DNA of 63,144 nucleotides, the filler included, from Circinaria calcarea (taxonomy: Eukaryota): NCBI GenBank assembly GCA_051942165.1. It is 6 parts of 6 records of this genome, joined end to end, with 100 filler letters (N's around TTAATTAATTAA, not from the genome) between each part and the next. Parts side by side here need not be neighbours in the genome. Positions count along the whole stretch, not along the records: positions 1 to 10,459 come from JAVECS010000801.1; 5 more parts are not named here. One strand, given 5' to 3'. The translations under genes and the position numbers were made by a program. Under the pieces are notes generated by a model that saw only the letters and a program-made list of their open reading frames with translations, had not been told where the DNA came from and made no database searches. Below, one piece after another: positions 1-63,144 of this stretch (positions are counted from its first letter, which is position 1; every line of letters starts with the position of its first letter).

Positions 1-1037
1 GCGAGGGTGAGGGGGAGGGTGGAGGCCTGGGTCTGGGTGACTGGTTGATGCGAGCTGTTAGGGGTGCCGCCGATTCCACGAGCCTGCATCATGGTGGTTA
101 AGAAGTCGAGCGTGGTGGTGGATTTCTCACGAGAATGCGAGCGTTTGGGGAAGGTGTGGCGATCTAGCGTTAGTGGATCGTTGTCGCCGGCTCCTTCCTG
201 CAAGCTGGTGCTCTTGGACTGGCGAGAAGGCGTATCCAGTAGCTTCAATGTTTCCGTAGATGCCATCAACGCGCCTTGACCAGTCGGCTTGATGGTTCTC
301 TCGGAGCCTTGACATGAATGCGCTTCTGACGTAGGCTTCAAGGTTTCGAATGGCTGGGGTCGTTGAGGGGTGTTTAGAGGTTCAGATCCGGGAAACTGCA
401 GCTTCAAGGCAGGAGCTTTGCTGCTAGCTTTGTTCTGAATGCCAAGAGAAGGCAGTTCTTCATCACTACTGGACTGCGTCTCCTCCTTCTTCTTACCAAT
501 CTTCTTCAGGGCTTGAAGTGGAGCGTTACCCATTCTTGATGGTGACGGTGGTGCACGTCTCCTAGGAGCCTTTTGAGGCAAAATGTACTTGTGCGGAGGT
601 GGTAGTGGAGGCAATTCTTTAGAAACCGAGGCGCTATATTTACCTTCACGCCTGGGAGCTTGATTTTCGTTTGATCGGTTGGAATCACGTAAAATCAAAT
701 CGTGGGGCCGAAGCTCATCCTGGCCCGGTGATGACCGCCGGCGTCGGATTTCTTCGTACGCTGTAAGGCCCGGTGCTGCTGTTGTTTGTTGATGTGAATT
801 TAATTTGACGGAGTACACGTTCGGAGACACGAAAGTAAGCGGAAAAGACCGAGACTGTTCAGCATCGAGCCCAGATAACGAGTCATCTATTGGCTGCGGA
901 GACACTTGGGATGAATCAACAGGAAAGCTGTCATTGCTGCCATATATTAAGTCGGCAGACGCCCTATGCTGATCTTCTGTAGTCCTAGAACTGGTAGAAG
1001 GTGCATTGCAAGCTGCGTTTGAACTCGGACTAAACAT
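1..1037 (-). CDS. 5' part of a low-complexity S/P/T-rich hypothetical protein, running off the window start
   Basis: ATG at 1037 opens a stop-free frame of about 345 codons (MFSPSSNAACNAPSTSSRTTEDQ...) to position 1. It is absent from the ORF track because no stop is reached. No recognisable domain. Confidence 0.6.
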   Translation of the reverse strand, partial: MFSPSSNAACNAPSTSSRTTEDQHRASADLIYGSNDSFPVDSSQVSPQPIDDSLSGLDAEQSRSFPLTFVSPNVYSVKLNSHQQTTAAPGLTAYEEIRRRRSSPGQDELRPHDLILRDSNRSNENQAPRREGKYSASVSKELPPLPPPHKYILPQKAPRRRAPPSPSRMGNAPLQALKKIGKKKEETQSSSDEELPSLGIQNKASSKAPALKLQFPGSEPLNTPQRPQPFETLKPTSEAHSCQGSERTIKPTGQGALMASTETLKLLDTPSRQSKSTSLQEGAGDNDPLTLDRHTFPKRSHSREKSTTTLDFLTTMMQARGIGGTPNSSHQPVTQTQASTLPLTL

Positions 1038-2094
1038 GATTGCAAAGTTGCTAGCGACGCTATTACAATGCAAGCATACAATCAGCCCTGTAATGAAAGG
1101 CCGCCAGACAAACGACGTTGAAGTCAGAGTATGTAGGAAAGATGAGGCCTTATCTACCCCGTCGTCCAGCCTAAGGTACGTTACTGGCTACCTGGTGCTT
1201 TACACAAGGTCTGGCAAGTAGTCTATATTCTTCAGCTGTCGGAAGGAAGTCACGATCAAGATGGAAGAAAGTGACTGTTGTTAAGTGCATGTATGTTTAC
1301 TGATGTTGCTTAGAGAATGTTGAGTTTTGGGAAAGAATGGCGTGGCGCGCTTAACCTGTTACGAAACAGATCACGTTTCAACAGGTGGAAGGAGACAATC
1401 ACTGCACACTGATTTCGACAGAGGGATTGAAGGTCCAGCCATGCATTCAGCATGAACGAATGTATAAAGTTAGAGCAAGTCGACTGCAATGTAAGTCAGG
1501 GATTCCACACCGGACAGAAGTCTGTTCTGTTTTGCTGCCAGCACTAAGAAAATATAATAATCTCACCAATAAATGGCCTATCACAGCTAGGTCAGTGCAA
1601 TGATTATGGGCCGCAGCTTTTCACAGTCAACCGGTGATTCAAACAACCGTCCACTTCGCCTGAGGAACCAAAATCCTCTGGTAGCTACACGCCCTCATCA
1701 TCTCTCACGAGAACCATGATGGAGCTGGTTACAGTGCTTCGGTGCAAGCACGACTCCACTCTAAACTTGCTCGGCCCAAGTACTTCCTATCTGACGTTAC
1801 GGGACAGGCGGCGTTGTGTAACTTGGGACGGTAGTCAGTATGACACTATGCCACCTTGTCTCCTAAGGTCGGAACATCTCGTTCCTTCCAGCAATCGCCA
1901 TGTCACCTTAAGCACCCAGCCGCCAACATAGTTGTAGCCCCGAGGCTGTAGGGGAAGCTGCACGTCCAGGGCTCCAGTCAGCTTTTACTTTGTATGTTTA
2001 TGATTTCCCCAGCGGGTGTTACTTCCGCGAGCTTTTCCCTTGGGATTCAGTCTTTTCTGCAGAGGATAGGCTCACATACGGACAGACCATCTTA

Positions 2095-2946
2095 TCACAC
2101 ATTGGATGCTTTGCTCGAAAAGCTGTTTGCTGTTAGCTTCCGAGCATCGCGACTGGCGACTTTGGAAATAGGAATGCTCGGGCCCGCATAGCGATATCTT
2201 CCTTTCGAGTAAATCAGAGGCTCTGTAAGACTCGTCTGATATTTGTTATCAGTGACATCGAGCACTCGGCCTATCATTATCACATGATCTCCGATATCGA
2301 CACTTTTCTCCTTCAGCCATTGGCACCGAATCTGAAACAAGCCGTCCATAACATCTAGCTCAGAGCCCATTGCACTATCGAGTGGCTTTTCGTAAATGGT
2401 ATATTTATCGATTCCTCTCCCTTTGGCAAATAGGTCCGCTATTTTCGCATTCGATATCCCAGTAACAGTAAAATGGCCAGACAACGCAATGGCATTATAC
2501 GTAGAAGACGGAAGCCTCAGATTGAACGAAACCACCGGGACGGGGTCTAGGGTGACAGTGTTGAATGAAGACACAAGAAGGCCGGCGAGCTTGCCGACCC
2601 TATCTCGAGCTGTGACGATCATAACAGGGTGCGGTACCCTTCGCATCGTGTGGCGAACCTTCTCCCGCAGACTTGTTGGCGGTCCTTCTTCAGAGGCATC
2701 GGTGGGAGACTCTGTGAAGTCATTGGCAGCGTCTGTTGTCGCGCTCCGTTCGAGGCCAGTGGCGGTAGCCCTTCGTAATAAGCTTACACTCGACAAAGGT
2801 GAGATGCCAGAAGAGGTTCGCGGTAAGTACCTCAGACAGTGTTTCGTAGAACCCAATCTGGAAGTCAAGCAACATGTATGCTCTGTACGGCCGATCTTTC
2901 CCATCTGGCGCAACCGTGGATTCAAAGGTCGAACGAGTCCCCTCAT
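2095..2946 (-). CDS. Flavin reductase-like FMN-binding protein, probably mitochondrial
   Basis: MRRVPHPVMIVT...GLLVSSFNTVTLDPVPVVSFN...IGDHVIMIGRV...PLIYSKGRY matches the flavin reductase family. Arg-rich N-terminus. First in-frame ATG at 2946. Confidence 0.85.
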   Translation of the reverse strand: MRGLVRPLNPRLRQMGKIGRTEHTCCLTSRLGSTKHCLRYLPRTSSGISPLSSVSLLRRATATGLERSATTDAANDFTESPTDASEEGPPTSLREKVRHTMRRVPHPVMIVTARDRVGKLAGLLVSSFNTVTLDPVPVVSFNLRLPSSTYNAIALSGHFTVTGISNAKIADLFAKGRGIDKYTIYEKPLDSAMGSELDVMDGLFQIRCQWLKEKSVDIGDHVIMIGRVLDVTDNKYQTSLTEPLIYSKGRYRYAGPSIPISKVASRDARKLTANSFSSKASNV

Positions 2947-3198
2947 CTTCCCCACCTTAAACTTGGTAGAAACCTTTAAGCATAGCTCAGCAACCGTAAG
3001 GCACCTTTCAATTGGATAGTCCCCAATTCTCAGGACTCGAAATACATCAACATAGCTAGTATCTGTGCATCAACCCAAGGCACGTCGTGAAAAGAAATAT
3101 CGGCAAGGATTACTCTGGGGGAAGGACCGGGGGTCTCATAGGGCTCGCACTACGACACAACCCCCCCTTCCCGATAGCATCAAAAAGATCACGGAGAC

Positions 3199-4366
3199 AT
3201 GCCACATTATCATCCTCCTCGCCGGCGGCTCCTGCGCAATCTTGCCATCAATTTCAGGTTCCTATTGCCGAGGATACATGTCCGCCCCCTCTCCAATCCC
3301 TCTCCAGTTCGCCCGGCGAAATTCTTCCTCGACCTTAAAAACCGCCTAGGAAAATGCATTTCCTTCGGTCTGCACGGAGAGCAGATCAAAGAGGCAGGCA
3401 AGCTCGCGAAAATACTCGCGGAGGACTGGAGAGGGTTAATGGCAGGCCCTGAAGGGTTCCTACCCGAGAAGGCTATAGAGGAAAAAGTGAGATGGGGGGA
3501 GATGGTGAGTTCTGGAGCTGTTTGTAGGGACAGAAAAAGGAGGCACGAGCTTGGCTGATGGTAACATCTGGGGTTTGGAAAAGTTGTAGGACGTTACGGT
3601 ACGTGTCTAGTTATGCAATATCAGCTCCAAGCTCCTGATTTTATTGAATTCCTCAAGACATATACTCACCGCTGGGTCTATTAAGGGTACGCGATCTATT
3701 CCTTGCTCTTCCTCTCCAAAGCCCAATGACCTGGAACGTCAGATTGACCATACCCAGGCCACGTCAACAACGTAGCCTACCTTCGCTATGCCGAAACATC
3801 TCGCATACACTGGCTGCGCGGTCTCACGGCAGGCGTACCGCTGGAGTACAGAAGCGAGTGGGAAGACCTCTGGTCATCAAGGGGACTCGGGCTTATACTC
3901 AAGAGCGCAAAGCTACACTTCATATTCGTATGTATTCACTTTCTATCTTCTTCGATCGTTGTCATCATGGCCGAGGTAATCAATTGCCCAACTGATTTCT
4001 ACTCTCGACACACAGCCATTGACTTACCCCTCCACCTTCTCCACCCATCACCAACTCATCGAACCCCCCGACCATTCATCAATCATCTACCTTAACGGTC
4101 TCGTCCTTTCCCATAGCCAGCGCCGGCCTGTAGCTCGAATAAGGGAAGAATTACTCATATATGATTACCGCCGAGGCGTTAAAGCGGCGGTAAAACCATA
4201 TATGGCCGAGGTCTTCAGTAGGCGGTGGGAGGAGCAGGAAAAGGAGATGGAGAGATGGGGACGTAGGAGGGTAGAAGTTGGGAGAATGATGCTGAAATTG
4301 GAGAGGGAGACTTGGGCAAAAGAAGGGGCGATGGAAGATATTGGAAGAGCGGGGGCTAGTCGGTAG
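3199..4366 (+). CDS. Hotdog-fold (4HBT-like) thioesterase, probably mitochondrial; 5 exons including 9-nt and 1-nt microexons
   Basis: Exons 3199-3504, 3590-3598, 3686, 3758-3927 and 4016-4366 give VRWGEMDVTGHVNNVAYLRYAETSR...GLILKS...FPLTYP, the thioesterase signature. Confidence 0.85.
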
Positions 4367-4842
4367 AATCATTGAGAAAGAGTCAGGCCGTTCTCGAAGA
4401 TCTAATCTACACCAATTCCCAAATGGAAGATTTGACTTTAACATCGAACTTCACTGTCTACCCTAGATAATCAGCCTTATTAGAGCTTTCAACCAGCATA
4501 GCCCCTACTAATCCCTCCGATACGACTGGGCTCCCCAAATCCTCAATTGTCCAAATCCGGCGTCGAGAATCATACATCCTGGGTTTTATTAGGATTTAAT
4601 GTCGGAGGGCATAGTTCTCTACCCTTCTCACTTCTAACCCATTTTACTTAACCTGACCTAATATTCATCTGGTGCTAAAACCCTCTACTATTCGTCGCTG
4701 TCAATTATTATCCTTCATGAGATGGCTGTGAGGAAAGCAAGCTGTAGAAACCAGAATCTGCTTGATGTGGAATTTCATGATATATTTAAATATTTTCTCG
4801 CTTGAAATCATGCTTCCAACTTCCCCCGTTCTCACTCCCCTA

Positions 4843-4864
4843 TCTCTCTCTCTCTCTCTCTCTC
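4843..4864. repeat. (TC)n microsatellite
   Basis: About 11 TC units. Confidence 0.85.
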
Positions 4865-5466
4865 ACTCACTCGACCCTCTCAGTGACAAGAACCAATTTC
4901 GAATATTGCTCAATACTAGATCTTGGACTATGGCATATTTATCTTAAATATGCAGTGGGTGATTAGCACGAAACCATCGCCTGATTTTAGGGAGTTCTGC
5001 CTGAGCCAGGCAATGCCTGAGGATAATAGATTGAGTCACTTATTTTTAGTTGAGACTTCAATCGCTATATGAAAGGTACCTATGATACCGGCGCCATTCT
5101 ATGATGTTCTGTAGGAGGAGGGCATCAGATACTAACCGAGGCTGGTGTGCAAAAGTCATTTCCGCTGGGAAACAATTATTTGTATAAACGGTGCCCCGTG
5201 CTTTGTTACCAACAGAGTAGAAATTAGGACATTTTCATTGCAACTTTTAGTACGCTTGATTTCTTATTAATTTTTAATATATAATTCTTCCAGAAGGGGT
5301 CCGCCATAGTTCGTGCGCGATTAGATAAAGGTCGTCTGTGACAGCCTCGGATAATATATGACCTAAATACTACCTCGCGACTTGGAGTTTGACGCGTTTG
5401 AATTCGTATATACAAAATACGCATCTGCTGTTTTATCCAGACACTCTGATGCTTAGAGCGCCCACA

Positions 5467-8400
5467 ATGGCAATTCAAATCGATCTTGAAGATGGTGAGA
5501 AATTTCCATCGCCCTCTCCAAGGTCTTCCAAGAAACGGTCTCACGACGGAACTATATACGAAGATAGAGTAATTCCCTATAATTATCTCCGGAGGAAATT
5601 CCGTGTAACGCGATCGTGCATGAATTTGTTGCAGAACATGCCGAAGAAAAAGATTTAGAAGCAGGTTTGTCGAAAGATGACTTAGATGAGGAAGTACTCG
5701 AGGAAGGCAAGATCAGATACCTGTTGCGAGAGGATCTCAATAACATTGACGACCATTTTACAGGAAGCTTTGCCTTAAGTGGATTGCTTCCTAATGCTGC
5801 AAATCCAGGTCTCTCCACTCAGGGTTTAGGAGGTATTGGACTACCGCACGATGCTTGTCGGCTGGCTGCCAGCTTTCCCCGAGTGCGCGTTGGACAGGAA
5901 AGTCAAAGTACTATTGACACTGCCGATGGGAGAATCTAGGAACTTGATGCGTCTCAATTTGAGCTACGTAACCCAGCATGGTAGAACACATTGAGCGTTG
6001 CTCTCAGCAAAGTTGCCGCTGGACTTGGAATCGCACCTGGGGCAGCAAGGGTAAGAGCAGAGCTTTGCAAACTATCAATGTCCGGGGAAGGAGCCTTTCT
6101 GGACCAATGGAAAGTGTACGTACAAAGTATGGGTTGCGAACGTCGTTGCTGACTGTTGACAAAGTCCACAGAAGGATCCAGGCAGATTTGGCACGTTAGA
6201 ATTTTCTCTGCCGTCGTATCATGAGGGCGGCGCCGTGGAAGTTAACTTCGGCGCAGAGCAGCGATTGTTGGAGAGTGCCCCAGGCTCAGACTTCATTTTT
6301 TCGTACCTTGCTTGGTAAATGTACTCAAAGGATGTACAGTACTGCATTTGCTCACCGGTAGTAGGTTTGCCGGTACCCACCGTGCACTTCGCACTATCAC
6401 CTCTGGCTATTGCCTTGTCTTAGAATACGACTTAATACACCAAGGAGAAGGTCCACCACCATCTGCTGCCAGGTTAGAAGAGGATACGCAGAAAATTGAG
6501 GACGTTCTACAAGAGCAGAAAACTACGTACTTCAAGGAGCCATCTTATTCGCCTTTGGCATACATGTTAGAGCACAAATACGCGGATTTCAATCTACGTT
6601 TTGGTGACTTGAAAGGCAAGGACCGGGTAAAAACTCGAATAGTACAGCACGCTTGCCAGGAGCAAGGGTTTTCCATTTTTGTTGCAAACATGGAACAGAT
6701 AGTAACTGGTTCGTGTGAGGAAGCGTATCATCACTATTGTAGTCGTGACTACGACTCGTCCGAAGAAGATGTCAACCATCATTCAATTGAGGAAGAATTC
6801 GAAAGGAGCGTCAAGCTCAAGACCGTTGTCCTGCCTAGCGATTCAGTATGTGCCAAAAAATGTTAATTTTGAGATAGACAACATTCTTCAATACGAGCCG
6901 TTCGAGGGCGATCCAGATGAAGAGGACTATGACGCAGGAGATGTGACACATTACTATCAAAAAAGCTGCATATTGGTTATGCCCGAGGAGAGTCAGGACG
7001 AGTTGCTTTTCGAATCCACTATGGGTAGCCCAGCTGAGACCAAGTATTTGTTGGATCATCTTCTGAAATCATTACAAGTTATCAAGTCTGAGACATCTGA
7101 CCAAGACTCAAATCCTTCACTGCAGCCATGCCAGACCTGCCTTGGAAAACTTTGTAAGTACATCATTGTGGGAATCATCACTTATATGATGAATCACTAT
7201 ATGAACATATTGTTTCTCTTTGTTTCTCTCGCTCTTCTACTTGACCAGCCATCACTCTTTTTAACGATGGTCAGATTCACGATGGATAATATATCTCTCT
7301 CTGCGTATCGCAAGATTGGATTGGCATTGTCCTTTGGGGTTTCTGAATCTCTGGAGTGGCAGAAAGGCGCCGCTATTGCAGCACGGAAAGCTACGAGGAT
7401 ATACGAGATTTGGCTGCATTATTAGAGGTAGCAGACGGTATTAAGACTATTCTGAAAGACGCTTCCACGCCTGGGAAAGTAGGTCTTGACTCGATATCTG
7501 CATGGATGTACTTGACGATTACGTCCAAGCTATCAGACCCTTCAATGCTAGTCAATAGAGACGCAGAGAACCTCGTGAAGGTTGCTCTGGGGCGGGAAAA
7601 TCCCGAAAAATTGCTCTTATCTACAATTCTTCCATACGTTAAGAGCAACGTAACTAACAAAGGTGTTACACTGACCTTTCTCGGCACGCTTTTTGATTGC
7701 TACAAAGAGATTCAGATCCGAGAGGAGGTTGTGTTGAACCTATATCGCGATACCATGAATGATCTGGGCCCAGAGCTATTCAAACCCAATATATCTGTAC
7801 CCTTTTCAAAGAAACCAAATACACGCCAACATATGGTAACTGTCGTAACTCAGTACCTTATTCTTACGGTCGTGATTCCGTATTTTCTTCTTACGGTTGT
7901 GGACCGTCAGCACCGGCGCTGACTAGTGGTTTGGAGCCACGGGAGATTGCTGGTCTTCTTGGTCAATGCCTATCATTAGGTCTCAAGAATGAAGCTCAGG
8001 GCATCCTCCAAGGAATATCGAACAAATGCGAATACTATCCGGTAGCAGCATTTGAATGCATATGGATCCCATTCTTGCGTATTCTGCTTATGGTAACACC
8101 CTGGCCTGATCAAATTTCAATGGAATATCGTCATTTCTTTCAAGGTATCATCAATAATTATATTCGACGTTATCTTGGCGAAGAGCCTCCTACAGTTTTT
8201 GATAGAAATTCATCACGGTGACGTTGCTGCTGCGGCCTTTGCCAGCTTCTTGATATATTTCTTCGTGACCCAGAACAACAAACCGGCAGGTTCAGGTACA
8301 AGAAGCCAATTCGTGGACGTCCTGGGGGAGGGATTGGTCGCTACTACGAGCACACAACTGATACTGCTGGATCGCCATATATACTCCTTATCAAAAAGAA

Positions 8401-8894
8401 TGAAGCCGAGTACAAAGCCAAGCGCGCTGTTGTGGATTACCAGGAAAGATGCGAGCAAACGCAAAGAAACCTTATCTCCATCGGAATACCGGCCCTGAAT
8501 AATTTACTTGGAACAAGGTGATGAGTTGATTAACTTCAAGTCCGGCCGGAATAAGTTTATCGCTGCTGGCGGCGGTATAAGAGTCCCTCTAGCGAGTATT
8601 CCACAGCCTGCAAATACCCCTGCGCCAAATAGGTTGACAGGAGCGGAAATCGATTCAATAATAAATGCCCTGCATCCTGCCAAGAATGTGCTAGTATCAG
8701 CGAATCCAACGAATACTATTCGACGGCCTGACTACATTCTGGAGATGAATAAGCTATGTGAGTTGAGGAAGTTGAAGCCAAAATCCGGAACTCGTTCTCG
8801 CAAGGATGACAATGGATCCGTTAACAACTGTTATAATATATTATCACTTATGGACACAAGTGAAGATATATCCAAGATCATCTATCCAAGCTAG
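5467..8894 (+). pseudogene. Decayed fungal 2OG-Fe(II) oxygenase-domain gene
   Basis: Fragments GRI*ELDASQFELRNPAW*, AELCKL..GEGAF, PGRFGTLEFSLPSYHEGG, FSYLAW|F...ITSGYCLVLEYDLIH and LAYMLEHKY..LKGKDR. In-frame TAGs at 5937-5939 and 5982-5984, several frameshifts, no intact HxD. Confidence 0.75.
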
Positions 8895-10459
8895 GCCAAG
8901 CATTTCAAGACAGAGATGTCTTTGAGGCAAACGTAGGGTCAAAAGGCATGCATCTGATTAAAGGAGAAACAGGATGTTTCCAGCGCAAGCATAGCAGCTA
9001 CCACCTTATCTTAGTTTACTCCACCGAAGAAAGCAATTTAACTTTAGCCAATTTGCCCAAGGCTACACTTCCATAGCAATGATCTCAACTATTCCCGACC
9101 AAGGGTTTCCGAAAACTTTTGTCTCTCCTACATCTTATATGCGATCAGTACAGTGACCTTTAGAAGAGCCTGGCGGAAGTGAGTTTTCATTGATTACTCT
9201 TTTACATCCTATCGGGATAAGATGCCTACACCAAGGGTCTGCTCCCGAAACGTAGGCTATTCTATTATGCTATCGCTTTTTGAGTTTATCTCCATCTCGG
9301 ACTTTCCATTTTTGCTCTTTGGTAGTCTGCTGCTTCGAACGCAGGAAGAGCTGTAATAGCAGATTTAGGCTTAACAAAGTTCCATAGCGAGTCTAGCAGG
9401 CTATCCTTTCATATCGTCTCCACTCCCCGCCCCTCCTTTAGCCGCCTGCATCTATACCCCAACTCCACTTGATTGAAGCCTAGTGGTCATTTTTCCTTCC
9501 CGGTAATGTATTCTTTCCTCCCATCGGCATGTGCTAACATCGTGAGCTCCTTTTACCCTCATGCTGGCATCCCAGCGCGTGGGACCGTGCAAATCATGAG
9601 ACCGGTGTGTACCGACTCTTTCCACTATTCCACGGCGCCATGTTCAATGTATACACGGCCCCGCTCATCAGCCTGTCTTCTTTACCTCCCTTTTTGCTCA
9701 CTGCAATTCCTCTTCCCTCATCACAGCTCGATGCAGCCATAGCGATGTAGCGATGAAGGAAGCAAGTTCGAAAGAATCGAACAGGTGTTTTGTATATACT
9801 GAATGTGAGATCTATGCCTCTTTTTCTGCCTAAAAAATCAAACATTGCATTTGTGAGATAGTTCGACGCAAACAGGCCCAAGGCTGGTCTATCGTGTATC
9901 TTCAAGAGGGATTCTATTCGATACCGATTTACTTTTACGTCTTGAGCCAGTTTGCCCACTTTAAATTTAATTAAATAAAAAAAAGGGAATCAAACCGCCT
10001 ATTCTATACTCGATCAATATGAAAAAAAGACCTCATCTCCACCCAGGTTATCTATCGAACTATACTTTTTTTTTCACCGAGACCAATATTTCTAGGCGTG
10101 ATTTATCGTTCCAAACTGCGAGAGGGAAATGAGCGAGTTTTCCCCGCAAGGCGTTCGTGGGGCGAAACAAATTCGCTTAATCCGAACACCCTTTTCTACG
10201 GAGTAACATCAATCGGATGTTGGTAACTCCGTCGCACACCAAACAAACAACAAAACAAGCGTTACCTTGGAGCCGGCTGGCCGCCGATTCGGTATGAGAA
10301 AAACTATAGGTATTCTCGAGAGCATTTTTCCAATCCTCACATGATATATTCTGTTTCGTGTAAACCCACCCAAAACGCGGCTTTTTGTACGGGTTTGGTT
10401 AGTTGGTTACACGCGACAGATACATTGGATTTACGGAGCATCCTCCCCCAATACCCCAC

Positions 10460-10559
10460 NNNNNNNNNNNNNNNNNNNNNNNNNNNNNNNNNNNNNNNNN
10501 NNNTTAATTAATTAANNNNNNNNNNNNNNNNNNNNNNNNNNNNNNNNNNNNNNNNNNNN
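10460..10559. other. Artificial contig spacer N44-TTAATTAATTAA-N44
   Basis: Six-frame-stop linker, identical at all five gaps. Confidence 0.98.
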
Positions 10560-10972
10560 CCTCCTCCATCCTCTCTTCCCTCCCCCCACCACCCAGCGCC
10601 GACACCACGAATCTCCAGCGAAGCACCACAATCGCCAGCCCAACGTTCAAACCATCACATCTCCACAAGCACCTCGATCCATCACCTCCAAACGGCCGTA
10701 TCACCCCTCCGCATCAACGGTCAGGAACCAGCACGCCGGAGAGAATACGTTTCAAGGCGTTTCCATATAGCGGAGTGAATGACTATATGATCTACTGCGA
10801 GCATGACTACCTCAGTGTGGGTGGTGGGGATGGGAAATATGGGTTGTGGCTAGATAGGGTGCTGGAGAGGGGGATAAGCAGCTCATGCCTGACGTTTGGG
10901 AACGAAGCACTAAGTGAGGAAGGGGAGAAGTTTGAAGTTCTCGGGGTGGAGGTTTGGTACGTTGGGGTATGA
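10560..10972 (+). CDS. OXR1: Oxidation resistance protein 1 (TLDc domain), 3' fragment
   Basis: RFKAFPYSGVNDYMIYCEHDYLSVGGGDGKYGLWLD...CLTFGNEALS...FEVLGVEVWYV is the TLDc C-terminus. Truncated by the contig start. Confidence 0.9.
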
Positions 10973-11303
10973 GAGTAACGAAAACGTTCCACGAAATTTA
11001 GCGTCTGACATGGGTTCGGCATCGGGCGGAGTTAAATCATTGGGGGAGCCAATCATTCAAGGTCCGCAATATGGTTTCGCGATATCGTCTACGGACTTGG
11101 GATCTGCAGAGGCAGACATTTTGTACATGGGCTTTTCGATTTTTCATGCTAGTACCTAAAGCCGTTTAATTCAATACTCAGGGGATATCATCCAGAAAAC
11201 AAACCAGGGGCATCCTCAGCCGGCGCTCTCTACCAAAAAGTACAACCTCCAAAAGAGCGAGGGGGCGTACAGGAGATTGATGCTGTAGCGGTAAAAGTGC
11301 CAA

Positions 11304-13862
11304 TCAATAGGGCGAATTGACAATCTCATCCCTTCCCAACCGGGAACTCAACCTCCCACTATTCCTTCCACCACCACCACCACCTCCAACTCTCGCCGGC
11401 GTGGCGATACTATCCCGTGTCGGTTTCTTGAAGCTCTGTTTCGCGACCATGTTGACCTCGTTTGGCAGGGCGACGATGACGTTCTTGTCGCTGCCATACT
11501 TGAAGTCGTCCGCCTTGACCTCTTCGGCGTATCGTTTGATGGTATACGGATCCTTCCGGCCAGCCATGACCTTTTTCATGTTCCACGTTATGATGAAGGG
11601 ACCCGTGGCGGTGATGATGGAGGTTTCTTTGTCATCCAGACCGGTGTTGAAACGCGCGGGCGTAAATGACAAAGCGGATTTGGTTTCGTGCTGGAACTGG
11701 GCGACGTGGGACGGTTGGAGGCCGAGCCTTCGCGGCTGAGGTTTGGAGTCCTTGGCGAAGGCTTTCTCAAAGCCCAGCTTGCCTTCGTTTTTGCCTTCTT
11801 TCTGGAGTGCGTCGATGAGAAGCAGATAGGTACGGCACGTCGCAAGTACCCAGCGGCCGTCTGCTGAGACGTCCAGGCCAATAATGGGCTCACCGAGGGC
11901 GGGGATGTGTGTTTTGGCGTTTATACCTAGGCGGTCAAACATACGGATGTCGCCTTTGTTGGAGGCAACGGCAATATAGCCCTTCTCGGTTGTAGCAGCT
12001 GCCGAAAAGTCGTTCTTGGACACGTACTGTTTAAGCTCGGAATCGACCAGCTTATTGCCAGAGACACGGGGGTCAATACGGTAAAGAGCATTGCGTGATA
12101 GACCTAAGAAGGTCTGTTCGCCAGTCATTTGGGAGAATTTCTGTATCGGTCAGCAGTGCCATATTATTCCAGCTAGGGCTTTTGATACCTTCTCTGGTGC
12201 AAACGTGTTGACTGGGATATCGTCATGGACCTTCCACTCGTCCACAACTTTACCATATTCAAGATCCATCCGATACAAGGAGTGCGGGTCGTTCTCATTC
12301 TGCAGAATCATATTTGTATCTTCCGCATGGAGCATAACCTTCTTTGGACTGAACAATTTCCCATTTGGTGTTTCTACCTTGGAGATATTCGTTGAGAACT
12401 CCAAATTATTATTTGGCGTATGTCTGAAAACTCCAATCTTAGATCCTCGCACGACAAAGGATCGATCGTGCTTGTAACCCACGGCTAATTGCGAGTTTAC
12501 GTTACCGTCGTCATCTCTTGTCACGACATCATCTTCAGACTCATCACTGTCATAGTGTTCGCTTCGTTGGCCACCATCCTCTACTTCCTCCACGTCTTCT
12601 TCTTCTTCGCCTTGATTGGTTGTATCTTCAATTGTGAGGTCCTCAAAAGCGTCTAGCACGTACTGTCGGTCGTCTTCCTTTGCCTTTCTCCACTTAGTTT
12701 CGTTGAGCTGTTCCCACAGCGCCTGCATCAATCCTTGCTGGAAGCGCTCTTCCATTTCTTGGGTCTTGAAACGGAGTAACCATGAGTAAGCTGAACCGTC
12801 TTCGGTGTAATGATTAAAGATGAACGACAGGTACTCGAAGTTGAAGACCGGGTTGATATCTGCTACAACGGGTTGACCTAGCCATTCCCTCTCTTCGCCA
12901 GTAATCTGCATCCAATATTGCCAAGTTCCAATTTCAGAGACGGTCGCTGAGACAGAACGATCTTGGAGGATAAAAGCCCCTGATTCAAAATCGAAAAGGT
13001 GTAATTCAGCAGTTTCTTTAGCAAGAATCTCTGTCCCTACAGGATGAACTGCCGATGGTGGCGCCATTGTAGGTGTTGCTTCTCTTACTAAAGCTTTGGA
13101 CGACTTGGATGAATGAGACGGTGCCACCTGCTTGTCTGATGGCGAAGTGTTTGTTACCTCTTTTGCTTTTACTAAATTTGATTTTGCGGACGCTTTAAGT
13201 GCAGGACTTGCAACCGGATTAGCGCTTGGTATTGGCTGTTCGGTGAAACTAAATTGTTTCAGATCCTCTTCTCTGGCATTCTCGTTGGGTTTCCGGTATT
13301 TTCTTTCGTACTGGCACTTCATTGCAACCATTTCGAATGTTGCGACTTCACCTGCCGGCACCGACGCATCACATACGAACTCGAACAGGTCTCCAGGGTC
13401 GCCACTTAAATCCCTCCAAGCTAACACCTTCTCGCCACCCTCTCTAATCTCGGAACGGAAATGTAGCCCCTGATCCAGCAAGAAAGTCTTTTCATCTTTC
13501 TCTGTGCCCAGATTCTCTGATATGCCATCCTCCCCATCTTCTTCTGCTAACAATTCCTCTTCGCCCTCCTCGTACGCGCGCTGGATGACAAGCTGATACT
13601 GAAATTCCTGCCCCGTGCGCCGAATGGTAGCAGCGGCATCCTTGAAAATAAGTTCCGAGTATCCTTTTGGCGACAAAGGCCGAACCAGGTAAAGCTGGCC
13701 TTGTGGAATCTCGATAATTGATTCTTTGGATCCATCACCAAATAGAAATTTAGTCACTGAACGCAACAAGCCCACATTGTCAGTGTTATGACCGAGAAGG
13801 CGAGCTTAGGGTTGGCGAGGGTTGTTGGAGGGGGGCAACCCACCGTTTCGGAGCATAAACAT
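11304..13862 (-). CDS. VID27: Vacuolar import and degradation protein 27
   Basis: Spliced start MFMLRN|VTKFLFG, PH-like region, C-terminal propeller (NSQLAVGYKHDRSFVVRG, YRMDLEYGKVVDEW). Introns near 13843-13759 and 12188-12141. Confidence 0.93.
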
Positions 13863-14467
13863 AATTACGACTGCTCATGCGGAGCTCAGCTATAGTCAAA
13901 GCTTTATCGATTTCCAATGTCGGAAGTTCGTCGAATTTGGGAGAGTGTGCCTTTGAGATTGGAATTAAGATTGATCACTGGTTTGAATATATTGTGACTG
14001 TCTACTAACTGATTGTATCTTGCTTTTGGGTTTTGATAGGTGACCAGGCGACGGACATGACGATTTGTGGCTTACGACGTGGCTGAAAACTAAAAGCCCG
14101 ACTAGCGCCAATGCTAGTCTGAACCCTACTTTGACGTCCACCAAAGGAGACTGTTGCCCACGGAGTATTGCAATTACCATAATAACGCGTCGCTTCAACA
14201 TGACTTTGATGTTGCACTTCGTATTGGAATGTAGAGTCAACGTCATGTATGTCACGACTACACAATACCTGTCTATAGTACAAGTTATGAAGGCTCCGCC
14301 TCTCCTTCATCGATGTCATAAACCGCTGTAGCCATCCATTTGACTGCTTTTCTCTCAAACGTGCCTTGCTGGGGACTTCCGGTATACCACTGATGTCCGC
14401 CAGACACTAAACGCCGGATATGCAATGCATAAACCCCTTAAAGAAATCCTTTGCACCCAAGCTCTAC

Positions 14468-17024
14468 TTAGAATAATCCCAGTAGATCCTCGTTGGTCTT
14501 CTTTCCAGTTGACTGACCTGCAAGTTGTTGTCGGGGAGGAGCCGGTTGACTACCTGCACTCATATCCAGACCCGCAAAGCCGTTCAGGATATCCTGTTGA
14601 ATATCCGAGACGCCAGTACCATTTGATAAACCCATCAGGTCGTTCATGTTGTTGCCCGCAGAGGATGAGTGCGTAGCGTTATTAACTGCAGGTGAGGCAA
14701 CACGCTGTGGTGTGCCTGCTAATCCTTCCAAACCTGACATGCCTGCTGCTGGAGATTTCTGTGCTGATGCAGGAGCTGCACCATCAAAATCAATATCCAA
14801 TAGGTTCTCGACATTATTCTGGGTTGGTGGAGGAGCTCCTGAGACGGCCGCTGCTGCAGCCGCTGCCGCTAGCGGGTTTTCCCGCGCGTTCTGCATTTGC
14901 TCCCTGTGAAGTTGTTAGCATGAGCCGAGAATGGTCAAGGGGGAAGACTTACTCGATCGCAGCCTTCTGTACAGCATCAGCACCGTATCTGCCATGACCG
15001 ATAAAGGTTTCTGGAGGCTTGTGATAAACCGAGGCTAGCGTTGAGAGCTCGTTGAGGAGTTGATCTAGTAGTGCAGGTGGTAGTGATTGTATGGTGGTGG
15101 TTATAGGTGGTTTGTCAGAAAGGACAACGCTCTGTGCCACTTGGGGGCTGCTGGAAAGTAACCGCCAGTACACGTAAGCTCGATCTCGCACATCTGGATT
15201 ATCATTCTCTGCCGTCGCAGCTTGGAATATTTTCTTCACCAGATCCTGCGCTTGAGAGTCATTGGTTTTTTTAAGAAATAGTTTTACAACAGCCGTCAAG
15301 ATCTGCAATTGTGTCTGTGGAGAGTCAGCTGATCCCAAATGAGTAGTAGATCATCTTCTCTACCTGAGTAAATTCTTCCATAAAGCCATCGACAAACCCC
15401 GCAAGAATATCCCCAGCATTACTGATTTTTTCTGCGTATTCGCCAACAATCCAGATCAAGGATCCTCTCGCATTCGGCTCGTCAAGCTCATCAATGCATT
15501 GGCATAACTGAGGAATGATTCCCTCGTAGCCTGGGTACTTCCGGAAGATGTCCTTGATCACTACAATAGCCTCCTGAACTACATAGTTGACTTTTGTATT
15601 GATGAGCTCCAAGAGAGTGTTTACGCACTTTTCACTTGCGCTCTCAATTTTGATCGCAACTTGGCCTATTGCTTTGACGGCGCGCTTAACAATGTCCATG
15701 TCGACTTCGAGAGCGTATTCTTTTAGCTCGGCCAGCAAATGCTCAACGTTCTTATCATTTGCGATTCGGACCATAATCTCAAGTTTCTGGAATTTGATGT
15801 ATGATGGGTCATTGTATTTGCAGAAGAAGACTCGAAGCTCCTTACTCAGGACGTCAGGCTGCTTTTGGAGGATCAAATCAATATTTCGTAGCGCCACATA
15901 CTGCACTTCTGGGGGAGAAGAGACAAGCGTGACTGGATTACGTCAATGGGCCATTTCCCGGATGGACTGAGAACGCTTACCTAGAGGAGGGGCCATTTTT
16001 TTGAGATACGATTTCGATAGCTCGACGCTGATATATCGCATATGCAGGAAAACAGCCTTCACTGCCGCAAGTACCACGCTAGGATTCACATGTTGAAATT
16101 GCGGCGATACCCTCTCACAAATGTGCTCCGCTTCCTTCACGTCTGACGCCCTGTAATCCGCTAATGTTGTCAAGATGGTTACTCTGCCCCATTCTGTGCA
16201 CTCATTAAGGGCCATCAGCATCTTCTTGAGGGTGGTCGGCGTTATCTGGAGCGCCTTAGTCTCTGGAGCAGCCTCGCCAATCTCCACAAGAGCTGTGACC
16301 GCATTTGCGACCACCATGGGGTTAGGGTCTCCGATCATTTCTTGTAGTGTCTCTAGGAATCCGTTCTCCAAACACAAGCTCGGGTTTAAGTCGAAGAGTT
16401 TAGCAACGCATACAGCTGCAGTTTTTCGTACATAAGGTGATTCGTCGCGCAGAGTCTTCCGCAATGGCCCATCCATGTAGTCAACCATCTTGTCCACTCT
16501 GATGCAACCCATCGTCCTAATAGCTAATGCGCGGATGAGTGGGTTGGGATCTTCAGCATCTTGTACAAACGTATTTACAGCAAGAATACAGAGATCTGGA
16601 TGTGACTTTGCATAATTCCTAAGATAGCTGTCAACCTCCTTTCAAAAAAAAAAGTGGGCTGCCGACCAGTTCCCTACATCAGGTATAAATACACCAGTTT
16701 TTTCTGGTCGAGATCCGATGTTGGCATATTCTTCAGGACGTCTGGGAATAATGCTGACACATCCTTGCCCAGGGTCATGGACATTATTGTCTTCTGGATT
16801 GCCTCCTTTCTGCATCAGATTCAGCTATTGACCTTTCGCTTCGGCAAGTGATGGCGGAGTACCTCTCGTGGGCATATTGGGACCTAGCACACCAGTGATC
16901 AGCTCAACTTGGCCATTTAGGCTTTTTCTAAGGCTCGAGCAGCATACACTAGACCTGCCCTTAGCTCAAATGTCTCTCCTTTCTTAGGAATCGCAAATGC
17001 GCCCTTGATCCTGTTGACAGCCAT
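14468..17024 (-). CDS. APL2: AP-1 adaptor complex beta subunit (multi-exon)
   Basis: [22 protein letters not shown]...[13 protein letters not shown]...KKLVYLYLM...[19 protein letters not shown]...FFCKYNDP...[13 protein letters not shown]; ends DLLGLF. Confidence 0.92.
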
Positions 17025-17878
17025 CTTCTGCAGCGGATTTGAGGCTGCGACCAGAGTCGCGCCTCGAACTCCAGTCTTCACTCTCACAGCCTGGTTTCAA
17101 ACACTCCGCTGACACAGTGTTTGGTAAGGAAGCTGGGCCAGTTCCCTTATGTCGTGCTAGTAGTGTGCTGAACTATACGACGCTCTGTGGTGTGTAAAGC
17201 TTAGCTAGGAGGCGGCTCAGAGGTTCTCCATCTTAATTCGCTGATATGGATTAGAGCTGTTCAGATATATGGGCACTGGATTGAGCTTACAGTACTCTGT
17301 ACTGGTAGGCGGTTGATCTGCGCCACTATCAAATTAGCGAGGCCGTGTGGCTAGGGGATCTCGATTCACCTTCATATGGAAGTACTCCGTAAAAACCTCT
17401 ACTGCTCATCTTACAAACTTTACGTCATCTGCACGCACGATACTCGGCGCTCATGGTATGTAGCAATGAAATTATTCCCATCTGCCGTGCCAGCTAATGA
17501 CGAAAGTCAAACCTCCCCAACCTACGGCGTCTATTCGTTGAAGCTCGAACAGAAGCAGAGGAGAGTGCCTACTCTAGGAACGCGGTGAACCTTTACTCCC
17601 ATTCCTCGTCTGATCAGTGCCTAACGTCGCATTGAAGTTCTACAATCTTGTTCTGTTCATGTCCTCGGTCGCAGTATTTAGCCTGGTAGCCCAGCGCATG
17701 AGTGGAGGCAAACCGACTTTAGCTCTCTAGTACCTGGAATGACCGTTAATTTGAGGCATTTTATTGTGCATCCGCTATGAAGCCTAATCCCGCCTGGGGG
17801 AACCTATGTCATAGTGGTACGTGACTGATACGACCTGCATCGCGGAGCCTCTTCAGACAACGTCAGTGTCTAGCCATC

Positions 17879-19005
17879 CTAATCGCTCTCCGCTCCATCA
17901 TCATCGTTGAGGAAGTCGAGATTCTGAAGGCCTCTTGCTAACCTCCTCCTCGGCTTCGCGTCGTCTTCCTTGTCGGAACCGCCTTTGCCCCACTGCTTTG
18001 CACCGGCTGTAACCGCTTCTAGTTCGGACTTGAGTTCTCGGGCCTCTCGTATCTGAGTAGCTTTCTCCGCCGAATACCTTCCAGTCATCCCGGCGTCTGC
18101 CAGCATTTCTCTCAAGTGACGTATCTTAGCCTTTGGACTGTCGTAAGGGGCAAGCTCCCTATACCACATTTTCCTGATCCCACATTTCACAAGCCATCCC
18201 TGAAGTCGCTTGATTTCGTCTCCGTCAGGATTTATCTTCTCCTTGGCCGTCTCCTTGGTCTTCGCCTTGGATTTGGCTACGGTCTTGGTCTTACCCTCAC
18301 CAGATGCCGGACGTCGTTTCTTAGGCTCTGGTTTGGGGTCATCATCTATGAGTTCAGACATCTCACTCTCGGAGTTTGATTTATCGGGACCGGCATCTAC
18401 TCCATGTTTTTCCAACTCAGCGGTTTCGGGGATGTTCGTTTCTGATGAATCGAGTTCTCGTGCTTTGACGTGCGCTTTCACTGAAGGCCTTTCTTCCACG
18501 GAAGCGTCTGACAAGGGACTTGAGTCTTCATCGTCTTGGTTCTCCGGTTCGGACACATCGCTTAGCTTTCGGCGTTTTCTCGTACCCAAGTCGCCTTGTG
18601 ATAAACGCTTTTTCTGAAGCGTTGGCGCAGTCGACTTAACGCGTTTTGTAGGCTTGTCGGATGGGTTGGCTAGTTTGGGTTGCTGTGATGGGACGTTGGG
18701 CTCAATTGATGGAACATCATCTTGAGCCTCCTACATCACAATTAGCCGTTTGAAAGAAGTCGGATGCAGCAGGATATATTTACAGCTTCGGCTATTATAA
18801 TGCGCTTGCTCTTGCTTTCCCAGGTCGGGTCCTGCTTGAAGAAGCCTTCCTGTAAATTCAGGTCCTCCTCCGCAGCCTTTCGCATACGCTTTACAGTAAT
18901 TGCTTCCAAGTCGCCTCTCTGATGGGCTAATTGTACAGCGCGGCGCAAAGCTTGCTCTAACACTCCATCCGACGATATGACATCGGAAAGGGAAGATTCA
19001 GACAT
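17879..19005 (-). CDS. Charged nuclear protein, HIRA-interacting protein 3 (HIRIP3)-like
   Basis: N-terminal ITVKRMRKAAEEDLNLQEGFFK, acidic/basic linker, C-terminal IKRLQGWLVKCGIRKMW...EKATQIREAREL. One intron near 18783-18731. Confidence 0.75.
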
Positions 19006-19621
19006 TCCGTCGCAGCTGCTACTCGGCCTGGATATAGCAAATAAATGGAGGAGCAATTGAGCGCTCTGGATGATTCGATTTCGAATGTTGGACGGTTCCG
19101 TGCGTAAACTGTCGCGTCCCCATTTACGGGAAGTCTTTCTCGCGTTTAAGCTCCCAGCATCAGCTCCCCAAGCCTTCAGTAGCTTCTTACCCCACGGCCG
19201 TTTCGGCCACAATCCCCGTGCTGAAACCGACTCTCTTAGCGTTGGAAGCTAGCAACGTCATAGGGAACTGCGACTGGGATTCAGCTCTGACGTACGCTAG
19301 TGTAGGCAGGAGCGTTTTTCCACCCCAAAGGATCAATTAAATGAACACATTATGCAGTCCGAGCATCATCAGCCCTCTTCCTCCGACTTCCACAACATTG
19401 TAAACATAATCGCCGATCCTACCTTTCTCTTCATGTGACTGTTAGCGAGGTATCTGATTTATTCGGGTACGCTACTACCTGCACTTGCCACGGTCGAAGT
19501 TGGCCAAAACACCGCATCCCTTAACTAAGCTTTGCCCCTTCTTGTATCAGAGGCCACCTCCGTCGAAACCTCACGATTCCTACTTACCACCGTCCACTTA
19601 CCTAGCCGGTATCTTCACACA

Positions 19622-21016
19622 ATGCCTTTCGCGACATCAGCTCCCAAGTCGGATGCTCGACTGTTGCTCGTCTCCAACCGACTTCCTATTACCATCAAGC
19701 GCTCCGAGGATGGCAGCTATGATTTCTCCATGTCGTCCGGTGGCTTGGTCAGCGGCCTAAGTGGGCTTTCGAAGTCGACCACCTTCCAATGGTATGGCTG
19801 GCCGGGCTTAGAGGTTCCGGAGAAAGAGGCGGGCCCTCTAACGGAAAGACTAAAAGATGAATACAACGCGGTACCTGTCTTTATTGATGATGAGCTCGCA
19901 GATCGACATTACAATGGTTTCTCAAGTACGTTGTCGCGCGTCGATAACGAAGCCCTCACCACTAATATTTGTTGGGTGTTAGATTCCATCCTCTGGCCTT
20001 TATTCCACTACCATCCAGGTGAGATCACCTTCGATGAATCGGCTTGGAACGCGTACAAGGAAGCCAATCGTCTCTTTGCGAAAGCAATCGCAAGTGAAGT
20101 TCAAGATGGCGACCTGGTCTGGGTTCATGATTACCACCTCATGCTCCTTCCGGCTATGCTACGGGAAGAGATTGGTGCAAGCAAAACCAACGTAAAGATC
20201 GGATTCTTCCTACATACCCCTTTTCCTAGCAGCGAAATATACCGAATCTTACCGGTCCGAAACGAGATCCTTCTTGGCGTGCTACATTGTGACTTGATCG
20301 GTTTCCACACGTACGATTATGCCAGACACTTTCTCAGTAGCTGTTCGAGAATTCTGTGAGTGATAGAAGATTCTTGATGTGGTGAGAGAGTCGGCTTACA
20401 AACTTCAGTGGCTTATCGACTACGCCGAATGGCGTTGAGTTCCAAGGCAAGATTGTCAGCATTGGCGCCTTTCCGATTGGCATCGACCCGGACAAATTTA
20501 CCGAAGGTTTGAAGAAGCCCAAGGTACAAGAGCGTATCGCAACTTTAGAGCGGAAGTTTCAAGGCGTCAAACTCATAGTTGGTGTCGACCGCCTCGACTA
20601 CATCAAGGGTGTTCCGCAGAAGTTACATGCACTGGAGGTCTTTCTGACGGAGCATCCAGAATGGGTCGGAAAAGTGGTATTGGTTCAAGTAGCTGTGCCG
20701 AGTCGTCAGGATGTGGAGGAGTACCAGAATTTACGCGCCGTAGTCAACGAGCTTGTTGGAAGGATTAATGGCAAATTTGGTATTCTCTACAACCTCAATG
20801 TTTTGTTGCCTGGTGCACATTCAGCTAATCCCGCATAGGTACAATTGAATTCATGCCCATTCACTTTATGCACAAGTCTGTCAACTTCGATGAACTTATT
20901 GCCTTGTATGCAGTCTCTGATGTCTGCCTGGTCTCCTCCACCCGAGATGGGATGAATCTCGTTTCCTACGAATACATCGCCACTCAACGGAAACGGCATG
21001 GGGTCATGGTTTTATC
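19622..21016 (+). CDS. TPS1: Trehalose-6-phosphate synthase (GT20), 3' end cut by the contig end
   Basis: RLLLVSNRLP, SSGGLVSGL, WVHDYHL, GFFLHTPFP, GVDRLDYIKG, RDGMNLVSYEY. Three introns visible. Confidence 0.97.
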
Positions 21017-21116
21017 NNNNNNNNNNNNNNNNNNNNNNNNNNNNNNNNNNNNNNNNNNNNTTAATTAATTAANNNNNNNNNNNNNNNNNNNNNNNNNNNN
21101 NNNNNNNNNNNNNNNN
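21017..21116. other. Artificial contig spacer
   Basis: N44-TTAATTAATTAA-N44. Confidence 0.98.
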
Positions 21117-21922
21117 GAAAGGGGGTGGGAAGGAGGTTGTTGGTCGGCAACGGGAGAGAAGAGAGATGAGAGATCAGAGGCTAGGAAGACATGAGAAATC
21201 CCCCAGGAAAAAGGGAAGGAAAGGGAAGGAAGGGGGGGGGGAACTGGAAGGGAAACGGGGTCTGGGAAATGAAAAAGGGCGTGGGGAATTGTCAATGCCC
21301 AATTCCCAATTCCCAAACTTCCCCCCCCCCCCAATTTCCTTTCTTAAAAGGCAGGAGGAGATGTCAGCAGTCAGAGGTGTAGCTTTTTTAACAATGCTAG
21401 CAGATGGAGAAATGAAGGGGGATTAGAAGGAGCTTCTTCTTCGCGAGCAGCCTGGCCTGGCAGGGGAATGGTAGGTTCGTACGGTATCCCCCTCCATGGC
21501 GGTAGAATAAAGAAAAGGTGGGTTGGATCGAGGTTCTGTGGAGGTCCCATCTCAGCTGAGGGGAAGGTGGTGAGTAGAGAGAAAAGGAAGGGGGTGGTAG
21601 GGAGTAGGGACGGGGAAGGAGAGTAGGGATGGGTTTACTTGTGGAGGATGGGAGTGGCGATGGGATTCGATCGGGGGTATAGGGAGAGATGGGGCGAGTG
21701 GAAGCTAAAGTGACACGCCAGAGTATATGGGAGAAAATTTCCAAAGGTCATGGGAGCAGGCTTTAGTGTTCAAAGTAGTTGGTGCGAAGCTTCGATTTGT
21801 CAACAAAGCTATCCGTCTAGCTGCTTGCTATCCCAGGTCTCCCGCTCTCGCTCCCGCTCTTGCAAATTCATATGCCAGAGAGTCTTTAAAGACCATCTCA
21901 GAGGCAGGCTCCTTTCGATCAT

Positions 21923-22539
21923 CTACGGTCCTGTGAATCCAGGACAAGTCTGCTTGCCACACGGAGTGGGATACACCTAGTACTTCTCAGTATTGCTCAT
22001 CTCCACGTATGCCCTCGCGTCTTGGAGGGAAATGCATGAGGATTAATATCAACTTACTACTTCGCGAGGCTTGGGATGGAGTTCATAGTATGCTGCTTCG
22101 GTAGGTTCGACAGTTACGATATCCTGAGTGAGAGAAGACTGGAGTTAGTAAGTTGGCAACGCAGAACGGTGTAGGGTAGCTATGGGAGAGAACTAACTCG
22201 GTCTTTGAGCTGATCGAAGGAGGAAACGAGATCCGGGAGATTATCACGCTTTTCAAAAAGCCACTCGCAGGCTGTCGTGATCGATGGCGGGTCGCAGGGA
22301 CGTAAACGCATTGTGAGATCGTTGCGTTCCGCAATGGGCCATACGCAGCCTCTCACGAGTTCTGGCGGGTGGCAGTAACGTCTACGCCTGGTCAGGTCTT
22401 GGGAGACATCGGCTAATTCTGTCTCTTCTTGTCAGTGGTGATAAGTATTAGCCGCATAGATGAAGTGACCTGAGATTGGAACTGCGATGATGAGAGTCGC
22501 CAAGAGAGCTACGATGTTGAGGAGATGCTGGTAATGCAT
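21923..22539 (-). CDS. Small secreted Cys-containing repeat precursor (136 aa, 4 exons), candidate Kex2-processed peptide precursor
   Basis: Exons 22539-22470, 22418-22198, 22123-22058 and 21976-21923 splice in frame: MHYQHLLNIVALLATLIIAVPISELADVSQDLTRRRRYCHPPELVRGCVWPIAERNDLTMRLRPCDPPSITTACEWLFEKRDNLPD...PTPCGKQTCPGFTGP*. AAAATG start context and upstream TATA box. Confidence 0.72.
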
Positions 22540-22630
22540 TTTTGAGTCGATGGTTGTTGGCAGGCTTGAAAGTCAGATTGAGAAAGTGGTAGGATGAGAG
22601 TAGTGAAGTTGGGAAGGGGTAGTATTGCTC

Positions 22631-22638
22631 TTTATATA
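22631..22638 (-). promoter_or_regulatory. TATA box of the secreted peptide-precursor gene
   Basis: TATATAAA on the minus strand about 92 nt upstream of ATG 22539, followed by a C/T-rich leader. Confidence 0.6.
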
Positions 22639-24028
22639 GACGTGGGATGGACAAAGTGAATGATGTAGCTTTCAACCGCAGCCGTGTGGAATCTTTTGCC
22701 GATAGCACCTGTATCTAACCGGGTAAATGACGCTGATCTAGGGAAGTGATACGCCAGAATAGGGATGACACAGACTACTGTTGCTGATCCTGTGGCTGGA
22801 GAAATGCCCACTTACCACACGTGCCAGTCCCGGAAGAAATTCCCTCGAGGATCAACTGATACTCGGCAAATAAGCGTTAAACATGCATTGGCGAGCTGTC
22901 CTGGAGGGCCCGGTCGCTGTCAGGGCTGAGTGTTTTACGTTGACGGTCTCAAGCAGTCCCGCATGCTCTGCCACCGAAACGAGACCTGTCAAGCTTACGA
23001 CATGCCTTAGAGGCACGGCGAGAAGGAGGAGAAGTCCTCTCATGGAGGTGAACGGGATACCACTAGCACCCTTTATCTAAACCATAGCCAGTGGTCTTTC
23101 AATCTCCAACGGGTGGTCATTGTTCTTACGATTAGTACCTTCCGCGAGACATCATGATTGTTCAGAGCTAAGGATACGAACGTAACCTAAGCAGATACAG
23201 GAACCAAGGGTTCAGAGAGAAAGACGAGAGAAAGCTTCCGGAGGGGATGGTTTATGAGAGAATAAGCCCTAGCTTGACTTCTGCATTTGGCCTTTGGTTT
23301 GCTAGTAATCGAGTGTATGATATAATGGTTCTAGGTCCCTACCAACGCAGGCTCTGCCGTCTGATATGCGACTCAGATGAACATCGATCTATGGAGAGGT
23401 AATTAGGACGAAGAGGTCCATGTAAGATGATGGAGGATAAACGACCGGCCATGCTCAATCTGCCAGCATATGCTCCATCGTCTTGCATGTAGCTAGATCT
23501 GACACGGCGTAGGACAGTTCTCTAGCAACAACTTCTGATGGAACCGATAGAGGAGTGAGCCAACGAGCAGATGAGTTTTTTCAACCTTGTTCACCGGTGA
23601 GTTGCATGAGTGTTTAATCGTGTGAACAAGTCTGCAAGGCAAGCCTGCCACCTCCCTTGTAATTAAACGCATAATGAATAAATGCAGTAACAGGAATCTA
23701 CCTCTGTGCTGGGGATGTTGGGGGAGTGAGAGAAGTGCTGTGGTAGGGGATAGAGACTCCACTGTGGCCTCCTTTTACAGTCAAGGGGACGCTCGAGAGC
23801 TGCGCCAAGGTATTGGCCGAACTGACAGTAGCTACGGTTGCCGAGTTGTAGCCAATTATGAGTCGTCTCCTGTGCCCACTTTGATGTCCGAAATTCAATC
23901 GTGAGAGACACCAGATACAGTACATTGTGATCCTAATCGACCAGAAAATTGCAACGCCTCGGAGATAGACCGAGTACTGGTGTACTCCATTCCTAGCCCC
24001 ACGATCCTTCACTGGCAAATAAATCAAG

Positions 24029-25376
24029 ATGCCTCTGCGAATACGCAAATCACATCTCTCCACCCCCAACTGCGCCCCAACTACACCTTCGTCACGGCCG
24101 TGTCAATGCATCAAGAATTCATCTTCCAGACTCTTCTCTTCGACGCCTCAAAATGAAACCCGCCAAAGACGGTCCATGTTCCGATGGTTACGAGGTCCAG
24201 GGGCAGTTTTCAAAGACCCGCTTCCCGGCTCGACGAATTACCTAAACGCGTACGATGCCAACGGACGTCTGTTCCGTGCAGCCGGTAGTAATAGAAAAGA
24301 CGAAGGCAAAGATGCAGAGAACAGGCAGTCGACTCTACCCGGCGAGGAGGGCATGGAAGGGGAGGACAAGAAGAATTTTGCCAGTGGACAACCCATTCCC
24401 AGGGAGAGACCCGACGACCTAATGCCGTTCCCTTTGAACAGGCAATTCAGGAGTCAGCCGGTATTGAGTGAAGAGCTAAGGGAAGAAATCTGGCACAGGT
24501 CTGTTAAGGTGGGGGAGAGTGTGAAGGTCATAAGTGCGAATCTAGGGATAGAGATGGCAAGGGTAGGCGCGGCTGTGAGGCTGAAAACTGTAGAAAAGGA
24601 TTGGATACAGCAGGTAGGTTCAGACAAGTCCTTATTCGACATGAATGGCATGACAAGTATTGCATGATGAGAAACCATAAATCGATTAGTCTTGAAGACT
24701 TCCACCATGGTTACTAAATTACAAATTACAACTCTCTGATCCACACCGCTCGCTTCCTTAGATTTTCCAAGCTCAGTCTTGTTCACATGAGACTCTCCGT
24801 TCCCTGCTAATCAGGCATCTTTAGGGGAAACCGCTTGCCAGTCCCTATGCCCGCGCCATCCTCGCCATGCTCCCCACTACTCCATACCATGGGGGTCGCG
24901 CTGAATCAAAGGCCCACGAACCCATCAACGACTTGCCAGTACATCGCGATACCCTCCCCCAAATCTTTCACCCTGTCTCGGAGTCCCGACACTTCACCCG
25001 TGCCGACGCAGGCCAAGTTTTCCGTCCTGGCCTTCTCCCGGCTGACGCTCGGATCCCTCACCCCGAGCTGGTCGAATTGCAGAGGGAACGTCTCCGGGGC
25101 GTAGTCCGGGACGAGCGGGTGAATGCATTGCGGGAAAAGAATAGGCTCGAGTCGCTGCAGAAAGCGGAGAGGGAGAAGGCTAAAAGGGAAAAGGAGGAAC
25201 GAGCAACAACAAAGGTGGTACCCGAGAGTGGCAGGTGGGAATTTAGATTCAAAGATATCAGTGTGGAGGATGTTGGGCACACTGGGAGAGATAGGAGGGG
25301 CGTTGGGGCGAGGTATGGGTTTCCGCATGAAGATAGAAAGAGGGGGCAGATTAAAATTCCGAGGAGGGTGGAGTAG
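24029..25376 (+). CDS. MRPS35: Mitochondrial small-subunit ribosomal protein mS45 (Bot1p/MRPS35)
   Basis: Presequence, PLPGSTNYL, PFPLNRQFRSQPVLSEELRE, FHPVSESRHFTRADA, VGARYGFPHEDRKRGQIKIP. Intron 24614-24824. Confidence 0.9.
24660..24743 (+). ncRNA. Intronic box C/D snoRNA with two LSU rRNA antisense elements
   Basis: Box C ATGATGA 24664-24670; guide TCGATTAGTC plus D' TTGA 24682-24695; guide TACAAATTACAACTC 24720-24734; box D CTGA 24736-24739. Lies in an unusually long 211-nt intron. Confidence 0.82.
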
Positions 25377-27799
25377 AGCCACACCTCGACTAGTTGTGTA
25401 CGAGATGTATATAGGACTGTACAAGAGCTATGGGCCTAATTCTGCTATAAAGATGGCGGATTATCTCCTTGACCAAGGTGACGGTGAAAACCTCTTTTCC
25501 TGCAGATATGACCGATCTATGGTCTGGAGAGGCGTGAATGAGGTGGTGTGACAGGATGGGAGAAATCTCAGACCGGAAGGACGTGTATCATGATGCACTA
25601 CGGTCCAGTTTCAAGACTCTAGACCTTCGATAAACCAATCATCTCAACCTTGCTTCTCTCTTGTGGGTGCAGCTTCGTGAGAATGCGCAACCTTTTGTGT
25701 ACTTGCTTTTCTCGGCAAGAGACCTTGAACTTTACTTGTGGCCATCAGCTCTGCTAAACCTGATCTCTGATGCCCTCCAGAGTGAGCACATTTACGCCAC
25801 GGATCTCTGCTCCTCCTTCTCCTTCTGAAACGCCGGGATCTCAAGCAAACCTCTCCTTCTCTAGTTTCTGACTGCCTCTCTTCTTCCCATCTACATGAAC
25901 CTGGGCCATTGGACGGCCTCTAGCTTACCACCACAACCGCTAATTTACCGGGAATAGGAACCGGAACTGAGACCTAGTCCATAGTCTAAGAGTGTTGTAT
26001 CCCGGTGATGTACTTGGGAATTTCACCCGTGGGAGCTCGAAGAAGCATGCCAAGTATTCGAAAGGTTTCCAGCCAGGTCTAAATACTCTAGACGTGTACG
26101 GAGTAAAGGATTTGCCCGTTCCAAGCCCACAATTCCAATCGACTGGCCCGGAGGGTTTGAGCGAGATGGAAAGGCCGGAAAGATTTCGTGCTGGGAGGAG
26201 AGGATGGTGGGAAAAAGAGAGGTGGTGCGAGAATTACTAGAAAGGGCACTGAAGTAGTTTAGTAGAGTTGATTCGAGTCGATAGGTCATCCACGCTAGAA
26301 TAACCAGTACGGAATAGGGACACGTCCTCAACGTAGAACAGCCTTCGAGATTTCTAATCCGGATCCAATCTGCTAGGCTAACCTAATGTAATGCACAATC
26401 TCAGTATACGCAACTCCCCATGTCACCCTACCCACGCCATTGCAAACAACGCCGTGTTCCCTCAGCTCACGATCCCTTTGGCGGAAATTCCAGATCTGGA
26501 AACCACCATGAATAAGCTGACCATATTTTTCGAATTCAATGTATTCGGATAAACGCAAACCAACCAGTCCTACTCATCACCAACATGCCGGAATAAACGG
26601 TGAAATTAAAAAAGAAGCTGGAGTAGAAAACCCATCCATGGTCGTTTTGGAATGGATGGACGCTAGTAGAGTTGGCATAAAGCAGCGCAATCGCAATCGC
26701 GGCAGAGCCATAGTTGCTATACGTTCGTGACAACCTGACCCCGAACTCGAAAGCTGCTAGTTCTCCCTTGAGACTATTGTTCATTTTCCATGCTGCCGAT
26801 GAACTCCGTACCCGGGGTAACCCCTTGCAAAAAACATCTCTTTGCGATTTTCTTCCACGTTGGATGTCCCTACATTCCTTTGCGGTTTCTTTGGTCATAT
26901 ATCATTGGGGAAAAGGACTCTTTATTGGGCTCCGATACTATTCTGAAAGGACGACTTCCTTCTCCCAAATCACCCTATTTCGAACCTTGGTATCCAAGTC
27001 GTTTAAGCCGCCGAAACGACGATAATCTTTATTTAGACTGAATATAAGCCGACGGATAAATCGTAAATTAAAGGGGAACCGCGGCAAGGCCCTTCCTTTT
27101 CACTCGTCGAAGTATTTTGCCGTAATCCACCAAAGCCTCTGTAAGATATAGCTGAAACGGTCTGAGTCTCGGACTGGCGATAACGATGGTATCTTTCGAC
27201 TACGATTGGCTATACCATAGCCCCTAACTCCAAGCCAAAGAACCAGGCTCGTTAACGCTGCCAGTTTCCGTCGATCTCCTGGATAGCCCAGTTGAATCGT
27301 TAAATAAATCGACCGGGGAATAATCTCTTCAACGGGATACCATAATGCCTTGCAAATGCAATAACCACACCCGGATTAATATTATATTATCAGTATATAA
27401 CTGGGAAAAAAAGGATGAAAACATTAATTATAAATTTAATAAATCTATTTATTATATATAGAGAATTAAGGCAGTGTGAAGGAAATAGGGTGCTCCGTCG
27501 TGCCCCTAAGGTATAGGCAAAGACGCTGTCGAGAATGGATAGGGAGGCCCTAAATGGCGAGAAGTAAAGGGTATATGGCATGAACTGACTGCTATAGTAT
27601 AATGCGCATATAGAAATCGTGTTACTGCTGAATTTAAGTCTGTTATTCATGGACTGTCTGTTCTGCTGAAGTGTGTGTATGCTTGAATATCAAAATCCTC
27701 CCCGAACCCTTTTATGTATGCGCCAAAAGCAAAATCTAAGTTACCTGTCAGTCTAACCATATTCTGTCTCCACCACAGACCTCCCCTCCTGAAGTTGTG

Positions 27800-28830
27800 T
27801 CCTTTATAACTTCTTTTTCCTCCTCCTCAATAGTGATCGGCTGGTGATGGTTCCTCTGAGAATGCCCTGGTAATAGTGCTGGAAACTAACCCTTTTTTTA
27901 ATCAATTCCACTGGATCCGGATCATCTGCTCTCGATGCAGGCTGCCGTTTCTCTTTTAAATAGAATAAGTTCTTCTCCTGAAACATATACCGCTCAGTCG
28001 TCTCTATTAATTCTATATATTTTCGAATTTCCACCCTGGCACGGCGTTCTTAGTCCTCGATATTTCTGTCTTGCCACGCTGTCCCCACCCAGTGTATAAT
28101 ATATGTTATTGATTACTACTGGATTCGTCCAACGCACCCGTCCTATTAGTGTATCTGAGATTGCACCTAGTCCTGTGATAGGCACTGCCGTGGGGAAGGC
28201 GTACGGTGGTGCGCCAAATCTGTTAACCAGGCCAGACGGTGACTTCGGTCCCGGTAACAGGTCACGATGTGCGTTCGATAATTCTAACCCTAACCCTAAG
28301 TATAAAGGAAGGAAAGGGACATGTACAAGGGAAGGAAAGGGATATACATAAGACTTATGGAGGGTGATGGAGCCAAAAAGGCTCAGCATAGTAGAGATCT
28401 GTGCCAAAGAATAAAGATTAGTACCGACAGATGATTCTCGGAGCGCGATGTGTTGGCAAGCGCATCTGGGGATATCGCCTTTGCCATAATAACAGTATTG
28501 CTCTGAGCCATCTGGGCGTACCGGTGTATAACAAGATTGACGGCCTTAAGGTCGTTCACCCCGGCAGTAGACCTAACAGCCCTTAGGAATAATGAATTGA
28601 TGTGTTTTGCTTTCAGCCACAATCGGAGTAGTATTGGCGTAATGATCGATGCCATTTCACATTCTTGCATGCTCCAGCTTCCTAAGTGCCTCTTGGGAGA
28701 CTGTAATCGGCCCCACGATGGTGGGAAAAGGAAACGCCGGAGTTGGGCACAATGCTCGATCTCAGCCGCTGGCGTGAAGATTACTACCCGCACACAATGA
28801 TGTCTTCGGCACCCCTCCGTTATCAGAGTC
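27800..28830 (-). mobile_element. Degenerate DNA-transposon-like coding relic (tentative)
   Basis: Broken frames containing FPPSWGRLQSPKRHLGSWSMQE...SIITPILLRLWL, which I recall as resembling fungal transposase-associated ORFs. AT-rich, stop-riddled flanks; no termini found. Confidence 0.4.
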
Positions 28831-31060
28831 TTTACTATATTTGGCTGAGCGGGATATAGTCATTGACTGTTAGAATGCTACTAATTGTATAATAAAGGAG
28901 CAGCACATGCGCATTTCTCTCGAGATCATTGTACCTCTGGACGGTAACTTTTGCGTTTATCAAACGAGCTGGGGTTGTAGTAGCTGTAGAGTCCTCGACC
29001 GGAAGGCCAGTACCATCACTCGAAATACGGGGATTGGTTTCATGAGACTCCACAGGTGGCTCATTATGCTTCGGATGAACTGCCGTCTCCTTCTCGTGCA
29101 ATCGACCAGGTTTGCCAGGCTGTTTGTTATGGTTGTCACCCCTTGGCACCAGAGGCTCGCATACCAAAGGAGCTTGGTTGTACTCGTACCTAGACTTGGA
29201 CGTGGTAGTTAAGATAAGAGCTAAGAGTTGACGATTCGAGATGAATGTAATGGCTTTGGTTGATGGAAGTGAGCTTAACAAGCTTTGCCTTGATCTCAAT
29301 GCTCATTCATCCCTTGAGCCAACACCCGATAATTGACCTTGTGAACCCCACTCCTTGGCCTCCAGGAATCATATAAACCCAGAAAAACGCACAGAAAGAA
29401 CTGTAGCGTGGAGGTAAAGTTCAGCTGGACGAAACGTACGTAAAACATCTTGCAGCAAACGAAACTGAGTTTTCTAGATAACAATGATGGCAATGTTCTC
29501 TGATTGAGTACTAAGCCACGTGTGCGCTATTTACCACAAGATCCAGGTTCCACAATCGCCAAGTGTTTGTGCAATTGTAAAATGAAAGGTGCCATCTCTC
29601 TGATCTGGTACTCTTCCGATTGCATAGGTGTAGAATGTAAATGCCGTGTTGATCAGGAAAGGTGGGCGATGTACGGTAAAGTATCTTGAACGCCTTTTTT
29701 TAAATTGTCTCGTGTAGGACAATCGAAATTTCATAATAGAAGACAACAAATAAGATGCCTGGCATAACTGGAAGCTAATTATACATAAGATGTAGCTATC
29801 ACATAGACCTAGGGCTTACTGTCAACCGGGTTATGGTCAATGTCAATTTCAGAGTCACAATGTACCCTGATGGACACTTAAACTATATATCCAAACAACA
29901 ACAGAGTCTTAGCGGAGTAGGAATAGAGGCAGTATACCTGAGAAAGTAATTATATATAATATAGCTAAGGGCGTCTGATAGGAATGACGTTCGAGATCTT
30001 ATGCAAGAAATGTAAGTACAAATCCAAAAGTTGCTATATATAATTGTAATAAACGAGAGAACCTATTGTCGTTATTGCTTTATAGGTATTGGAGGACAAA
30101 CATCAGTGAATCAAGTCTTCACTCAAGGCCGAATTGAATAGCGATTTTACTTTAGCGATGAATGAAGCATATGCAAAGATAGTGGAGATGCTAGTGGGTC
30201 TCATTTTAATTTTTGACCTTCCTCGAAGGACACAACCGTTGTTTGCGATTTTATTGAAATCGTGAGTTACAGCTCTCCTCCGTTTCACAAAGCGATGACA
30301 AGCAGAATGATGCCACGGTAGAAGATACTGAGCGGATAAAACCAGCTGAAAGAGGCGGTAAGACCTCCGGATTGGTGGAGAACCTTCTTATCAAAAGCAT
30401 GAGGCACACAGTAGATATATGGAAGATGTTAGACTGATTGATGGTGGAGATGTGTCCGAGTTTCATCGGCTAGGCCACTAGTTACTAAAGTGGAGCTAGC
30501 TCCGCTAGTTTGAAGCACAATTTTGCCATCATAACTGCATACATAGCAGATTGCATTAATACGAACTCGACATCTCAAGATGGGGGTCAGATAGAGCGCC
30601 GCTACATGATACGATGCGCGTGCACTGGTCATTAATTAACGTTCCTGTCACACGGATAACTTTATCTCGAGTAATGAATATCAAGGAAGAGAGAGATGCG
30701 AGTAGATGGACGAGTAGGTATTTGCTTAGCTGTCAAACTTCTCTCTACACAATCGTTGTGTTGATATCGAACAGACAGAAATTCCTCTTCCTGATAGATA
30801 GAGGGGACATAAGCAGGTAGATATGATGTCAAGCAAATCATTTGTCAAAGATGCCTCCAACGCTAAGCGCAGCAACCCTTTTACTAAACAAATCGCTCAT
30901 AACCACCTAGAGTATACCTTGCGTAGCAGAATCCAAAGAGACCAGAGCCAAGGTCACCATTTTATACAGAAAGTCTCAAATGGCACGGTCAGGTAGCAAT
31001 CGACACGAAGTAAAGCATGTGTAAATAGGATAGCCGGCCTTTTCATATAATATGGCAAAA

Positions 31061-31562
31061 CTAAGCATACCATCCCGTTGCGCTAACCTGAGCCCCTTGG
31101 TCTGATTGACGGTGAGGGATGATGCAGTTGTCAATTTCGTATGCCTGTACAATATCTTCCCAGGTGGGAAAATCAAGATGGAAGACGGCTTGATGCTTCG
31201 AGACGCCTTTTTCTCTAATCTCGTTATTATCTCGAGGTTGCCTGATATCTGCAGTGAAATGTCGTTAGTATTGTACGGTAGCCACATGGAGAACACAAGA
31301 CTAACGCAAGGTTGGGAGGCCACGACTGTCTTGACCAAAACCCACGTAGCCATCCCTTATAAGGAAGCTGACATAGAAAAGGTTTTCTACCGTTTGGCCA
31401 AAGGATCTTGGGTTGATAACAACATGGAAGAATGGAAGGCCAGTGTCGTCCGCAACATGGTTTTTGGTCATGACCGCCTGAACTTCTGCATCCGACATAT
31501 CGTCCGTAGCTTCTTGTCCTACCTTCTCCATTCCCTCGTATTGCACCACTTTGAGTTGACCA
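31061..31562 (-). CDS. NSE4: Smc5/6 complex kleisin Nse4, 3' fragment
   Basis: [24 protein letters not shown]...GLPTL|...[22 protein letters not shown]...IIPHR; stop at 31061-31063. Confidence 0.9.
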
Positions 31563-31662
31563 NNNNNNNNNNNNNNNNNNNNNNNNNNNNNNNNNNNNNN
31601 NNNNNNTTAATTAATTAANNNNNNNNNNNNNNNNNNNNNNNNNNNNNNNNNNNNNNNNNNNN
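31563..31662. other. Artificial contig spacer
   Basis: N44-TTAATTAATTAA-N44. Confidence 0.98.
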
Positions 31663-32264
31663 ATAAGAGAAATCTTGGGAAAAATCAGGGGTTTCTAGGG
31701 AGGGGCCTAGTTATGGGGGGTTTGATATAGTAGGTAGGGTAAATAGGTAGGGTAGGGTAAATAGGGGTAGGCACTTAATTGGTACTAAAAATTTCACCCC
31801 TGCACTCAGCCGCATCGTTGTTGCTCCTAGGAATACGCAAAACGCGCACCTGCTAGGAAAATATAGATAAGACCTCTGGCGAAGTTCACCCCCAAAAAAA
31901 AAACCAATCCCCCCACAGGCGAACCCCCCGAGCAGGAAACTCCGATTTGATAGTGTAGCGAGAATTTATGATGAAAAATCTCCCCAACAACCTCCTTTTG
32001 TTTCTATGCTAATTTACAGAAATGCAAACCCCCATTACCGGCTGACTCGTGGGAAAAAAGGGAAAAAAGGGAAACACCTCGCCTTTTCAACCCTTTTTCC
32101 CTCCCCCCCCCCCAAAAGTAATGAAATAAAAACACCAACATCGACCCGTTACGTATAGAGCACAATCATACTCCTATGCTTCAAATCCCCGGGTACGTAA
32201 AATACAAAGGACTGCATATCCAACCGGGCTCCAAAACGCCTTGCATGCAACCAGCCACCGGCAT

Positions 32265-34852
32265 TCAAAGCCCGGAGTCAATCCCGGCCACCGTCTCCTT
32301 GCCCGTGTAGGCTGCCGGATCGCGGCAGGTCTGGGGCATCATGGAAGGGATTTGCCGTTGCTTGATCATATCAGGCCGTTCCTATGAACGGAAAATGGGG
32401 TTAGCTTTCTTTTCTCTTGTCAACCGGAAGGGAGAAGAAGGGGGCCTCCGCGCGGTTTTCTGAAACTACCGTACCATGGTGTTGATATATAGTCCGGCGA
32501 ACACGTGCCATGTGACATGGCAATGCTAGGGATCTCGTTAGACTTCGAGTTCCGTTTTAGGTAGAGCAAGGGTAACTCTTGGGAAGGCCGCCGAGTAGGA
32601 AGGTGGACAGATTCACATACAAGAAGCCATACACCAGTGTTGTCTGCATCATACTCAATTACCAGATGACTGGGGGTCTTGCTGGTGGGAACCTCAAAGG
32701 ACCCAGGCTAAAGGATTTGGATGTCCCTTCATTGGGGGTTTTGTGGATTGATGACCGTGCCATCCCGATCCCCCGGTCCTTCGGATAAAACCGAGAAATT
32801 ATGGTCGTGTGAATGCATCTGTAGTGGTCAGCATCGTATGCTGAACCGACCATCCGGAATTTGGGAGGACTGTAGCAAGGCTTCACGTACCGGGTGGGGG
32901 CTTGGAAAGTAACTGTGGATGACAAGTCGAATGGTAGCGTTGCGCCCGAAGTTATATATATTCCATTTAGGATTATCAGGGTTGTGGTATTCCCCATATT
33001 GGCGAGTAGCAATAAGGGATGCTGCCGAAGTCAACCGTTTTGCATTGAAAGCTGGATCACATCCACTTACTCGTAATTTGCTTGGAACGATACCTCATTC
33101 ATGAACCAAATAGTTTTTCCGGATGCATTGGTCTCCAGAGTGACGTCGATTGTTTGTACAGCAGCTACATTTCCTGACGGAGTGATGGGGAAAATGGGAT
33201 TGTAGAGGGGAGCGGATCCTGGTAAGGTCAACACTATTCAATCATGCCAATAATGCAAACAGCAAACTTACATTCCCGTAATGCCAGTAATCATAGGGGG
33301 TAGCCGTTGAATTAGGTTTCGCAGTGTCTTTTGCCTACGGATAGTATATCGTAGTTCAAGCATATGGTTGATTCGAGAATGAAAATGTTTTGCTAATGTC
33401 AGACCTCATCCAGACTGCAGAGTTTGGAGTGTCGTGTGTAGTAACAAGTACGTCAGTCCGTTGACCGACCGTCTCAAGTGTTACTGTTCACTCGTATCAT
33501 AAACCGTAGATGTGACCTACTTCCAGAGTTACAACGTTGGTTGTATAGGGCTTGACGGGAACATAATCGTTTGCTATAACCGTCATAGTATGGTAATCTA
33601 TGGTGAACTTTTGAATGCTTTCGGCGCTAGCACTAATAAGCCTCAAGCGATGTCTTGCCAGTCTGGAACTTGAACTTTTGGAAAGTCCGGCATCGGGCTT
33701 GCCTGTTGTTTCTAATTAGCGAGTTTGATTACTGGATTGCTAATAGTACCATATATGAAACGCCGGCTGGTGCCAGACTGCAGTCAAGTTATTGTCGGAA
33801 TTAAAAGGTATAGACTATGCGCATCAGCAAAAGGAACCAAAGTAGATATCTAACCTTACCGGGATACCCATCGTCCGTTTGCCTAATTCGAAGTATTCAG
33901 TATGATACCAATCGCTTAGTGGTACGGGTCCAAGGTCAACATCGTAATGCGCATTCAATGGGCCATAGATTATCATAGAACCGAACAAGCCGCCTGCATA
34001 TTGAGAGCTATGATGAGAATGATACCAGCTAGTACCATAAAAATTTGCCTTAAAGCTGTAAGTGAAGCCTTTACCAGGTGCGATTGGGCACTGCTGGACT
34101 GTCCCAACGTTAGTTCAGGTTCATACTTGGCTTTTGCCTGCTCACCTGAAGGTACGCGGTCGAACGACGGTGTTTCCTTTTGCAATATTCTATTGCGCAT
34201 ATCAGTGGGTTTTTGGGCGAGTGGCTCAAGTCACTTTACCCATGCTTGTAAACTTAAGTTATGGACTTTAACGTTCTATGGGCTTTCTCCTCACCAATGC
34301 AGCGCCGTTCCCTCCTCTGGACCCTCTACCTGGTTGTGTACGGTTACCTGAATAGTCTCACCCTATCCCAAGGTGTGGGTGAAAATCCGATCCCATCCAG
34401 ATACACATGGATCAGTGCCGGCCTACCCAGTTTACTTCAATCGGCGGGCCAGGAAACGCTCCATTAACGAGTAATACACTTCTGTTGACACGATCGGGAG
34501 CGATGAGCCTAGTTGAATGGTGAAATCGTATGCACGAATCTTCCCCGTGTAGGGCGATTGGCTATATGGATTGGTATTGCCAGCAGTATCAGTACTTCAC
34601 GGGTATCTGTTAGGTAAAGGCTATGCAATTAATCTATAAACACGTCCTGCTCAAGCACATGTTTAATGGCACTACATTGTCTGTCAAGAAGGGAGGGTAA
34701 GTTCGCGCATTGAGAGTACCCAACTGGGAGAATCCTGTTAGCCAACGATGCCTATTAGTCAACGAATCACGTGAAAGCAGCTCTGGTCCAACCTGTCTGG
34801 GTTGACTTTGCTGTAAACTGCCCCCTCTGAGAATCGTTTTAATAATTGACAT
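32265..34852 (-). pseudogene. Laccase / multicopper oxidase pseudogene
   Basis: VNGAFPGPPIEVNW, EGTALHW|HG, GTSWYHSHHSSQYAGGLFG, LSDWYH, VGQRTDV, degenerate L3 (QMHSHDHNF), HCHVTWHV, terminal IDSGL*. In-frame stops (e.g. TGA 34597-34599) and frameshifts. 5' limit approximate. Confidence 0.88.
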
Positions 34853-37527
34853 GACGTATCACTACGAGGATACAATACTCGAACGAAGCTCGCTGGGAGT
34901 GTCCGATTCGATTCAAGGAAGATAAGTAGAGAGGAGCTGAGGACACTACCGTGGTTACTAAAACGAAAACTGCTGTTCACATATTTTTGTGTCGCCGTTC
35001 GCCGTGAGAACATTTCCTTCCGGCATGTATCGACGATCCCGCCTCCGTAGATCTAGTGAACTTTCTCCACTCCCGACATCACAAAAAGAGCTTGGAAATG
35101 GGGGCACTTTGTATAGCGGCATGCCGAACTGGCCGAAGAAGCTATCACGTGCTGTACCAATCCGGCTGCGGGTGTTACCAGACATGGACCATGTCCATAT
35201 CTTATCAATTACATAGACGGCGACGGTATTCCAAGTGCAGGAGTTCAACCTGTTTGGATAATTCTCTTGACCAAGACTCTCCCTCCCTCGGTGGCGTAAG
35301 GGTATCTTAAAAGTCTAGTTGGGTAAGTGATGCCCTAGCTTAGATATCGAGGGAGAACTCTTGATCTGGGAGCCTAAGCATCGCCATGCGAGCTGTCATC
35401 GTTCCCCTAGCCCATAACAGAAGCTAATAAAGGGAAATATCACAAGTTATCAACAGGAGTTTGCAAATACATCCTCTCGCTCCTTCAGGACGGAAAAGTC
35501 TGTTGAAGATCCGTCAACCGGGTTCGGTATCCCATAGACCCAAAGCTGGTCCTGCAGTATGGGTTCAACGACATTCCTTGGTCCGGATGGTTCCTGATCA
35601 AGGTAACGGGGACACCGCTAACCGCAACGCTACCTCCAAAGGAGCAGCCTGTGTGCATTTTTTTATAGGCGGTACGCCACAACTCCTAGATATCTAACGA
35701 TTTGGAGCCGAGAGGACATTTCTCTTTGACGACATGATCCGAAGACGTAAAGTGGTATCGTTTAACGAGTAAGGCCGAGGTGATACGGGTAATGGCATAA
35801 AGCTCTGAGTTGGATCGATCAGATAATGCAGTATGCATCATTCTGCCTGCTTGGAAGTCCATTCGGCTGCAGCCCAGACCCGACATCGAATAGCCTTTTG
35901 GCCGACATACGGTACCTAACCCTAGCTCCTTTTCGACATGTAAGGTACTATGGCGTTTGAGCATCTAATCGTAAATTCGAGTAGGAATAGGGCCAATGGC
36001 GGGAGCGGCGCCGATTCGCTGGCCACCACTCAGCCGCATCAAGCAGTCGGTAGTACCGACAGTAGGTCTTGTGCGACGAAGTTTGACCGACGAAGATATA
36101 TGCCTGTTAGGTGGTTTCGTACTCGTAGAGTCGCATCGGCTTTTGGAGGCCTGATTCCGCATCCGTCTCTGTTGTAACGATAACTCTTTCCAGTGGCCCC
36201 CAGCCAGCGACTCGAACGCCTACAAGGCAAGATACGTGGCACCACAGCACCTCGGCTACCATATCCCGATCACAACTGTGTGACGCGACTTTTTCCACTG
36301 TGGATTCTCGACGACGGGAAGGTTAGCGTCCAACCGGACTTGTGCATTGCATACTGGTACATTTATTTATTACATACCTTATGTAGCTTCTATTAGATTG
36401 TCAACCGAGATACAAGACAGATCTCGATACGTCTTGCAGGGACGAGGGATTTGGAACCATAAAAGGACCTACAGATCATATTCGCCTGTCGATTCGGATG
36501 TGGGCAGTGCATCATGGACCTGCTCGAAGGTTACTCAACTGGCTGGCAAGCTGCATGGCGGCTGGATACGAAGGGTTGGGACGGCGCACACTCGATCATT
36601 TGTCACTCCATCGCTTCACGGAGAGGTAGGAAGGAGTCCGACTGCGTGGAATCGAGCAATGCATGAGCGTAGAAGTCAGGCTACCCATCTATCCCACCCA
36701 ACCTTAGACTCGGGCTTGCTGTTGGTGTCCCGTCGAGCAAATAAGGGACAGGTCGCTCTGAAGGGTGGTGATCAAGTGATGGATACCTACACCATCAGGA
36801 CGTATGTGTTCGTCCGATGCGCTAGATGACACTCTCGAGAATTATTCTAGTGTGTCATAGTCCTTAGACACTAGCTGAAGTCCTCGGAGCAGATGGGGTA
36901 ATATTCAAGCAGACCCCCCTCCCGCCGGAACCGATTTATAGCTGGGACCATATGCAGAAGACAAGCTTCTTTGGACGTGACTCGTTGCAGCGGTCCCAGA
37001 GGCAGCCAAACGGCTACTCTCAACTCACGTCGACAGTGCAATTTGCAGTCAACTGCTTCGGTTTATGCTCCTCTAAGATTATTTAGCAAAGTCAGCAAAG
37101 ATTTCACTCGTGGCGTACTTATCCTCTCGACGGTAGAGGAGCTCATGACCACGATTGAACTCTCGATACATGCAGTCGGGACGACAAAGCCCCGAGGTAA
37201 AATCGTTCGCAACAACGTTGATTTCCTTAGGTAATACACGCTCAGCTTCTAGTCCTTCGTAACGGTTAGGTGCTTCATCCTCCAGAAGCATGTCACAACC
37301 TTAGGCTGTAAGACCATGTCTCTACGAGCCGCAGATAAAACGAGGATTCCTATATCACCACTCGGACCTGAAACGCTACATGCGAACCATAACGTCTCGG
37401 GGATCCAGACCACCCACCGGTTGTGTGCGAAATACCCATTCAATGCATCTCAATTCAATGCTGACGCGGGGATACATCGAGAATAGACTCGATTCCCAGA
37501 GGCGCTTTGGGCGGTCAATCATGATGA

Positions 37528-39075
37528 ATGCTGTTTCCCAGGCTTGCAATCTACCTATTGAGCACCCAGTCGGGAATAGTCATTGTTTCGGCCTGTCTGT
37601 TTTGCCTCATCGTGTTACAGATTTTCACGTTCTACTTATAATATGAGCAGCTGCTCCACAATATGTTGATCCAAAACCACTGCCACCATTTTTCGTAGGA
37701 GCTACAGATAGATGGCTACTCTCCTCCGCGCTAACCCTCCCACGCCCCCTGACCTGTACGAATGCAGTCCAGACTATGGGCGAGGTCTCCGGTCTGGCGA
37801 CTGTATACATGCAATCGCCGGCCTTCCCGGAGGATCTACAGAGGTTCGATTCACGACGGATAGAGAGGGTCATCCAATCAACCTGCCACTTTCTGCAACG
37901 CATGGTTAGTGCACATTAGTCATTTGGTGGAGTATCAGACCGGGCCGAGGACTGATTTGCTTCTCTGCTAGGTGAGTGTACCATTACAGTTGAGGTCGCC
38001 GGTCCCATTCTTCCTCGGTATTTTCCGGTTGTACCCAACAGGTTTCGTGAAATGGCGGGCTATGTCATTGAGCAATGTGTCGTTATAGAAGATGGAAAAG
38101 GTGGATATATCACTTCCGGCATCTCCAATATGATCCATTACGTTGTCGAGAATAATCTATTTCCTGAGGCAATCGATCTTACATTACGTAAGATCATCCG
38201 TCCCAAGAGTTGTGTGGCGAATGAGGGGACCTAACAACGACACAGCGCCAAACACTGCCTTTCTCACAGTCACCGTGAGCGGCAGAAGGGAGACAAAATC
38301 CGCAGTGCAATCGCCGGGAAACACCGACCCTGCTGTCCCACTACTCATTAGCAACTACATGGCCGGTTTACAAGGGATTGGAAGTTCAGACACCTCCCGT
38401 ATGCGTAAGGTTTCAAGTGTTGGTCAGAAGATGTGGGAACTGCGTAGTCAAGGCATGAAACGGGACAAGTCGGAAACATGGTGGATAGGAATTCCGCCCT
38501 CAAGAGTCAACCAGATGGTCTATGAATGCGACGCAGGTCTGGGAAACCCACCAGTTGTAGACTGCCTTCAAATCGAATGGAGCCAGCTCCGCTCGGGATC
38601 TGCTGGAGGCTCATTAGACACGGTGAGGGTTGGACCCAAGGCCGTTCAAGTCTTACATTCAAGTGAGTGACGAAAAGGATATTTCGTACCCGATAAGATG
38701 CCATGTCACACATACTGATATGCTCGCCGAACAGATACCTGCTACCTTGCTATCTCGGCTTCTGTTTCTCTTGTACTTAGCTGGGAACAGGTTCAAGCCG
38801 CAGTTGCCACCCTCATGAACATGTGCATTCAAACTCCAGCAGCTGGCCCACGAGGAGGTAGGGCGTACTACAGGCCCCCTGAGAGAGTTACACGTCGGAT
38901 GAAGGATCGACGGGATAACCCACCGCTCACGGGACTGAATGCTTTGCCTCCGCATGCAAACATCACGATCTTTCAGCAACAAGAGCCATGGACGAATCTG
39001 GCCGTCGAGCTCCAATCGTGCACCTTGAACGCGGCCCTGCAGGGAAACCCCGTATCGAAATGTAACAAGAAATAG
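37528..39075 (+). CDS. Cys-patterned two-domain effector-like protein; 5' end uncertain or disrupted
   Basis: Introns 37905-37971, 38188-38245 and 38663-38735 join 37712-39075 into one frame with two YEC...DC...C...C...GG units. The hydrophobic leader from ATG 37528 meets a stop. Confidence 0.65.
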
Positions 39076-39519
39076 AGACTATAATACATCTTAAGGTCAT
39101 TAATAGCACCAAAGTCATCATGGGTGGCTTAGAATTCGCCAAATTGCGTAAGCATACTGTAGTTCATATATCTATACATAGTAGGGGTTCAAGGAGCTCT
39201 AATTATATTTGTTCATATTGCCATCATTATCCTTTGACTTGGTCTTCTCATTGACACAGCGAAGCCCACGAACTTCCATGCTGTAGTCGCTACCTAAGTT
39301 TTCACCAGACTGTGGGCGGGATAAACCATTGCCTTATTATAGTTCTAGATAGAATCTACGCTAAGATAAGATAGTGAGCTTGAGATTTTATTGTCAATTC
39401 AGGATGGAGGACACACCTCGTGTGCGTAGGTACCTGGGATAGGAAAAACAAGTTGGCGCACAGATTAGCTGTCTATTGATGCGCTATACCACATTTTCAT
39501 TAGACTTAAGGTAACGAAG

Positions 39520-41535
39520 ATGGGGGTTGGAAGACGTATGAAGAAACAAGGGCCTCCTGCACCATTAGATGAATCACGGACATCATCGCTGAAGCAGAGA
39601 AAAGCTTTGGACCTTACAATCAATGCTAGGGGGAAGAAGCGGAAGGCTTCTGGAGAGATTGTCATACCTGCGACTGCTGCAAAGAAGCAAGCCAACGGAA
39701 AATCCGATTCTGGGTTGAAGAGGACGACGAAAGATACTTTTACAAATGGGAAACCAACACGAGCCTACGAAGGGAGGTCAAGGGCATCGATAGCAAGGTC
39801 TGCTGAGCAGCTGGCTGCATCAGCTGATATTTCAAACGATGATGCCGCAGACCTGAGTGGTGGAGATTACAAAGATGATGGCGTTGAAGTACTAGGCGGT
39901 GCCGACGAGGACTTGGATTTTGATGGTGGAGGGTTACAGGATGAGTTTCTTGGGTCTGAATCATCGGTCTACGACTCAGATCCCGATCAAAAGAGAGCAA
40001 TGTTCTCGGAAGATGAAGGGGAATCTGACGCCGAGGAGAAGTTGACAGCTGCCAATATTGAAGGACTATCGAGGCGGCTAGATACTGCACAGGAGGACGA
40101 GGCCACAGAGGCGCAATTGGAATTGGAAGAAGCGGCATTGCAGACGAACATTGATGGTGATCGGCTCAAGGTCCTTGAGGAAGCTGAAGGAGATGAGGAG
40201 GGCACAACAGCAGCTACAAGGCTGGCGCCAGACCTGCAACTCCTCCGAACGCGGATAACAGACACCGTCCGGATTCTAGACGACTTTTCGAAACTTTCCG
40301 AAGGAGGCAGATCCCGTGCCGACTACACAGCCCAATTGCTCAAAGACATCTGCGCCTACTACGGCTACTCCCCGTTCCTTGCAGAAAAACTCTTCAACCT
40401 CTTCCCGCCCCGCGAAGCTTTTGCCTTTTTCGAAGCCAACGAGTCCGCCCGCCCCGTCGTCATCCGCACCAACACCCTTCGTACTCATCGCCGTGACCTT
40501 GCGCAGTCGCTCATCAACCGCGGCGTCACCCTCGAACCTGTAGGGAAATGGTCCAAAGTTGGATTACAAGTCTTCGAAAGCCAGGTCCCGCTTGGTGCAA
40601 CACCGGAATACCTGGCTGGGCACTACATCCTCCAGGCAGCCTCCTCTTTTCTGCCTGTTATGGCGCTCGCTCCGCAAGAGCACGAGCGTATCCTTGATAT
40701 GGCCGCTGCTCCCGGTGGGAAAACGACTTACGTTGCTGCGCTCATGAAGAACACCGGGTGCATCTTCGCCAACGATAGTAACAAAACCCGTGCCAAAGGT
40801 CTGATCGGTAACATCCACCGTCTCGGCGCGAAGAACACCATCGTTTGCAACTACGACGCGCGTGAGTTTCCCAAAGTAATCGGTGGCTTCGATCGCGTGC
40901 TCCTTGATGCCCCTTGTTCCGGTACGGGCGTCATAGCCAAAGATCCCAGCGTGAAAACGAACAAAAACGAAAAGGACTTTATGCTGCTCCCGCACCTGCA
41001 GAAGCAAATCCTCCTCTCCGCCATCGACTCGGTCGACCACGCCAGCAAAACCGGCGGCTACATTGTGTACTCGACCTGCAGCGTCACGGTGGAAGAAAAC
41101 GAGCAAGTGGTCCAGTACGCGCTGTCGAAACGACCCAACGTCCGCCTTGTGGAAACAGGTCTCACATTTGGCGTCGAAGGGTTCGTCAACTACATGGGCA
41201 AGACATTCGACTCCACGATGAAACTGACGCGTAGGTATTATCCGCACAAGTACAATGTGGATGGCTTCTTCGTCAGCAAGTTCAAGAAGGTGGGACCTTC
41301 ACCTGGTGCTGCTGTGGGAGGAGGGAAGGGTAGTGGGAGTGGGAACGGGAATGTTGCCGGCAAGGAAGTGGTGGATGGAGTAGACGATAAGGTGGAGATC
41401 CGGGACGAGGACAAGGAGGATATGTTTGGGGGCTTTGATGAAGAGGAGGATGAGAAGTACATGGAGAAGGTGCGGCGGAGCCGGTTGAGGAGGAAAGGGC
41501 TGGATCCGAAGGCGACGAGGAATCGAAAAGCTTGA
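39520..41535 (+). CDS. NOP2: 25S rRNA cytosine-C5 methyltransferase Nop2
   Basis: GATPEYLAGHY, ILDMAAAPGGKT, FDRVLLDAPCSGTG, VYSTCS, NVDGFFV; 671 aa, intronless. Confidence 0.97.
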   Translation: MGVGRRMKKQGPPAPLDESRTSSLKQRKALDLTINARGKKRKASGEIVIPATAAKKQANGKSDSGLKRTTKDTFTNGKPTRAYEGRSRASIARSAEQLAASADISNDDAADLSGGDYKDDGVEVLGGADEDLDFDGGGLQDEFLGSESSVYDSDPDQKRAMFSEDEGESDAEEKLTAANIEGLSRRLDTAQEDEATEAQLELEEAALQTNIDGDRLKVLEEAEGDEEGTTAATRLAPDLQLLRTRITDTVRILDDFSKLSEGGRSRADYTAQLLKDICAYYGYSPFLAEKLFNLFPPREAFAFFEANESARPVVIRTNTLRTHRRDLAQSLINRGVTLEPVGKWSKVGLQVFESQVPLGATPEYLAGHYILQAASSFLPVMALAPQEHERILDMAAAPGGKTTYVAALMKNTGCIFANDSNKTRAKGLIGNIHRLGAKNTIVCNYDAREFPKVIGGFDRVLLDAPCSGTGVIAKDPSVKTNKNEKDFMLLPHLQKQILLSAIDSVDHASKTGGYIVYSTCSVTVEENEQVVQYALSKRPNVRLVETGLTFGVEGFVNYMGKTFDSTMKLTRRYYPHKYNVDGFFVSKFKKVGPSPGAAVGGGKGSGSGNGNVAGKEVVDGVDDKVEIRDEDKEDMFGGFDEEEDEKYMEKVRRSRLRRKGLDPKATRNRKA

Positions 41536-41751
41536 ATTTTCTCTCCGGGGGCGGGGGTTGCAGGTGTTCTAGGTAGCTGTCAAGGGAAATTTTGGAATCA
41601 GATTTCTCAGTGAGAGGGGCAATAATAGGACCTTTTCATTGTACCATTTTTCTATCAACCAAGGTGAATCCCCCGTAAAACCCAAGTTTCGCGATACGAA
41701 ACGTCTTTGAAAGTTTTTATACCCGACCCGAGCAGACTAAAAAGCCAAATT

Positions 41752-41769
41752 GCGAAACGAAACGAAACT

Positions 41770-41809
<40 letters not shown>

Positions 41810-41810
41810 A
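41752..41810. repeat. (AAAACG)n hexamer microsatellite
   Basis: About 6 perfect plus several imperfect units; a related (GGTTTC)n run lies at about 41955-41985. Near a low-quality contig end. Confidence 0.8.
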
Positions 41811-42092
41811 AGCATAAAACAGAAACGCTTTTTCGTTCGTTTCCCATGACTTTCTATTTTCTCTTCTCATTTTCTTTTCTTTTCCCACTTCACGAAAAAA
41901 TCACAGCTTTTGAGGTTTTTTTCTTTTCTCCCTCGAAACCCCGTCCGCCCCCGTTTTCGGTTTTGGTTTCGGTTTCGGTTTCGGGTTTAGTAAAGAGGAA
42001 ACGGAGAGGAGAAGAATTGGAATTAGGCGAACTGTTTCTTGGCCCGTTTCAGATTTTGGGTTTTTGGGGGGAAGAGAGAAAGAGGAAAAGGG

Positions 42093-42192
42093 NNNNNNNN
42101 NNNNNNNNNNNNNNNNNNNNNNNNNNNNNNNNNNNNTTAATTAATTAANNNNNNNNNNNNNNNNNNNNNNNNNNNNNNNNNNNNNNNNNNNN
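42093..42192. other. Artificial contig spacer
   Basis: N44-TTAATTAATTAA-N44. Confidence 0.98.
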
Positions 42193-43157
42193 CTCCATAA
42201 GGCGAGATAAAAGGTCTTGATTCATAGGACCCGATACCTCTGACTTGCTCACCATGGCTTGTCTTTCTGCCATTCGTGTGGCTTGAAACACAATTTGGGC
42301 CGAATCGGGCTGCTTGAACAGCCGTGACATCAACGGAGTCCATTTCAAATGGGTGTCGACCCATGGAACCTGTCCAATCTTGAATCATATTAGATTCCAA
42401 CTTATACATATAGAGTTTCACGACTTACCAATGCAACTCTATTGAAATGTATATCGACATCATTAATGATATTATCCACGTCCTTCCCGGCCTCTAAGAA
42501 GCCATATCGTTTTGAGAATGTTAGTTCACCCAATGTGTCGTATACAAACATCTCAAGCCAAGTACCGAAGTCACAGGCTTTACCATGAACGTATAACTCG
42601 TCAATACGACCGAAGAAAACGCTGATTGATGTATCGACAAAATTCTCAAAGGAAACCATATTAGTCATCGAAAAGATTTTGGCGACAGGTTTCTTCAATT
42701 GACGGTGGAGATCGGCTGGCAATGGTGAGATTGTACCAACCATAGCTTGGCCGTTCACATATGGAAGGATGACTCTGTAAAAGTCGGACTATCAAGCGAT
42801 CATCAACAACAAGAATTGTGCAAGACGAAGCCTAGGTTTTTGCTGTCACACCTTTTGAAATTTGTAGGTATATCCGTAGATGGTGGGAATCTCTGCGGGG
42901 TCTGCTACCGACACCATGTTTGGACCCAGACGAACCAGTTTCCCATACTTATCGTGTAGAGAAATATGCGTTAGAAACTGCTTCTTGGTCCAGGTCCAGT
43001 ACAGACGAGGCCCATTGGAGATTGCTGCGAGCAATGGTCCAGGGACAGTTCGAAGCCTATAGTAGGTGCGCAGAAGTTCTACAGCGTAAGCTAAAAGAAC
43101 TGTCCACGCAATGAGAGCCAGAACCCCGACTGGGAGGTATTCTCCCAAAAAAGCCAT
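42193..43157 (-). CDS. Cytochrome P450 (pisatin demethylase-like), 5' part
   Basis: N-terminal TM helix, LRTVPGPLLAAIS, LHDKYGKLVRLGPNMVSVADP, FVYDTLGELTFSKRYGFL. Truncated by the contig start. Confidence 0.88.
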
Positions 43158-43798
43158 GCTGGGTAGCTGGTCAAGGAGTGAACACAGCGTGTGTGTTTGG
43201 ATCGTGCTTGCAATCCATAGCTATAGACTGGGCGCTATTGTTTTGGAAAAGAGCAATCAGCCCTCAGAAATCAGCGATCGACGGTCACTGATCACCGATC
43301 ACCGACCAGCAGCCAACAGCCAGCAGCCAGCAACCAGCAGCTAGACGGACTGCCTCCAAAACGGCATTCATGTACTACGCTGCGTTGCATTGATTTTCAA
43401 AGGTTGGATGGAACACCTTGAAAATGCAAAGGCTGGGTCGCTGAGCCGTGATAGGCGGCCTTGCTCGATCAAGCTTTGCCACTTATCTTGACCCCAGGAC
43501 GAAAAAAGCGAGCAATGTTGCGTGAAGTGGTGGCCTTACTCGGTAAAAGCCGGTTGGATGTCTGCCCCCGAGCCTCTTTCTCGGAAGCACCCTCCAAACA
43601 TCCACCCACACCATCGTCTCCCTTTGCGCCTTCTGATTCGCTCAAGATGGCACGCGGCGTGTTTGACCCTTTCACAGAATGCTCCTTAGTTAAATAAGGC
43701 AAAGTGGCCGCAAGACTTTGGAATAAAATGCCGCAGTAAGGCATCCAGTGGTTGCGGCGTGGAAGTACAGACGGAACAGAGCTACAAAGCCATAGGCG

Positions 43799-44231
43799 AT
43801 GAAGCTCTATAGCGAAGGTACTGGGTATAGTCTTGAACACGTGGTAGACGGCCACCCCTGGCTATCCATTGGGAACGGCACAGTGGTCGACGTAAGTTAT
43901 CTCCGAGGGTCTCAAAATAGTCCCATCAAGCAGCTTGTTGATATGTATCTTCCAGATCTGTGGCTCTCTCGGCTTCGTTTGCTCTCGCCTCGCGCAATCG
44001 TTTCCTTATCTAAATTTCGTGGTACAAGACCTTCCATCTGCCATCGAGCCTGGCCGCACACAATTGCCTCCAGAGCTGTTGGACGGCATCAAGTTCATGG
44101 CTCATGATTTCTTGACAGAACAGCCGGTCAGGGGGACTGACGTTTACCTGTTCCGCTGGGTCCTTCATAATTGGTCGGATAAATACGCTGTCCAGATACT
44201 CCGAAACTTGATTCCGGCCCTTAAGCAATGA
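43799..44231 (+). pseudogene. O-methyltransferase remnant (fungal secondary-metabolite OMT family)
   Basis: GTVVD|ICGSLG...FVVQDLP...FMAHDFLTEQPVRGTDVYLFRWVLHNWSDKYAVQILRNLIPALK then a premature TGA. No intact N-terminal half upstream. Confidence 0.75.
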
Positions 44232-44694
44232 CCTCGTCCTTCCCGAGCCGGGTGTACTTCCCGCGTGCGGCGTGCTGCGTGCTGTACTACTTCCCGCTAC
44301 ATGATAAATCTCCAATAGGCATGTCGCTATCCAGTTGTGGCCGACATCTGGCGTTCCCACATCATAGAGAACGAAATGTGTGCAACCCTTTTCAAACTGC
44401 CTTCGGTAGAATATGTGGATAAGCTACTGCTTTTGCTTTGCTAACTTTGCCCTGAGGCGACAGGATTTATCGCCGATCTCGAGATGCAGGGCAAGCAGAT
44501 GGCCGGTTTGCATGCCTACAACGTGTGAATTTTCTCTTCATGCATTGCGAGGATTGAAATAATATCCTGCGTTACTCTATTTTTGCAAATGCGATTTCCG
44601 ATTCTATATCATCTCTAAAATCCTCCTTGGCTTCTCATGTCCTTTTGCTTAGTTTCTATATGATATACTAGTGGCCTGATTAAGCTGCCCTATT

Positions 44695-46181
44695 ATGTCT
44701 TCTTCTGCGTACACGGAATCATGGACCTTGTATGGGGTCGCGAGCTTCGTGGTATTCTGTCGTTTGTGAGTCGGTGTATTCGTCTACCGCGGCGCCATCT
44801 GACCGTCAAAAAGCGCGGCCCGGTCGATACTCCTGGGATCCCCAAAACGGTTGCAGCTGGAGGACTATGTAATGGCATTGACCTTTGTGAGTGTCTTCTT
44901 ACCGTTAAAGTTGCGTTGGTTACTCAGACCTAACTTATCTGACTCGCCACTGTTAGGCTTTTTATACAGCTCTCACAGTCTCAATCAATATCAGCATCAG
45001 ACACCAGCAAACGAATATTCTGATTGGCGTACCACCGGAAAGTCTCACCCCTAATAACATTCGACTCCGGATTTACGGCAGCAAATTCGCACTGCTCACC
45101 GAGCAATGCATGGTTATGACACAGTGGGGTACTAAGGCATCCTTGCTTATGCTGTACTTCAAGTTGACGTGAGTGATAATCTGTTTCCTGGCTATCTCGG
45201 GGCTGCAGAAGCTGACCTTTCCGCAAAGTTCCGGTTTGAGGGAGCAGCTTTATGTCAAGCTTCTAGCAGGCTACATCGCTACTACATGGCTGGTGCTTGA
45301 AATCTGCTTTTTCGCAGTCTGGTGCCGACCATTTACACAATATTGGGCTGTTCCCGCCAACAGCAGTATGGTAATCGCAAAACGTATATATTCGAGCCTA
45401 GCTAATTTGAAATTGTGCGAATAGCTCAATGCACCAATGCCGCACATCACCTGATAATGTCTACTTGCTTTAACCTCACAGCTGATATTCTTTTAATTCT
45501 GATTCCCCTTCCTATTTATATTCGCTCTCAAATTCCCTTGAGAAAGTATGGTCCCTTTGGGTGCATGGATAATAATCGGGAGAGCGCAAAGCTAATTTGT
45601 CCCAGGAAAATAACCCTGTGCGTCGTGTTCAGCCTCGGTATCTTTGTGGTAAATACTCCACTTATGAATTCATGAAAAATTCCTAACGGAATCACCAGAT
45701 CCTCTCAGCAGTTCTTAACAAATACTACTCCTTCGACCACCCCGACGCGCCCAACTGGATCTTCTGGTATATCCGTGAAGCCTCCACCTCGGTTCTGGTC
45801 ACCAACATCCCCTGCTGCGGGCCCCTCCTCCGGCACGCCGTCATTCTCAGTGGCCTCAACTCCCGCAAAACCCTTGTCAACCCGGCCTCGAAGAACTCCC
45901 AGCCTAGCAGTTCCAAAACCAAAGCAACCGAACTCGGCATATGGGGAGGAAGTACGAAGAAAGGTGCGGAACCGCGCTCCGAAAGCATGGAGGAGATCAC
46001 CGGCAAAAATGAGCCACTGGAGATCTGGCAGCAGCGGGAGTTTCGGGTGGAGGGTCCAGAAGCCCAAAGCCAGAGAAGCGAGGGTTGGGAGGATAGCCAA
46101 CGGAAGTACAACCCGACCGGCTTGTCTGAGGAGTACAAGACCCGGTCGACTGTTACCACCGGGACATTCCCGACGCATTAG
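44695..46181 (+). CDS. Pth11-like (fungal rhodopsin-domain) integral membrane protein, multi-exon
   Basis: Spliced: TESWTLYGVASFVVFCR|...LEDYVM...WGTKASLLMLYFKLT...WCRPFTQYWAVP...FNLTADILLILIPLP...FSLGIFV|ILSAVLNKYYSF...WYIREASTSVLVTNIP. Confidence 0.85.
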
Positions 46182-47581
46182 GTTCAAACAGTGTAAAGGG
46201 GCCCCCTGACACAAGTAATAAATATATGAATTGGGTTGGCAATATTTATTTAGGATGAACTCTGCTGGATAAGAATAAAATAAAATATATTAGGCTTAGT
46301 TTTCCTTTGCATAATTTTAAAAGCTTGACCTCATAGTAATAATCATATACGAAAATCGCGCGGTGTTAAATACTACATATTGATAAAATCGCGCAGCCCT
46401 TATAGCTCCCCGGCAAGATATTCGTGTTCAATACGAATACATAACTATTAAATCAAATCGCTTTTCAATCAATTCCAATGCCGAGTATTACTTATTTTAT
46501 TAGATGCTTATCCACTCCGATTCAATGCCTTTGTACACAAACCTGCTGCATCCCGATTTCTCCCCCCCGTACTCCGTACGATCTGGCCCCGAATCCCAAC
46601 TGCAACCCCTTTCCAATTCGAACCACCCCCCTCCATCCTTGTATCGCAAGTCCCCGACACCCAGACCCAGAACCGGTCACCGCTTGCAGACACGAGTGAG
46701 CGAGAGAGGACTGACTACCGTAGCTCTTGAGGGCAACCAAGGGGGGAGCAGACGTTGTCCACCTCCCGCTTTACGCTAGCGCTGGGGCGGACCACATTCG
46801 GGGGATCTCTCTTATCATGCCCCTCAATCACCAATGCAAAAACCCCTCCCCGGCTTGCATGATTCGAGAAGGAGATTGGAAACAAGGATTGCGCAGATGC
46901 AAATGACTGGCAATTCTCCCCGGGGACGACCTTGTCGGTCGTTGTATTTTCCCGTTTTCCGTTCCCGATTGTTACCTTTTCGCCCGAAATCCCCCACTGA
47001 CGTGTGCTTTCGTCGACCAAGCCTGTCATTATTCCAAACAGCAATGGTGGGGGCGCACCGACTGCGAGATTGTATAAGCGTCGTCCATTATTTCCGCAAA
47101 TTGGCCCTTGATAACGCGGGTAGGATCCACTGGGCGTTGACCGGAACTGCAGGATGACCAGGAGGAGTTAGCTAGCCATGGCTGGGAGAAGCTAGGTGGG
47201 TTTGAAAACACTGCACGGAATCGGGAATGATAGATATGGTTGGCAGTCGCCAGCGCTTCAGTCCCACTTTATCTACATTGTTCCGCTAAAAGCGCCTATC
47301 AAAGTGGGGAACCTAATTGGAATAACTCGACCGGTGTGCCAGGGAGAATTGAGTTTACACACAGACACCCGCCGCGTCTCGTCCCGTCCCGTCTTGGAGG
47401 TGGGAAGTCAATAGTACTGGCCAGAAATTTCTTATGAGGGACTTATACGTGAGGGCAAATAGATTAGATACGCCTATCAATTCTGGAACGAAGGCCGTGT
47501 TTCATTCATCATCTTTATACACAGGCTTTATCTCGTACAATTTTATCGACAATATAACACGCAGACCGAGCTGTCGAATAA

Positions 47582-49424
47582 TCATCTGCCCAACACTCTA
47601 ATCTCTAGCGTTCGCAAGATAGGATAGAATATACAGACGGAAACCAAGGCCAAGTAATCACCCACATCGCCACCAACGGCACCAATCTTCTTGGCGACAG
47701 GTGCTACATACTGTGCGCGGCGTCAGCATTTGATACTATCTAAAGACCATATCGAAGAATAGTCACTGAACTCGTGTGTTAGAAGGAACTTACCCATGTT
47801 TGCGCCATACCTAGGAAGGAGAAACCGATTCCAATGACCAAAGCCCCGACACCGGCCAAACCCCAAGGCATGCGCTTTTGGTCTTGCCAGCCACTGAGAT
47901 CATAGCCACCGTTCCTTGGCCGGAATCCAAAGTGCTCGATGAAGAGAATGCACCCGAAACAAATGGTCCAATACCCGAGCATGGGAAGAAAATTCTGCAA
48001 TATCGTGTACAGCACGTCACGACCGCCCCAGGCTAGTGCGAGGATAATGGCTGAAATGACGGCACACCACACAAATCGGGGCACGGCCATGAAATGTTTA
48101 CCCCAAAGTTGAATAGAGAGAGCGCTGGAGTAGATGATAGCTACCAAATTGCCCACTAAAGTCCATAATTAGCCAAGTCGAATGGAAAGATCACGCTTGC
48201 TGCCATGAGGGAGGCAGAGGAGATACTCACAGAAGGAAAAGACGTAGAAAACGCACACAATTTTTGCCCATCCTAACGGCCGCATGGTCGCCAAGATAAG
48301 TGCACCCACCCCACCAGTTGAGAACACACCCAAGAGTTCTTTATTCGACATAACGAGACCTCCATAGTAATTACCCAGTATACAAACGAACCAGGTCGGG
48401 ATACAGAGTCCGACCAGAGTCAATCCGAACACTAGCCATCTGCTGGTCTTAGCGGGATAGTGCACATAGTAATCACCGCTAATGGCACACCATGCGGCGC
48501 TTTCGCCGAACACTATAGAGAAATAACGGAGCGCAGCCCCGCTATATTCGAGGCCAGTGACGAGGCTCAGACCTGGAGTTGGCGAGAAGAATTTTGCAGA
48601 CTGCCCCCATTGGACGCAAAGGAAGACGAAAGCTAGGATCCACGCATAGCGCTCATATTGATGTACGACACCGAATCCAAAGAAGGAGATGGCGAATGCA
48701 ACGGCTACGATGACTATTATCCCAACGACGAGTGGCAGGTTCCCGTCAAAAACCGCGTTGAGAAGCTGACCCCCGATGATACAGGCGATGGTACCAAATC
48801 CACAGTTCACAATGATATTGAGTAGACCGCAGATCTTGGCGCCCCAAATTCCAAAAGCATAGCGAGAAACGGCAATCTGGCGGAGACCGGTTGGAGCGCA
48901 AAGTGTGGCTGTGAAGGCGGGAATAGCAGATCCAGTCAGGGTCGCGAATATTGTCAATATAACGGAAATGTGGACAGAGAGGCCGAAGAGCGGACCAAGC
49001 ATCCCAGCCGGGATCAAGGCCGGACTCATCAACATGGAAAACCACAGGAAGATCATCTATCCAGCTTAACCGTCAGTCGGCGAGCTTGGTCGACGATAGA
49101 AGGGGCGCTTACGTTAAGTATGCCGGGCGGTTGGCGTTTATCATCGGGGATGCGCTCCACGCCCATTGCTTCGAACTTCATTTTGCGATGCATCCACGTT
49201 TCCGCCCCTCGAAGCCTTCTGAGAACACTATTCCCTTGACGGATCCTTATGACCTGGCCTTCTCCGGCGTCGTTGGGATCCATGACATGGTCGTGGGTGC
49301 TTTCGACAGAGGGTGTGCCCTCGGCCAAAGCACTTTCCACATCGACTTTATACGAGGTCTTCTGCTCTTGGTCCATCGAGGGCATAAGGTGAAGAAGATG
49401 GTAGCGGCTGGGTTGAAATTGCAC
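47582..49424 (-). CDS. NCS1 purine-cytosine permease (Fcy2/Tpn1-like)
   Basis: FEAMGVERIP, TGLRQIAVSRYAFG, FGFGVVHQYERYAW, SGDYYVHYP, VPRFVW, LQNFLPMLGYW, MAQTW|YVAP. Three introns; start ATG at 49424, 49385 or 49376. Confidence 0.9.
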
Positions 49425-50437
49425 TATGCGGGGAGACGGAGAGATAAGACTGAGGTGAGGGGACGGGATGGTGGAGATTCTATACTCAGATAGCCGTAAT
49501 CACTAGCAGCCATGAAGCAAACCCTTGACCACGCTTAAAGGTACGTGGATGCCCTGGCATTCCGGGAACTTGGTTGTGGCTTGCGAAAGATTGTCAAGTC
49601 CATTCGGTAGAAATGCAGGAGGCAGCCCGTTCTCACAGATAAAAGGAAAGTTCACGGAGTAGTCGTTAAAAGCCGAGCCGCGCCTGTCAGTTGCCGGAGG
49701 CCTGATGCGTCACCAACTCCAGCAACGAGTCAGAACATCTCAAACTGGGCTTCGAGCTGTCTGGGCTGCCTCAGGACCCCGCCTGCGTAACTTTGCGCCC
49801 TCTTAGGTAAGAAACTTGCGATTGCAATTGTGATTCACTCACACACAAAAGAGACACCCCTTGGAGCTCTGGCCAAAGAGGATAAAGGCCGAAGTGGCGA
49901 ACAAATTGCAACGGCTGTTCCCAGCCTTGCTTTGATCGTGCGCTCTGCTGTTGCATTCAGTTGGTGGCTTGGTCCTCGGTCTCATTATTTTAACTTGAGT
50001 CGCACCAGACATTTACCGTAGCCATAGTAAGCATCCGCTAATGCAGCTGAACCTGCCTCCGAAGCTGGACCCTTGGGTTGAAAATTGGGACCAGTCGGAG
50101 CCCGAGGCGGGTGAAGCACAAGTCGTGGGTGAAAATAACAATTATAGTACTAAATAAGCCCCTCACAGAAATTATAGCTCGTCAAATAAACGAAGACCTC
50201 GAACGTAGGTTCCCGCTCCAAGACTCGATCAATAGGTAGTGGGTACGGAGCACCCCTTATATACTAATTGTCTCATCGGCAACGAATTCTGCACACCGGC
50301 CTCGTGCCAGACAGTACTCCTTAGAGTTAGGCAAGCAACTGAAGACTTACACAACGCTTTGGAGACTTCCAACAAACTAGTCGATATGGGGTTTGTACGA
50401 GGTACGCATCCAATTATCATAAGTATGACTTTCGCTC

Positions 50438-51629
50438 TCAAACCTGACTCGAGGAGCTGAGAAATATTTCAATTTCCTCCAAAACGGCCTCCTTGACTTT
50501 CTCTGGCGCCCAGCAGATGGCAACAGCGTTCTTCTGCAGTCGTGCAATCTCCTGATTTGAAAAACCACACATCATCTTGACTAAAAGTAAGCTGTCGGAA
50601 ACCCACGTGTCTTCCATATACGACGGATCGTCGCTGTTGATGGTGATCTTGATGCCAGCATCGAAGAGGGCTCGAATACGCGGAAACACCTCTTCGTCTG
50701 GTTCGTGACAGTAAGCCCATGGGCAAAGGGTCATTCCTATATCCTTTCCTCTGATAAGAGAGACAAGCTCGGGGAGCTCTGCAGCATTAATACCATGATC
50801 GCAGCGTTCGGCACCACTACCACCAATGACTTCAGCAACCTGACGGATATTGCTGTGGGTATCTTCTTGTGCAGGATCACAATGACAGGTCAATTTGAAA
50901 CCATCCTCGCGCGCCCGCAGGAACAGCCCTTTGAACTTACTTGGCGGGTTTTGGTATTCATTTGAGTCGAGGCCAATGGCGACAATCATGTCTTTGTAAG
51001 GAAGGGCAGCAACATAATGTTCCATTGCCGACTCTGGCGACGTGTCTCGTAACATACACATGGTCCATTGTGCTTTGACCTAACCTATTATGAGTCTTAC
51101 TTTGTAGAAGGTTTTTTTCTTTGCTTACATTCAAACTCTTCTCGGCATCCATCTGTGCCCTTCTGAGACCTTTCATCACGGACTCAATTGGCACACCACG
51201 GCTCGTGTGGCCTTGGAGATCGAAGAATGGCTCACAGTAACGAACATTCATCTTGGCAGCACGCTGAAAGTAGTTCATGGCAAGGTCATAGAAGTCTTCC
51301 TCGGTAAACAGCACTTGGAAGCCGCCATAGTAAGAGTCGAAGAAGCTCGCTCTTCCTTCCGCAGTCCCGAAACTTGCGTGATCAAGAAATCCTTGATAAG
51401 AATCTCGGAGGTCCTCCAACGTGTGATATACAACACCCGTTCTCTCCACTTTGATCTGGTGTCCATTCCGCTGGGCTAGCTTCCATTGCAATTCCGGAGT
51501 AAGGGTTCCTTCGATGTGAACATGGAGTTCAAGCTTGGGAATATTATTTATGAAGTCGTCATGAGTAATAGAGATCTGCTGCTTCCGTAATTGGAGGATC
51601 TCGTTCCGAGACGGTGTGGAAGGTGGCAT
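50438..51629 (-). CDS. AAH1: Adenine/adenosine deaminase family protein (Aah1-like)
   Basis: PKLELHVHIEGTL, NVRYCEPFFDLQGHT, IGLDSNE, TCHCD, RCDHG, INSDDPSY. One intron near 51128-51080. Orthology to AAH1 not certain. Confidence 0.85.
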
Positions 51630-51789
51630 ATCGACAACAATAGCGAGTTGAAAATTGCCTTTGAGTTATCCCTTAAACTATTGCTCCGGCGGAACGAACG
51701 GTGCATTGTATACTAGTAGGGGAATATCGCGATTGGCTGCAGCGAGAAGGAGGCGGAAAAAGCACGCTAATTGGCGCGCTTCTCGTTCC

Positions 51790-52175
51790 ATTTAATAGTA
51801 TACATATCTTTTCGCTGTGGCTATACCACCCATACTATATGAAAATAGTAATGCCCTCCCTATAATGCTCCTCCTTTCTTAGGCCACCGAACTCCGAATA
51901 ATATTACCCTGAAATAAAGTGAAACGAAGTGGAAAGGTTTAACTTCGGCGTAAGATTTTCCGAATCGAACCAAAATTTTATGGTGTTCTTACTCTGGCCG
52001 TAAAAGTTATTTCATTAAATTTAGCTTATTACTCGATCGAGCCTAATTTTCGCTTAATTAAGCCTAGTTTTTTGCTCGAATAGGAAAAAAATTTACTACA
52101 TTAAGCGTAGCGTATTAGCTTTTATGCTGAGCTTATACTACGAGTTATACTTTACTAGTGACGCGCGCGGGCGCG
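51790..52175. mobile_element. AT/TpA-rich degenerate repeat (RIP-like relic) hosting the solo LTR
   Basis: Abrupt rise in AT and TpA content, no ORFs, adjacent to LTR sequence at a contig end. Confidence 0.45.
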
Positions 52176-52395
52176 TGTAAGGGCTCTACCCGAGAACCCC
52201 TACGAACCCTACGGGGGAACTATACACCGAGGTCACGAGGTATTGGCTTAGCGAGAAAGGTTTTCCTCGCGAAGCGTTACACGAGAACTCCTTAGCAATA
52301 ATTCATATACTGATGCGAACCAATTGAGCTCATTATCACACAATTCACCGACCCTTATCGTAAGATTATTATACTATTCGTAAAGGATCCTTACA
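52176..52395. mobile_element. Solo LTR (220 bp) with 5-bp target-site duplication
   Basis: Starts TGTAAGG and ends CCTTACA (7-bp inverted termini, TG...CA), flanked by GCGCG at 52171-52175 and 52396-52400. Confidence 0.85.
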
Positions 52396-52430
52396 GCGCG
52401 CAAAGCCCTGAAACGTATTATATTTAGTTA

Positions 52431-52518
52431 TTAGCTGCAGTATAATATGGAGCTGTAGCATAGCATGGAGCTGCAGCATAGTATGAAGCTATAATATAAT
52501 ATAAAGCTATAGTATAGT
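52431..52518. repeat. 18-bp minisatellite, about 5 copies
   Basis: Units GGAGCTGTAGCATAGCAT / GGAGCTGCAGCATAGTAT / GAAGCTATAATATAATAT / AAAGCTATAGTATAGT. Confidence 0.8.
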
Positions 52519-52621
52519 TGTCAGGCCCTACGATTAGGGGGTGGCAATACGTCGCTTAGATGGCGTCTTGGCGTATAGTGAAAACCTTTCACTCGCACAC
52601 TTCATCTTCTGTAATGATTAG

Positions 52622-52721
52622 NNNNNNNNNNNNNNNNNNNNNNNNNNNNNNNNNNNNNNNNNNNNTTAATTAATTAANNNNNNNNNNNNNNNNNNNNNNN
52701 NNNNNNNNNNNNNNNNNNNNN
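52622..52721. other. Artificial contig spacer
   Basis: N44-TTAATTAATTAA-N44. Confidence 0.98.
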
Positions 52722-53124
52722 CTCCAAACCCCCCCCCAATCATCAGTTTAGACTCCGCATGTCCTTTTTCCTTTTTCCTTTTTATTTTTTATTTTTTAAA
52801 TTATACGATGATTCAGTAGCGCAGCGCTTTCTACAAATCTTTTCAAGTTCATTCTCCTCGAAGAAGAAGAAAAGTCCCAAAGAAAAAGTCGTCAAGGGAA
52901 TCTTACGATAAAGATTTCCACGGGATTTGGATTTGGTTTTGATTCAAGGGAAAATAGTAAGTAGCGAGTACGTAGTATTTTATCTAAGAAAGCCATGGGG
53001 GCCGGTAAAAATTCATTACTATCGTTATGATTGCTCAACTGTATGAGAATGATACTAGACTTGTACGTATTATTTACTCTTCTCATCCCTCCACCTGGGT
53101 CCCTTCTCCACGTAGCACCACCCT

Positions 53125-54645
53125 CTACAACTTCGACCTTTCGGCAATCATGGCGTAGCTCCTCGGGTAGGATTCTGTATTGGAATCATCAGCGCACGTT
53201 CCCAACGCTGTGTTCAGCAACGTACAAAAAGTAAGAAGAAGGAAAAAGACAATCTTACCAAGACAGCTCCTATCAATCTGCTCTATATTCTGAAATCCCC
53301 CTACATTCATCAGGATGTCGAAATCCGCCAACAAACTCTTCATCACGTGTCGCACCCCCGGCTCCCCCATGATGCTCAGTCCCCAAACCCACAATCTCCC
53401 CACCCAGACGAACTTCGCTCCGATTGCCAGTGCCTTTAGCACATCGCTGCTTCCGCGGATCCCGGAGTCGTACATGATGTACGTTTTGTCGCCCACAGCA
53501 TCCACAATGGATTCTAGGGCATCAAGGGAAGCGATGGCGCCGTCGACTTGGCGCCCTGCATGGTTGGAGACGACGATGCCGTCACAGCCGACCTCGACGG
53601 CTTTGTGGGCATCGGAAACGGATTGGATGCCTTTGAGGCAGAACGGCTTTCCACCGGAGATGCGCTTCCAGGTTTCGATCAGCCAAGGCATCTTCTCCCA
53701 ACTCCATGCGCGGCCATGCCAGACATTGTCGATCCATAGCGCGCCCGCTTTCTGGGGTTCTTTGGCGGGATCAATGCCATGAGCTGCGAGACGCTTCTTG
53801 AAGACCGGATCACTAAGACCGAGATCAGCACCGATGCCGCGGTAGAAGGCATAGTTTCCGGTGGCCACGTCGTCATGACGCCAGCCAAGCTGCCATGTGT
53901 CCGTTGTAAGGATGCAAGCTGTGAAGCCGCTTTCGTGAGCTCGTGTGAGGAGGGAGACGGTGAGTTCGTCGTCGTGCGGCATGTACAGCTGGAAGAACCT
54001 CGGCCCTTCACCATTAGCTTTTGCAACATCTTCAATCGGCGTGCTGCCGGCAGTGGAAAGAGCGTAGACGAGGTTGAGTTCCTTGGCAACGGCGGCAACA
54101 GGGAGCTCGCCCAGGGGGTGGTAAATCTTGTTTATGCCAATTGGGGCGAAGCCGATGGGGGCGGAGACTTTGTGACCGAAGATGGTAGTGGAAGTGTCTC
54201 GGAGGTTGGTATCGACGAGTTGACGGGGAATGATACGGTGACGGAAGAAAGCTTGTCTGTTGGCAAGGTGTGTGTACGATTGGCCGGCGTTGGAAGAGGC
54301 GTAGAACCTGACTCTCAGGTTCAGTTGAAGAGTCTAGAAGGGAAGCATGGCAGGCAGGTTACCAGCCACCTGTATCCAAGACAATATCAGCAGAGCCTGG
54401 CTATGAAAGACAATAAGGGGATAGCACCTTGGGTGAGCTTCTCCTTTGCTAGCTCTTCAAGCTTTCCGGGTTCTGTGGGTTAAAAAGGTCAACGACAATG
54501 TCAGGCCAAAGGTTGGGCGAGGAGAGTCACCGGTATTGAATGGAGGGACCTCTCCGGTATTGGGCTTCCAGAAGTTCTCTCGCTGGTACAAGGACCATTG
54601 TGGTGTGCTCCTCTTCTCGATATTCGGGTTATCTGGATCAGACAT
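53125..54645 (-). CDS. FMN-dependent alpha-hydroxy acid oxidase (lactate 2-monooxygenase-like) with PTS1
   Basis: YASSNAG, FAPIGINKIYHP, FFQLY, LKGIQS, GIVVSNHAGRQVDG, DSGIRG; ends ...RSKL*. Includes a 7-nt microexon near 54363-54369. Confidence 0.92.
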
Positions 54646-55210
54646 GATGAGTCTATATGACGTCCGGTTTCGAGGTCAATTGGAATCTATGGCGGATGGT
54701 AACAGAAGTGGTGGGTGCTGAGTAAACGCAATCTGGAGCTGGATGGAAGCAGCATAGTGTTTATCATGACGATGCTGCCGATTCATCCCGCATCTCACAC
54801 TGCAGCATGTGCTTGCGTTAACTCGGCTCGCACATCGGACTCGCCTCTCTGGCGCGGAAAGAATGCCGTTGCTTTAGACTTTTTTGGCCTATCCACTGTG
54901 ACTGACCCTGGTTTATGCAAGAAGCACGCATAAAATTGCTATCGGACCAGGTTCTGCATCAATGTTTGGAGATTGCTAGGCTAGGCTAGGCTATATTATC
55001 TGGGTGTCTCTGCACCTTATATTGGCTATATTTACATGATCCCACGACCAGTCCATATAATCCCTCAGATCGAGGAAAGTAGACGTGGGAGACACCAGCC
55101 CCCGCATCCGAGGTCCTTCATAGGGAACTGATAAGGTCATATCTTGTGTCTCACAGGCCTGCCACCTTCATCAAAAATAGCAGCTGCGAGGTCACCACAG
55201 GTTTCCCCGC

Positions 55211-56782
55211 TTAAAGGCTCCCCTTTACGTTCATATTCATTGTTGTTTGTGTTTTTTGGCCGATGTTACCGACGAAGACGACCAAAACAGCGCAATAACT
55301 GTCACCGAAGCGTGTTATAGTAAGCCGGCTGTTCAACCAAGTCTGAAGGGTTTGAAATCAAACTCGTGTCAAAGCGAACGCGCTCGAATATGTTTTGATT
55401 GAAAAGGTTGTAGCTCACCCAGCAGCTGCGGCTAAAATTTCATGCCGTCTCGCCTTGGTAAAAATTGACAGCACAGCGGAGAAGACAAGAGTGGCGGTCA
55501 ACAAGATGCCGATAGAGACAGCATTGGCGTTGATATTGTCGAGTGATGTGCTGATATGGAAGAGTGCCCAGACTGGGACAACAAGTAATACCAATATAAT
55601 TGAAGTAACTATTAAAGTGACAAAAGTACTGATGCGCTCTTTGGTATAGTAATGGATTTTGGGATTGTCGGTTTTAGCCCTCGTTTCCTGTCGTGGGCCT
55701 TGTTAATGGATGTTCCCTCGGTGTAGGTTCATTGACACCCCCAGGAGGAACTGAATGTCAAACTTACTTTGGAGCAAAACAAGTACTGTGGTAGAATGTT
55801 AGCCATAAAGATGCCCGAGAGACTATTGAGATATCAGAGCATAAGTACCTGGATAGGCCTGCAATGACATGTTTTTAGCATGCGCTCGACGAAGCCATCG
55901 AACCAAGCATTTTCTCGTCCAGGTCGAAGGGTAACGAGGTCTTCTTTCTCATCGATGAATCCACTATCGCCCTGAAGCAATGGCTTCCCATTGTCCATAA
56001 AGTTCAGCACGCTCGTGTGATCACGATGTGCTGGTCGATTCATAGCTACGAGCTGTTGTGCTTGAAGAAGTAGTTGGCCTGCCACTGACATCAGAACGGT
56101 CACAACACGCGATCGAGACTCCTAACACATACCATATTCATAAGCTTTCTTCTCTATCCTCTGGAGCAGATCTTTCCGGGACCCGCGCCCGGCGAGGTCT
56201 TTGCGTAGATCGTCCTTACGCCTGGATTGGAGGCATTTACTGCCTTTTTCATCCCCCGCGTCCCTTTGGTCCATCTCACGTAATTCATTTTCCAATTCTT
56301 TTAACTCATCTTGCTTGTAAAGGAGTAATCGGGCATGGAGAAAGCCGAAACGACGATATATCATGAAACAATCATCGCTGTCAAGGAAAGCAGCCACTAT
56401 CGGATACCCTTTGGGATGATCCTCAACTACTCCAATCAGCAAATGACGTGACTTGCGTCGAGGAACTTGAGGTCTCTAGACCTAAAAACTCACGCTTCCT
56501 AATAATGGTCCTCGACTTGGGTTGCTTCGACTCCGAAGCCCTCTTCTTGAGTCTCCGTGGCCAAGTTCGAATCTTGCGTATTCCTGACCAAAGTATCAAA
56601 TTTAGCGAGCTGTTTGTATGTTCAATTGCGGGAACGCGCTACCCACCGTATTTGGGACCATCAAAACTTGGAGTGAGGGTCGTCGCCGTACTCATAGTGG
56701 GACTGGTCATCAATTGCTTCTCTCCAAAGTGAACGATTTCTCCCGACTCCATTTGGCCCGCCAATCGATTAGGAGCATCCAT
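55211..56782 (-). CDS. DUF6594-family membrane protein (multi-exon)
   Basis: EDHPKGYPIVAAFLDSDDCFMIYRRFGFLHARLLLYKQDELKELENEL, DLVTLRPGRENAWFD, C-terminal hydrophobic helices (IILVLLVVPVWALF; GILLTATLVFSAVLSIFTKARRHEILAAAA|YCAVLVVFVGN). Confidence 0.85.
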
Positions 56783-57278
56783 ATTGAGAGAGTACGAACG
56801 GAGTCGCCACAGTTACTCGAAACGGTGGATTAATGTGCAGTCGCTGTCATTTAGATATAAAAGTGGGCGAGAAGCCTCACAGCCTCCTCAATCAGCTGCT
56901 GTACGAGGTAACGAATAAGACATCTCGATTCCGCCTAGTGCGCCGTGTTCCGACGGGAACATCGGGCCTTAGCGCCCGTGAAATGGAGGTCCATTGCGGC
57001 TGCGCCCTCAAATCTGCCTTGCCACTTACCCACCCACTTGGAGGCGACTCCCGTATACATCAATCATCAGCCAGCTGCTGTTTGCCATCGGATGCCTGAT
57101 TTTGATATTGAAACACTGAGCAAGGCTGGTCCAGCTGAACCAAATTAATCTTGTTCTACTACGCTCCGACTGAACTTATTCCAATTGCAGAAATGCCTTG
57201 TAGAACCCCAGTTCCCAATCCAAAATCCAATCCCATCCACCATCCTTCCCAATTATCCTACCCTACGCCCGTTTCTCA

Positions 57279-57766
57279 CTACTCCTGGAGGCTTCCTTCC
57301 GGCACGAGTGATTCGTAAATCCTGCCGTTTGAGGTTCTCACCCTGTACGTCCACATACCCCGGTCCTCATCATAGATCGCAGCGACTACAGTCACCGACC
57401 ATTCAAATACACCCGTTCGCGGATTCTTCATCCATACATCGTCGTCCTTGCTGAATGAGGCATCGTACTAGGAGAGCAAACCTCAGCCAAGACTCCAATG
57501 CTTCACGCGCTTGCGATCCAGAACTGTCTTGGACCGGAGAAAGTGAAGGTGACTGTCCCAAATCTGCCTTACCCTCGGTCGGTATCTAGCCCTAGATACA
57601 TTCGATCTGAATTGGGGCTGCGGCTGCGCCTCGTTGGTCTCGTCCGTTGTCCCCGTGTTTGTTTCCGTCTGCGAATACCGATTAATAACGAAGATTCTCG
57701 CTCCTCGCATGACCGACGGAACCCATCATGGGACAAACTTACAGAAGTAGTAGTAGGGTCAGACAT
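57279..57766 (-). CDS. Small (about 102 aa) three-exon protein with a predicted SH3/Tudor-like beta barrel
   Basis: MSDPTTTS|TETNTG...RARYRPR|YDASFSKDDDVWMKNPRTGVFEWSVTVVAAIYDEDRGMWTYRVRTSNGRIYESLVPEGSLQE*. Donors GTAAGT and GTAAGG, in-frame joins. Confidence 0.72.
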
Positions 57767-58569
57767 CCTGTTATTGGTGGGCTGGGAGGGATCGGTTGAG
57801 AAGGAGAGCTTTACCACAGGAATGACTTGTTTTAGGTCTCTACTCTTAACAACAGCCGGCGACGGCCTCAGATATAAGGGACTTTAGACAGTGGTAGAAA
57901 CTGTCCTCTCTCGTGCCTCTATCGTATAAAACGGCAGTGAGGCTCTGTCGAGCGGGATGCCTCACGACTTTCTGCGCACAACCTGCATTCCGTGCTTACG
58001 TGCTCAATCGGGTAAAGGTTGGCGGTGGCACCTCGTGGGGGCGATAAACAAAGCGAGGCTGCTTTCAAGCTGAGATGATCGGGGCAGTGCATATGCGCTA
58101 AGACGAGGAGCCTGTATTTTGACAAGAACGAATGATTGTCCTTCCCTTCTTTCTGCCTTGGTACGCCTAAATGATTGGAATAGGAAGAAGGTGTCAATAG
58201 CAAAGCCGTTTCATACGGGATAATTCTACTCGAACGTAATTGTTACAGATTATGTTTCAGCCACATCGATCAACTTTTATTGAGCTGATTGCAAGGTATG
58301 TTGATAAAGTGATCCAAACCCTTGGTAGCATTCATAATTATACTTTAGCAATATTGATACATGGTATATATATAACGTATTTGCAGAACAAAGAGTGCAG
58401 ATTTGCAGTTGTACATATCGACAGACAAAACTGACGTAGCAAGCACCAACAAACCGCAGATGGCCAGCAGGCACTTGAATCTAATCTAAGTGGACATAAC
58501 GTCAAGGAGAACACACGTCTCATGAGAATGATACAAGATGCAAAAGCATGCACCGGAGATACATGTACA

Positions 58570-60269
58570 TTACACGTAAACGGACTCTTTCAATGTAAGA
58601 AATGTACACCAGGATGCAATCGCTATGCTGGAAAGAAAAATCAGCCCACGCCCTTTGAATGGTAAGGACGTGCCGAGGAAAGCAATTGAAACCCAGACAC
58701 ATATCAGCAGCATTCTCAGATGATACGCAATACCAAGTCTAGCGGACTCGTATTTCTGACCAAGGTGGTAAGCGTCGCGCAGCATCTCTTCGTGCGTAGT
58801 GCCAGACGTATGCATTGGCCAAGACTCCATTGGGTCAGCAGAGGGATCTGGTGATTCCGAGGGTGTTACAGAGGGGGAGCTCTTTTGTCTTCTTCGCAAG
58901 CCGATAGTTAGAAATTTGCTGGCTGCTTGGGCGAAGATATATCTGTGGAGGCCGCCCCACGCGATGCGAGAAACGTGGAAGTGATTGTTCATCATGATGA
59001 TGTTTAGATCCTTTCCTAGTTTTTCTATTTGATTCGGCGTCGGACGTGTTTCGAATATGAATTTCAAACTCAACGATTCCTGATTTGCAGAAGCCAAGCT
59101 GCGGATAGCTTTCGAGGGGGTTACGTTCGGTGACTCCCCTCTAGAAAATGGGGTCAACATAATATGACGCCATGTGGACGAAGCATCATTTCGCTCAATC
59201 AATAAAGGTACTTGATGTCTTGGAAAGTCCGGAGCTTCATGTCTGATTTTGTTGACGAGCTCGACAGTGTCGAAACGCCCATGCTCTTTTGAAAGTTGAA
59301 GAAGTGCCCATATCAGAGCGGACGTAAAAGAGGCTTTTCCCGGTCGTCGAGTGAGGGATCCTGATGATGTTGCAGCAAGGCATTCGAATGATCTGCAAAC
59401 GGTGAGCCACAGCTCTGATAGCGGAGGGTGCGGCTTTACCTAGTTCCAATGCCACGGGATCCACTCAAATTACCCGCGTAACAGCTAGAAAAGAATGAGA
59501 TCCAAGGCAACCTCATCAGGATAATACCGACGTTGAACTTACCAATCGAGGATCTCCAGAACATCGGCCATTGTCCCTTGCAGAGCCGCTTCCGCCCAGT
59601 TCCAGACTGCTGTCTCCAGGGTATTCTGGATTTCGAAAGGATTACTCTTCCTACATGCGATCAGCAAAGGATAAAGCAGGGAAGAGAGCCAAACGTACCC
59701 AGCGAGTTCTAAGTAACCATGACCAGATCCCGGCTTTCCATGGCCGGCATAATACACAATAAGTAAGTTGTTTGGCCCATCTTCCTCGTAGATGAAATCT
59801 GCAACATGATGATTGACTTGGTTCTGCGCCGACTTATTCGGTATTTTAGATATACATTTGTTGTACACCTTATAGTTGAAATCGGTTGTGAAAACCCGCT
59901 CGAGGGAATCGACCTATAAAGATGAGTTTCTTTCATACCAATTAGGAACAATCGTACCTCGTCTTTGATGTTCATATCGTCCAAATCCTTGTCCCATGAA
60001 AGGAGGAGGACGGCAACACTTTCATAGGCCGAGTTTGTTTTGTAGCTCCCTTGCTCCATCACCTTCTCCCAGAGGAGCTGCATAGAGGAATTGACTTTCT
60101 CATACTCGCTCTCGTAGTCGACGACCGATGCAACAAAGTCTTTCTTGGCACCTCTATACTGCGTTTTCACACCTGGATTAGGTATGGTTGGGGAGGTCTG
60201 CGTAGACGCTGGGTCCATGATCAAGGCCCTGCTGTCTCGATCCGTGCTGGGTGTAGAACCGCTAGCCAT
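58570..60269 (-). CDS. Caspase-like (peptidase C14 clan) protein with C-terminal hydrophobic anchor
   Basis: Introns 59957-59914, 59698-59651, 59542-59485 and 59439-59393 give an intact frame: YESVAVLLLSW...LLIVYYAGHG...DVLEILDCCYAG...FECLAAT...SFTSALIWAL. His-Cys dyad present. Confidence 0.85.
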
Positions 60270-61370
60270 GCTGATATGCGAGAACAACTGTCTTCCGATT
60301 CCAACGATGCGCTTAGTATCAAGTTATGAGTATAGGTATAATTTGGTCCGTAGGGTATCCCGAGTTTATTATAGAGTAAACTTGCGCTTGGAAAAGCGCA
60401 AAGATTGACAGTCATGATATATGTTTCGGAAGACAGAGTGCTGGGCAAAATGAAGTAAAAGGACGTGAAGGAGAGCTGGTGCGGCTGTGTAAGCCAAACC
60501 ATTGATGGGTTACGGCAAGGTGCATGCACCCTCTTTCAGCCCCCACTAACTCATGCGGCTCTTTCAAACACACTCCGTTGGCGATCCCCCACATCGGATG
60601 GATTTCTCAGCCTTTGAATCTGTACCAATCATCAAAAACAATCGGGCGAAATATAAATAGGTAAGCCAAGCGTGATCGAGACATCGGATTATGGATTAGA
60701 AGATTTCTAAGTTTGCACAGGAATACGACGTACGCTAGCTCACCCAGGGTCCTATCCGAGAGGTAATTGGGCGAATCACTGCGGGGGAATCTAATTCACC
60801 TTCGTAATGGATTCCTCAGAGCTGAATTTTACACACTTCCGTAAACTAAAGAATTATCCAGATAGGGTTCCCATGTGGGGTACTGAAATTCCGAGCGGAG
60901 AACTAACTGATAGAATACTTCTTGGCACCTGTAGTCTTGAAAGTCTGATAAATAGATATGAAAGGTATGACCGGATGAGAAACGACAGCGAGGACACAAG
61001 GACTGGTGGGATTCTGGTTAGCACGTACATGAGCGAGCTAGTACATTGAAATACCTGACCGTGAGGATCGTATCGTCTTTGAGACAGCGTCTGAGGGAAA
61101 ACTGAATGGTGTCCTAAGAAATTGCCACGGGGAGAAGAACGTAGAGAATTCTAGTCTGCAGAAGACAATGTAACGCACGGGGAATCTTGTGAAAGAAGGG
61201 TGAGATTGAAGCTCTAATGCTCGTCTCGGTGTATGGAATCAGATACGAATCTACTCCATATAATCATTTAGATTCAATATACTATAGACAATCATACACG
61301 ACATATGTTCACGCCGTCCATCATCCACTCCAAACCCCCAGTCATCTTAATATCCCGTTTCCCTGCCTTC

Positions 61371-61830
61371 TCAGGTACCGTGCTTCCTCTTCTCCCCCTC
61401 CGCGTGATACTTCAGATATGCGGCGCCGAGCAGAAAGGTGAACAGGCAAACAATCAGCACGATAAACACGGCCGTAACGTTTGCACAACAAGCCTTGGAA
61501 TCCTCCCGTCTGTGCTTCCGTTCGATGTCTCGGGCGCATTCCTGGCAGTGAGTGTGATTGGCCGGAGGGAGGCTCTCCAGGAGAGTTGCAGATTCGGATT
61601 CGGGTTCCGGGTAGGTGGGAGGGTTGTCGTTTGGGGCGCTGTCGGGAATGTACTAAAGGGATTGGCTTTGTTTAGATGATGACTTCCACGTCGTATGTTC
61701 ATGTGAAATGAGGTTATTGGGCGGATCTTACAATTGTCGAGGAGCCTGGAAACGCGGACTGGGCAGGGTGTTGGTGATCTAGCGCTGAGTAGGGCGGAGC
61801 AGAGCCCAGAGATTTGGAGGGACCGCCCAT
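61371..61830 (-). CDS. Small single-TM protein with PY motifs and an HxHCxxC...CC cluster
   Basis: One intron (61731-61653): MGGPSKSLGSAPPYSA...STI|YIPDSAPNDNPPTYP...NHTHCQECARDIERKHRREDSKACCANVTAVFIVLIVCLFTFLLGAAYLK...*. Confidence 0.72.
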
Positions 61831-62338
61831 ACCTAGTTCGACTCGCGATATATCTAGGCCGACGATTGTATGTCTTGTGCTATCAACGCTGGCCTGTTAA
61901 CTCGGAATGAATGCGACGGTGCTTTGGTTTTTATAGTTGAAATGGGAGTCTGAAACTATTCATGAGAGGTAGTGGCCTTGGTGTGTCTGTTAAGGCGTAC
62001 CATAAGATTGCGGCGCAGTGCCAAGCAGGAGACACGCGTCAGGGTGAATGAGAATTTGGTCAGGCAATATTCAATGGAAGAAATGTATACATGGTCCTTC
62101 GACATTCGCCCAAAGTACAGATAACCCCGATAATGCAATCCTTAGGACTTATTACCCCGACGACTGCACCTTGTATGGACTTCAAGCATATGTCTATGAA
62201 CACAAAGAAGGCATCTATACAGCATACTCGTAGATTTCGACGATCCTAGACCAGGTGACCAACCTCAGAATTGTACAAAGACGGCCTTGCTCTGCATGGC
62301 AACACCTCGGAGATTAAAATGCAATAACGGCGTCTCTT

Positions 62339-63144
62339 TCATCGAATATAGAATGTTGGTCTCTGATTATTCGGAACCTTCAGCAGTTTGATCAGGGGAT
62401 TTGCGCTCGGCTGTCGAACATAAATGCCATCTAGCCCCAATTCTATCTTGCCCATCCTTGCTTCCCACCTTTGTACGATGGAGGTTGCCAGGAGGACTCT
62501 TGCGCAGACGGCCGCAAGCGTATCGAGATCTGATAGATCTATGTCGTGACTTCTGCGGCGTGTTGGGAGTGGATTGAACTCTTCCATTAAATAAGTAAAA
62601 GGGACAAGGTTGTGGCACTCAGGGAAGAGATTGACTTCTGAAGCAGTAAGGTAATCATGACTAGCTGATATGGCCAACTGCTGCGGCATATCAGGACGTC
62701 CAATTCCGGCTTCTATTGCTGCTATGATTTCATCGACGCGCTTCTGATCATCTTGGAAAAGGTCTCTGAGCTTCACCTTCACGTTTTCGAGACCGATACT
62801 CTCTAGCTCCTCTAGTGACGTCTTTCTGACCTTAAGGATAAATTGGGGTGTCGGTAGAATCTCATTTTGCGCTTCCCCGTAGAACACCGATTCTGCGTAG
62901 AAAGTCCAGGTCAGAGCTAAGCCTAGATGATCAACGGCTTCTTCAACGTCAATGAGATTATAGAGCAGCGGGCTTATCTTTCCCTTTACTCTTGTATCTC
63001 TCCTATTGTGTGTTGAAATGGGTACGGCGTAATAGTCTGGATTCTGGTCCGTGTCGGTCTGGCCGAGTTGAACCCAATAGTCTTCACCGTTATCTCGGAT
63101 GAGCATTACATAGGCTGATGCCACCGCTAGTCTTTCAGAGAACA
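62339..63144 (-). CDS. 3' part of a hypothetical globular protein, 5' end outside the window
   Basis: Stop-free frame of more than 260 codons with protein-like composition; no family recognised. Confidence 0.65.
   Translation of the reverse strand, partial: FSERLAVASAYVMLIRDNGEDYWVQLGQTDTDQNPDYYAVPISTHNRRDTRVKGKISPLLYNLIDVEEAVDHLGLALTWTFYAESVFYGEAQNEILPTPQFILKVRKTSLEELESIGLENVKVKLRDLFQDDQKRVDEIIAAIEAGIGRPDMPQQLAISASHDYLTASEVNLFPECHNLVPFTYLMEEFNPLPTRRRSHDIDLSDLDTLAAVCARVLLATSIVQRWEARMGKIELGLDGIYVRQPSANPLIKLLKVPNNQRPTFYIR

Follow-up and report, generated by a model that had tools for sequence, protein, structure and literature searches.

A probable one-nucleotide exon completes the active-site motif of a predicted 4HBT_2 thioesterase gene in Circinaria calcarea

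Can a single guanine that lies between two introns be an exon of a fungal gene? This question is raised by positions 3199 to 4366 of the DNA stretch of 63,144 nucleotides (filler included) from Circinaria calcarea that was analysed in this work and that is referred to as the window. A predicted thioesterase gene with five exons on the + strand was identified there by reading the sequence from 3000 to 4800 and by translating it according to coordinates. Its exons and introns are shown in Table 1, and exon-intron borders within motifs are marked by a slash throughout. The original prediction had placed G3686 between two complete introns, and both the coordinates of those introns (3599-3685 and 3687-3757) and their canonical GT-AG signals were confirmed.

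Table 1. Exons and introns of the predicted thioesterase gene, with positions counted along the whole window.
Feature	Position	Strand	Description
Exon 1	3199..3504	+	102 codons, ATG to ..W-G-E-M; ends ..GAGATG; frame open from ATG 3199
Intron 1	3505..3589	+	85 nt, GTGAGT..TAG, phase 0, directly after W-G-E-M
Exon 2 (9-nt exon)	3590..3598	+	D-V-T; Asp is the conserved motif Asp
Intron A	3599..3685	+	87 nt, GTACGT..AAG; branch-like CTCAC 17 nt before the 3' end
Exon 3 (one-nucleotide exon)	3686	+	G, first base of the Gly codon of G-H-V-N-N
Intron B	3687..3757	+	71 nt, GTACGC..CAG; branch-like TTGAC 10 nt before the 3' end
Exon 4	3758..3927	+	GC + 56 codons, starts GC CAC GTC (H-V-N-N..); 4HBT_2 core
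Intron 4	3928..4015	+	88 nt, GTATGT..CAG, phase 0
Exon 5 (last)	4016..4366	+	116 codons + stop TAG at 4364-4366

The reading frame depends on G3686. The inclusion of this nucleotide gives a 278-codon open frame that contains D-V-T-G-H-V-N-N and ends at the stop codon at 4364-4366. The removal of 3599-3757 as one intron gives a frameshift and a stop after 8 codons, which is the break in the frame that had been anticipated. Thus, G3686 is required for the frame and for the conserved Gly, and it is flanked by two complete introns of workable length that both carry branch-like motifs. Under the 8-codon spacing of the family and with the Asp retained, the window has a single GT/GC-AG solution (introns of at least 38 nt). 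When the spacing constraint is lifted, the window permits 440 combinations of up to three GT/GC-AG introns that stay in frame and free of stops, which helps to account for gene finders wandering at this junction.

The N-terminus of exon 1 (M-x-H-Y-H-x-x-R-R-R-L) is similar to those of the orthologues P0151 and P0061. A 207-aa ORF at 2396-3019 (+) ends about 180 nt upstream of the start codon of the thioesterase gene. An antisense gene or a structured RNA at 3590-3760 was considered and rejected, where the minus strand of 3590-3760 has no ORF of at least 50 aa and a search of 3000-4600 against Rfam gave no match at E up to 1.

The protein family was identified by comparison with Pfam. Exon 4 alone matches profile positions 11-56 of PF13279 (4HBT_2) with 31.3 bits, which is above the gathering cut-off of 25.5, and the ten profile positions that precede this match correspond to V-R-W-G-E-M-D-V-T-G. 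The last exon matches profile positions 58-120 weakly. The full-length relatives P0031, P0151, and P0187 match PF13279 from position 1 to positions 120-122 with 69-110 bits, and the region of the W-G-E-M motif opens the profile at position 1 in those proteins. The gene product is therefore predicted from its sequence to be a fungal 4HBT_2 (hotdog) thioesterase. The motif D-x-x-G-H-V-N-N with its Asp, which we take from the 4HBT/YbgC literature to be the catalytic residue, is present only when the one-nucleotide exon is included in the model.

The spacing of this motif is the same in fungal and bacterial relatives. P0031 (Agyrium rufum), P0151 (Stictis urceolata), and P0061 exhibit an uninterrupted W-G-E-[MQ]-D-[AS]-M-G-H-V-N-N, and the solved bacterial thioesterases 3qy3 and 5byu align without gaps as W-G-D-M-D-x-x-G-H-V-N-N. 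The restoration of D-V-T-G-H-V-N-N by G3686, as originally claimed, gives exactly the spacing of these bacterial proteins and fungal orthologues. The nearest named proteins of the window product come from lichen-forming fungi and are 40-43% identical to it. Word-indexed protein searches for longer proteins with the last exon or exon 4 of the window as queries gave no match.

The comparison of intron positions in homologues, which the original prediction had proposed, was performed on loci that were identified by scanning metagenome contigs with an alignment of exon-4 homologues. The scan gave 80 fungal-type loci. L067-L080, which are partial or weak matches, were left out before any counting, and the analysed set consists of the 66 loci that cover query residues 1-56 together with the window (67 in all). 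For each of them, a script listed every join from the W codon to the H codon that has exactly 24 exonic nucleotides and GT/GC-AG introns of at least 38 nt.

The one-nucleotide layout is the most frequent solution. Introns at exonic offsets 21 and 22, which enclose one nucleotide, were identified in 46 of the 67 loci, and most of these loci also have the intron at offset 12 (the position of intron 1 in the window), which makes the 9-nt exon. The 9-nt exon recurs at the same place in L009, L010, L031, L035, and L042, for example. The conserved layout is ATG/GT..AG/G/GTA..AG/GN, and it is kept in homologues despite their diverged intron sequences. The other loci have a single phase-0 intron at offset 21 (9/67), no intron from the W codon to the H codon (7/67), the offset-12 intron alone (1/67), or introns at offsets 21 and 23 that enclose a two-nucleotide exon GG (1/67, L028). 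Three contigs are too short for a solution, and AG/G/GT is visible on two of them. A plain phase-1 intron was found in none of the 64 solved loci.

Related loci were also counted as clusters. The clustering of the exon-4-equivalent peptides at 90% identity gave 36 clusters, of which 18 (the window included) exhibit the one-nucleotide exon, 2 are truncated, and 1 exhibits the two-nucleotide exon. The remaining clusters have the phase-0 intron (7), no intron (7), or the offset-12 intron alone (1).

The layout of three loci needs a separate description. The top solution of the script for L021 and L022 was a different single base, a C that gives Arg, and the AG/G/GT solution was chosen instead because Gly is the family residue. 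This second possible single-base exon (CAG/C/GTGTGT) is located about 150 nt after the W codon and 20 nt upstream of AAG/G/GTACTC in both loci. It is probably due to chance and could be an alternative splice route. L028 has a two-nucleotide exon (TAG/GG/GTTTGT) in the region L028:2573-2710, roughly 72 to 203 nt past the W codon, and the following exon opens with A CAT. Intron B of L028 lies one base further 3' than in the loci with the one-nucleotide exon and is in phase 2, which is a natural 1-nt intron shift beside a micro-exon.

Indirect peptide traces of the layout are present in the protein library. Among the 14 exon-size ORF fragments that read at least 24 residues upstream of G-H-V-N-N, 9 contain a peptide compatible with AG/G/GTA at 14-32 residues upstream of that motif, where 2.2 of 14 are expected from shuffling. 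P0004, P0007, and P0025, which are nearer relatives of the window, are among these 9 fragments, so that such traces are found in the subfamily of the window itself.

The splice signals were compared among 26 non-redundant loci (the window included), that is, loci with distinct pairs of intron lengths that had been chosen for having the one-nucleotide exon. All six positions of A-G/G/G-T-A are invariant in 26/26 loci. Shuffles expect a usable AGGGT in 1.03 of 26 loci in comparison with the 26 seen, where the 26 had been preselected for this feature. Wherever the flanking exons differ in phase by one, the locus has the signal, and the unsolved loci are truncated contigs only. As controls, AGGGT was found in 1 of 27 distinct offset-12 introns and in 3 of 9 phase-0 introns, none of the latter being usable by position.

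Both introns exhibit branch motifs in most of the loci. Of the 26 A introns, 16 contain a strict CTRAY and 22 a relaxed motif, and the corresponding numbers for the 26 B introns are 20 and 25. The strict motif lies 5-45 nt before the acceptor, for the most part 10-14 nt before it. The introns A and B of the window have relaxed forms only (CTCAC and TTGAC). Intron B is 48-76 nt long (median 55) and intron A is 52 to 344 nt long among the 26 loci.

The two introns differ in their donors. G at +5 is present in 10 of 26 donors of intron B in comparison with 25 of 26 donors of intron A (Fisher p = 1e-5, which is overstated since the loci are related). AAG acceptors are present in 29 of the 52 introns A and B in comparison with 0 of 21 offset-12 introns (p = 2e-6, overstated for the same reason). 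In the window, acceptor A is AAG, acceptor B is CAG, and donor B (GTACGC) carries G at +5. At 5' splice sites, pairing with the exon and pairing with the intron trade off against each other. The invariant G at -1 and GTA at +1 to +3 of donor B, together with its frequent lack of G at +5, fit such a trade-off.

The origin of introns A and B from a duplication was considered and rejected since the evidence for it is wanting. The local alignment of intron A with intron B in the window is matched by 777 of 1000 shuffles, the similarity of the two introns across the 26 loci is no better than that of shuffles, and the likeness of intron 3' tails is 0.416 within a locus in comparison with 0.395 between loci.

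The history of the layout was traced with a quick maximum-likelihood tree that was constructed from 41 rows and 168 columns of the exon-4-equivalent and the next exon. The tree exhibits a 28-row clade with SH-aLRT support of 96, in which 25 rows have the one-nucleotide exon. L018, with a single phase-0 intron, and L037 and L040, both intronless, are nested in this clade and are best read as losses. The precise loss of intron B joins the G to the downstream exon and thereby gives the phase-0 form of L018, including its AAG acceptor. The single intron of L018 (L018:294 and upstream) is 139 nt long and reads ATG/GT..ACAAG/GGG CAC.

The window has a very long branch (2.46) and lies outside the main clade of one-nucleotide-exon loci, and this placement is weak. 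When the window is constrained to group with the 28-row clade, the log-likelihood drops by 1.3 units (p-AU 0.445), so that the grouping is not rejected. The identical introns at offsets 12, 21, and 22 argue for a shared ancestry of the window and the other loci with the one-nucleotide exon.

The nearest named proteins of the one-nucleotide-exon loci are from Penicillium or Paecilomyces at 78-99% identity, and other such loci are nearest to Aureobasidium, Melanomma, Exophiala, or Myotisia at 60-72%. These nearest proteins suggest that the layout is spread over several ascomycete classes. A more far-reaching and tentative idea, which we consider rather improbable, is that the exon is ancient, predates the split of several ascomycete classes, and has been held in place by a dedicated syntax of splice signals. 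It is raised because G/GTA is invariant, donor B usually lacks G at +5, and AAG acceptors are over-represented. If it were true, these signals would enforce an obligatory order of removal similar to recursive splicing, in which one excision creates the context for the other, and the mis-pairing of donor A with acceptor B could act as a built-in frameshift switch on expression.

Transcript-type evidence is available at the homologous locus L042. A third protein search, with the last exon of L043 as query, listed 120 relatives, which are mostly proteins of Aspergillus, Penicillium, and Paecilomyces together with some ORFs on contigs of about 1 kb. One of the relatives, P0187, is a protein of 229 aa that is encoded on six contigs of at most 1911 nt with three near-identical variants (229-230 aa). 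It aligns with L042 in three blocks at 96-100% identity. The conceptual splicing of L042 through the 9-nt exon and the one-nucleotide exon gives a protein that is identical to P0187 at 226 of 229 residues, the junction included.

The genomic sequence of L042 reads directly as ATG/gtatag..aatag/GACGTCATG/gtaagt..tatag/G/gtagga..aacag/GACAT, and its junction region contains 6-12 stops in all three frames. The 90% cluster of P0187 also contains fragments of 53 and 59 aa that end just after W-G-E-M, inside the first intron, and that come from contigs of up to 23 kb. Judging from their structure, the long contigs are most simply read as genomic DNA and the short contigs as spliced transcripts. The comparison of full-length representative proteins with the one-nucleotide-exon loci at 85% identity or more had given exon-size fragments only, and the link to P0187 came with the third search.

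The splice signals, the motif spacing, the recurrence of the layout among the 67 loci, and the transcript-like ORFs at one homologous locus all support the original reading. We consider G3686 to be a genuine one-nucleotide exon of a fungal 4HBT_2 thioesterase gene with a probability of roughly 0.88, where splicing in Circinaria calcarea itself is deduced from sequence comparison.

According to this reading, a stretch of 10 coding nucleotides in the pre-mRNA would be interrupted by three short introns of the U2 type. Both intron A and intron B are complete, with a GT donor, a branch-like motif, and an AG acceptor, and intron definition would thus allow each of them to be recognised separately and to be removed in a splicing reaction of its own. 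The lone G would be joined to the upstream 9-nt exon and to the downstream GC CAC.. and would thus form the Gly codon of D-x-x-G-H-V-N-N. The introns of filamentous fungi have been reported to be recognised as units by intron definition (PMC5587772), and a one-nucleotide exon would therefore need no exon definition. The pairing of U1 at donor B (positions -3 to +6) would cover the AG of acceptor A, and we infer from this overlap that the removal of the two introns is probably sequential. The arrangement appears to be old since it is common to many divergent members of the family. Some relatives would have lost intron B, which leaves a single phase-0 intron, and others would have lost all introns at the site.

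Four other explanations have been weighed against the one-nucleotide exon. An unlikely one, which survives best among them, is that the layout was inherited and no longer works in this lineage, where the gene is decaying or its transcript is mostly mis-spliced from donor A to acceptor B. The G would then be skipped, the frame would be shifted, the mRNA would be exposed to decay, and productive mRNA would be rare or regulated. The very long branch of the window in the family tree is in favour of this explanation, as are the weak, non-consensus branch motif of its intron A (CTCAC) and the AAG acceptor of the same intron. However, every exon has an open frame, the gene retains the motif residues W-G-E-M-D..G-H-V-N-N-x-x-Y-x-R-Y-x-E, and donor B is good, with G at +5. 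The low identity of the nearest named proteins also implies that the subfamily of the window is divergent as a whole, which counts against decay of this gene in particular.

A very unlikely explanation is an assembly or sequencing error, where a G was lost from the G run at 3598-3599 or 3757-3758 and the internal AG/G/GT is due to chance. In that case, one intron of about 159 nt would be expected in the true gene, together with a 10-nt exon or an exon that starts with GGC. Since both outer junctions adjoin short G runs, a homopolymer error is formally possible, and among 2000 shuffles of the 159-nt segment of the window with matched composition, 2.3% contain a usable AGGGT (at least 38 nt on either side). 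However, 46 of the 67 loci, which are independent and stem from many assemblies, exhibit the same phase mismatch with an internal AG/G/GTA, and a single phase-1 intron, which the error would imply as the true form, is exhibited by none. Both sub-introns also carry branch-like motifs at the usual distance, and their lengths of 87 and 71 nt fit the size ranges of the family in comparison with 159 nt as a single intron. The window can be explained without an error because the conserved arrangement in the family pairs a phase-0 donor with a phase-1 acceptor.

The use of an acceptor at 3631, which the original prediction had named as a possible refutation, is highly improbable, where the resulting 55-nt exon (3632-3686) would preserve an open frame but would require a 33-nt intron (3599-3631) in a family in which the shortest of 52 introns A and B is 48 nt, and would insert 18 residues between D-V-T and G-H-V-N-N, a motif of fixed spacing in the solved bacterial homologues and uninterrupted in every canonical fungal model seen. 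The nesting of one intron in a splice element of the other as a stwintron, where the first excision would create the second intron, is equally improbable since acceptor A (3683-3685) and donor B (3687-3692) are intact and do not overlap in the genomic sequence and since a stwintron, as defined in PMC5587772, leaves no nucleotide where the G is retained here, even though two introns that lie 1 nt apart are probably not bound by spliceosomes simultaneously. The earlier recall of stwintrons thus holds as an analogy, whereas their defining feature is absent, as neither intron interrupts a splice element of the other.

Public gene models of the family are often faulty at this junction. Among the 120 relatives listed by the third search, 41 have a canonical junction, 65 have a non-canonical junction, and 14 are without the H-[VIL]-N-N pattern. 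The junction is canonical in 7 of the 8 unnamed ORFs. Among the 112 named models listed, 34 are canonical, 64 are aberrant, and 14 are without a recognisable motif. The aberrant models contain odd insertions or deletions within the active-site motif, and the faulty models include those of well-studied Aspergillus and Penicillium species. Models from the same species also disagree at the junction, as in entries of Aspergillus fumigatus and Aspergillus niger.

Some aberrant models are close to loci with the one-nucleotide exon. P0198 (Penicillium decumbens) is 98-99% identical to L035, and P0220 and P0218 (Penicillium canescens) are 94-96% identical to L031, where both loci have the one-nucleotide exon and the models of both species are aberrant. 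P0085 (Xylographa soralifera), which is a relative of the window, has an 18-residue substitute in place of D-x-M. P0256 and P0257 (Parastagonospora nodorum) have G-N-Y-Y-Y-Y-G-(L)-G between D-S-M and H-V-N-N, and this inserted stretch begins with a peptide compatible with G/GTAAC. Either a tiny intervening piece was called wrongly in these models, or the motif truly contains an insertion.

The arrangement can be compared with systems that are already known. Recursive splicing at zero-length exons proceeds by the stepwise removal of an intron at AG/GT ratchet points. The window is similar in that a donor comes almost immediately after an acceptor within an apparent long intron, and it differs in that one nucleotide lies between acceptor and donor and would be kept in the mRNA. 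A recursive splice site with a zero-nucleotide exon was therefore rejected, as one G lies between AG at 3684-3685 and GT at 3687-3688.

In a stwintron, one intron is nested within a donor, branch site, or acceptor, and the surrounding external intron can function only once the internal intron has been excised (PMC5587772). Stwintrons and a 1-nt intron shift have been described in Pezizomycotina (Fekete et al., 2017, PMC5587772). The thioesterase layout resembles them as described there, in that two U2 introns of filamentous ascomycetes lie as close together as possible under intron definition and in that a related form exhibits a 1-nt shift, which is the two-nucleotide exon of L028 in this family. 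It differs from them in that the splice elements are uninterrupted and one nucleotide would be retained in the mRNA.

The closest known case is a one-nucleotide exon in CYP621A P450 genes of Fusarium that was reported for 20 orthologues in one genus and termed there the first fungal one-base exon (Nelson & Syed, 2026, PMC12940212). Both cases are fungal and have the AG/G/GT core, and the G of both completes a Gly codon in a conserved motif. Both also have two short canonical flanking introns, are required for the frame, are conserved among relatives, and are mis-annotated publicly. In contrast to the P450 case in one genus, the thioesterase case concerns a 4HBT_2 protein, was identified in 18 of 36 clusters, and has nearest named proteins from several ascomycete classes. 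Unlike CYP621A as reported, the thioesterase gene also has a 9-nt exon directly upstream, and its family includes derived forms with a two-nucleotide exon, the loss of intron B, or the loss of all introns.

One-nucleotide exons have also been reported from a plant and from a basidiomycete. The single-nucleotide exon of APC11 in Arabidopsis thaliana is an A that is spliced constitutively, as was demonstrated by minigenes (Guo & Liu, 2015, PMC4674806). It resembles the predicted thioesterase exon as a constitutive one-nucleotide exon between GT-AG introns that is required for the frame and wrong in the database. It differs in its host, its base, and its minigene experiments, whereas the case for the fungal thioesterase rests on comparison and on the transcript-like contigs of a homologue. 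The long-read annotation of Coprinopsis cinerea contains 13 exons of 1 nt in 13 genes (PMC12230235). They are similar in that one-nucleotide exons recur in fungal genes, with transcript support there, and they differ in that Coprinopsis cinerea is a basidiomycete and in that the passages on these exons give no gene-level description (PMC12230235). The supplement text of that report contains no thioesterase entry, and its other supplement files may differ.

The full-text literature that was searched for one-nucleotide exons, and for micro-exons together with Aspergillus, contains the APC11, CYP621A, and mitochondrial cases and no thioesterase case. One-base exons as such are thus already known from APC11, CYP621A, and 13 Coprinopsis genes, and the thioesterase exon is an unusually widely conserved addition to them.

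The findings in this work bear on how splice sites are recognised and on how fungal genes are annotated. One-base exons test the limits of splice-site recognition since exon definition is impossible for them and two spliceosome binding sites overlap. Standard gene finders are blind to such exons, and anyone who infers function or structure from the faulty public models of this family would be misled at the catalytic site. The thioesterase family adds a case that has been kept across many divergent fungi. Its natural variants, which have a two-nucleotide exon, have lost one flanking intron, or have lost all introns, constitute a comparative series on the origin, persistence, and disappearance of a one-nucleotide exon.

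Follow-up and report, generated by a model that had tools for sequence, protein, structure and literature searches.

The closest described systems to the locus reported here are the Kex2-processed repeat proteins (KEPs), the α-type mating-pheromone precursors, the K2PP effectors and the fungal RiPPs. KEPs, surveyed among others by Le Marquer et al. (2019, PMC6339444), are defined by at least three tandem repeats of at least 8 aa, lying between KR, RR, KK (or RK) sites (PMC6339444, PMC7329392), and most KEP types are unique at approximately the genus level (Umemura 2020, PMC7329392). For α-factor precursors the criteria are a mature peptide of 9–14 aa that is repeated and followed by KEX sites, XA/XP dipeptides preceding it as STE13 sites, and a turn formed by GQ or PG (PMC10569646). 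In K2PP effectors such as SnTox3 and SIX1/4/6, an acidic disordered pro-region that ends in LxxR or RR follows the signal peptide, and the Cys-containing mature part behind it is a single folded domain (PMC8528282). Few characterised fungal RiPPs are disulfide-bridged; one case is acalitide, whose precursor AcaA has one core of 30 aa, cyclised head-to-tail by the dedicated peptidase AcaB, and shows neither repeats nor kexin logic (PMC10840396).

The locus lies on the minus strand of the window, by which we mean the whole 63,144-nucleotide stretch of DNA that was analysed, and it probably holds a real, small, unannotated gene, whose exon structure is a model read from the DNA. The predicted product resembles KEPs in its signal-like N-terminus, tandem short units, acidic spacers and Arg-ended sites (PMC6339444, PMC7329392), and likewise in a unit number that varies between relatives and in a very narrow phyletic distribution. 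It falls outside the formal KEP definition, since it has two units and only two of the four unit boundaries are KR or RR; the remaining boundaries, unlike those of KEPs, are LxxR-type or ER. The original prediction had set it beside the Kex2-processed repeat proteins, and although it is not a KEP in the strict sense, an LxxR-type kexin motif precedes all four complete units known. With K2PP effectors it shares an acidic disordered pro-region, ...ETELADVSQDLTRRRR, which stands directly after the signal-like exon, ends in LxxR or RR and is followed by a Cys-containing part, and the predicted protein carries a KR, RR or LxxR motif in its first half, the criterion for a K2PP pro-domain; it differs in presenting tandem peptide units instead of a single folded domain (PMC8528282). 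Like acalitide, its product would be a ribosomal fungal peptide with disulfides, which are predicted here (PMC10840396). Full-text literature yielded no described family with a C-x-PP-x5-C-x-W unit, the motif string not having been sought in main texts, and six four-letter sub-motifs of the unit had no occurrence in the available supplement text of PMC6339444 and PMC7329392, which may omit sequences.

Our preferred reading, held tentatively and with a little less than even confidence, is that of a lineage-restricted, kexin-processed secreted peptide precursor, encoded by an unannotated gene of a filamentous ascomycete-like genome. In the preferred model, 3 or 4 exons would encode a pre-pro-protein of approximately 124–139 aa. 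Its transcription, splicing, secretion, cleavage and disulfides, as well as any extracellular role as signal, antimicrobial or effector, are what we infer for this product.

The gene model extends from about 22539 to 21923, all features given below being on the minus strand, and its four-exon version encodes 139 aa with six Cys. A TATA-like box, TATATAAA, is located at 22631–22638, 92 nt upstream of the start codon at 22539. This sequence occurs as a single copy in the window with both strands counted, and since 1.79 copies would be expected somewhere in it, the argument lies in the position of the box and not in its count. The ATG at 22537–22539, in the context caaaATGc, is the first one downstream of the box. 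Exon 1 (22470–22539) encodes MHYQHLLNIVALLATLIIAVPIS and the first base of a Glu codon; the segment consists of an n-region (MHYQH), an h-region of about 15 residues and a c-region with small residues, and its 9-residue Kyte–Doolittle mean rises to 3.06. The conserved frame has the TATA box, the first ATG and the hydrophobic N-terminus immediately upstream of it, in a phase that is compatible. Exon 2 (22198–22427) comprises an acidic pro-region and two Cys-loop units, besides an acidic spacer that ends in QLKDR, and reads ETELADVSQ-DLTRRRRYCHPPELVRGCVWPIAER-N-DLTMRLRPCDPPSITTACEWLFEKR-DNLPDLVSSFDQLKDR. Exon 3 (22058–22123) reads DIVTVEPTEAAYYELHPKPREV, and exon 4 (21923–21976) encodes VYPTPCGKQTCPGFTGP with a third Cys pair before the stop codon. 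The original prediction proved accurate in this respect, as its TATA box, signal-like N-terminus, GT..AG introns and four-exon layout were all recovered at these positions.

Exon 2 is embedded in an 83-codon stop-to-stop frame (22183–22431), in which no in-frame ATG occurs before codon 41. Because unit 1, encoded ahead of that point, is kept in the homologous protein P0001 described below, yet the frame offers no start before codon 41, an upstream exon is required; for the same reason, and because the frame has a TGA upstream of it, an intron has to precede exon 2. The 42-nt intron 1 (22428–22469) has the donor CAG|GTCACT, a CTAAT branch-like site and an AAG acceptor. No other GT between the signal-like exon and the frame of exon 2 has the right phase, and an alternative acceptor at 22419, 9 nt further on and also in frame, would give an intron of 51 nt. 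Intron 2 (22124–22197, 74 nt) has textbook signals (GTTAGT...TACTAAC...CAG), and intron 3 (21977–22057, 81 nt) runs from GTAAGT to TAG without a clear CTRAY branch site near the acceptor. If intron 1 were retained, translation would reach a TGA after 35 codons, an early stop that had been foreseen. Retention of intron 2 would give a read-through that stops after 5 codons, with the protein ending in ...KDRVSSLP, and retention of intron 3 would produce the end ...PREVVS.

Intron 1, which is also short at 42 nt, is the weakest splice site of the model, and intron 1 and exon 4 are its weakest parts. The donor consensus is CAG|GTAAGT; on the exon side intron 1 conforms to it (CAG|) and seven of the nine positions match, and on the intron side GTCACT deviates from GTRAGT at +3 and +5, with C at both, so that the weakness ascribed to this donor by the original prediction is borne out. 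A local splice consensus was sought at six junctions of Pfam-supported genes of the window, where candidate introns of approximately 48–53 nt were found at five of the junctions, but too many alternative GT..AG pairs were available and none for Bot1p.

The coding signal of the exons was assessed by a codon-usage log-likelihood, for which Pfam-supported ORFs of the window supplied 4048 training codons. The training pieces gave 0.29±0.13 in the correct frame, compared with −0.30 and −0.33 in the other two. Per codon, exon 1 reached +0.35 in its model frame and −0.44 and −0.22 in the others, exon 3 likewise +0.35 (−0.20 and −0.54 in the others), and exon 2 +0.14, each value being the best of the three frames. 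The model frame is also the only stop-free one of the six across the exon-2 span. Exon 4 scored −0.11 over its 17 codons, and another of its three frames scored better. This negative score, with the lack of a clear branch site in intron 3, leaves exon 4 and its third Cys pair as the least supported elements; the pair, which the original prediction had included, is present in the reading of exon 4, but the intron and exon on which it depends have the least support.

The weak intron-1 donor and the poorly supported exon 4 favour another explanation, according to which this is a non-functional frame, either decaying or never expressed, whose signal and splice features are fortuitous and whose similarity to P0001 is due to common descent, be it as a dead gene or as non-coding DNA. 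Stretches of 70–90 open codons are plentiful in this DNA (9 kb contains 45 frames of 70 aa or more), which suits this explanation as well. Against it stand the positive codon usage of three of the four exons and the correct placement of the TATA box, the first ATG and the hydrophobic exon. Together with the conservation discussed below, these make a non-functional frame unlikely in our judgement.

The two Cys-loop units of exon 2 are copies of a 25-aa pattern, D-L-T-x-R-x-R-x-C-x-PP-x5-C-x-W-x3-[EK]-R. Unit 1 (22324–22398) reads DLTRRRR-Y-CHPPELVRGCVW-PIAER and unit 2 (22246–22320) reads DLTMRLR-P-CDPPSITTACEW-LFEKR; in a gapless alignment they are identical at 11 of 25 aa and 48 of 75 nt. The repeats DLT-RRRR and DLT-MRLR are therefore present in exon 2 as originally quoted, and the internal repeat reached a BLOSUM62 local score of 63, compared with 20.0±3.8 (maximum 35) in 1000 shuffles, none of which attained 63. 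A six-frame translation of the window contained the pattern C.PP.{4,6}C.W only in these two units, where 0.02 occurrences were expected (100 shuffles, maximum 1). Tandem Repeats Finder detected no DNA-level array inside the gene, and Rfam found no family in 21117–24000. When the 27 nucleotide differences between the units were placed at random, 9.3±1.7 identical aa were expected and 11 were observed (P = 0.24), no significant sign of purifying selection between the units, a result that speaks for a non-functional frame.

A HMMER scan with the 83-aa frame as query, carried out against 1.84 billion cluster representatives at E ≤ 0.001, returned two proteins, P0001 and P0002. P0001 (120 aa, E 6.8e-20) shows 53–57% aa identity to the exon-2 frame and is a true homologue and the sole one found. 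It is a singleton cluster derived from one 8.7-kb ENA metagenome contig, and the existence of one homologue, a singleton, is a further point in favour of a non-functional frame. The second protein, P0002 (890 aa, 14 matched stretches), was rejected: it is a near-perfect tandem array of ...KRKRYCFVPDTATVH..., an unrelated basic Cys-containing unit, which produced a spurious summed match. Other searches of the 83-aa frame and its pattern added no relatives. A word-index protein search with the frame alone gave no candidate, and a protein search with a profile of the frame and P0001 retained P0001 alone among 31 candidates. Among JGI metagenome loci there were 86 pattern matches, 0 of which were confirmed by tblastn. 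The best score in the ESM Atlas was 0.84, under the useful range; the PDB sequence search gave 0 matches at E ≤ 10, and Pfam found no family in the 83-aa frame.

The start of P0001 is truncated, the gene-caller's Met being located inside the tail of a unit (MWPIPERR). Behind this partial unit P0001 has two complete ones, DVANRPRPCNPPTLITGCEWPTKKR and DLEKRLRPCNPPTLIRGCEWPTEKR, so that it carries at least two complete units and a partial one as compared with the two units of the window's gene, and the suggested variation in repeat number was thereby observed. The tail of P0001, DDILDLESSIGQLKGR, matches DNLPDLVSSFDQLKDR of the window's gene. The similarity ends at R|VSS, which is the predicted intron-2 donor, and the read-through diverges after VSS. 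All gaps of the alignment are whole codons and the frame is open in both genomes. The match covers exon 2 alone, and no homologue spans exon 3 or exon 4. Nine columns are the same in every one of the four complete units (D...R.R.C.PP.....C.W....R). The original prediction had set in advance, as its test, that a homologue should keep the Cys/Pro/Trp pattern and the basic sites, and all four units show them. Cross-species identities favour the columns that are common to both internal units (10/1 versus 6/10, Fisher P = 0.007), and a second cross-species table gave the same picture (9/2 versus 4/12, Fisher P = 0.005). The site-specific conservation of C, PP, C, W and the Arg sites, the level of aa identity with in-frame gaps and an open frame in both genomes, and the end of similarity at the predicted donor all argue against a frame without function.

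As for processing, the canonical dibasic sites RRRR (before unit 1) and KR (after unit 2) flank the pair of units, as the original prediction had it, but its wording that the repeats are bounded by basic sites does not extend to the inter-unit junction, which reads AER-N...MRLR and leaves two of the four unit boundaries of the window's gene dibasic. With P0001 included, D-[LV]-x-x-R-x-R precedes all four complete units, and [K/E]-R-[D/N] follows them, with KR in three cases and ER in one; the partial unit of P0001 ends in RR. The units of P0001 are each bounded by KKR or EKR and then DD. At three of the four N-flanks R-x-R is followed by Pro, and Pro after the cut site is unfavourable for kexin. 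For Kex2, Arg at P1 is near-invariant, P4 prefers Leu or another aliphatic residue, and P2 tolerates Arg, Thr, Pro and Glu as well as Ile (PMC8528282). Judged by these preferences, each of the eight unit boundaries can be counted at least as a candidate kexin site.

The hydrophobic N-terminus, the acidic spacers and the Arg-ended flanks fit a kexin-processed pro-protein, as far as it can be read from the predicted protein. In the proposed mechanism, the hydrophobic N-terminus would direct the protein into the ER, and a late-Golgi kexin (Kex2-type) would cut after Arg. Ahead of the units the candidate cuts would fall at RR sites and at the conserved motif D-[LV]-x-x-R, with its aliphatic P4 and Arg P1, and behind each unit at [K/E/R]-R-[D/N], after which a Kex1-type carboxypeptidase would remove the basic tail. 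The C-to-W core comprises 12 aa and about 18–20 aa lie between the candidate cleavage sites; the products would accordingly be peptides of approximately 18–20 residues of the form x-R-[P/Y]-C-x-P-P-x5-C-x-W-x3, one example being LRPC...CEW...E once Kex1 has trimmed it. A single C-x8-C disulfide would close each of them, and each would present a hypervariable loop on a fixed C/PP/C/W scaffold. In P0001, strict dibasic cleavage would free each unit separately. In the window's gene, where the inter-unit site has decayed to AER-N, strict KR/RR cleavage would release one four-Cys peptide of about 41 aa, so the product may be partly or wholly such a two-unit peptide. The separate disulfide-looped peptides of the original prediction are consequently compatible with the Arg-ended flanks and the acidic spacers, but not with strictly dibasic cutting.

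The same features can be read in another way, namely that a small secreted Cys protein is left whole, or at most, in the manner of K2PP effectors, is cut at DLTRRRR to remove an N-terminal pro-domain. What remains would be a folded mature protein of about 100 aa with 2–3 disulfides, and the two units would be structural repeats. The even number of Cys (six in the four-exon model, four in exon 2) is in line with this, as is the fact that only RRRR and KR are canonical here while the units are joined by AER-N/MRLR; effectors with a pro-domain ending in KR, RR or LxxR sites are common (PMC8528282). However, every unit of P0001 is individually bounded by its own KKR or EKR and DD, the acidic and poorly conserved spacers are typical of excised pro-spacers, and the number of units differs between the window's gene and P0001. 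Moreover, AlphaFold2 predicted no confident fold (pLDDT 46.6), which is weak evidence because the alignment contained only two sequences. We consider a protein that is not cut into peptides rather unlikely, if somewhat less so than the other alternatives.

Returning to the kexin-processed precursor, its likeness to mating pheromones had to be weighed. It resembles the Pezizomycotina ppg1/ccg-4/PpgA precursors in having secreted, kexin-processed short repeats (predicted here) that contain two Cys, with C-(x)-W at the C-terminus. A mating-pheromone precursor of the α-type, Kex2-processed and divergent in this lineage, would account for the signal-like N-terminus and for two-Cys repeats that end in G/A-C-x-W, which recall the WCxxxGQxCW and RCGARGQGCW types (PMC10569646, PMC6339444). 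Furthermore, α-factor genes with two repeats exist (PMC10569646), and the absence of a DUF3328 gene nearby is a feature of pheromone genes likewise (PMC7329392). None of the α-pheromone criteria given in PMC10569646 applies to the window's gene, however. About 18–20 aa separate the sites, compared with repeats of 9–14 aa (PMC10569646). The N-termini left by the candidate cuts would be RR/YC, LR/PC or PR/PC, with no X-A/X-P dipeptide run of the STE13 kind, and GQ or PG occurs in none of the four units. The Cys spacing is C-x8-C, as against C-x6-C in α-factor precursors, and the peptides are longer; the remark of the original prediction that the spacing departs from the pheromone consensus was correct. 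An α-type pheromone precursor is thus a very improbable identity for this gene.

Finally, the surroundings of the gene bear on whether it could encode an enzymatically modified RiPP precursor, ustiloxin/dikaritin-type or other, whose tailoring genes would be clustered around it. The predicted architecture, kexin-delimited repeats behind a signal sequence, is compatible with this, and 22% of KEP genes have DUF3328 neighbours (PMC7329392). The window consists of six pieces of about 10.4 kb, separated by spacers of 44 N, TTAATTAATTAA and again 44 N. The gene lies in the piece 21117–31562, at 0.8 kb from the start of the piece and with approximately 9 kb of contiguous sequence on its other side. 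A GT20/TPS1 gene that seemingly converges on it is not a neighbour, because it belongs to another piece, and the only family match in the gene's own 10.4-kb piece is Bot1p (mitochondrial regulator protein) at 24023–25376. Neither DUF3328/UstYa nor tyrosinase, methyltransferase, prolyl oligopeptidase or a pheromone family was present in 100 ORF translations across the window. No DUF3328 gene, expected near an ustiloxin-type precursor, thus lies in the contiguous view, which extends 0.8 kb to one side of the gene and 9 kb to the other, and Tyr, which dikaritin cross-links need in every core, adjoins the core in only one of the four units. Both findings make a modified RiPP extremely improbable.

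If the preferred reading of a kexin-processed precursor is correct, the C-x-PP-x5-C-x-W units might represent an undescribed class of kexin-released disulfide-looped signalling peptides from a fast-evolving precursor, a proposal to which we give a low probability; within it, one possibility is that they would act through a receptor of their own, as a non-canonical second pheromone or as a signal of the quorum type. Nothing here points to a new mechanism. The locus also illustrates how a short multi-exon gene escapes annotation: with no ATG ahead of codon 41 in its main exon, it would be overlooked by annotation that relies on ORFs. KEP-like genes are numerous, 7878 having been counted in 1461 genomes, and they are highly diverse and mostly lineage-specific (PMC7329392). 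The gene described here is a plausible addition to these very diverse, protease-cut fungal repeat peptides, and if it is expressed and processed, it would add a disulfide-looped peptide type to the repertoire of peptides that fungi release by kexin.

The window is a composite: its six pieces, each about 10.4 kb long, are joined by spacers consisting of 44 N, TTAATTAATTAA and a further 44 N, which occupy positions 10460–10559, 21017–21116, 31563–31662, 42093–42192, and 52622–52721. Two genes that flank a spacer in the window are therefore not adjacent in the genome by virtue of that position, and the GT20/TPS1 gene breaks off at window position 21016. On the candidate gene's own piece, a chain of adjacent frames of 99, 183, 158, 155, 76, and 94 aa was found on the minus strand at 27390–29815, and none of these frames matched Pfam. 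They probably constitute a single multi-exon gene of unknown family. Downstream of the stop codon of the candidate gene, the + strand at 21117–21860 is purine-rich, low-complexity DNA, in which microsatellite-like arrays (GAGAGAT, AAAGGGAAGG, CAATTCC, and CTCCCG) occur along with poly-G/poly-C runs.

The second protein matched in the HMMER scan with the 83-aa exon-2 frame of the candidate gene, P0002, is a predicted protein of 890 aa in which a unit of about 62 aa (...YTVFKRKRYCFVPDTATVH...) recurs roughly 14 times almost unchanged, apparently a satellite repeat in translation. P0002 was rejected as a relative of the query because the match rests only on the sum of weak stretches.

Among the matches to the TPS1 exon of the window was P0013, which is labelled “hypothetical protein, partial [Staphylococcus xylosus]”, is 139 aa long and comes from a 420-bp contig. 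It shows 84% identity to this fungal exon and probably represents fungal contamination within a bacterial assembly. Among the matches listed, P0004, P0005, P0007, and P0009–P0012 are ORF fragments with 92–98% identity to the exon, carried by ENA metagenome contigs (the largest being 124 kb), therefore public assemblies contain close relatives of this fungus.
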